Source: a virus
Virus record (IMG/VR): IMGVR_UViG_3300025940_000007
Coordinates: 1 to 64,000 of that record
DNA: 64,000 nt
Strand: one strand, 5' to 3'
Under the pieces are notes generated by a model that was not told the origin of the DNA, did no database searches, and saw nothing but the letters and a program-made list of their open reading frames with translations. This document shows, piece by piece, positions 1 to 64,000 of this stretch. A program made the position numbers and the translations under genes. Position 1 is the first letter of the stretch. The number at the start of each line of letters is the position of its first letter.

Positions 1-265
1 TCACTTCGCAGTCAGCGCATAGAACAGCGCGATCAATGCCAGCAATCCACTGATCCAGTAGGCATGATCGAGCAGCGCTGCTATCGCCACCATCGACACG
101 ACGATGTACATCAGCCCCAGCGCTTCATGGCATCCATGAACGTGAGCGCTGGCACTTCCTGATCACTGTACTGGCCCTGCGTGGCATGCGCACCGACGCG
201 CATCGCGCACCACATCACCAGCGTGCGCGGCAGGCGCCATGCGATCCACATCCAGATTTTCTCGC

Positions 266-562
266 TCACATATCGCTCCCGTTGCCTGCTCGACCGCTTC
301 CTGTCCAGTAGCCGGGCTCATCGATGACGGGCATCCTATCGACGCCTTGAGCAACCTTCATCGCGTTGAACATATCGCCCATCGTACTGGCGCACACGCC
401 ATGCGGATCGCGCGATGCTTCCAGCATTGACCACGGCACCATGCCGGAAACCTTGTGCCTGTCCTTTGCCAGCCTGAACGTCAGGCCCTCTTCGTTTAGC
501 GACACGGTGATGTCCATGCAGCTTGCGGTCTTGGCGATGCCTGCCAGCGTTTCGACTTTCAT
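266..562 (-). CDS. hypothetical phage protein
   Basis: 98-aa ORF in the minus-strand gene run downstream of the terminase. Confidence 0.5.
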   Translation of the reverse strand: MKVETLAGIAKTASCMDITVSLNEEGLTFRLAKDRHKVSGMVPWSMLEASRDPHGVCASTMGDMFNAMKVAQGVDRMPVIDEPGYWTGSGRAGNGSDM

Positions 563-660
563 CGATCATCCCCGCGTATCGTTTCGATCAGCGCTTGCTC
601 TGCGGTGAGACCGCGTACGTTCTCGCAATCCTCCAGCGCAGCGGATGCTGACGTGGTGCT

Positions 661-1083
661 TCATCGACGCGCCTTCTTCTTCGCGGCCTTCTTCTTCGCA
701 GTGCGCTTCGCACCCGATCGCGCGGGCGGCGCCTCTTCCGGTGCATCGATCACCGCAACAGCGAACAAGCGGCCCTCTCTCTGCTCGACCGGGTTGCCAC
801 GTGTGCCCGAGCGAAACTTGATCCAGCCCACTGCACGCCCGACATCATGCGGGATGATCACGCCACTGCCCGGCACGACAACATCGATGGTGACGGCATA
901 ACCCTTGAGATCGAACATGTCGTTGAACGAGGTGCCATCAGTCGAGAACTCAAACGTCATTGGCGCTTCGGTCCAGTCCGAAGGCATGGTGATGCGCACC
1001 AACTGTGCGCCACTGCAATCAACTGCGCTCGACAGCGACTCCCCTGCCTCGATAAACGGACCGTCCAACACTTTCAGCGCCAT
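661..1083 (-). CDS. hypothetical phage protein with Lys/Ala-rich basic tail
   Basis: GGAGCAAC RBS before MALKVLDG; ends AKKKAAKKKARR. Confidence 0.7.
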   Translation of the reverse strand: MALKVLDGPFIEAGESLSSAVDCSGAQLVRITMPSDWTEAPMTFEFSTDGTSFNDMFDLKGYAVTIDVVVPGSGVIIPHDVGRAVGWIKFRSGTRGNPVEQREGRLFAVAVIDAPEEAPPARSGAKRTAKKKAAKKKARR

Positions 1084-1274
1084 CACGTTGCTCCCTTCAG
1101 CTTCAAGACTTCTTCGACCTCGCGCTCTATCGCGGCACGATCCATCTCGGTGGGCAGACCAGCGAGCAACGACTCGATGTCGATGATCAATTCCCACATC
1201 TCATGTTGATACCAGTTGCGCGATGCACGCTGGTGCAGGATCGTGACGGCATCGCGCAGTTCGTCGTCGGTCAT
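1083..1274 (-). CDS. hypothetical protein
   Basis: 63-aa ORF abutting both neighbours. Confidence 0.55.
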   Translation of the reverse strand: MTDDELRDAVTILHQRASRNWYQHEMWELIIDIESLLAGLPTEMDRAAIEREVEEVLKLKGAT

Positions 1275-1275
1275 C

Positions 1276-1473
1276 TCACGCCTTCGGCTCTGGTGTCCCG
1301 CCTTCGGCTATCGGGTGCGCGGGCTTCGGCCTGTTCGCGATAGCATCGGCCAACTGCTGACGCTCCACTCGTAGAGCCTGAGCGAAATTATTCCAATCAT
1401 CTTGATCATTCCCTGATGCCTGATGCGCGGTCTTCTCTGCGGCCTGAATGATTGCGTCGAGAATTTCTTCCAT
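1276..1473 (-). CDS. hypothetical protein
   Basis: short ORF in a tightly packed minus-strand run. Confidence 0.5.
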   Translation of the reverse strand: MEEILDAIIQAAEKTAHQASGNDQDDWNNFAQALRVERQQLADAIANRPKPAHPIAEGGTPEPKA

Positions 1474-1474
1474 G

Positions 1475-1678
1475 TCATCTCTCCAGTTTTTTGAAACTAC
1501 CATTCATCGCATCCCAGTGCGTCTTGCGCATGTAGCAGCGCAGGCTGTCGTTGCTCATCAGCACATCGTTGGGACCGAGCATGGCGAGGATGCCCGGCGG
1601 GATGTTGCGCGCGTCTGCGTTGTCATCCGGCACCACGATCACCTGTACTCCGCCGATCGGCGTCACTGTCGCGACCAT
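1475..1678 (-). CDS. hypothetical protein
   Basis: 67-aa ORF in a tightly packed run. Confidence 0.5.
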   Translation of the reverse strand: MVATVTPIGGVQVIVVPDDNADARNIPPGILAMLGPNDVLMSNDSLRCYMRKTHWDAMNGSFKKLER

Positions 1679-1944
1679 GTCACCACCCGAACAACCACAT
1701 CACCCAGTATCCAGCCACTGCAGCGGCGAACACGATCGCGTAGTGCCACCAGTACACGGGCGCCCGCAGCCAGCGTTTGAAGCTATCGATCATCCCTTGA
1801 TCTCGTCAACAGCCTTCACTTCCACTTCACGGTTGCCGCACCTCGGACAGAACGGCTGACCCTTGGCGAATTGCTTGATGGTGATATCGCGGATCTGCTT
1901 GCATGCGGTGCAGCGCAACGTCACCTTCGCTAGCTTCTTCACCA

Positions 1945-3420
1945 TCAGCCCACCCACGCGAGCGATCGATCGTAGGTCCCGATCGCCTCGGCCAGCTTGT
2001 TGAAGGCGCCAGATGCGGCGTCCACCTGATCGTCGTGCGTGCCCACCGGAAACTGTTCGTGCTCATCGAGGAAGGCGCGATTCCATGCGCCTGCCACTAG
2101 TGACACATCCCCGTTCTGCACGGCGCCCGCATAGGGCTCGGCCCGGATCTCTTTGGCGCCTGTCACCTTGTCAGCGAACGCGCCGAATTTCTTGAAGCGC
2201 CTGACGCTGGCCTCTGCGCTTTCCTTGCCGCCTGATCCGGGCTCTTGCTCGAACCAGATCGCATAGCGTTTGCACATCGCCTTGTCTGACTCTGCCGCCT
2301 GCATCAAGCGCGCCTCGCGCTCGCTCACCGGCCACTGGCCACGGATCACGTCCTCGATCACGGTGCCACCGTCGCGCATGTCGTGCATCAGCACCGCTGC
2401 GGTGTAGTCGCCGCTCATGTCCGAGCTTGCCTTGTCCACATAGCGGATCGAGTTGCGCACCCGGCTGCGATCGAAACTGCTGATCACCTTGAACCGCTCG
2501 GTCGGGAATGTATCGCCACCCGCTGCGATCGGTGACTGCTGATAGATGCTCTGCCAGCCCGCGTTGGTCAGCACCTTCTTGCGCGCCTGCAGGAATTCGA
2601 GTGGCTTCATCTCGGGGAAGAGCGCCTCGCCCTTCTTGCGGTAGCGCTCGTTCTTGGTGGCCACGGCGGTGTAGCGCAGCACGCGCGTTTGCGGGAAGTG
2701 CTCGATCCATCGCCCGAGCGGATCATCGAGGTGCCACCTCGTCATGATCATCAAGAGCCCGGCCTGATCGGAGAAGCGCCCGAAGAAGTCGTCGGTGAGC
2801 CAGCCCCACGTCTTGTCTCGGATCACCTTGCTCTGTGCTTCGGCTCGGCCTTTCATCGGGTCATCGATCACGCCGAGATCCAAACCCATGCCGTTGATCT
2901 GGCCCATGACAGTCGTGTTTCTGAATGAGCCGTTGTGCCCCACGTATTCCAAGATGGTGCTGTTGCGCAGCCAGCGTGCGGCGGTGCTCGATGCGGCGGT
3001 GTCATTCAGCTTGGTGAACTCGAACACCTGTTTGTAGCGCGGGCTGTCATAGATGCGCTGCAGTGCGAGGTTCACCTTGACGCCGAGCTCATCGCTGTAC
3101 GATCCGAAGATGGTTCGCAGATCCGGATCTAACCCGGCCACCCACGATATGAAATCTGTAATCTGCTCGGTCTTACCGTGCTGCGGTGGCGCCTGAATGA
3201 CCATCGTCGGGCGGCGCCCCTCCTTCATCTGGCGAAAGAACCACATCAGGTTTTGCGCCAGATGCTGTTGCCACCACGTGGTCACGAGGTTCGGCCTGAT
3301 GATGCGCCTGTACAGATAGAAGTCGGTGCGGGCTAACGCATACTGCAGATCGGTCCATGCACCCAGATCGCCGTCATTCAGATCCGCCGCTGTCGTCTTC
3401 TCCGGTGGAAACTGCACCAT
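1945..3420 (-). CDS. terL: terminase large subunit
   Basis: Walker A-like PPQHGKT, GVIDDP Walker B, MTRWHLDD, YQQSP, EQEPGSGGK and HDDQVDA nuclease motifs. Confidence 0.95.
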   Translation of the reverse strand: MVQFPPEKTTAADLNDGDLGAWTDLQYALARTDFYLYRRIIRPNLVTTWWQQHLAQNLMWFFRQMKEGRRPTMVIQAPPQHGKTEQITDFISWVAGLDPDLRTIFGSYSDELGVKVNLALQRIYDSPRYKQVFEFTKLNDTAASSTAARWLRNSTILEYVGHNGSFRNTTVMGQINGMGLDLGVIDDPMKGRAEAQSKVIRDKTWGWLTDDFFGRFSDQAGLLMIMTRWHLDDPLGRWIEHFPQTRVLRYTAVATKNERYRKKGEALFPEMKPLEFLQARKKVLTNAGWQSIYQQSPIAAGGDTFPTERFKVISSFDRSRVRNSIRYVDKASSDMSGDYTAAVLMHDMRDGGTVIEDVIRGQWPVSEREARLMQAAESDKAMCKRYAIWFEQEPGSGGKESAEASVRRFKKFGAFADKVTGAKEIRAEPYAGAVQNGDVSLVAGAWNRAFLDEHEQFPVGTHDDQVDAASGAFNKLAEAIGTYDRSLAWVG

Positions 3421-3559
3421 GTTGCCCGAGCACCTTCATCACCTCATCGGCCATCGCCACCACGAGGTCGATATCCATTTCCTTGTCGCTGTTTCTATCA
3501 TGGTTATAGGCCAGCGCTAGCGCGTGGAGCACATCATCCCGGCTGATCGGTGTCGGCAT
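3374..3559 (-). CDS. hypothetical protein
   Basis: 61-aa ORF overlapping the ends of terS and terL. Confidence 0.45.
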   Translation of the reverse strand: MPTPISRDDVLHALALAYNHDRNSDKEMDIDLVVAMADEVMKVLGQHGAVSTGEDDSGGSE

Positions 3560-4004
3560 CTTCGGCCTCCAGATCGAGCGGCTCGGGCTCGTCCATCGGG
3601 TTAGGCTCTGCCTGCATAATCTTGAACATCAATTCCATCGAGACGCCACGGCTGGCGAGCTCTCGCTTCACCTCGTCCACTGACTTGTACGTGGTGCGCT
3701 TGGGCCGGTCGTCCTCCAGCGTCTTGCTCTCGACCTGCAGCGGAATGATGCGGGATAACAGCATGACGAACGCCCGGAGATCCTCTTGCGCCACCTTGCG
3801 CATGAAGCCGACCAGCTTCCCCTTGCCCTGCCCGTCTTGCCCCTCGATCTCTGCGGCGAGCATGATCGCCTCTTTGAGCAGGCGCGTGTTCTTGTTGATG
3901 GCACCGCGTGGCTTGCCCGGGTTTGGTACGCCCTCTTTGCCGAAGCGGCCTCGCTTGCTCTTTATCGGCACGATGTTGGTGCCCATGTCCGTTGTGTCGG
4001 TCAT
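3534..4004 (-). CDS. probable terminase small subunit
   Basis: GRFGKEGVPNPGKPRGAINKNT N-terminus typical of TerS; lies upstream of terL. Confidence 0.75.
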   Translation of the reverse strand: MTDTTDMGTNIVPIKSKRGRFGKEGVPNPGKPRGAINKNTRLLKEAIMLAAEIEGQDGQGKGKLVGFMRKVAQEDLRAFVMLLSRIIPLQVESKTLEDDRPKRTTYKSVDEVKRELASRGVSMELMFKIMQAEPNPMDEPEPLDLEAEDADTDQPG

Positions 4005-4122
4005 GTGAACGTGTCCTGTATTTTACAGATGGGTGTGATCTGGGCACTACCGTTCGCTTCGAGAAATGACTTTTCTCGAATGATCCACGACCCTCACCGG
4101 CTCTGCTTCTCCGATGACTGCG

Positions 4123-4560
4123 CTAGTGCTTGTACAGTGGTCGCTTGCCTTTGCGGCTGGTCTCACTGGCCAAGAATTTCGTTGCTGCCCTCGACAGACT
4201 TTCCTTACGGAAACGCTTGTTCGCTGGCATGGCGCCGTATGTCTCTGCGTCCTCTAGAGCGTCACGCCTTACCGTGTGCTTGTCAGCATGGTCGGCGCGC
4301 TCCATCAGCATCATCTCGTATACGCGCTCCATCTTGAGCCGCTCGCTACCAACCAGAAACTTGGTCAGAAACCAGTGCGCTCTGAGATGCTCGTTTGGCC
4401 ACAGCTTGACCAGATTGCTCGGCGCGTCACTCCCACCGAGAGAGCGCGGCACGATGTGGTGGATCTCATAGCCACGGTGGTACTTCACCGCTTCGATGCG
4501 AGCGCGCTCGATCAGGGCATCGTATTTCTTCCTGTAATCGATCTCGATCTCGTCTGTCAT
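4123..4560 (-). CDS. HNH endonuclease
   Basis: EIHHIVPRSLGGSD..NLVKL..EHLRAH motif. Confidence 0.85.
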   Translation of the reverse strand: MTDEIEIDYRKKYDALIERARIEAVKYHRGYEIHHIVPRSLGGSDAPSNLVKLWPNEHLRAHWFLTKFLVGSERLKMERVYEMMLMERADHADKHTVRRDALEDAETYGAMPANKRFRKESLSRAATKFLASETSRKGKRPLYKH

Positions 4561-5024
4561 CGCAATAATCCCGGCGCCAACTCAACACGTCCCAATGTCT
4601 CTAGTAGGATCACCTCGCGTTGGCGAGATGTTTGGTTCTGGTAGATCCCGCGCTGTCCGGCGAACAATCCGCCGGTCACTTGCACGTTCTGTCCCTTGGT
4701 GAACATTGAGCGCTTGAGCTCGATCAGGCCGCGCACTTCCCGCGCCTTCATGTTCGTTATGAATTCTTCTGGCAGTTTGGCGGGCTGTTGTCCGTTCATC
4801 AGCACGGTACTGACACCGATGGTGCTGAAGAGGCGCTGCCACTGGTCCTCAATCCACACAAAGAGATAGCGCGGGAATAACCACCGCGCTGTGTGCACTT
4901 TGCGCCCTCGTGTGATGCGGACAATCTTCTCTCGCGGCGCGTAGATCGTGAAGCCCTGCCGCTCGCAGTGAGCGATGGCGCGGTGCTCGCAGGCTGGCTG
5001 TGACTGTACGACCGACCAGAACAA
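4557..5024 (-). CDS. NusG/RfaH-family transcription antiterminator
   Basis: NGN motif LFPRYLFV..STIGVS; KOW motif GQNVQVTGGLFAGQRG; TTG start after GGAGGGGAG RBS (ORF track extends to 5111). Confidence 0.85.
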   Translation of the reverse strand: MFWSVVQSQPACEHRAIAHCERQGFTIYAPREKIVRITRGRKVHTARWLFPRYLFVWIEDQWQRLFSTIGVSTVLMNGQQPAKLPEEFITNMKAREVRGLIELKRSMFTKGQNVQVTGGLFAGQRGIYQNQTSRQREVILLETLGRVELAPGLLR

Positions 5025-5606
5025 CGCGCTCCCCTCCTGATGCGGGCGAATCACCTTTCCCGCACCCTGCCCGATCGATGATTCCCGGGTCAAGACTGTC
5101 CTCGTGGCCAATATCCGCCCGGCTGGCCTTCGGAATTACCGAAATCGGGCTCGCTACGGGCGCCCATAGCGGCCCGGCTTCCTGCTAAGTGGCTGATTTC
5201 ACGCCATGAAATATTTTGATGAATTTCCTCATCAGGACCTTGCGAATAGCGCCTGACGCGCTATGTTGTGTTGGTCGGCAGGGCGATTGCCCCGGTCGGC
5301 CCCGGAAGCCGGAAGTGACCGTCTCGGGCCAAGTTGGGAATTCCTCACAGTGGTGGCTCTGACAGGCCACGGTAACGGGAAGTTACTACTCCCTGTGGAG
5401 ACAACACTCAGTAGCCGCTGACGGCACGCCATAACGACCGCTCAGCTACGGGATTCCGGAAGCGAACAGGACGCGGGGAGAAACAAAGAAGGCCCTCGAA
5501 TTTCGAGGGCTCATCTACTCCGCGCAGCGCGATAATCGGGACGATGCCTCATGGCGATGTTAGCCCGCGTTCGACGCTGCGCGGCAAGATGAGCCTCCGC
5601 TCATCA

Positions 5607-5656
5607 GGGGCTCGGCCATCAACCCTGCGTAACCCACACAGGCACTGCCGAGCCCC
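5607..5656 (+). ncRNA. solitary TIGR-like stem-loop guide unit U1
   Basis: GGGGCTCGG-CCA-TCAACCCTG-CGTAACCCA-CACAGGCAC-TG-CCGAGCCCC. Confidence 0.8.
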
Positions 5657-5683
5657 ACCTTCATCTCACAAGGGAGCAACACC

Positions 5684-5848
5684 ATGCCTTTCAATTTCGA
5701 TCACGTCCTCTCCGCCCAGTCACCGTTCGACGCGAACGTGTGGCAGTGCGAACGCTGCGACACTGCCGACTACGAAGCCAACCACGATCTGGTTGATTGC
5801 TTCAACGTCTGGGAAGACGACAGCATGAACGTCGAGGAGGATTGCTGA
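5684..5848 (+). CDS. small acidic CxxC protein
   Basis: GGAGCAAC RBS; 54-aa ORF read by hand; TGATG coupling to next gene. Confidence 0.55.
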   Translation: MPFNFDHVLSAQSPFDANVWQCERCDTADYEANHDLVDCFNVWEDDSMNVEEDC

Positions 5849-6012
5849 TGCAATTCTCTCACACCACCGAACGGTGCACGCGCTGCCCGCACGTCACTGA
5901 TCTGTTCTACTGCCGCGCTGTCGATGAGTATCTCTGCGAAGACTGCATCGACCAGATAGCCGAGCGTCTCGACGCTCTGGCTGACGAGGCTGACGCCAAG
6001 CAGTCTTCCTAA
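5848..6012 (+). CDS. small Cys-rich Zn-finger-like protein
   Basis: CTRC..YC..LCEDC. Confidence 0.55.
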   Translation: MQFSHTTERCTRCPHVTDLFYCRAVDEYLCEDCIDQIAERLDALADEADAKQSS

Positions 6013-6036
6013 ACCTCACGCTCAAAGGAGCACCTA

Positions 6037-6297
6037 ATGCTGAAGTCCCCGCAAGCCTACGCCGCCGAAGTCCTCGACACCTGTTTTGGTGACAAGGACT
6101 CGGCGCTGTCCTCGCTCTACACCATCGCGCGCAACATCGAGGCGTTGCCGCCGCGCTACCTACTCGATGTCGCCAAGGCCATCGAGACTATCGCCGCCGC
6201 CGATGAGGCTGCGATCAACCAGCGCGTCGCCGACATCAAGTCGGGCAAGCACAGGGAAGGCCCCGTCCTCCTGCGCGATCTGCTCGGCAAGTTCTGA
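6037..6297 (+). CDS. hypothetical protein
   Basis: AAGGAG RBS; 86-aa ORF. Confidence 0.65.
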   Translation: MLKSPQAYAAEVLDTCFGDKDSALSSLYTIARNIEALPPRYLLDVAKAIETIAAADEAAINQRVADIKSGKHREGPVLLRDLLGKF

Positions 6298-6338
6298 CGT
6301 TTCGACACTGCCCTCCACGGAGGGCAGCACGAAGCGAC
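6295..6338 (+). repeat. structured intergenic element, copy 1 of 2 (not a TIGR unit)
   Basis: TGACGTTTCGACAC-hairpin containing CTCCACG-CACGAAGCG; same frame at 11440-11490. Confidence 0.6.
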
Positions 6339-6366
6339 ACGCTTCATTCACACTGAGGAGCAACTC

Positions 6367-7953
6367 ATGACAAACGGAAAGACACGCGGCCAAGTGGTCG
6401 CCGCCGACGTTTCGGCACTGCTACGCGCTCGCAACCCGCTGATCGTCATCGTGACGCGGGAAGAGGCGCGCGTCGAGGCGCTGCTGATCGAGGCCGCCGC
6501 TGCGGCTGGTTACATCCCGCGCACGTGGGATGTCGCGCAGGGCTTCATGGATCTTGGCGGTAAGCAAGCCAACGATCTTCGCGATACGCAGGACCCGGGC
6601 GGCGCGCTCACGATCATCGGCAACCGTGCGAGCGGTGGCCGCGAGCGCGGCGTGTGGATCATGCGCGATCTCTCGCCTTGGCTCGAAGGCAACGTTGGCT
6701 TCACCACGGTGAGGCAACTGCGCAACCTCGCACGGTCGCTCCCCGGGGCGCCACGTGAGAGTGCGCAGGCCATCATCATGCTCAGCCCGAAGGCTGACAT
6801 CCCTGCCGAGCTCGCTGGCCACGCCACGGTGATTGATTGGCCAATGCCCGATCGCGCTGAGATCGCAGCCATCCTCGACGCTGCGATCGAAGGCCTGCCC
6901 GACGATCTGCGGGAGAGCGCTGCACCGAACGGGCAACGCGATGCCGCGATCGACGCGGCGGTGGGCCTGTCCGGCGAAGAGGCACAGGCGTGCTACGCTC
7001 GCTCGCTGGTGCAGCTTCGCAAGATCGACCCGGCTCTCGTGGCTTCTGAGAAGAAGCGAGTGGTGAGCCGCGAGCGTGTCCTCGAATGGTATGATCCCAT
7101 CAAGGGCGGGCTCGATGCGGTGGGCGGCTTGGACAACTTGAAGTCTTGGCTCAACACCCGGAAGTCGGCATACAGCCCGGCGGCCCGGGCGTACGGTCTA
7201 CCCGCACCGAAGGGCGCCATGCTCGTCGGTGTGCCGGGCTGCGGCAAGTCGCTGACTGCGAAGGCGATCGCCACGGCGTGGTCGGTGCCGTTGCTGAAGG
7301 TTGATCTCGGTGCGCTCAAGTCGAAGTTCGTGGGTGACAGCGAGGCCAACCTCCGGAAAGTCTTCAAGCTCATCGAAGCGATCGGTCGCTGCGTCGTCTG
7401 GTTTGACGAGATCGAGAAGGCGCTGGAAGGCGCAACATCGGGCTCGGCAGACGGTGGCGTGTCGGCTGACGCGCTCGGTGCGGTTCTCACTTGGATGCAA
7501 GAACGTCAGGGCGAATCGTTTGTGATCGCCACGGCGAACAAAGCGGAGGGCCTGCCTCCGGAGCTCCTGCGCAAAGGGCGCTTCGATGAGGTGTGGTTCA
7601 TCGACTTGCCGACCACGACCGAACGTGCGGCGGTTCTCTCCGCTGCGTTGCGCGAGCATGGTCGTGGTGATCTGCCGATCAGCACGAGCAAGGTGGCGAA
7701 AGTCACCGAGGGCTTCACGGGATCTGAGATCGCAGCGATCGTGCCTGATGCACTGTTCGCGGCGTTCAACGAAGGCGCCCGTGAGATCAACACCGAGGAC
7801 CTGATCGACGCGGCCAAGACGGTCGTGCCGCTCAGCGTTACCGCTGCGGAGAAGATCACTGCTCTCCGCAACTGGGCTGCAGGCCGCGCACGCGCGGCAT
7901 CCAAGCCTGAAACGATTGTCGAGCGCGCCCGAGCACGGTCGCTCGACATCTGA
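6367..7953 (+). CDS. Ycf46-like AAA+ ATPase
   Basis: GVPGCGKS Walker A, WFDEIEK Walker B, ATAN sensor 1, LPPELLRKGRFDE. Confidence 0.9.
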   Translation: MTNGKTRGQVVAADVSALLRARNPLIVIVTREEARVEALLIEAAAAAGYIPRTWDVAQGFMDLGGKQANDLRDTQDPGGALTIIGNRASGGRERGVWIMRDLSPWLEGNVGFTTVRQLRNLARSLPGAPRESAQAIIMLSPKADIPAELAGHATVIDWPMPDRAEIAAILDAAIEGLPDDLRESAAPNGQRDAAIDAAVGLSGEEAQACYARSLVQLRKIDPALVASEKKRVVSRERVLEWYDPIKGGLDAVGGLDNLKSWLNTRKSAYSPAARAYGLPAPKGAMLVGVPGCGKSLTAKAIATAWSVPLLKVDLGALKSKFVGDSEANLRKVFKLIEAIGRCVVWFDEIEKALEGATSGSADGGVSADALGAVLTWMQERQGESFVIATANKAEGLPPELLRKGRFDEVWFIDLPTTTERAAVLSAALREHGRGDLPISTSKVAKVTEGFTGSEIAAIVPDALFAAFNEGAREINTEDLIDAAKTVVPLSVTAAEKITALRNWAAGRARAASKPETIVERARARSLDI

Positions 7954-7974
7954 GACACCGCGCAAATGCGGTTA

Positions 7975-8028
7975 GGGAGGCTCGGCCAAGGAGGAGTTGA
8001 ACTCCAGTTGTCGAATGCCGAGCCTCCC
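7975..8028 (+). ncRNA. solitary TIGR-like unit U2
   Basis: GGGAGGCTCGG-CCA-AGGAGGAGT-TGAACTCCA-GTTGTCGAA-TG-CCGAGCCTCCC. Confidence 0.85.
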
Positions 8029-8064
8029 GCTTTTCCCTTCTCTCATCCCAACAGGAGCAACATT

Positions 8065-8865
8065 ATGAACGTTCGCAACATCGAAACACTTCGCCCCGGC
8101 TTCCTCATCTCTCTCAAGACGTCGGTGCGCGGAAACGTCCAGTATCAGAAGCGCGACCTTGGCGACGCTGTCACCGAGGATGGCAAGCAAGTGGCCGAAT
8201 GGGAAACCACCCGGGTGATCAATGACCCGGTGGAATTCAAAGCGGCTGGCGAGGCTCGCGGCAAGGCGCGGTCGATGATCAACAGCGTCTGTGTGCAGTC
8301 GGCCTTCGGCCTCCTCTGCCCTGAGAAGGCGCAGGAAGAATTGGACAACGCGATCAAGTCCGCTCACGCGGTGGTCGATGCGTTCAACCAGACTGCGCAG
8401 CTTACCCGCGTCTCGGTTTACGTGATGGTCGGCAAGATCGCGAGCGACGACGTCGAAGCGGTCAAGGCGATCAACAGCGAGGTGTCGGATCTCCTCGGCC
8501 AGATGGAGCAAGGCCTCCGCAATCTGGACGTCAAGTCGATCCGCGACGCTGCCGCCAAGGCCAAGGGGATCGGCCAGATGCTGAGCCCCGAAGCAGCGGT
8601 GCGCATCCAGCTTGCGGTTGATGCCGCACGCGGCGCCGCGAAGGCGATGGTGAAAGCCGGAGAACAGGCGGCGGTCGAACTGGACATGCGTGCGATCCGC
8701 ACGGTGACCGAGAGCCGCACCGCGTTCTTGGATCTGGACGAGGCTCGCGAGATCGCGGCGCCCGCTCAGAGCCACCGCGCGATCGATCTGGACCCGGAGA
8801 AGGCGCGGAAAGAAACCGCTGCCTTCATCGCGAACGTATCGCCGAAGATCGAAATCGAAATGTGA
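8065..8865 (+). CDS. helical hypothetical protein in AAA ATPase module
   Basis: AGGAGCAAC RBS; ATG at 8065. Confidence 0.8.
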   Translation: MNVRNIETLRPGFLISLKTSVRGNVQYQKRDLGDAVTEDGKQVAEWETTRVINDPVEFKAAGEARGKARSMINSVCVQSAFGLLCPEKAQEELDNAIKSAHAVVDAFNQTAQLTRVSVYVMVGKIASDDVEAVKAINSEVSDLLGQMEQGLRNLDVKSIRDAAAKAKGIGQMLSPEAAVRIQLAVDAARGAAKAMVKAGEQAAVELDMRAIRTVTESRTAFLDLDEAREIAAPAQSHRAIDLDPEKARKETAAFIANVSPKIEIEM

Positions 8866-8887
8866 TCCACCGCTTCCGAGCGGTGGC

Positions 8888-8937
8888 GAGGCCCGGCCTT
8901 GTCGCTCTTGAAGCCCTTGGATGCAGTGCCGGGCCTC
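8888..8937 (+). ncRNA. solitary TIGR-like unit U3
   Basis: GAGGCCCGG-CCT-TGTCGCTCT-TGAAGCCCT-TGGATGCAG-TG-CCGGGCCTC. Confidence 0.85.
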
Positions 8938-8971
8938 ACCCTTTCCCCTCTCACCATAAGGAGCAGCACCG

Positions 8972-9319
8972 ATGGCGTGCGATACACAGCCCATGAAGGG
9001 CCAGACACTAACCGAACGAAAGACCCAAGTCCGCGAGATCATCGCTTTCACCGATGAGCTCATCCGCAAGGGCAAGATCAAGATCGTCGTGGACAAGCGC
9101 ACGGGCGCGATCGCGTTCGATGGCATGACACCGCAGGAGCGTGGCAACGTTTCCGATGCGTGCACATACAGAATGATAATGGCCACCGGCACGGTGCTCG
9201 CCAAGCAGGCGATCGCACGCGCTGAGCAACTGGCCGGGCGTGGCGTCAATCGGCAAGCGCTGACAGCCGGAGTGCATTCGCATGACGGTGGTCAGAGTTG
9301 GTCAACACACAAGCACTGA
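8972..9319 (+). CDS. hypothetical protein in AAA ATPase module
   Basis: AAGGAG RBS; 115 aa. Confidence 0.75.
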   Translation: MACDTQPMKGQTLTERKTQVREIIAFTDELIRKGKIKIVVDKRTGAIAFDGMTPQERGNVSDACTYRMIMATGTVLAKQAIARAEQLAGRGVNRQALTAGVHSHDGGQSWSTHKH

Positions 9320-9529
9320 ATGCCGGTCAAGATCGACCGGCAAATCGCCGAGGAAATCCGCGCCCTCGTTCGCGAGGGCATGACGCAGAAGGAGGCCGCC
9401 TATCGTGTCGGCCTCTCGAAGTCTGCTGTCTCAATGATCGTCGCCAACAAAGTCTGGAGCAACCATGAAGACTCTGATCATCACCGCCGCGCTGCTGCTG
9501 TCGATCGCGACGGCGACAGCCCATCCTAA
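9320..9529 (+). CDS. HTH DNA-binding protein
   Basis: GMTQKEAAYRVGLSKSAVSMIV helix-turn-helix. Confidence 0.7.
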   Translation: MPVKIDRQIAEEIRALVREGMTQKEAAYRVGLSKSAVSMIVANKVWSNHEDSDHHRRAAAVDRDGDSPS

Positions 9530-9599
9530 TCACAGCAACCCGCCGACGAATTCGTGCCACGCGCACGGCTCGCAACGTCACTGCCACTGAGGAGCAACC

Positions 9600-10241
9600 A
9601 TGACAGACATATGGCCGGTCATTCACCTGATCGATGACAAGCACACCATCCACAACGCAGAGGTGGCTGCGCGCTGCGGCTGTCCCGGCGTCTTTCTGAT
9701 CTCCATGAGCGGCGACGACGTGCTGCTTGATCCGGCGGCGGCGCTGATCCGGCGCAAGGTGCCGTCGCTCAAGGTCGGCATTAACATGCTGGCGTCCGGC
9801 CCGGTCGATGCAGTGATCCACAGCATTGACCACGGCTACAACGCCACATGGTCCGACTACGAGTGGCAGAACAACGCCGCCGAGATCGATGACGTGATCG
9901 ACGGCAGCGACCACAAGTTCTTCGCGGCTGTCGCCTTCAAGGGTGAGACGCACGACGAGCCAGATCCTGACGCAAGCGCGCGTGAGGCTGTGGCGCGTGG
10001 CTTCATCCCGATGACCAGTGGCCACGGCACAGGCGTCACGGCGCCGATCGAGAAGATCCAGCAACTGCGCAAGGCGATCGGCCCGGGTGCTCCGCTTGCC
10101 ATGAGTGGCGTCAATCCACCGGATGCGCATCTGCTGACGCCACTCGCGACGCACTTCCTCGTCGCCACCTGCATCAGCAGCGATTTCTACACGTTCGATG
10201 AAACGATGCTGCGATACCTCGCATCGCAAGCCATCCGATAA
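9600..10241 (+). CDS. BtpA/SgcQ-like TIM-barrel protein
   Basis: WPVIH start, GVFLI, VGINML, VAFK and TSGHGTG motifs. Confidence 0.6.
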   Translation: MTDIWPVIHLIDDKHTIHNAEVAARCGCPGVFLISMSGDDVLLDPAAALIRRKVPSLKVGINMLASGPVDAVIHSIDHGYNATWSDYEWQNNAAEIDDVIDGSDHKFFAAVAFKGETHDEPDPDASAREAVARGFIPMTSGHGTGVTAPIEKIQQLRKAIGPGAPLAMSGVNPPDAHLLTPLATHFLVATCISSDFYTFDETMLRYLASQAIR

Positions 10242-10249
10242 GGAGCAAC

Positions 10250-10468
10250 ATGGTCCCAAGCAAAACCTTCGACAAAGTCAGCGCATCATCGATGGCTGCA
10301 GCCCGGCGCCACGAGCCGGGCGACTACTACGCGCTGACCGGCAACGATCTCAACGATCTCGCCGTGCTGGCGCTGCGCTTCGAGCATCGCTTTGACGATG
10401 CCAACGAACTTCGCGACTGGCAGAACAGGCTCAGCCTGATGCTGTCGGGCGCGGAGCGCGTTACCTGA
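10250..10468 (+). CDS. hypothetical protein
   Basis: AAGGAGCAAC RBS. Confidence 0.6.
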   Translation: MVPSKTFDKVSASSMAAARRHEPGDYYALTGNDLNDLAVLALRFEHRFDDANELRDWQNRLSLMLSGAERVT

Positions 10469-10490
10469 GATCCGCTGAGTGATCAGCGGC

Positions 10491-10541
10491 GGAGGCCCGC
10501 CACGGTTTGTCTGAAGCCCATAGCCGGTGTCCCGGGTCTCC
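10491..10541 (+). ncRNA. solitary TIGR-like unit U4 (slightly degenerate)
   Basis: GGAGGCCCG-CCA-CGGTTTGTC-TGAAGCCCA-TAGCCGGTG-TC-CCGGGTCTCC. Confidence 0.7.
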
Positions 10542-10752
10542 AACTTTTTCTGAGCCACGCCGCTCGATCAGCGGCTAGTGGAGGTGCCAACCTCCATGAT
10601 GAAGCGGTTTGATCACCGCAATAAAAGGCGCTCGGCCTGCAGTGTGGATCGGCCCGCGATGACGGTAGCGTGAGCGAGGCTCCCTGTAAGCCTGTGCCTT
10701 GAATGGCCAACCTCGCCCGTCACTTTCTATCTTTCACCTCAAAGGAGCAACC

Positions 10753-11442
10753 ATGAAACGCATCTTGATTGCGGCAGCGCTCGCGCTGTCGATGACTACG
10801 GCTCACGCGGCGACGACCAAAGTCAACGGCGTGACCATCTACGATCTTCACAAGGGCAAGTGGTGGTCAGCGTTCGCGACCATCAACGACAACAAGGACG
10901 CCGACGTGGCCTTTCAGTGCGCATTGCACACCGAGGGCAGCACCACCTCGAAGTTCTACATCAAGTGGACGCCTAACTACGGTCTGCGCGTCCAGTTGTG
11001 GAAGAAGGACTGGCAGTTGCCGGAGGGCGTGCCGATCCCGTTCGAGCTCGACCTCTTCGGCGAGGGCTTCGCTAAGACTCTCACCGTCAAGAACGGATGG
11101 GCAGTCAAACCGGCTGGCGCCGTTGGCACTTCGGTGTTCGGCGACGTCCACGAGGATCACACCGCCGACTTCATGGAAAAATTTCGTGAGGCCGATCGCT
11201 TGGTGATCAACTTCCCCGAAGGTGATGAGCCGTCGTGGAATATGAAGAGCGAGGGCACCCGCAAGGCTGGTGAGGAGTTCGCCAAGTGCATCGCCACGAT
11301 GCGCAAGGCGCTGAGCGAAACCGCCTCCAGCACGTCGCCCATCAAGCCGAAGGCAACGTCGCCGCTCGGCAAGCCACAGGCTCCGGCGCCGACTACTTCG
11401 CCGATCAGGCCGACCGGCAAGAAGGACGACGGCAGCGTTTGA
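10753..11442 (+). CDS. exported protein with signal peptide and Pro/Thr-rich tail
   Basis: MKRILIAAALALSMTTAHA signal; TSPI/TSPL repeats at C-terminus. Confidence 0.75.
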   Translation: MKRILIAAALALSMTTAHAATTKVNGVTIYDLHKGKWWSAFATINDNKDADVAFQCALHTEGSTTSKFYIKWTPNYGLRVQLWKKDWQLPEGVPIPFELDLFGEGFAKTLTVKNGWAVKPAGAVGTSVFGDVHEDHTADFMEKFREADRLVINFPEGDEPSWNMKSEGTRKAGEEFAKCIATMRKALSETASSTSPIKPKATSPLGKPQAPAPTTSPIRPTGKKDDGSV

Positions 11443-11490
11443 CGTTTCGACACCGCGCTTCTCCACGTGAGCAGCGCGGCACGAAGCGCC
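11440..11490 (+). repeat. structured intergenic element, copy 2 of 2
   Basis: TGACGTTTCGACAC-hairpin-CACGAAGCG, as at 6295-6338. Confidence 0.6.
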
Positions 11491-11520
11491 ACCCGGCACT
11501 TCCCACAAGGAGCAACCACA

Positions 11521-11769
11521 GTGAGAACACCCATCCTACTGGCGGCGCTACTGGCGCCCGTCGCGGCGCATGCTGGCGAGCCCACCATGCCGGTCATTCC
11601 CGACGACAGCATCAAGTCCCGCGCGTTGAAGCTGGGCTACGTGTTGAACGGCGAGAGCATGGTACGCGCCCCGGGCCTCGGCTCGATCGACGTCACCGGC
11701 CTTCTCTACGAGGTGCCGCCGCAGCTAAAACTGATCCCGCCGCCTGTCGCCAAGGGGGATGACAAGTGA
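11521..11769 (+). CDS. small exported protein
   Basis: GTG start after AAGGAGCAACC; LLAALLAPVAAHA signal peptide. Confidence 0.6.
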   Translation: MRTPILLAALLAPVAAHAGEPTMPVIPDDSIKSRALKLGYVLNGESMVRAPGLGSIDVTGLLYEVPPQLKLIPPPVAKGDDK

Positions 11770-11954
11770 GAATGCACTCGAACCAAATGCTCTCGATGGC
11801 CCGTGAAGCGATCGAGCTCGTCATCCTGCGCGCGCAGTGCGATAATGCGATCGCGCCGCAGGCTCACCTCTTCGATCGCATTCGCGATCTGCACCACGCG
11901 GTCGAGCTCATCGACAAGTGCGCGAACGTCGTCAGCATCAGGGAGGTCGCATGA
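11766..11954 (+). CDS. hypothetical protein
   Basis: overlapping start/stop with both neighbours. Confidence 0.5.
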   Translation: MRMHSNQMLSMAREAIELVILRAQCDNAIAPQAHLFDRIRDLHHAVELIDKCANVVSIREVA

Positions 11955-12424
11955 ATAATTGCGGGACATGCACGGCGTGCTGTCGCATCTTCGAGATCCC
12001 CGAGCTCGCGAAGCCCGCAGGGAAGTGGTGCGAGCACTGCGAGATCGGTCGCGGCTGTACGATCTACAACGAACGCCCGGCGGTGTGTCAGGAATTCGAA
12101 TGCCTCTGGTTGCTCAGTCAACAGCGTGACGATCCACGGGAGCACCTCGCGCCAGAGCTCCGGCCAGACCGATGCAAGGTCGTGTTCTCTCCGAGCACGA
12201 ACGATCGGATCATGGCGGCAACCACGATGCCCGGGGCGCCCACAGCGTGGCAACGTCCCGACGTGATGGCGATCATCAATCGAATGACCAGCCAAGGCAT
12301 GGGCGTTGTCTGCGGGGCGCCACGATCGACGCGCCGCACGATGATCGATCGCAACGGGATGCACGAGGTGCGGCTCACCGAGCCCGATTCCACCGGGATG
12401 CAGTGGAATGTGGACCCGTCGTAA
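11951..12424 (+). CDS. YkgJ-like CxxCxxCC Zn/Fe-S cluster protein
   Basis: CGTCTACC..WCEHC..GCTIYNERPAVCQEFECLW. Confidence 0.8.
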   Translation: MNNCGTCTACCRIFEIPELAKPAGKWCEHCEIGRGCTIYNERPAVCQEFECLWLLSQQRDDPREHLAPELRPDRCKVVFSPSTNDRIMAATTMPGAPTAWQRPDVMAIINRMTSQGMGVVCGAPRSTRRTMIDRNGMHEVRLTEPDSTGMQWNVDPS

Positions 12425-12431
12425 GACGGTA

Positions 12432-12483
12432 GGAGGCTCGGCCACGCATCGAGTGAAGCCCTCTCCAGCGCTGCCGGGCCTCC
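12432..12483 (+). ncRNA. solitary TIGR-like unit U5
   Basis: GGAGGCTCGG-CCA-CGCATCGAG-TGAAGCCCT-CTCCAGCGC-TG-CCGGGCCTCC. Confidence 0.85.
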
Positions 12484-12512
12484 GCTTTTCTTTCAACCAA
12501 GGAGCAACAACG

Positions 12513-12827
12513 ATGATCGACCAGCGACCCGAACCGATTTGTTTTCTGTCCGATGCGCTCGGCATCTATATCCCGCAACGATTCGCCAACGCGTGGCACG
12601 ATCGCGCGGTGAGCGTCGCTAATGTCAGCGATGAGGACTGGGCCGCGCTCGAAGCCGGGCCTGACCACAGTGAGTATTGGGATGCGTGGCAGGAAGTCTG
12701 CGACGACGCCAAGGTCACCGACATCAACGGCGTGGAATTCTTCCTCGACCAACAGGATGGCGGACTCTTCCTGATCCCCTTGGGAATGACTTGGGACGAC
12801 GAGGCTGATGGATGGCGATGGCCCTGA
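12513..12827 (+). CDS. acidic hypothetical protein
   Basis: AAGGAGCAAC RBS; D/E/W-rich. Confidence 0.7.
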   Translation: MIDQRPEPICFLSDALGIYIPQRFANAWHDRAVSVANVSDEDWAALEAGPDHSEYWDAWQEVCDDAKVTDINGVEFFLDQQDGGLFLIPLGMTWDDEADGWRWP

Positions 12828-12829
12828 CA

Positions 12830-12997
12830 ATGGCTGCGCGCAAGCGCAAGCACCACGCACTGATGACGGCGTTGCTGAAAGAGATCGAAGCCGGTCTCGA
12901 TCGCGACGTCGCCGCACAACGAGGCGCCGAGATTTTCGAAGAATGTTTCGGCGATCTACCACCACTGAAAAGGAGCAAACCGAATGACCGAAGTTAA
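12830..12997 (+). CDS. hypothetical protein
   Basis: short ORF in operon. Confidence 0.45.
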   Translation: MAARKRKHHALMTALLKEIEAGLDRDVAAQRGAEIFEECFGDLPPLKRSKPNDRS

Positions 12998-13190
12998 ACT
13001 CAACAGGCCGCGCGTGATCGACAACGATCGCGGCGCTGTCATCGTCACGTGGCAGGGCCGACAGATCCGCGCTTGGTCGTATCAGAACGACACCGAGCGC
13101 AGGACGAAAATGATGTACGCCCGGGAGTTCATCGAAGGCTGGATCGAGGGCTACGACTTCGCCGCTCGAAAAAGATTTTTGCCAGACTGA
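12984..13190 (+). CDS. hypothetical protein
   Basis: AAGGAGCA RBS. Confidence 0.6.
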   Translation: MTEVKLNRPRVIDNDRGAVIVTWQGRQIRAWSYQNDTERRTKMMYAREFIEGWIEGYDFAARKRFLPD

Positions 13191-13390
13191 GTCCTATACA
13201 GTCGGCAGAAATTGCGGGGCATATGCAAATTTGCATGTGCCTCGCCCTGTGTTTTCCGATGTCAAGTTTCTGAAATCACGAGCACGCACACTGGCGGGCT
13301 AGCGTTTGCGCGTAGTCGATCGCAGCGTTCTGCGATTTGGCGCATGTGCGTTTGCTACAATGCGCGTGTTGTTCAACCAAAGGAGTGACA

Positions 13391-13888
13391 ATGGCTAAGA
13401 GAGAAACCATCGAGACCATCGACGCGGCGCTCGCACGCTGGAAGCCTCGGCTGAAGCGGGCGGTCAATGCGATCGACAAGCTCGAAAAGAAGCGGCGCCG
13501 TCTGGTGGCGAAGGCCACGGTGAGCGCGGCGCTTGATCCGGTGCTGGAGCAACTCGGCGCACTGACGATCAGGCCCAAGACCGAGCGCGTGGTCGTGTTC
13601 GAGGGCGACCCTATCGACCCGGTCAAGATCGTGGACGATCCTGCGGTCAAGGCGGCGAAAGCCTCTGTAGAGGCCGCGCTGCTCGACCAGAGCCCCGATC
13701 TCGGCATCCCCTCCTTCCTGCGCCGGGCGCCTGACCCGGTGGCAGAGGAGATCAAGGCCGAACAGGCCGCGACCAAGAAGGCGAAGGCCGCTGGCAGGAT
13801 CGCGAAGATGAAAGCGAAGAAAGCCGGTGACCTGAAGAAGATGCCCCTCACCGGCAAAGCCGCGCTCGCCGCCATCCGGGGCGAGTAA
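13391..13888 (+). CDS. basic protein containing an FtsZ C-terminal-peptide-like motif
   Basis: AAGGAG RBS; DLGIPSFLRR at 13697-13726. Confidence 0.7.
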   Translation: MAKRETIETIDAALARWKPRLKRAVNAIDKLEKKRRRLVAKATVSAALDPVLEQLGALTIRPKTERVVVFEGDPIDPVKIVDDPAVKAAKASVEAALLDQSPDLGIPSFLRRAPDPVAEEIKAEQAATKKAKAAGRIAKMKAKKAGDLKKMPLTGKAALAAIRGE

Positions 13889-13919
13889 ACGAGATGGGTC
13901 GCCGGGCAACCGGCGGCCC

Positions 13920-13971
13920 GGAGGCCCGGCCACAGCACATATGAAACCCACGACTGGGTTGCCGGGCCTCC
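13920..13971 (+). ncRNA. solitary TIGR-like unit U6
   Basis: GGAGGCCCGG-CCA-CAGCACATA-TGAAACCCA-CGACTGGGT-TG-CCGGGCCTCC. Confidence 0.9.
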
Positions 13972-14005
13972 ACCCTTCCCCCAACCCACGAAAGGAGCAA
14001 CCATC

Positions 14006-14365
14006 GTGAAAAAGAAATGCCACGCCACCGGAAAGATCCGGCATCGCCGGGACTACGCTGAAGCCCTGCTGAAATCGTTTAACAACGCCGGAATGAGTGC
14101 GTACAAATGCCAGCACTGCTACGGCTGGCACTTAGGTAACAGCCGCACTGACTACAACTACCAAGCCCGCATCGACCAGCTTTTAAAAGGGAGCAAGACG
14201 AATGACGCCAAGCGAGATGGCAACGGAGATACTGAAGAACATCGAAGCGACCCGGGCAGTGATGGAGGACGGCCCGACTGGGTATGTCCTTCACACAGCG
14301 GACAAGATGCACCTCCTCTGTCAGAAACCGGGCGGCCAGATCTTCAAGAGCCATCCACAAAATGA
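14006..14365 (+). CDS. small Zn-binding phage protein
   Basis: AYKCQHCYGWHL motif; AAGGAGCAACC RBS; 3' part overlaps next gene. Confidence 0.6.
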   Translation: MKKKCHATGKIRHRRDYAEALLKSFNNAGMSAYKCQHCYGWHLGNSRTDYNYQARIDQLLKGSKTNDAKRDGNGDTEEHRSDPGSDGGRPDWVCPSHSGQDAPPLSETGRPDLQEPSTK

Positions 14366-14552
14366 TGCGGTGCTCGTGCTGACATCGCACGCCCGTGCGG
14401 TGACGGCACAGCGTTGGTGGAATCATCACAACCCGGACGACAAGGTGAAGATCGCACTGCGACGCGAAGCGATGCAGGCCTACATCGATGAACAGCAGAA
14501 TGCGCACAACATTCTGCTCACGCTGATCCAAATGAAGGAGCAACTGGGATGA
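14202..14552 (+). CDS. hypothetical protein (near-target of guides U6 and U7)
   Basis: GGGAGCAA RBS; 116 aa. Confidence 0.7.
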   Translation: MTPSEMATEILKNIEATRAVMEDGPTGYVLHTADKMHLLCQKPGGQIFKSHPQNDAVLVLTSHARAVTAQRWWNHHNPDDKVKIALRREAMQAYIDEQQNAHNILLTLIQMKEQLG

Positions 14553-14788
14553 CCAAGTTCAAGGACACTACCGCAGAGATCCGCAAAGAGATGATCGAGA
14601 TGGGCTGGCCCGAGGCGTCGTGCGAGAAAGCCGATCGACGCTACACCACAGATGAGCTCCGGCAGGAATTCATCGTGCGTTCATTCCTCGCGCCGTTTGT
14701 TTTCGTCACGCGGATCTCGGACAACGTGAAGGGGACGATGGAATTCACTCATGATCCTCGGCTCTACTTCAACTTCAAGCCCGACTAA
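14549..14788 (+). CDS. hypothetical protein
   Basis: AAGGAGCAAC RBS. Confidence 0.65.
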   Translation: MTKFKDTTAEIRKEMIEMGWPEASCEKADRRYTTDELRQEFIVRSFLAPFVFVTRISDNVKGTMEFTHDPRLYFNFKPD

Positions 14789-14797
14789 GGAGCAACC

Positions 14798-15220
14798 ATG
14801 CAACACTCGTACGTCATCATCAATCCGCACACCCGCAAGAAGTCTGCGATCGTGTGCGACACCATCTTCGAGGCGCAAGCCGCCGCCGGTCTCACGCAAG
14901 GTGTGGACCACGGCGTGCTCGTGCACGGCCTTGGCTACTGCGTGTACGAATTCGGGCTGTTCGTCCCGATCGAGGAGCAGAAATATTTCAGTGTCGGCAA
15001 CATCCTGTTTGCCGGTCCTGCCGTGTTCTATCGATACGACGATTACGGAGAAACATTGAGCTTGCGCGCGTCGGAATTCCCCGACGTGCGTTTCTACCTC
15101 GGTGCGAATGACATCGAGGCGGCGATCGATCATGGGGATGTCGAGCGTCCGTTCATGGCTGTGAATGGTGTCGAGTTGTGGCACTGGCCGCAGCCAGCCC
15201 CGAAAGGCATGAGTAGGTGA
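14798..15220 (+). CDS. hypothetical protein
   Basis: AAGGAGCAACC RBS; 140 aa. Confidence 0.7.
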   Translation: MQHSYVIINPHTRKKSAIVCDTIFEAQAAAGLTQGVDHGVLVHGLGYCVYEFGLFVPIEEQKYFSVGNILFAGPAVFYRYDDYGETLSLRASEFPDVRFYLGANDIEAAIDHGDVERPFMAVNGVELWHWPQPAPKGMSR

Positions 15221-15341
15221 GAGGGTGTGGACTGAGGACGTGACTGCACTGGCGATGATGACGGCATTCTGTGCCGTCGTTCTCGTTACCACTTGGCTCG
15301 TAATGAGCCACTAACCGCAACTGAAAAAGGAGCAACAAGCT

Positions 15342-15716
15342 ATGGACGATGGATTTCTCGGGACGATCCTTGCTGTGGTTATCGGCAAGGCAGTATGGGA
15401 TGGATCGAAATCGAAACTGCCACCAGCGAAGCAACGCGAGGTCAATCAAGACTTCGGGCGCTTCCTCGGCTGGGCTGTGATCGGCTTCATGGCTCTTGCC
15501 ATGCTCGCTGGAGCGATCGACAAGGCGTTCTCTCAGACGTCGCAGCACACCTTCCGCGACTCATCTGGTCGCGTGATGGGATATTCCACCACGAACAACG
15601 CTGGCACAGTGTACCGCAATGAGCTCGGCCAGACCACTGGCCGATCGACCACGAACAGCGTCGGCACCACGTTCTATAACTCGCGCGGCCAACAGACGGG
15701 CCGCATCAGCAAATAA
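15342..15716 (+). CDS. membrane protein with beta-hairpin repeats
   Basis: two hydrophobic segments; three repeats of the type T(F/Y)(R/Y)(D/N)xxGxxxGxS. Confidence 0.65.
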   Translation: MDDGFLGTILAVVIGKAVWDGSKSKLPPAKQREVNQDFGRFLGWAVIGFMALAMLAGAIDKAFSQTSQHTFRDSSGRVMGYSTTNNAGTVYRNELGQTTGRSTTNSVGTTFYNSRGQQTGRISK

Positions 15717-15738
15717 GAACCCTCCGTGAGGAGGCTAA

Positions 15739-15790
15739 GGAGGCCCGGCCAGTACATCGACGCAACCCATGTTGCTCATGCCGGGCCTCC
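15739..15790 (+). ncRNA. solitary TIGR-like unit U7
   Basis: GGAGGCCCGG-CCA-GTACATCGA-CGCAACCCA-TGTTGCTCA-TG-CCGGGCCTCC. Confidence 0.88.
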
Positions 15791-15823
15791 ACCTTTTTTC
15801 ATTCAACTAAGGAGCAACCAAAC

Positions 15824-16108
15824 ATGGTTACCAGTGAATTCCGCGACCTTCACAAGCTCGCGAAACAACGCACCCGTGACGCCGCCGCGAGCGTCCTGCA
15901 ACTGCTCGATGATGATGAGGAGCGCACAGCGCTGTTGCTGGCGTGCGCGATCGATTTCGTAGACGGCGCCGCTGTCTGCATTAAGGAGGACAACGAAGCG
16001 ATGACCAAGGATCAGGCGCTGGCTGCAGCGATCGGCATGCTGATCTCTTCCTATGGTGTGGAGAAGGTGGTCGCCGCCTTCAGGGGCTTACGGGAGGCAC
16101 GTCGATGA
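15824..16108 (+). CDS. hypothetical protein
   Basis: AAGGAGCAACC RBS. Confidence 0.65.
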   Translation: MVTSEFRDLHKLAKQRTRDAAASVLQLLDDDEERTALLLACAIDFVDGAAVCIKEDNEAMTKDQALAAAIGMLISSYGVEKVVAAFRGLREARR

Positions 16109-16464
16109 TGTTTCGATTGATGGCCTTCATCGTCGCCATGTCGGACACCGGGAGCGTGTCGATGGTGACGGCCCACACTGACTGGCCCGACGAGCAGGCG
16201 TGCCGGGCGATCCTCCAGAGCCACTACAGCCCGCCGCCGGAAACTGTTTTCAACGGGCACAATGTCGCGGTAAAGATCTCCGCCTCTTGCGTGCCTGTGA
16301 ACGACGCGCAAGTTCCCGTCCTACAGGCGCCCGTCGCAAACGGGCGTCCGCCCCCGATCAACGTCCCGCCGCCGCTCGCCCAGATGATCCCGCGCTTCTT
16401 CAACGAGCTCGGCCAACCGATGCTGGCGCCGCCATGTGGCGGGCGATTACCTTGCGACTACTGA
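16105..16464 (+). CDS. hypothetical Pro-rich protein
   Basis: coupled start/stop. Confidence 0.55.
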   Translation: MMFRLMAFIVAMSDTGSVSMVTAHTDWPDEQACRAILQSHYSPPPETVFNGHNVAVKISASCVPVNDAQVPVLQAPVANGRPPPINVPPPLAQMIPRFFNELGQPMLAPPCGGRLPCDY

Positions 16465-16467
16465 GGA

Positions 16468-16722
16468 ATGACCATGCGATACGAACGAGCCAACAAGCAC
16501 GATAATCCCAACTGCGAAGGTGTTCACTGCGGTGACGCCAACGGCGAGGTGCGCCGCTATCCTCTAGGCGGTGGCGGCTACCTCGTGCTGTGCATCGCCT
16601 GCGCAGCGTACGAGAACCATCAGCGATACATCCGAGGACGAGAGACCGGCCAGCCGCAGAATTTCCCACAAGCCAACTGGTTCTCTTGCACGGTGTACGG
16701 CGCAGAGGAGGCACCGAAATGA
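16468..16722 (+). CDS. Cys-containing hypothetical protein
   Basis: CEGVHC..LCIAC. Confidence 0.55.
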   Translation: MTMRYERANKHDNPNCEGVHCGDANGEVRRYPLGGGGYLVLCIACAAYENHQRYIRGRETGQPQNFPQANWFSCTVYGAEEAPK

Positions 16723-16955
16723 CCGGCGACGAATACCGTGCGGCGCTCGATCACGTGGGCATGTCCCAAGTCGGCGCCGCCCGCTTCTTCAAAGTCGCAC
16801 CCTCCACATCACGCCGCTGGATCGCGGATCAACTCATCGTCCCGCCAGCGGTGGCGAGGTTGCTGTGCGTCATGATGAAGAAGCACCTCTCACCCGGAGA
16901 AGTTCTTGAGATCGAAGCGGCCTTGACGAAGGTTGCGGAGACAGAGGACGCTTGA
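16719..16955 (+). CDS. XRE-like HTH protein
   Basis: YRAALDHVGMSQVGAARFFKVAPSTSRRW. Confidence 0.75.
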   Translation: MTGDEYRAALDHVGMSQVGAARFFKVAPSTSRRWIADQLIVPPAVARLLCVMMKKHLSPGEVLEIEAALTKVAETEDA

Positions 16956-17008
16956 TATATCGTCGGGTGAATTCTTTCCGGGCTGGGTTTTTGAGTTGCT
17001 CCTTTTAC

Positions 17009-17236
17009 CTAGCTCTGGTGGACCGTTGGGGCGGCGGCAACGTCGCCCCTTCGCGTCTCCCGCAACTCCTCCAGCGTCATCAGCACCGCCGCCATCGCTG
17101 TCAGGCGCCGCTCGGCTTCGGTGCTCGTCATCTTCCCTTGATCAATCATCCTCACGTACACGCGCTTTCGCTGTTCGATCTCGCGATGCACCTCCGCGAT
17201 CTGGGCGCCCAGTGAAACGCGATCGATCACGCTCAT
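17009..17236 (-). CDS. hypothetical phage protein
   Basis: QIAEVHREIEQRKRVY; last gene of the replication operon. Confidence 0.6.
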   Translation of the reverse strand: MSVIDRVSLGAQIAEVHREIEQRKRVYVRMIDQGKMTSTEAERRLTAMAAVLMTLEELRETRRGDVAAAPTVHQS

Positions 17237-17442
17237 TCAAAGATCTCCCATTCGATCCGCGTCACGGGCGCCCCGGAGCGCGTCTCGTGCGTCAAGCGAA
17301 ACACCTGTAGCTTGCACTGATGCATCGCTTCGAGTTGCTGCCGCTCGAACTCGACATCTTCCGGTGTCGCGGTCTTCAAGAACAGCGATTCGTATTGCAG
17401 TAACTTGACCTCTACCATGTCAGCCTCGAACATTGTCATCAT
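17233..17442 (-). CDS. hypothetical protein
   Basis: coupled ORF. Confidence 0.5.
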   Translation of the reverse strand: MMTMFEADMVEVKLLQYESLFLKTATPEDVEFERQQLEAMHQCKLQVFRLTHETRSGAPVTRIEWEIFE

Positions 17443-18979
17443 CCCATGCCCTTTTAGCTTTTGATTTTGCCCAAGCGATGGCGCGTGATTTGATCCATGA
17501 TGCGGTGCTCGGTTTCGGCGACAGCATGGGCACGTGCTTCATATCGTGCGCTGGCCACACGCCGATGCGCTCGCGGTATTTGTTCGCGGCCCAACCATCT
17601 TTGTAGTTATGCTGGAAGGCGTACCCTTTGAGCTCGGCGAAGAACATCGCCCGCTCGTTGTGCGTCAACAGCGAGCCGTCGCTCATGGGAGTCTTCGGGC
17701 GTGGCTTGAGCTCACGGAGCTCGCCCGCCCTCGGTTCTATTTTGCTGACCACGATGGAAGTAAACCCGCACGCCGGGCACTTCGCCATCTTCGGTGGCCG
17801 GAGATACGAACACTGCGGACACTCCTTCGGGAGCCGGATCATCATGGTGCGATTGTCATGACGCGGCGCCTTGCCGTCGTGCAGGCCGGTGTACGATTCA
17901 TCGATGTCGGTCACAAAGCCCAACCGGCTGTGGTTGTCGCTGTGGTCAAGGATCAAACAATGATCCTTCGGTGCCGAACCCTCTGGCGCCGTGCGCAGAC
18001 CGCGCCCGATGATTTGTGTGAACAGCATGTCGCTGCGTGTCGGTCGACAAAGCACGATGCATCGCACGTCCCAGTCAACACCGGTCGTCAACGTTTCGAC
18101 ATTCACAACCACTTCGTATTCACCGCTGTGGAATTTCCGCTTGATCTCGCCACGGCCCTCGATCACGGCGCCAGTCTTGCGGCTCCGCTTCGTCGCGTCG
18201 TCGTGGTTGAAGTCGAGGTAGCCGCAGCGCACGCCCGCCGCAATGAACTGCTCCTGCAGCTTCTTCGCGTGCGCACGATCGACGGCGTAGCACAGCGTCG
18301 GGCGCCGCTCGCCCAGTCTCACCCACGTGTCCACCGCGTCCCCGATCAGCGGCTGCATCTTCTCCGACAATTCCTGTTCGTGGTAATCGCCATTGACGAT
18401 GCGCACGCCCGTGAGATCCGGATGGCTCGGCGCGTACACTTTGAAGTCCGACAGGAAGCCAGCGTCGATCATCTGCCGGATCGTCGCCGCTTTGTGGAAG
18501 TGGTCGAACCATGCGCCCAGTCCCACGGTCCACGGTGTCGCCGATAGTCCGATGAACGGCACGTTGCCCCATTCAGGCATCTTGTCTTTCGATAGCCAGC
18601 GTTCGTAGAACCGAAACCACCGATGCGCCTCATCGAGGATCACGACGTCGGCCTGTGGCAACGTTCGCTTCATCAAGGTGGCGATGCTGCAAACTTGGAT
18701 CGGCTGCGTCCAATCCGTTTGATGATGCGTCGCTTGAATGACGCCCACGTCCCAGATCTTCTGCTTCGCGAACATGTCCACAGTCTGGTCGATCAATGAG
18801 ATCGCTGGCACCGTGAAGAGGATCTTCTTCTGCTTCGCCCGCGCATTGTTGACCAGTGCGGCGGCTAACATCGTCTTGCCGTAGCCTGTGGGCGCCTGCA
18901 TCATGATCCGACGCTTCCCTGCGCCCACCGCTTCACGCAGCGCCTGCAGTGCATCTTCCTGATCATCTCGAAGGGTCAT
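17420..18979 (-). CDS. SF2 DEAH-box helicase with Zn finger
   Basis: PTGYGKT, DEAH, GLSATP, QIIGRGLR; CPQC..CPACG. Confidence 0.93.
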   Translation of the reverse strand: MTLRDDQEDALQALREAVGAGKRRIMMQAPTGYGKTMLAAALVNNARAKQKKILFTVPAISLIDQTVDMFAKQKIWDVGVIQATHHQTDWTQPIQVCSIATLMKRTLPQADVVILDEAHRWFRFYERWLSKDKMPEWGNVPFIGLSATPWTVGLGAWFDHFHKAATIRQMIDAGFLSDFKVYAPSHPDLTGVRIVNGDYHEQELSEKMQPLIGDAVDTWVRLGERRPTLCYAVDRAHAKKLQEQFIAAGVRCGYLDFNHDDATKRSRKTGAVIEGRGEIKRKFHSGEYEVVVNVETLTTGVDWDVRCIVLCRPTRSDMLFTQIIGRGLRTAPEGSAPKDHCLILDHSDNHSRLGFVTDIDESYTGLHDGKAPRHDNRTMMIRLPKECPQCSYLRPPKMAKCPACGFTSIVVSKIEPRAGELRELKPRPKTPMSDGSLLTHNERAMFFAELKGYAFQHNYKDGWAANKYRERIGVWPAHDMKHVPMLSPKPSTASWIKSRAIAWAKSKAKRAWDDDNVRG

Positions 18980-36766: not shown

Positions 36767-37057
36767 GTGCTTTTAATCTGCGAGCGTTGCCACCGCTACT
36801 GGCGCCCACAGCGAGGCAAGAAGCGTCAGAACATCTGTCCGAAATGCGCTTGGCTCGGGCGATCGGCTGGCGCCAAGAAGCGGGAAGCCCGAAAGCGGAT
36901 AGTGGCTCAGACGCTCAGCGCGCCCGCTGGAGAGGCCGGGGCGCCTGCCCGCCCCTTCGACGCGGACGAACTGCTCCGCCTCATGGCTGACGCAGACAGC
37001 GCGGCTGCGCGTGCCCTCGAACTGGCACGAAGGATCGGCGCCAAGCTCGGCTCGTGA
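36767..37057 (+). CDS. hypothetical CxxC protein
   Basis: GGAGA RBS; CERC..CPKC. Confidence 0.55.
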   Translation: MLLICERCHRYWRPQRGKKRQNICPKCAWLGRSAGAKKREARKRIVAQTLSAPAGEAGAPARPFDADELLRLMADADSAAARALELARRIGAKLGS

Positions 37058-37298
37058 CGGGCGCCCGTAGCAGCGGCGCCTCGCACGTGGAGAATTTAGC
37101 CCGGGCGTTATTTCAGCCCGGCCCGCTGATCGGCTCTCCCGGCCAGCACACAGGCCGCCATCGTGAACATCCCGAGCGAGCCGCCTGCCATCATGCCGAC
37201 TGTAAATCCGACCCAGAACATCTCAGCACCCTCGACAAATGGACGGAGGCTTCGGCGGATACGGTGGGAGGTCATCGACCTGAGACGCTTGAGGTGGA

Positions 37299-37478
37299 TC
37301 AACGAAAGGAGGCGTGCGGCAGCACTCCGAAAATTGAGAGGATGCCGACGATCACCAGCACGGCAATGATGATCATGAGGCCCTTGCCCAAGAAGCCCTC
37401 CTCGACGTTGACGTTCATCCAGAACCGGATGACGAACGCGATCAGAATCAGAACGGCTGCAGCGACTAGAAAATACAT
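37299..37478 (-). CDS. two-TM membrane protein (holin candidate)
   Basis: two hydrophobic helices; close downstream of the endolysin. Confidence 0.45.
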   Translation of the reverse strand: MYFLVAAAVLILIAFVIRFWMNVNVEEGFLGKGLMIIIAVLVIVGILSIFGVLPHASFR

Positions 37479-37480
37479 GG

Positions 37481-37705
37481 TCAGTCCTCCGCTCGTTCGA
37501 TGAGACTGGCGATCTCGTAATCCAGCGAAGCGCGCCCGTCCCATCTGATGTAGACGTTGATCTTCCCAACACGCACAGCGGTGCCCCGCCTCGCGTACCA
37601 ATCGACGCGTTGCGCACGAACCATGTAAGTCTTGCTGTTGATGCGGGCGCCTTGCTCGGTCAGCTTGACCCGGTCGCCCCGCTGGAGGCGGTTCGTTCTG
37701 GCCAT
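37481..37705 (-). CDS. hypothetical protein
   Basis: LQRGDRVKL, SH3/KOW-like. Confidence 0.55.
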   Translation of the reverse strand: MARTNRLQRGDRVKLTEQGARINSKTYMVRAQRVDWYARRGTAVRVGKINVYIRWDGRASLDYEIASLIERAED

Positions 37706-37877
37706 GCTCGCTTACAATTATTGCAGTAGACAAAGCGCCAGCCCGGCACCGTCGAGCCCTTCTCAAGCTCGACGTGGTAGGCCTTGTGAAAAATCCTGCA
37801 CCAGACGCGATCAATGAGTTGCGTCATCTTCTCAGCCCCGATCTTCTTGACCCACGTGCCCAGTACCGCGCCGATCG

Positions 37878-39443
37878 TCACGCGACCATCTCCGCCGAGT
37901 CCTCGCTGATCAAGCGCTGTACCTCAAGAAGCATCTGGTTCGCCTCGTGCTTGATTTCAACTTCCTTTCGCCCGATCGGTCCCCAGTGCTGCCGCGCGTA
38001 GCGCAGCCCAACGCCAGTGACGAACGCGTGGAAAGCGGGAGAGTACTTGCTCAAGAATTGAAACTTCGCACCATCGCCTGATCCATAATTGCCGAGATCG
38101 TCTTTGTTCAACTTCACTCCATCCTGAAACGTGGTTAGGAAGCCATTCGGATTCGCCCAGTATTCCTGCAACAGCGGCGGGATCGCTGAGGAGAATGATC
38201 GGATATTCCAACTGGTCTGAAAGAGACTCGCTTCTGCAGTATCTGCCGTGACATTGCTCGCGCTCAGATCCCTCCCCTCACAATATCGACCAGATGATTC
38301 ACGCGCCCCGAGCCCGAGCAACAACACGAACAGATGCCGCAGCGTGTCGATGCCGTCCTCAGTGTTGGGCATGCCTGCGGCCATGAACTGTTCGCGAAGC
38401 CACGACAGCGCATCTTGATCGGGGAGGTTCCTATCCGCTTGCGCTGCCGTGGTCGCGATGGGATGGCCAGCTAGCAGGCGCGTCGCCGCCAACCCAAAGC
38501 ATTGTGCAATTCCTGACGTGTAACCCAGCGGCAGCTTGCCGCGATCCTTCCACGAATACTTCGCGATCGCGCTCTTCTCCGCGATGTCGATGATGCGCCG
38601 CGCGACATCCTGCGATAGTCGATCGTTGCCGGAGGCCTTGGCGTGCTCCAGATAATCGAGCGCGGCCCACGTCTTTGGACCGACAATGCCGTCAGACGTC
38701 ACACCGTCCCCATAAGCCGATTGATAACCGCGCACCGCTGCGTCGGTGATCGGGCCGAAGTCTCCATCAGCCGGAAACACGCCAAGAAGATTCTGCACGT
38801 AGATCACGTGATCGCCCTTGTCGCCCATGCCGATCGTCGGGCGCCCGGGCTCTTCCTCGGGGATCGGCGCGATCGGCTGCATGATCACCGGCTCGTCCGG
38901 ATCGACCGGCGGCTCGGCGTCGATGCTCTTGCCAGCCAGCGCGGACGCGATCGCCGCACACACCGCGCTGAATTCCTCCTCGTAGGTCGCGGCATCGCAC
39001 GAGCTATCCACGAACACCACCTCGACCAGCACGCTCGGCTTTGCGGTGTTCTTGAGGAAGAATAATTTTTCGTTGTACTTGGGACCGCGATTCGGCAGCG
39101 CTGTCGCTTTCGCAATGCCGTCCGCGATCTTCTTCGCGAGATCCTTCTGCGTGATGTACAAGCACTCCGTGCCCATCGGTGCGCTGGTGGTCGAGTAGGC
39201 GTTGAAGTGGATGCTCACATCGTGCGTTCGCGAGCACCCGTTGTGCCAATTTACGATGCGATTTAAATTCTCGTCCTGTGAGTGACTCCAGTCGTCGTGG
39301 TACGTTTTCGTTTCGACGCCTGCGCCGCGCAGCAACATCGCGACCTCTTCGACCACGCGGCGGGCCTCATTCACTTCGTCCAAGTAGCCGCTGGCGCCCC
39401 GGACGTATTTGGAATGGCCCGAGCTCATTGCGATTGAAACCAT
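37878..39443 (-). CDS. endolysin: Amidase_3, peptidoglycan-binding domain and a further C-terminal domain
   Basis: SSGH..E, SIHFNA, VLVEVVFVDS; DGDFGPIT..YQ..DGIVGPKTW. Confidence 0.9.
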   Translation of the reverse strand: MVSIAMSSGHSKYVRGASGYLDEVNEARRVVEEVAMLLRGAGVETKTYHDDWSHSQDENLNRIVNWHNGCSRTHDVSIHFNAYSTTSAPMGTECLYITQKDLAKKIADGIAKATALPNRGPKYNEKLFFLKNTAKPSVLVEVVFVDSSCDAATYEEEFSAVCAAIASALAGKSIDAEPPVDPDEPVIMQPIAPIPEEEPGRPTIGMGDKGDHVIYVQNLLGVFPADGDFGPITDAAVRGYQSAYGDGVTSDGIVGPKTWAALDYLEHAKASGNDRLSQDVARRIIDIAEKSAIAKYSWKDRGKLPLGYTSGIAQCFGLAATRLLAGHPIATTAAQADRNLPDQDALSWLREQFMAAGMPNTEDGIDTLRHLFVLLLGLGARESSGRYCEGRDLSASNVTADTAEASLFQTSWNIRSFSSAIPPLLQEYWANPNGFLTTFQDGVKLNKDDLGNYGSGDGAKFQFLSKYSPAFHAFVTGVGLRYARQHWGPIGRKEVEIKHEANQMLLEVQRLISEDSAEMVA

Positions 39444-39452
39444 GACGCGCTC

Positions 39453-41024
39453 CTATCTTGAGATCGGCGGCGATGGCGGTCCTGCCCGCCTGATCGCTTC
39501 GAGCTCTTCTGCGGTGTAGGTCTGCTCGCCGGAGATCGGCGGCCTCACTACGCCACCGGGATCGTTTGGTGTGGGCTCCCACGACTCGCCGGGATCTTCG
39601 ACCGGCGGCGCCGCCTCCGCCGGAGGCTCCCACGATTCGCCCGGGTCAATCACGATCGGCGTGAACGGTGGCGTCAGTGCGTCCGGATCATCGCCGGGTT
39701 GCCACGACTCGCCCGGGTCGCTCTCATCGGGGAAGACCGGCGTCAGCGAATCCGGATCGTTGGTCGGGTCCGCGTCGCGCTTCGCTTTCTCTTCCGCCGT
39801 ATCACCGTCCTGCACCCAGTCGATCCCGGCGCCAGTGCCCTTCGGGTTTCGCACGTTGACGCGCGTCGTGAAGCCGACACCGCGTGTATAATTGTGCTCG
39901 ACCTCGGTCATCGTATAGGTGCCGTCGATGCCGGGCCGCGCCCCGTCGATGAAGAGAAAGCCGTTGGCCTTGGCGTCCGGCTCGCCGTTGAGCAGCACCC
40001 AGCCCTCGCCGCGCCGTCCCTTGGTGTCGGCGCCAGTGCCAGCATTGTTCTGTTCGCCGGTCGCCTTGTCGGTCACCGAGTTGAGGGTATTGGCGACCGC
40101 TTGCGTACCGCCGAACGGCGTGCCGCCGGAGATCGCGCCCTTGATCGTCGTCCACTCGCCCTTGTGGGCGTCGAACATCCTCGACGCCGCCGAGCCATAC
40201 TGCGGGCGCCCGACCATCGGCTTGATCCGCCAGCCGATCAGGTTCACGCCCCAGATCGCTTCCACCGTCGGCATCTTCTCGCCAGCGGCGTTGACGCCCT
40301 CGATCTTGCCGATCAGCACCGCCGTGCTCTTCGAGATCTTGAAGATGCCGCCGACCTCCTGCGCCATGCGCTTGCCGAAATTCATCGGGCTGTCGTTGAT
40401 ATGCCAATAGTCGCGCGTGATCTTCTCCATCTCCGGCGACATCGCCACCGACAATCCGGCGGCGCCGAACACTTTCGTCATCATGTCCTTGAGCGGGATC
40501 TTGCCCTTGCCAGCCTCCGCGCTGTCGTCCTCTTTGCCTTCTCCCATAGAATCTTGCTGCGTCTCTTTGACCTTGCCTTTGCTGTTGGCGCCCTCGCCAT
40601 CAATCCACAGCCGCCGCCCGCCGCCTCGGCGACCGAACCCGGACTCGACCTTGACCACCCAGCCATCGAACACGATCACCATCCCCGGGCCGCCGAACTT
40701 CGCCTCCTGCTTTTTCTGTTCGTCGGTCATCTCCAGAAAATTCTTCGGGATGTTCTTGAAGCCCGCCGAGCCGCGCCCGGAATCGAACAGGCGCGGACCT
40801 TCGCCCGCCCAGCCCAGTGCGACCATAAGCTCGGCGCCATCCGGCGGGATCTGGAGCTCGGCGTTGCGATCGTCCAACTCGATGTGGCATTCGTCCATGC
40901 CGCCTTCGAGGTTGTCGATCGTCTGCACCGATATCAAATACGGGTGCAGCCGTGTCGAGATGTCATCACCGTTGACCAGTATCTGGCACACCGCGTGCCG
41001 TCGCGGACCCTGATGTTCAACCAT
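39453..41024 (-). CDS. P2 gpD-like tail/baseplate hub protein with Pro/acidic tail
   Basis: VNGDDIS..DECHIELDD; GIDGTY..VEHNY; position after gpX. Confidence 0.85.
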   Translation of the reverse strand: MVEHQGPRRHAVCQILVNGDDISTRLHPYLISVQTIDNLEGGMDECHIELDDRNAELQIPPDGAELMVALGWAGEGPRLFDSGRGSAGFKNIPKNFLEMTDEQKKQEAKFGGPGMVIVFDGWVVKVESGFGRRGGGRRLWIDGEGANSKGKVKETQQDSMGEGKEDDSAEAGKGKIPLKDMMTKVFGAAGLSVAMSPEMEKITRDYWHINDSPMNFGKRMAQEVGGIFKISKSTAVLIGKIEGVNAAGEKMPTVEAIWGVNLIGWRIKPMVGRPQYGSAASRMFDAHKGEWTTIKGAISGGTPFGGTQAVANTLNSVTDKATGEQNNAGTGADTKGRRGEGWVLLNGEPDAKANGFLFIDGARPGIDGTYTMTEVEHNYTRGVGFTTRVNVRNPKGTGAGIDWVQDGDTAEEKAKRDADPTNDPDSLTPVFPDESDPGESWQPGDDPDALTPPFTPIVIDPGESWEPPAEAAPPVEDPGESWEPTPNDPGGVVRPPISGEQTYTAEELEAIRRAGPPSPPISR

Positions 41025-41313
41025 TTTCTCCGGCGCCCTGTGTCATGTTGCCCTCGGGTGTCTTGCCCCAAAGGACAACGGTGTTCTTTCGTTGCGGGAC
41101 TCCACTCAGGATTTCGTAGTCGATCGGGATGCGCACTTGGGTGCCGACCGGTAGAAACGGCGAGTAACGATGAAGTTTCGCGAGGTGCGGATTGTCATCG
41201 AGCAGACGCTCGATCATCAGCGGCGCGCGGTTGCGATAGCGCCGCCACAGGATGGTGTCGGCGGTGATGTAGTCCGAGCCGACCGTGACGAGATCGTAAG
41301 AGACAACGTTCAT
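41017..41313 (-). CDS. P2 gpX-like tail protein
   Basis: DTILWRRY..NPHLA..LPVGTQVRIP. Confidence 0.85.
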   Translation of the reverse strand: MNVVSYDLVTVGSDYITADTILWRRYRNRAPLMIERLLDDNPHLAKLHRYSPFLPVGTQVRIPIDYEILSGVPQRKNTVVLWGKTPEGNMTQGAGENG

Positions 41314-41861
41314 GCGACATCCGCCTTGTACATCTGCACGGTGTTCGATGCTGCGTCGTTCGGGATCGGCACGCGCGTGAACTGCGCCTCGAACTCGATC
41401 TGCTGACCGATGCCGTCCTGCGCGAGAAACGTGTGGCCGCGATGCAGCGTTTCGATAACGTACCAGCCGTAGTGCCAGCCATCGCCGCGCATCAGAATGT
41501 GTGTCTGGCCGAGGCGCCGCATGTTGTCGAGCACATCGAGATGATAGAGGCCGCCGGAAGATGTCTCCTTGCCGACATGTTCCTGCAGCAAGCCGGTGTC
41601 GTTATCGAGCGTCGCCTTCGGGCCGTCGGTCTGCTGGCCGATGCCACGCGCCCGCGACTTGCGCGCGAAGAAGTGCGGGAAGATCTTGCCCTTCAGCGTG
41701 ATCTGCTCGTCGCTCTCACCGACCCATTCGCGGTACATCGCGGCGCCAGCGATTTCCTTCTTGGCCCAGTCGGCGCCCGTGTGGTGGGCGTAGTTATCCA
41801 CATTCATCGGGAAAACTTGGAATTGAATCGGTCCCCACTGAAACATGACCCAGTTTGCCAT
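41310..41861 (-). CDS. P2 gpU-like tail protein
   Basis: FQWGPIQF..WA..EWVG..ITLKG..RGDG..GWYVIE. Confidence 0.85.
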   Translation of the reverse strand: MANWVMFQWGPIQFQVFPMNVDNYAHHTGADWAKKEIAGAAMYREWVGESDEQITLKGKIFPHFFARKSRARGIGQQTDGPKATLDNDTGLLQEHVGKETSSGGLYHLDVLDNMRRLGQTHILMRGDGWHYGWYVIETLHRGHTFLAQDGIGQQIEFEAQFTRVPIPNDAASNTVQMYKADVA

Positions 41862-42065
41862 TTAGCTCTCCAAAAAATCGTCCCACTCATGCGCCGGTCC
41901 GACGATGGCTTTCCACGGTCGCTTGGTTGTCATCTGGTCGTGATCGCCGCCGCCGCTCTGCGCCTTGATGCGCTCGCACTCGTGCCGCTCACCGCGAAAG
42001 AATTCGGTGACCAAGATCGCGTTGTCCGGAAACTCGATGGTGTAGGTGACGACCCATTCCGTCAT
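41862..42065 (-). CDS. hypothetical protein
   Basis: short ORF between the tape measure and gpU genes. Confidence 0.5.
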   Translation of the reverse strand: MTEWVVTYTIEFPDNAILVTEFFRGERHECERIKAQSGGGDHDQMTTKRPWKAIVGPAHEWDDFLES

Positions 42066-45000
42066 GCAGCCCCGATGTCGGAGTAACTTGTCGCCCGTGC
42101 CTCGCGCACTTCGCGATCGGCTGATCGTCGCATCGATGAGCGCGCGAATTGTACCTCGTTGTCGTTGACCTTGAGATTGACGCGCTGCGTCACGTCGCGA
42201 TCTACAGGCGCCGCTGTTTCCGCTGGCTTTGGCTGCGCTTGACCCTCGATAGGCTTCGATTGTAGCGCTCCTTCGCCCTTCGGCTCATCGGCTGTGGCGG
42301 TTGCCGCCGCTGGTGCCGCCTGCGGTCGATTGGCATGATAGCGCTTCATGCCCTCCGGCGTCAGTTGCGTATGCACGTGCTTGGCGGTGGCCCATGCAGA
42401 CGGCCTGCGCACCTCATCGAGGATCTTGTAGTCCTGACCCTCGACCAGACCGCGCGACGCCATCTGCGCGCGGATCTTGGCCATCGCCGCATCGGCTTGT
42501 CTCTCAGTCTTGGCGCGGACGTCGAACGCCAGCGCGCGCGAATGCGAGGAGTGCGGATTGGCTATCGAAAGTTTGTGGTGCGGGCTGCGATAGCCAGACG
42601 TTACCGTCAGGCCAGCCCCTGACATATCGCCTGTCAGCGCATCGAGATTGCCCTTCGGCGTGCCGTCGCTGTTGAGCAACTGCCCCGTGGTCTCGGCTGG
42701 ACGCGGCACACGGGCGCCTGTCGCGACAGTTGATTCGCCTCCCGGCTGCACAGTGACTGGACCGGAGACCTGTGCTTTACCTCGCTGTGCGTTAACCCAC
42801 CTTTCAGTGCCCGGTTGAATACCAAACATATTGCCGCCGACTTTGGTCATCTTGTTCGGGTCATAGTTCGGGTCGCCGACCGTTCCTTGATCGGTGAGGT
42901 AATTGATTCTGTTAGACCCTCCCGAGAACACTTCCTTGTAGGCCTTGTCCCACAACTTTTGTTTCTCTGGAGTCCATGCGCTGTTGTACGCATCACGTTC
43001 ATGCTTCATCAATGGCCCTGAACCGGGATCACCGTGTAAACGCTTGAGCGGACCATAGAACTGACGCTTGCCTCTAGCATTCACAACCTGTTCTAGGGTC
43101 AAATTTCTGGACGCTGCGTAGTTCGACATTTGCTCCAAGTTGGCAGCTATGTTGCCGCCGCCTTCAGCCTGAAGCGTGCGGAAGATCTTCTGTTGGTTCT
43201 TGGGATCTTTCATCCATTCGGCATTGGATTGTTGAATGCGCGTCTTCATCACGTCTTCGTTGACGCGCTTACCTTGGTAGTCTCCTGCTGCCGTTCCGCC
43301 CGCCGTTGCCGCTGGCGCTGCTGTCTCATCGGAATCGGAAGACGACGTGCGCCCGCTGCTCGTGCGACCGCTGGTGCGTGGGATCAGACCTTGGTTGCCG
43401 TAGGACGTGCCACCGCCATAACCCTGCGGTCCACCCGGAGAGAATTGCGAGTAGCCGCCGCCAGACGCAGCACCGCCGCCGCCACCGAACGATGCGTTGT
43501 GGATGTTGCTGCGGAAGTCCGCAGGCAGATACAGCGAGTCAGAACTGCCACCATACGAGCTTCGCTGAGCGGGACCGGGAAGTTGTCCGGTGCCACGCGG
43601 GCCGAACTGAAGCGGATCACCGGGCTTCCAACCGGGAGGCACACCACCGGGTGGCGGGACATCCTCGCTCTTCTTTATCGCCTCATCGAGCGCCTTCTTC
43701 TGATCCTCCACAGCCTGCTGACCGGTCAGTCCACCCTCTGTGGCTTGGCCAAGCTGGTTGTTCATCAGCGGCGCGAGCGGATGGAAACCGTGCGGGCCAA
43801 CAAACGACAAAGCCGCCTTCTTGTATTCTCCCTTGTTGAGAAGATCGATCAGTTCTCCGATCCACTTCACGACACTGCCGAGCCGCTGCAATTCCTTGGT
43901 GACCATCGCAATGATGTTCGGCACGCCCATTGTCACCATCAGGCGACCGAATTCGTCAGCGAGCAAACCGATCGATGCCGACAACGAGTCAACACCGCCG
44001 CCGGTCGCCTGCATCACCTTGGTGCCGTCGATCACCGCCTGCTGTCCATTGCCGAGATCTCGGATCAACTGGATTTTCTTGGCGATCTGGCCGTTGTTTT
44101 CTTCCTCCAGTTTCTTCAGGAGCAGGCGCTGCTTCACATCGATGTTGCGATAGAAGGCTTCCTTCTCGTGCAGCGGCATCGCCTTGATCAGGTTGACGAT
44201 GTAGGCCTGTTGATCGCCGCCCTGCTTCTTGATGTTGTCGAGTTGCTCGGCCCAAATTTTATTCGGGATGCCCATCGCCTGCCCGAGATTGCTGGCTTGG
44301 CCGAACGTCTGCATCAACAGCCGGGCGCCGCGCGAGGTGTCGCCCATGATGTCGGTGGCGATACCGAGTTGAACACCCAGCCGCGCGATGCCGTCGGTGC
44401 CCTTGTAGCCAGCGTCCTGCGCCATCTGGCCGAGCTCGCCGCTGGTGCCGACCAGATCCTTCATGTCGATGTTGGTCTCGCGAACGATGCCCGCGAGCAT
44501 TTCCATTGTCTCGTTGAACTGGGTCGCCGGGATATTCATGTTGCGCATGAAATCCGTGGTGACCTTCGCCAGATCTCCGGAGGTGGTGTTTCGCAGCCCC
44601 TTGGCGACGACCGCCAGCCGGGGGAATCTCCTGATCGCCTCATCCAGCGTGATGTTCAATCCGGTGCGGAGCTTGTCGGCGGATTCGAGCGCTTCATCGA
44701 AATGGGTCCCGGTGACTTGCGCCGCCTTTCGCAGCGCCGCCTCGGACTCTCCAAGCGCCTCCTTGGTCGCCTTGGTCGCGTTCCCCAACTGAATCATCTT
44801 CCGCTCGCTCTCGGCAAAACCGAGGTACGAGCGGCGCGCGGCCTCGGCGGCGCCGATTAGCGACAGATGGCTCTTCAATACGCCTTGGATGGCGTTGTTG
44901 ACCTTCTGCGCCGCCGTGACTTGCTTGTTGGCGCCTTCTTCTGCGCCCTTGCCAGCATTCCTTGCAGCCGCCGCTGCATCATCGAGTGCCTTCCTGTGCT

Positions 45001-45202
45001 TGAGGACGTTCTCCAGTTGCTCTTGGTACGTCATATGGTTCGAGCGACGCGTGGCCTCCATCGCGCGCTTGGTGCTCTCGTTGATCTGCAGAATCTTCTC
45101 AAGCGACTTGATGTAGTCGTCGGCGTTCTTCTTCGCCGACTTGTACATCGCACCGGTTTTGTCTTCACCGGTAAGTGTAATTTTGCTTTCTTGATCGGCC
45201 AT
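42062..45202 (-). CDS. tape measure protein with C-terminal M15-like peptidase
   Basis: long helical N-terminus; VTSGYRS..SSHSRALAFDV..HVH. Confidence 0.88.
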   Translation of the reverse strand: MADQESKITLTGEDKTGAMYKSAKKNADDYIKSLEKILQINESTKRAMEATRRSNHMTYQEQLENVLKHRKALDDAAAAARNAGKGAEEGANKQVTAAQKVNNAIQGVLKSHLSLIGAAEAARRSYLGFAESERKMIQLGNATKATKEALGESEAALRKAAQVTGTHFDEALESADKLRTGLNITLDEAIRRFPRLAVVAKGLRNTTSGDLAKVTTDFMRNMNIPATQFNETMEMLAGIVRETNIDMKDLVGTSGELGQMAQDAGYKGTDGIARLGVQLGIATDIMGDTSRGARLLMQTFGQASNLGQAMGIPNKIWAEQLDNIKKQGGDQQAYIVNLIKAMPLHEKEAFYRNIDVKQRLLLKKLEEENNGQIAKKIQLIRDLGNGQQAVIDGTKVMQATGGGVDSLSASIGLLADEFGRLMVTMGVPNIIAMVTKELQRLGSVVKWIGELIDLLNKGEYKKAALSFVGPHGFHPLAPLMNNQLGQATEGGLTGQQAVEDQKKALDEAIKKSEDVPPPGGVPPGWKPGDPLQFGPRGTGQLPGPAQRSSYGGSSDSLYLPADFRSNIHNASFGGGGGAASGGGYSQFSPGGPQGYGGGTSYGNQGLIPRTSGRTSSGRTSSSDSDETAAPAATAGGTAAGDYQGKRVNEDVMKTRIQQSNAEWMKDPKNQQKIFRTLQAEGGGNIAANLEQMSNYAASRNLTLEQVVNARGKRQFYGPLKRLHGDPGSGPLMKHERDAYNSAWTPEKQKLWDKAYKEVFSGGSNRINYLTDQGTVGDPNYDPNKMTKVGGNMFGIQPGTERWVNAQRGKAQVSGPVTVQPGGESTVATGARVPRPAETTGQLLNSDGTPKGNLDALTGDMSGAGLTVTSGYRSPHHKLSIANPHSSHSRALAFDVRAKTERQADAAMAKIRAQMASRGLVEGQDYKILDEVRRPSAWATAKHVHTQLTPEGMKRYHANRPQAAPAAATATADEPKGEGALQSKPIEGQAQPKPAETAAPVDRDVTQRVNLKVNDNEVQFARSSMRRSADREVREARATSYSDIGAA

Positions 45203-45212
45203 CAGATCGACC

Positions 45213-45644
45213 TCACGGCTCTTCGCTCATGTCGAAACCGGCCTCGGGCAATGGATCGCCCGGCCCATGCATTGCCGTGAAGTCGGGATCAGGGGCGCCG
45301 CTGCCGTTGGTGGTGCGCGGTGCCTCCTCCGTTGCGATCTCTTCAATCTTCAACGGAATGCGGCCATTGAGGACGTCGTCGCGAATCTCGGGAGTCAGCA
45401 TCTGCATGAAAGTATCCAGCACCCGATCCGCGTCCGGGTAGCGCAGATCGCGGATGATGGCTTCCTCGATGCCGGACAACTCCACCAGTAGTTCGATGGA
45501 CGTCTTCCACGCGCCCTCATTCCATCGCAGCACGTGACCGAGGCGAAGCGGCCCAATCGATATCGCCTCGATCTTCTGTTTGTTGAACTCGAACGGGATG
45601 AACAGTTGAACAGTTCGCCCGCCGGTCTTGTCGAGAGTGATCAT
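45213..45644 (-). CDS. tail assembly chaperone
   Basis: LSG..IRDLRYPDADRV; lies between tube and tape measure genes. Confidence 0.75.
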   Translation of the reverse strand: MITLDKTGGRTVQLFIPFEFNKQKIEAISIGPLRLGHVLRWNEGAWKTSIELLVELSGIEEAIIRDLRYPDADRVLDTFMQMLTPEIRDDVLNGRIPLKIEEIATEEAPRTTNGSGAPDPDFTAMHGPGDPLPEAGFDMSEEP

Positions 45645-45813
45645 GCGTGTCCCTAATGGTGAAACCAGATGGTGATGACGTTCTCACCCTTATCGACGCG
45701 CTGATCAATGAACTCGACGTCTTCGTGGCCGCCAGCACCGTCGGTGTCGGCGACCACCACACGCTTGTTCGGATCGTGCTTCTGGAGCTCTTTGACGAGT
45801 TCTGCGACCGTCA

Positions 45814-46461
45814 TTAGCTAACGATCCCGCCAGCCTGCGCAGGCGTGCTAGGACCGGTCTGCGGCTTGTCAACCGAAGCCGTCGGAATGCGAAGCAGATT
45901 GATCATCTCCGCATTGAGATCGTTGCCACCGATGCGCCGCTTCGAAGTGAAGAAGTCCCAGTGATAGATCTCGAATGGCGTCTGGCCATTCTCGGTCAGT
46001 TGCATGGTCAGCTTGTAGGAGACGATCGACTTGATCGAATACTCGTGCGACATCAGGTTGCCTTTGGAGAAGGCAGTCGGGTTGACGCGACCGAGCCTGC
46101 CCTCGATCACCGCCATCGCCTGCAACGCCTTGCTGGTCCGACGATCGCGGATCAAACCGTAGGCGGTGAAGCGCTGGTAGTAGGGATCGTTCTGCCCGAT
46201 GTACGCCATCAGCACAGGGTCCCAGCCCGCCAGATTGAACGTCGCTTCGAGCTTGTTCATGTGCGTCGGCACTTCGATGGCGATCGGGGCGCCGCCGGGT
46301 GCGTGATCGACATAGTTCTCTTCCATCGCAGGGAGCTTCAACTCCTGCAGAACGAGATGCGTCGAGATGCCGGGAGCACCGGCAGAGCCCGGGGCTGTGG
46401 GTCGCGTGTCGCCGCAAATCAAGTTGGCGCTTTCCATCACGTAGATCGTTGCGTTAGCCAT
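45814..46461 (-). CDS. major tail tube protein (P2 FII-like)
   Basis: LKLP..PGG..KLEATF; follows the sheath gene. Confidence 0.85.
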   Translation of the reverse strand: MANATIYVMESANLICGDTRPTAPGSAGAPGISTHLVLQELKLPAMEENYVDHAPGGAPIAIEVPTHMNKLEATFNLAGWDPVLMAYIGQNDPYYQRFTAYGLIRDRRTSKALQAMAVIEGRLGRVNPTAFSKGNLMSHEYSIKSIVSYKLTMQLTENGQTPFEIYHWDFFTSKRRIGGNDLNAEMINLLRIPTASVDKPQTGPSTPAQAGGIVS

Positions 46462-46518
46462 AGACGATTCCTTTCCAAAGGAGTGAGTGGCGGGCAGATG
46501 GTGCTGCCCGCCCGACGG

Positions 46519-48279
46519 TTACGACGCGAGATTGAGTTGCGTGGCGAGATCGGAAACCATCGCATCGATCGCCTCACGGTAACGCGAAGACTCGATGGTG
46601 ATGTGCTTGAGGACCGGCGGCTCTTCGGCGCGGAAGCCCACGGTCAGATGCCCGAGCCGGATTTGCTCTGGCGAATTTCCCTCGGTCCTGAAGTTCACAT
46701 CGTAGCCGAGGATGTGCTGATCGGCTTCCAGATCGCGAAGGAAGAATTCCATCGTGTTGAGGATCGCCTGCACGGTGTGGCCGATGATGTTGAAGCGACC
46801 GAGGAAGAAGCGCAGCGCGCGCAGCATTCCCAGATGGATGTAGTCGCGACCTCTCATCACGTTGTACATCTGCCACAACGGGTCTTCGCCCGCATTGTCG
46901 GTCGAGATCAGCACGAAGCCGCCCGACGCGATCGCGAAATCGTCGCCCACCTCACCACGAATCAGCACGCCGATGTTCGCACCCAGCAACTCCTGCGCTT
47001 CGTTCGCGCTGTCGGTGAGATTGAAGCCGATCTCACGGTTCGGGCTGATGATGCCCTGCACCGCTTGGTTCGCCGCCGAGTGGAACGGGGCGCCGGTCTC
47101 GTGGTCGCGCCGCACCATGATTCCCGCCATGCGTGGCGCCAGCGGCCTGATCACGATATAGCTCGTGATCGGGTCCATCACGCGACAGCCGCCGCTGATC
47201 GGAATCAGGCGATGGCTCTGCATCGTCTCGCGCCAGTCTATATCGTTTTGAAACGACGCGCCCGAGCTCTCCACGATCATCATGCCGAGCAACTGGTTGC
47301 AGATCGACGTTGCTCCGGCGACAACCGGGTTGGCGCCAGCAACGATCGTCGCAGTGTACGCTGCGGTCGTGCCGGTTTCCTGCCACACGATGTCGAACGT
47401 CGCACCCGTGCCGCTGCCGCTGGTCTGGATCGCTACCAGTGGTTCATCCGGTGGCACCTCAGTGCCGACGATAAAGCCCGGCGTGGAGACGTTCGCCGTC
47501 AACACCTCACCGCCGGGACCGACCGTCACCACGGTGACGATCACCTGATGCTCAAGAACGACTTGCTCACCGACGCCGTAGCCGATGCCGCCAGATTCCA
47601 CCGTCGCCGATTGAGCCTGATTGCCCGGGGGAGGCACATCGATGGTCGGCGGCGTGTCGTACCACGCACCCGGCAGTTCGAGCTCGACCGCGCCAAGTTG
47701 ACCGTTGCTCAGACCATAAGCGTGGCCAGTCGCCTGTACCGCGTCAGGACCACCGCCGGAGAACGTCACCGGATACATGTGATCGGTGACATAGCCCGAA
47801 CCGGGCGCCGTGCGCTCGATATAGCCGACACCGTTGGCCATCTGCGAGGTGTAGCCCGGCGCCGTGAGGATGCGCGGCGTGAAGCCGAGCTTCTGCGACG
47901 CCTTGAGGAACGCCCACATGCCGGTGCCCGCGAGACTGTCGCCAGCGATCTTCGAGATCGTTTGCTGCAGCTTGATCGCCGGATCTGGATCGGTGCCTTC
48001 GGGCGTGCGCACGATGACGATGCGCGCAGCGAACTGCGTCTCTCCCAACTGATCGTTGATGCCGCGAACCGCATCCGCGAGATAGCCGAGATCGCCGAGC
48101 TTCTGCGTCTTCCGGCTGTCGTTCGAGTTGATGAACACCGGAGTGTCGTACGGAAACACCGACGCATCGGCGAGCGGCGCCGGGCCAACGATGCCGATGG
48201 TCGAAAGGTCAGCGGCCAGTACCGGACGCGCGCCTTCGTCTACTTTTCGAATTGAAATACCAAAGACCGGATCAGCCAT
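46519..48279 (-). CDS. tail sheath protein with internal insertion
   Basis: STIGIVG, PRILTAPG, PFHSAANQ, NVMRGRDYI, NSPEQIRLG; start MADPVFG after AGGAG. Confidence 0.92.
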   Translation of the reverse strand: MADPVFGISIRKVDEGARPVLAADLSTIGIVGPAPLADASVFPYDTPVFINSNDSRKTQKLGDLGYLADAVRGINDQLGETQFAARIVIVRTPEGTDPDPAIKLQQTISKIAGDSLAGTGMWAFLKASQKLGFTPRILTAPGYTSQMANGVGYIERTAPGSGYVTDHMYPVTFSGGGPDAVQATGHAYGLSNGQLGAVELELPGAWYDTPPTIDVPPPGNQAQSATVESGGIGYGVGEQVVLEHQVIVTVVTVGPGGEVLTANVSTPGFIVGTEVPPDEPLVAIQTSGSGTGATFDIVWQETGTTAAYTATIVAGANPVVAGATSICNQLLGMMIVESSGASFQNDIDWRETMQSHRLIPISGGCRVMDPITSYIVIRPLAPRMAGIMVRRDHETGAPFHSAANQAVQGIISPNREIGFNLTDSANEAQELLGANIGVLIRGEVGDDFAIASGGFVLISTDNAGEDPLWQMYNVMRGRDYIHLGMLRALRFFLGRFNIIGHTVQAILNTMEFFLRDLEADQHILGYDVNFRTEGNSPEQIRLGHLTVGFRAEEPPVLKHITIESSRYREAIDAMVSDLATQLNLAS

Positions 48280-48305
48280 TCTGATTTCTCCTGTTAAAGA
48301 TGTGG

Positions 48306-48599
48306 TTAGATCACGTGAGCGGGCGTCATGATTTCGAGAGCCTTGATCGTCAGCGCGTGCAGCCTCACCGACAGCACCAATATCGGCTCGGCGGTCGCTG
48401 ACCTCGCCGAGAAAATCCGAATCTCGCGGACATAGTCGCCCACGGTCTGGTCCTGCACGATCGGTGTCACCATCACCGAGCCAACCGGATTGCACTCCAT
48501 CGCTGTCGATAGCATTTGCAACGGTGATGGCGATGGGATCGCGTGCGCGGGCGGCACGGGTGTCGTCTGTCGTCCTTCGAAGAAGGCAATGTCAGCCAT
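48306..48599 (-). CDS. hypothetical virion-module protein
   Basis: AGGAG RBS. Confidence 0.6.
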   Translation of the reverse strand: MADIAFFEGRQTTPVPPAHAIPSPSPLQMLSTAMECNPVGSVMVTPIVQDQTVGDYVREIRIFSARSATAEPILVLSVRLHALTIKALEIMTPAHVI

Positions 48600-48612
48600 G
48601 TTCGCTCCTGTG

Positions 48613-49827
48613 TTACTGCAAGGCTTTGATGACGTACGTCGAGATATTGGCCATGCGCCGAATCGAGACGATGAAGATGTGGCCGTTGGTGGTAGTCATT
48701 AGGTCCCCAGTGTTGGTGCCGACCGTGAAGCCACTCCATGCGATCGCACCAGCGCCAGCGCTATTGACAATCATCAGATCGACCGCGCAATCCACCGTCG
48801 GCGCCGTGACGGTGAAGGTGCCGACATTGCCGATGCTCTGGTAGTTGCCGTTGAACGGATTGATGGTGATGTTTCCTGCCGGAGACACGAACACGTTGAA
48901 GTTAAATCCACCGGAGATGGTCTGGCCGCCATTGAGAGAGAGCCTGCTTGCACCCATGCTGGCGACCGTGTCGTCAACATACTTCTTGGTCGATGCCATC
49001 AGCGGCTGTGATGGCGCGGCATACAGATACAGCGGCCCTGTCATCGACGCGCCCGAGGACGACATCGAGTCGCGCAGATACTCGTTCATGCGCGCGCGGG
49101 TCCAGTATGTGGTCGGAAATGAAGTGTCGTTCGAACCAGTGTCGGGATGTACGCCCTTCTGCACGCCCTCGAACACCGAGGTGCCATCCTTGCGGATGTA
49201 GTTGTACAAATCGAGACCGGCGCCTTCCAGATCGTTCGCGGCCTGCAAGATCTCTTGATGCATAATGACGATTTCGTTGTAGTCGGCGACTACGACATCG
49301 TGCATCGGCCCGACAGCATCATGGTAGAGCTTGGTGCTATCGGCCATGCCGGGCGTCGATGATACCACCCAATCATCGAACGGCCCCGGGTTGCCGTGCA
49401 GCGCGGTGATCGTCACCTCCAAGATGCCGAGTTTTTGGTCATAGGACATCGTGCGCGCGATCGCGTAGTCATCCGGAGAGTGCTCAATGATGAGATACGG
49501 TGAGGGCGTGAAGGTGTCGCGCTGCACGCCCTCCTCAACGGTGAAGGTCATGTAGCCCATCCCCAGCGTCATCAGGCCGGTGATCGGCGCCAACAAGAAA
49601 CCAAGTTGCGTCACCTCCAGAATGTCTTTGGTCGCCGGGATCAAGATCTCGTTCATGCGCAACAGCGCAGCGGCGCGAATATCCTCGTTGACGCCAGCGA
49701 GGAGATCCTGCGTCGATTCGAGATTCTGAAAGCGACCTTCGAGCGAGGGCAACAACCGCTTCATATAAGGAAGCAGTTGCGTGCCGGGTTTTAGTTCGAA
49801 CTCTTCATCCAGCCGCTTCAGCGCCAT
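48613..49827 (-). CDS. tail fibre-related protein
   Basis: MTGPL...ASTKKYVD fibre-like repeat; position in tail module. Confidence 0.65.
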   Translation of the reverse strand: MALKRLDEEFELKPGTQLLPYMKRLLPSLEGRFQNLESTQDLLAGVNEDIRAAALLRMNEILIPATKDILEVTQLGFLLAPITGLMTLGMGYMTFTVEEGVQRDTFTPSPYLIIEHSPDDYAIARTMSYDQKLGILEVTITALHGNPGPFDDWVVSSTPGMADSTKLYHDAVGPMHDVVVADYNEIVIMHQEILQAANDLEGAGLDLYNYIRKDGTSVFEGVQKGVHPDTGSNDTSFPTTYWTRARMNEYLRDSMSSSGASMTGPLYLYAAPSQPLMASTKKYVDDTVASMGASRLSLNGGQTISGGFNFNVFVSPAGNITINPFNGNYQSIGNVGTFTVTAPTVDCAVDLMIVNSAGAGAIAWSGFTVGTNTGDLMTTTNGHIFIVSIRRMANISTYVIKALQ

Positions 49828-49832
49828 GTGGT

Positions 49833-50333
49833 TTACGCCTTCTTCTTGGCCTTGCCTGTCGCTTCCGCTTGGCTCGGTGCCACGTCCGGATTCTGCGGCG
49901 TGTCGCCGATCTCCACCGCGTCAACGATGCAGGGCTGCACCTCCGGATCGAGGCACGTCTCTCCGGTCATCTGGTACGACTTCGCCGGAGACAGAACGCG
50001 GCCCGCGAACATGCACGCCTTGCCGAGGGTGACCTGATAGACCTTCCCGGCAACGAAGGTTGGGATGGCGCGATCGCTCTTCTTCCACTCCGGCGGCGAG
50101 TCTTCCGACGGTGACGCCGGACCGCCGATCTGGATCACGCGATCATCGATCCATTCTCCCTTTCGCACCTCGCGCCGCGAGCCCTTGCCGTTGGCTGGCG
50201 CGTTCGGCATTGGCCCCGACGTTCCCGACGTCGAGCCCATCGAGCCGGGATCGAGTGCCGCGCGCGCCTTCGCTAGCGCAGCCTCGTCCATCGGCATGTT
50301 AACGTTGCGTTGCGGAAATTCTTCTGTGGCCAT
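49833..50333 (-). CDS. hypothetical protein
   Basis: GGAG RBS; 166 aa. Confidence 0.65.
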   Translation of the reverse strand: MATEEFPQRNVNMPMDEAALAKARAALDPGSMGSTSGTSGPMPNAPANGKGSRREVRKGEWIDDRVIQIGGPASPSEDSPPEWKKSDRAIPTFVAGKVYQVTLGKACMFAGRVLSPAKSYQMTGETCLDPEVQPCIVDAVEIGDTPQNPDVAPSQAEATGKAKKKA

Positions 50334-50367
50334 TGTACAAGCTCCATGATTGTTTTAGATAGGGAAA

Positions 50368-50435
50368 GTGAGGGCGGGCCTTGGCCAAGAAGGTCATGAA
50401 ACCCATTCGACTGTTGTCTCTGGGCTCGCCCTCAC
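50368..50435 (+). ncRNA. solitary TIGR-like unit L1, antisense in the late operon
   Basis: GTGAGGGCGGGCC..GG-CCA-AGAAGGTCA-TGAAACCCA-TTCGACTGT-TG..GGCTCGCCCTCAC. Confidence 0.88.
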
Positions 50436-50438
50436 ACC

Positions 50439-52793
50439 TCAAGCAACAGCGACGTCGATGCGTTCGCCGACGAGATAACAGGCGTTCACGTTGTCCGTGG
50501 TGCCCTCCATGCGGATTTTGTACGCGGTGATCGCAGTGCCGCCGAGCGCTGCCAAATTCCACGTGCAGTGGCGCAGCAACACAGTCGGATCATCCGGATC
50601 GACTTCGTCCTCGATCAGTGATGGCGTCCGCACACTGGTGTAGCCCGCACCAGTCAATAGGCGCGGAATGAAGGTGTGGTACGGCGCACCACGCCACGAC
50701 TCTAGCCGGAAATCTCCGTAGACCGTCGTGACGGGTCCGGGCGTGGTCCGCGCGGTACTGATGTGGCGGAAGTCCGAGCGAGGCCGCGACGTCAGCGATC
50801 GCGAATTCGCCGCCACACCGAAGCCGGGCATTTCGTCGGTCGTGCCCACCAGTGTGATCCGGAATGGCAACAGCGGCGGCAGCGCAACGAGCGGGTTGGT
50901 GTCGTAGTAGCCGAGCGGCACCCACGCGCCGTTGACTTGCACCTCGAAATTGATCGTGGTGCCGGGCGGGCGCGTCGAGTCGAAGTTCAAATCGATCGCC
51001 GAGATACCGCCGTTCAATTCCAGCGACAGCAGTTGCGCGGTGCACTGCGTGGTGCGGAATTTCGCGAAGTAGAGCCGGAAAGAAAGATCCTTGGTGAGAT
51101 CGCCGAGCGCCCACGCTCCATCGGTGGAAGTGAACATCGAGCCTTGCGCGAACTTGTTGTTGTGCACCAACGCGACGAAATGATTGCCGGGCGTCTGTAG
51201 GACGAAGGCGTAACGCTGACCCTTCGCCAGATAGGTCGGCAGGAAGTCGAACTTGGTCGCGTTCGGTGACGGTCGCAGCAAGTCCGCAGGCTTGGTCGAG
51301 CGCGCAATCGTTCGCTCGAAATTCGGCGCACCGGCTTCGTTACATTCGCAGATCAGGCAGTGCACGTCGCCCGTTGCCGCGATGCGGGTGAAGAAGATAT
51401 CGACGCCAGTCAGCCAGCCGCCCTGTGAATTGAGATAGGTCTGCGAGATCACCGAGCCCGACAAACCATCGACCGTGATGACTTGCCGCCAGTAATACGA
51501 GTCCACGATTTCATCGACCCAGAACTGCACGAGCCGGAGCACCGTGTGGTTCGGGTTGTCCATCACGTCGAGGATCTGGAACGTCTCGGTGCCGCGCGTC
51601 AGGATGTTGCGGATCGGATCGTAGATCAGATCGGTGTTCGGCGTGTAGCCGCCGACAGCCGCAGGAGGCATACCGACGTTCGTTCCGTAGTCGTGACCGG
51701 CTGGCGCGAACCACCAGACGCCGTTCGAGCAGACCACCATCGGCGTGCCCCAACGAATGCGCGTTCTGGTCTTGGCGCAGAGCTCCCACGAGATCGTTTG
51801 ATACTGATACTGGGAGATCGACAGTTCGGAATCCTTGCCGAGCACCTCGATGCGCACCACTTGGTCGTACACAGGCAGAACGAAGTTGGCCTGATTGATC
51901 ACCGCCGGGTCCATCGGGTTCAACAGCCCAAACTGCGCCTCGCGTTCGGCGGCGTTCGGGAAGCGAATACCCTCCTCGCACTTAGCGAGGTAATCCACGT
52001 TCTGCAGATCGGACTCGTCCGTGGTTAGGAAGTGATCGGCGCCCCACATCGAATAGGTGTCAGGCAGGCCAACCTTTTCCTTCACGCGCGCGACGTCGGT
52101 TGCGATCTTCAGCACGAACTTCATGCCAGCGGTGCCGTTCAAGCGCACAGCCAGCGCGGCCATGTCGGTCGCCAGTGTGTCGAGCCGTGACGCAGTCTGC
52201 GCACGCCATGCATCCATCTCGTTCAAGCGGTCATCGAGATCAGCAAGGTTCGGCGCCCGGTTCTCGTTCACCATCTGGATCGAGATGATGCCGGTGCTGT
52301 CGAGCAAGATCCAAGCAACCGCCAGCGTGTTCGATGCCACGCTCGGATGCTGCGGGTCCGGACCTTCGGCGCCGATCACGGTGCTGATGTTGGCCCAGCG
52401 ACGGCTTTCGGTGGAGACCACACGCGCGACGGTGGCACGCGTCACCGGATCAGTCAGGAAGGTTCTCGGCTCGGTGTCGGTCTCGATCTCTTGGCCCCAG
52501 ACCACCACGCCGACATATCGACGCGTCACCACCGGGAGCACGCCGAGCAAGTCGAGAGAGGCGCCGCCCTCGCTGTCGTTATAGAACACCAAGCCGTTAT
52601 GGTAGAGCCGCCCGTTGCCCACGGTGACCACCGCTGGCGCCGTCTGCACCGTGGTGAAGCCCGTGTACGCCATGCTCGGGATCAAGGTATCCACAACGAC
52701 ATGGTCGAAAGATGCACGCGGGAAGAGGCCGAAGTTATTGAAGTCTTCGACAGTCACCTTCTGCCAGTCTTGGATGTTTACCTTGCGTTCCAT
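50439..52793 (-). CDS. large baseplate/tail structural protein
   Basis: 784 aa, beta-rich; downstream of the gpI-like gene. Confidence 0.75.
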   Translation of the reverse strand: MERKVNIQDWQKVTVEDFNNFGLFPRASFDHVVVDTLIPSMAYTGFTTVQTAPAVVTVGNGRLYHNGLVFYNDSEGGASLDLLGVLPVVTRRYVGVVVWGQEIETDTEPRTFLTDPVTRATVARVVSTESRRWANISTVIGAEGPDPQHPSVASNTLAVAWILLDSTGIISIQMVNENRAPNLADLDDRLNEMDAWRAQTASRLDTLATDMAALAVRLNGTAGMKFVLKIATDVARVKEKVGLPDTYSMWGADHFLTTDESDLQNVDYLAKCEEGIRFPNAAEREAQFGLLNPMDPAVINQANFVLPVYDQVVRIEVLGKDSELSISQYQYQTISWELCAKTRTRIRWGTPMVVCSNGVWWFAPAGHDYGTNVGMPPAAVGGYTPNTDLIYDPIRNILTRGTETFQILDVMDNPNHTVLRLVQFWVDEIVDSYYWRQVITVDGLSGSVISQTYLNSQGGWLTGVDIFFTRIAATGDVHCLICECNEAGAPNFERTIARSTKPADLLRPSPNATKFDFLPTYLAKGQRYAFVLQTPGNHFVALVHNNKFAQGSMFTSTDGAWALGDLTKDLSFRLYFAKFRTTQCTAQLLSLELNGGISAIDLNFDSTRPPGTTINFEVQVNGAWVPLGYYDTNPLVALPPLLPFRITLVGTTDEMPGFGVAANSRSLTSRPRSDFRHISTARTTPGPVTTVYGDFRLESWRGAPYHTFIPRLLTGAGYTSVRTPSLIEDEVDPDDPTVLLRHCTWNLAALGGTAITAYKIRMEGTTDNVNACYLVGERIDVAVA

Positions 52794-52806
52794 TTTGCTG
52801 CCTCTC

Positions 52807-54270
52807 CTAGAGTAGGTTGAAGACCTGTTGGTCGATAGTTGTCTCGTTGTACGCGCGTTCGCGAAGCTCGATCAGGCGCGTCGGGTCGAATGCCGTTCGC
52901 ACGCGGTCGCGCAGCGCTTGTGAAGTGACGACAGCACGGCATGCGCGATCGAAGTCGCTCATGTCGATGGTGCTGGCGAAGTAGTTATCGTCTACGGTGA
53001 TGCCTTCATCGGCGAACCACGACCACCAATCGTCATCGGCATTGAGCTTGATCATGAGATCGGCGGTGTAGGCAGGCCACGACACGTAATCGACGCCGAC
53101 GAAAGAGACGCCGCCCGTGATCGTGCCGACAATCGCCGGGTCATAGAGGAAGACGCGATCCGCCAGCATGCGCGCCGCGTCGTAGCCAGCATCGGCGTAG
53201 TAGACGATAGGCACCGGCTGCGTCGGTATCGGCGGCGGCTGCGTCGGCAAACCTGACGGCGGATACGCGATCGGATGCTCCGGATGCGGATCGGGAATTA
53301 TAATCGGATGCTCCGGATGCGGCAGATCGCTCGGGTTGACAATGTTGCGGCTGTCGCTCCAGTCACCGACGAAATAGAAACTGTTGCCCCAGCCGATGTC
53401 GCTCTCGCGCTCGTAGCGCACGTCGATCGGCTCCATGCCGGGCAGCACCGTGTCGAGATGCAGTTGGCTCTGTTCGTGGCTGTAGCTGCCATCGATGCGC
53501 ACCGTGATCAGTTTTGGCTTCACTGTCTCGGCGCAAACGAACTGCTCGTCGTTGACGAAATCCTCGGTGCCCATGTAGGCGGGACCAGCGAGCCCGGGGA
53601 TCGCGATCCGCTCGAAGTCCACCGAGGTGACGCCGTTGATCTCTTTCGTGAAGGTGTAGATCTGCAGCGGAATGTCTTGACCGCGCACTCGCAGATACGC
53701 CTTGCGCCCGTGCAGTGCCTCGCCGTCATCGAGCCCGACGAAATCATTCACGCCGCCATCGCGCACGTACATGACATCGACGCCGTCCCAGCCGATGCCT
53801 TCGTAGAAGGTGATCCGCACCTCGGGCAGAAGATGTATCCACGCGTCGTAGGCTTCCTTCGACATCGACGGTGAGGCAAAGAAACACTGCGGTGGTCGCA
53901 GCGCTTGCTGGATGGTGTAGCCGGGAGGTCCAACGAAATCGCGCCCGGAATAGTTGAGCGCCATCTCGATGCCGTCTTGGGTGCCGCGCAGCGACTTGTA
54001 TTCGAACTGACGCGCGACCCATTCGCGCTGCGTGCTCTCGCTCCAGCCGTCCTCCCACAGCATGACGCCCATTGCGTATCCAAGATACGGGAGGTTGTTC
54101 ACGCTGATCGCGTACGGGTCCCATTGATCGTGAATGATCTCGGCGTAGGTGCCGATCAGCCGTTCGCCATCGACGTCGGCCATCGCCTTTTCGAGGCCTG
54201 ACGCCGCACGATAGAGCAACTTCGCACCGGGATATTGGATGATCCCTTCGGTGACGATGTCGCTGCTCAT
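52807..54270 (-). CDS. P2 gpI-like baseplate/tail protein
   Basis: WDP..LPYLGYAMGV..W..W....QRE......KSLRGT. Confidence 0.85.
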   Translation of the reverse strand: MSSDIVTEGIIQYPGAKLLYRAASGLEKAMADVDGERLIGTYAEIIHDQWDPYAISVNNLPYLGYAMGVMLWEDGWSESTQREWVARQFEYKSLRGTQDGIEMALNYSGRDFVGPPGYTIQQALRPPQCFFASPSMSKEAYDAWIHLLPEVRITFYEGIGWDGVDVMYVRDGGVNDFVGLDDGEALHGRKAYLRVRGQDIPLQIYTFTKEINGVTSVDFERIAIPGLAGPAYMGTEDFVNDEQFVCAETVKPKLITVRIDGSYSHEQSQLHLDTVLPGMEPIDVRYERESDIGWGNSFYFVGDWSDSRNIVNPSDLPHPEHPIIIPDPHPEHPIAYPPSGLPTQPPPIPTQPVPIVYYADAGYDAARMLADRVFLYDPAIVGTITGGVSFVGVDYVSWPAYTADLMIKLNADDDWWSWFADEGITVDDNYFASTIDMSDFDRACRAVVTSQALRDRVRTAFDPTRLIELRERAYNETTIDQQVFNLL

Positions 54271-55226
54271 AGGGCACGTCCAGCATTGCGCACGGTGACT
54301 TGCGTGACCTTGATGACCCAATCCATCGCCACAAACACGTCGTCTTCAGGCAAGAGGATATCGACGTGATGCACGCCGGTCAGACGACACGCGGCATGGA
54401 TCGCGGTGTGGGTGTGATCGTGGCCTAACCAGTACTGATCGTTGACCAGCGTCGCGAGGTTGTTGACGATCTGCTTCATCGTCGTGTCGGCGTTGGCGCC
54501 GGGATAGAACCAGATGTCGAGCTTGTACTCGATCTCGCGGATCTTCGGTGGATTGACCGAGATCACGTCGGTGAGCCCCTGCCGTGACAGCGATTGAATG
54601 TACGCGCGGATCGTCACCAACTCCTGATCGGTCGGCTTCGGATCGGCGGGCGGCTCTTTCAGACACGTGATCAGAATTGTCGGGTAGTAGTCATGTTGAA
54701 CACTGCGGATCGCGGTGACATCGCGCAGGCTCGGCATCGCGGTTAGCGCCCAGAATTCGTACGCCTCCGCCGTGCCGTGCGGGCTCAGCGTGTTCGGCGA
54801 GAGCCAGATCCGGCGCCGGTAGCGATCGTCGCTTTCGTTCGGCAGGCGAGGCACGCCGCCGGGATAGCGCGATGCAATGGCGTCGAGATCGGTGCCGATC
54901 GCATAGGCCAGCGTGACCGAGCGCGCCGCCTGATTGACGCGGTCGCGCAACATCAACTCGAAATACGAGCAGGCCTCTTGGTTGATCTTGATCGGATCGA
55001 ACTCAAGGTTCTCGACGTCATACTGCGCCGCCGTTGGCGGATCGTAATATGCCCACAGTTGCTTCAGCCGCCCCATCCGCTCGGAGAGGATCGCCTCGAC
55101 GTCGATCTTCTCCAGCACGATCATCGGCTGCAGATTCGCAGGCAGGATGACCGAGATGCGATCGGTCAGCCGGTCAGCCAGCGCCTGCCCTGCCTGCGAG
55201 ATGTTGCCGAAACTGGTGTCGCTCAT
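54267..55226 (-). CDS. baseplate J-like protein
   Basis: RVNQAARSVTLAYAIGTDLDAI; ESDDRYRRRI; GTAEAYEFWAL. Confidence 0.92.
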   Translation of the reverse strand: MSDTSFGNISQAGQALADRLTDRISVILPANLQPMIVLEKIDVEAILSERMGRLKQLWAYYDPPTAAQYDVENLEFDPIKINQEACSYFELMLRDRVNQAARSVTLAYAIGTDLDAIASRYPGGVPRLPNESDDRYRRRIWLSPNTLSPHGTAEAYEFWALTAMPSLRDVTAIRSVQHDYYPTILITCLKEPPADPKPTDQELVTIRAYIQSLSRQGLTDVISVNPPKIREIEYKLDIWFYPGANADTTMKQIVNNLATLVNDQYWLGHDHTHTAIHAACRLTGVHHVDILLPEDDVFVAMDWVIKVTQVTVRNAGRAL

Positions 55227-55795
55227 AGTGCGCTCCCGGGCGGGATGTTAGGTGTGGTGCCGATGCCGCCGGGAGGTGCGCCAGCGATGTAACCCGCTTG
55301 GCGTTCCCAGATGTTATAGCCGCGCGAGACCAGACCAACTGCGCGCCTGACTTGCGGGTCGTTGTTGCCGAGGTGGCCGCGTGGTCGGTAGACGCCTTCC
55401 ATCGCCGTGGTGAGCTTGCCAGTGCGGAGCTCCTCCGGCGACGTCAGCATTGAGCCATCACCACGCACGCCCGTGCGCACGCGCTGAATGCGGTAGTTCG
55501 GTTCGTGCAGATCGAGCGCGGTGGCGATCGCCCAATAAAATCTGCAGATCGTCGTCTCGGTCGCGTTCTCGCCGATCAGATGCGGCACGTAGCAACCGAC
55601 CCAGCGCCGCAGCACGCGCTCGTGATACTTCGTGGAGAAGATCAGGAGCATCGATTGGATGACGTGATCCCACCCGGTGAGAACCTTCCCGGTATATCGA
55701 TCCATACCGATGCGCACGGGATTGAGGACGATGCGGCCAAATCTGAGATCCGGCCACATGTCGAGCGTTGGATCGTAGACGTAATCCCCCGCCAT
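55223..55795 (-). CDS. gp25/gpW-like baseplate wedge protein
   Basis: GMDRYTGK..HVIQS..IFST...RVLRR..G..VP.LI..EP. Confidence 0.88.
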   Translation of the reverse strand: MAGDYVYDPTLDMWPDLRFGRIVLNPVRIGMDRYTGKVLTGWDHVIQSMLLIFSTKYHERVLRRWVGCYVPHLIGENATETTICRFYWAIATALDLHEPNYRIQRVRTGVRGDGSMLTSPEELRTGKLTTAMEGVYRPRGHLGNNDPQVRRAVGLVSRGYNIWERQAGYIAGAPPGGIGTTPNIPPGSAL

Positions 55796-55798
55796 CGA

Positions 55799-56260
55799 TC
55801 AGGCCTTCGAAGTCGTCGCTGCCGCGCTCTTCGTCTCGGCCTTCTGTTCGGCTTTCGGCTTGCCGTTCTTGCCCTTCGATGCGGCCTTGCGGCGAAGGCT
55901 GCGCGTGAGTTTTGCGGGCTGGCCAGCCATCCCCGGATGACCGGACTGGATCTTGCGATCGTATCGCGGGATGCGCCCGGGTCGGGCGTCGTTGTCTTCG
56001 CTGCGCCCGCGCGTGATCTGCCCGAGCAACTTCTTGTGCGCTGCGCTGATTTCCCCGACCGGCTTCTCGCCGACGATGCCCTGATCGATCCAATATTGAA
56101 CTTGCTGCGTCACCGCGAGCACGTGGTTGGTATCGTCCTTCGGATTGCCCTTGTCGTCCCTGTCCTGCAGCACGCGCAGGCCGCCGAAGGTGTCGGAGAC
56201 ATTGGGATCGTAGAGATAAAACTTCTGCAGAATGCGGGGAGTTCTAACCATTGCTGCCAT
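55799..56260 (-). CDS. hypothetical protein
   Basis: AGGAG RBS. Confidence 0.6.
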   Translation of the reverse strand: MAAMVRTPRILQKFYLYDPNVSDTFGGLRVLQDRDDKGNPKDDTNHVLAVTQQVQYWIDQGIVGEKPVGEISAAHKKLLGQITRGRSEDNDARPGRIPRYDRKIQSGHPGMAGQPAKLTRSLRRKAASKGKNGKPKAEQKAETKSAAATTSKA

Positions 56261-56281
56261 GTTGGCCTCTCCTGTTGAGAT

Positions 56282-56986
56282 TTACGCGTCGTCGTTCTTG
56301 ATAGGGTCTTTGCCGAGAATCGGCGGCTGCGAGAAAATGATCTTACCCTTGGCGACCACCACCCAGTCACTCCCCATTCGGATCTTCGCGCCATCTTTGT
56401 GCGAGGCGACGCGCGAATCTTTTCCGACGCGGAAGGTGTGGCCGCCATCTTTGTTCATCCGAGCTTTCATCACAGCTTTATCGCCGCCGACGTGCCCTTT
56501 TTTCTGTTGCTTCTGTCCGCCGCCGCCACCACCGCTGCCGCTTTGCCCGCCGGATTGCTGGCCTTCCTGCTTCTTGTCGTCATCGGGCTGCAGCCAGTGA
56601 TCGTGACCGTCCTTGGTGGTCTTGCCGCGCAGATCGTCTAGCTGATAGCTCTCCTCGTCCTGCCCCGAGCCGTCGGCATGCTCGGGCGTCTTGAAATCCT
56701 TGTTGGGTGCGTAGGGCATGAGCATCCCCTGAGAGATGTCACCGCCGGGCGAGAAGATGGAAAGGTTCTGTCCCTTCTTGTAAAACCGCTGCTCTCTGGC
56801 GCCGCCCCTCATGTTGTTCGTGTTGAGCCACGGAGAGAGGATGTCTTTTCCGTCCTTGTCCTTGCCGAGGCTCATGCGGAGCTTGGTGCCCTTGACCTCA
56901 TGCACGGTGCCCTTCTGCGTCTGTTGCGACATCTGTCGCCGCAGATCCGCGATCTGTCCAAGCAAGCGCTGGTAGTCGTCGGCCAT
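56282..56986 (-). CDS. gpV-like baseplate spike protein
   Basis: GTVHEV..SPWL..GQ..IFSPGGD..QG OB-fold. Confidence 0.8.
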   Translation of the reverse strand: MADDYQRLLGQIADLRRQMSQQTQKGTVHEVKGTKLRMSLGKDKDGKDILSPWLNTNNMRGGAREQRFYKKGQNLSIFSPGGDISQGMLMPYAPNKDFKTPEHADGSGQDEESYQLDDLRGKTTKDGHDHWLQPDDDKKQEGQQSGGQSGSGGGGGGQKQQKKGHVGGDKAVMKARMNKDGGHTFRVGKDSRVASHKDGAKIRMGSDWVVVAKGKIIFSQPPILGKDPIKNDDA

Positions 56987-56993
56987 GCGCGCC

Positions 56994-64000: not shown

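Follow-up and report, generated by a model that had tools for sequence, protein, structure and literature searches.

A solitary two-spacer guide cassette in the tail operon of a soil phage probably targets an allele of related phages

The stretch of DNA analysed here (hereafter, the window) covers the initial 64 kb of a 76.7-kb record of an uncultured soil phage, IMGVR_UViG_3300025940_000007, which has 60.6% GC, a completeness of ~90% and tail genes of the myovirus type. Between two minus-strand tail genes, a gap of 105 nt (50334-50438) holds a hairpin that reads on the plus strand, named L1 (50368-50435), in agreement with a preliminary description that had placed a plus-strand unit in a ~100-bp gap between minus-strand genes. 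L1 abuts the stop codon (i.e., the 3' end) of a gene for a 784-aa protein (50439-52793, minus strand; stop codon tca at 50439-50441), which matched phrog_17470 and had no Pfam match. Because this gene comes after a P2 gpI-like baseplate gene, its product is likely to be a tail fibre protein or a protein of the distal baseplate. On the other side of the gap lies a minus-strand gene for a 166-aa protein, whose ATG (cat on the plus strand) is at 50331-50333. The L1 region had no blastn match among 50,697 phage records, and the window had no Rfam match at gathering thresholds and no tRNA or tmRNA called by ARAGORN.

We compared this junction across 61 IMG/VR loci that carry relatives of the 784-aa protein (72-100% identical, except one distant relative at 38%). 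At all of the ~45 loci that reach the 3' end of the gene, the stop codon is followed by 15-30 nt with a ribosome-binding site and then an ATG, and none has a hairpin. The search for empty alleles that had been proposed as a check thus found the cassette missing from ~45 of ~45 relatives. The ancestral TAA-AAAC is still present at 50350-50357, from which we take the inserted DNA to be 50358-50441, a plus-strand segment of 84 nt made up of a 10-nt 5' flank, the hairpin and a 3' tail, ACCTCA; this insert supplies a new TGA stop to the 784-aa gene. Scans for the L-type stem pattern returned a single unrelated palindrome from IMG/VR and nothing from the JGI metagenomes, where a pattern scan for the L1 spacer pair with the linker left free also found nothing. 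Across the ~45 relatives and these stem scans, L1 was private to one genome. Contigs identical to the window span L1 in two independent rhizosphere metagenomes (X6 and X9), so L1 is not an assembly artefact, and no empty L1 allele was found among metagenome contigs of at least 85% similarity. By sequence comparison, then, L1 was inserted recently, between two tail genes that are closely packed.

The outer stem of L1 pairs 11 nt, GTGAGGGCGGG (50368-50378), with CTCGCCCTCAC (50425-50435), lengthens to 13 bp via CC/GG and closes a loop of 46-50 nt. The exact stem 11-mer has only one other copy in the window, at 58562 with its partner at 58625, and this second hairpin is L2 (below); a copy of the L1 arm with one mismatch occurs at 49500, where the partner arm is absent. 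The claim that the long outer stem is confined to L1 and L2 therefore stands. One pair in the stem is G-T on the plus strand and would be an A-C mismatch if read on the minus strand; it is valid on the plus strand only, which supports a guide that is read from that strand. The plus strand folds at -39.0 kcal/mol (z -2.07 relative to shuffles), and the minus strand at -35.6 kcal/mol (z -1.26), which is not better than shuffles.

Within the loop lies a two-fold core (50385-50416, plus strand) of the form CCA-N9-TG-AAAC-CCA-N9-TG. Its elements are box C (CCA, 50385-87), spacer A (AGAAGGTCA, 50388-96), box D (TG, 50397-98), the linker AAAC (50399-402), box C' (CCA, 50403-05), spacer B (TTCGACTGT, 50406-14) and box D' (TG, 50415-16). 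The boxes are those of TIGR-Tas systems, which were described, 'stem-loop arrays' included, by Faure et al. 2025 (PMC12045711). In the TasR structure, UG (box D) opens each repeat and CCA (box C) closes it, and the two spacers, A and B, pair with different strands of the DNA. Stem-loop tigRNAs have been reported upstream of, downstream of and inside tas genes, with extended stems and with a CUU motif at the stem bases that marks the processing site, and TasA has been described as an RNA-guided transcriptional repressor (Xu et al. 2026, bioRxiv 10.64898/2026.09.09.750476). The L1 core fits the strict pattern CC-N10-[TC]G-N4-CC-N10-[TC]G that is common to the other tigRNA units of this genome (hereafter, U units), and its segment TGAAACCCAT is identical to the U units at 32679 and 10491.

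L2 (58562-58635, plus strand) also lies in a gap between two minus-strand genes. Its inserted DNA is 104 nt long (58538-58641, plus strand), and the genes that flank it overlap by ATGA in three of the near-complete relatives that we collected (G001-G003) and in 8 of 9 further relatives. The L2 core (58586-58617, plus strand) reads CCT CATCCATCC TG AAGC CCA TGTAGTCTG TG, with spacer A at 58589-97 and spacer B at 58607-15. L1 and L2 have in common TTGGCC, TGAA[AG]CCCAT and the tail AC[CT]TCA, in which TCA is in each case the stop codon of the upstream minus-strand gene, and each lies exactly between that stop codon and the ribosome-binding site of the next gene. Boxes, spacer lengths and stem are intact in both, and the spacers are wholly different. 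The transcribed tails would be ACCUCA for L1, without the CUU motif, and ACUUCA for L2; most U units have ACCCUUU. At the sequence level, the units of this phage agree in all features with the published account of stem-loop tigRNAs, L1 and L2 being of the extended-stem form. L2 is a sister cassette of L1, and the U units share its core on the plus strand.

A promoter scanner called none for L1. By eye, a candidate weak promoter is present on the plus strand at 50333-50361 (TTGTAC-N17-TAGATA), ending 6 nt before the hairpin. The scanner did call a promoter-like site for L2 (ATGACA-N17-TATGGT), which likewise ends 6 nt before its hairpin, so that the L1 candidate has the same layout. At 58520-58540, the gene downstream of L2 starts MSVIRM with the codons TCT and AGA, for which relatives use AGC and CGC; read on the plus strand, these first codons make the ATGACA hexamer of the L2 promoter-like site.

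A covariance model and a census of hairpins place the other ~38 tigRNA units at 5607-36736, all on the plus strand, either singly in gaps between early and middle genes of the plus strand or in two arrays (25928-26483 and 35991-36736). In the census, 39 hairpins had a loop of exactly 30 nt, as against ~5 for any other loop length. The stems of the family are perfect and 7-12 bp long, and the aligned units follow the scheme stem-CC(A)-N9-TG-N4-CC(A)-N9-TG-stem, often with ACCCUUU behind it. Stem sequence varies among units and pairing is kept: in an alignment of 32 units (A2), 90% of stem cells were paired and 9 of 10 stem pairs showed compensatory (double) changes. The covariance model found ~38 copies, on the plus strand only. 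Built from the short units, it scored L1 (17.1 bits, E 0.24) and L2 (16.0 bits) weakly, owing to the greater length of their arms. Two further viral contigs, G006 and G007, carry 32-36 units each, with a tasA homologue beside the arrays; the five near-complete relatives (G001-G005) have neither a TasA homologue nor units.

Several further features of the unit family can be recorded here. Only 1 of the 320 stem cells in the alignment of 32 units is a G-U pair, and the stems are essentially perfect DNA palindromes. So near an absence of G-U, despite 9 of 10 covarying pairs, is unusual for an RNA helix, and the palindromic stems may tell something of how units are generated. In the arrays at 35991-36736 and 25928-26483, a unit with a CGGTCGC-type stem stands directly before one with a GAGCCC(C)GGC-type stem, with a period of ~105 nt, and these alternating arrays of two stem types occupy a gene-free stretch of 790 nt. 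A unit of G006 (766-823) and one in the window (12433-12490), from phages with ~60% protein identity, sit at the same gene junction and have nearly the same stem and entirely different spacers, a sequence comparison that suggests spacer turnover in place.

The guide units accompany a candidate effector gene, tasA (25113-25985, plus strand), whose product is a nuclease-less protein of the Nop/IS110-C type and whose reading frame is open from 25014. The open reading frame 25014-25985 matched Pfam PF02371 (IS110-family C-terminal domain; 22.1 bits, cut-off 21.3), phrog_4285 and, by sequence, PDB 9mty (9mty_A). An AlphaFold (AF2) model of TasA, made with 36 homologues, had a mean pLDDT of 91; the 290-aa model is all-helical, with a long coiled coil and a globular Nop domain. 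In a Foldseek search of the PDB, the top 10 matches were all TasH/TasR-tigRNA complexes (probability 1.0), and the next was the bridge-RNA recombinase IS621. Neither the Pfam matches nor the fold of the model included a nuclease (RuvC/HNH). Domain matches and predicted fold together indicate that the phage encodes a nuclease-less TasA.

Two guide units lie within the tasA reading frame. One (25094-25141) holds the probable tasA start codon (25113) in its loop motif, ATGAAATCC, and the other (25928-25977) falls in the last tasA codons; the Lys-rich residues 1-33 of the frame from 25014 may be untranslated. Just downstream of the TIGR-tasA region are genes for a PDDEXK-type exonuclease (DUF3799, 28486-29415) and RecT (31172-32191), which are relevant to any recombination-based spread of guide cassettes.

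We next consider what the L1 spacers match. One geometry alone gave a clear signal against the collected relatives. In it, spacer B comes first and the reverse complement of spacer A second, and the final base of each spacer addresses one shared central base pair, which yields a site of 17 bp. For L1 this spells TTCGACTGTGACCTTCT, and other spacer arrangements gave no perfect site in relatives. The site lies in the relatives' orthologues of the 784-aa gene, always at codons 11-16 (QKVTVE). Among 56 relatives that include the start of this gene, two (L029 and L045) matched at 17/17 positions, ten at 16/17, 21 at 15/17, 15 at 14/17 and six at 13/17 or worse; the surrounding peptide, DWQKVTVEDF, is kept in 53 of the 56. 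The phage's own copy, TTCGACAGTCACCTTCT (52746-52762, codons Q11-E16), matches at 15/17, and both of its mismatches are silent and in third codon positions (GTG for GTC, ACT for ACA). A distance of two mismatches does not exceed the median among relatives. Related phages occur in the same samples; in run X6, for example, a second contig has the base of the commoner ACG allele, C, at 52752.

These results bear on several points in the preliminary description. It had proposed reading the relatives at the KVTVE codons, and doing so gave the exact site in two relatives and 16/17 in ten, next to two silent differences in the carrier. A near-target in the first 50 nt of the neighbouring gene was located correctly (nucleotides 32-48, 15/17); L1 itself, however, adjoins the 3' end of that gene, and the site is 2.3 kb away. 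An additional match of the unit U18 to the same gene (52446-52463, 15/18) does exist, but is at chance level (ten hits with three mismatches among 39 units, versus ~6 per control set of mispaired spacers) and vanishes under the 17-bp geometry that true hits follow. The broader suggestion of a guide gene settled beside its target is upheld by the full tigRNA core, the genome-encoded TasA and the site that matches kin. Association between the cassette and the target allele rests on a single carrier genome (n = 1).

The L1 target spans 17 bp, one base fewer than the uninterrupted 18 bp seen in the solved complex of TasR. Under its order, the spacers each pair with the 3' half of the strand concerned, in agreement with the strand description in the SpTasH paper. 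With the contiguous 18-bp geometry, no unit had a site with two or fewer mismatches in its own genome, and 18-bp targets in either order gave matches with three or four mismatches there at the level of mispaired-spacer controls.

The pattern seen at L1 recurs at L2 and three other solitary units. For L2, the own copy of the target (58683-58699, codons IHPDY of the adjacent 137-aa head-tail gene) matches at 13/17 with all four mismatches silent, and the site has 1-2 mismatches in relatives. The exact L2 site had four matches in IMG/VR, fewer than a rough chance estimate, and none of them was in the homologous gene. Unit 8897 is matched perfectly within the AAA-ATPase gene of G001, and its own orthologous site, 1.4 kb away, has three silent differences. 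Unit 7986 has one mismatch to G001 and three third-position mismatches to its own neighbouring gene. Unit 13930 matches its own neighbouring gene at 15/17 with both mismatches silent; it has no perfect site in a relative, and the relatives of that gene are too diverged to show one. Unit 25937 (25928-25977) has perfect sites in G001 and G004, two in each. Over five solitary guides compared with their own sites, all 14 of 14 mismatches fell on third codon positions, and the guides lay 0.05-2.4 kb from their own orthologue of the site. No unit had a perfect site in its own genome.

Shuffling within spacers provided a control for these matches. Three units (L1, 8897 and 25937) have perfect sites in relatives, a number reached in 0 of 20,000 shuffles; a single perfect unit was obtained in 1.5% of shuffles, and two such units just once. 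When the collected relatives were searched with the guides of G006 and G007, only one-mismatch matches resulted, at the control level.

Two units show multiple sites. The site of unit 25928-25977, which encodes WDGEKW, occurs twice each in G001 and G004, either perfect or with only the central base switched, the switch being between the readings of the two spacers; the unit's own paralogous sites, at 67292 and 69685 of the full record, have two mismatches each. For unit 12433-12490, a contiguous site of 18 bp (not 17 bp) is perfect four times in relatives (G001 48149-48400 and G003 54605-55303), in small genes where it encodes a repeated RIEALE helix motif. Either genuine targeting of several sites or a common GC-rich codon string could explain these matches.

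Taken together, we consider it probable that L1 is a solitary two-spacer stem-loop tigRNA gene of the phage's own TIGR-TasA system, aimed at the allele of its kin. L1 would be transcribed from the plus strand, antisense to the late operon, by its own weak promoter; a host RNase would trim the RNA, which a dimer of TasA would take up. This complex would then unwind DNA and bind the kin allele. Because TasA has no nuclease, we propose that it would obstruct transcription in a relative that is co-infecting or already resident, and perhaps also hinder that relative's replication or packaging. The carrier genome would be protected by its two silent changes. Placed beside the immune allele, the guide would stay paired with it in phage recombination; this linkage would prevent recombinants from targeting themselves, and guide and allele could spread together. 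Against an effect on kin, tail proteins are shared in trans in a mixed infection, and so repressing a rival's tail gene alone is not obviously harmful to the rival.

A more far-reaching and decidedly tentative proposal is that solitary tigRNA cassettes are RNA-only drive elements that sit beside silently recoded immune alleles. TasA would be guided against the sensitive allele of a co-infecting relative, the stalled or blocked locus of the rival would be repaired or replaced by recombination (the phage has RecT and a PDDEXK nuclease), and the immune allele and the linked guide would spread together. If true, this would amount to an RNA-guided counterpart of intronless homing and would offer a way for new TIGR units to form and spread.

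Three other explanations were weighed. L1 might be an inert relic or selfish insertion, i.e., a guide-like hairpin in the wrong orientation that is never expressed, with the match reflecting the source of the spacers followed by neutral silent drift. It is antisense to its operon, has no convincing promoter and is private to one genome, and the distance of the own allele is ordinary among relatives, all of which this explanation would accommodate. However, boxes, spacer lengths and stem have stayed intact in L1 and L2 despite wholly different spacers, a promoter-like site was called for L2 at a suitable distance, and the split, strand-swapped halves of the match are what targeting needs and not what a simple duplication would yield. 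We therefore regard an inert element as unlikely.

Alternatively, L1 might guide TasA to the phage's own tail gene despite the two mismatches, timing or damping the late operon. Such self-regulation would fit the position of the best own-genome site at the 5' end of the adjacent late gene, the repression of transcription by TasA proteins and the partial tolerance of TasR for mismatches near spacer edges. It is harder to reconcile with perfect and one-mismatch sites that are found in relatives and not in the own genome, with the four mismatches in the own site of L2, with the lack of a perfect own-genome site for any unit and with the finding that single mismatches already alter TasH and TasR activity, and we think it quite unlikely. 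That the hairpin instead serves the minus-strand late transcript as an attenuator, processing site or stabiliser is very improbable: the stem does form on the minus strand and both L1 and L2 lie precisely between a stop codon and the next ribosome-binding site, but no U-tract or terminator was called on either strand of 50334-50438, the minus-strand fold does not beat shuffles, relatives manage without the hairpin and the conserved loop motifs are oriented for the plus strand.

Some element classes were set aside altogether. An intercistronic terminator, RNase site, REP/MITE, integron attC site and tRNA-like minihelix were considered and then abandoned when the two-fold core with its CCA/UG boxes and the Tas protein came to light. 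An intrinsic terminator was rejected on the same lack of a call in the gap and on the loop of 46-50 nt, and an IS110 bridge-RNA transposon because only the C-terminal domain matched and the TasA model has no RuvC fold.

The TIGR-Tas system itself is already known. In the 2025 and 2026 TIGR-Tas papers (PMC12045711; 10.64898/2026.09.09.750476), natural spacer targets could not yet be determined, and the role of nuclease-less TasA and the origin of new units were left unexplained. Reading L1 as a tigRNA gene aimed at kin, this phage gives a statistically supported natural target, in that its guides spell conserved coding sites of its kin and its own copies are recoded. It also offers clues to the other two questions: units can insert singly, far from tas and beside the gene that they match; L1 and L2 keep their stem with unrelated spacers, and the orthologous unit of a related phage has the stem and position in common but different spacers. 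Competition among kin by RNA-guided DNA binding would be testable with two short sites that differ at two silent positions. The literature that we searched described no natural target for stem-loop TIGR-TasA guides, no silent recoding of a carrier's own copy and no solitary cassettes antisense in a late operon beside the matched gene.

Among known systems, IS110/IS621 elements resemble this one in their homologous RNA-binding domain (PF02371, with IS621 as the next-best fold) and in bipartite guides carried in RNA loops. They differ in that the phage system has no DEDD/RuvC domain, donor-binding loop or element ends, and L1 is a guide unit and not a transposon RNA. A second parallel is with the free-standing homing endonuclease genes of T-even phages, which are known for intronless homing and marker exclusion. 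Like L1, these are small intergenic insertions; their product acts on the cognate locus of kin, sequence differences make the carrier allele immune, and element and allele are linked. In contrast to them, L1 encodes only an RNA guide, its effector is encoded elsewhere and is nuclease-less, and copying to the rival is a proposal.

The dual-repeat systems TIGR-TasR and TIGR-TasH (TaTasR 9MTY, SpTasH 9W04) have the same CCA...UG boxes, 9-nt spacers and A-rich linker and gave the best fold matches to the phage's TasA model. Those systems have fixed 36-nt units in regular arrays, a RuvC or HNH nuclease and self-processing, whereas in the phage stems replace the edge repeats and TasA has no nuclease. 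The stem-loop TIGR-TasA systems (PlTasA, BlTasA, MbTasA) resemble that of the phage in several respects: their Tas protein has a Nop domain and no nuclease, their hairpin units carry two short spacers, each flanked by a box C and a box D, their stems are variable yet palindromic, and units lie upstream of, downstream of and inside tas. They also share tandem-spacer targeting of opposite strands, as the L1 spacers match adjacent halves of one site. Their arrays lie beside tas, whereas L1 is single, 24 kb from tasA and antisense in a late structural operon. L1 further differs in its extended stem, in the missing CUU motif at the stem base, in its 17-bp site with a shared central base pair and in having a natural target that can be identified, the orthologue of its kin, with its own copy silently recoded. 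With its CCA/UG boxes, palindromic varying stem, opposite-strand spacers and Tas protein, L1 fits the description of a stem-loop TIGR-Tas unit.
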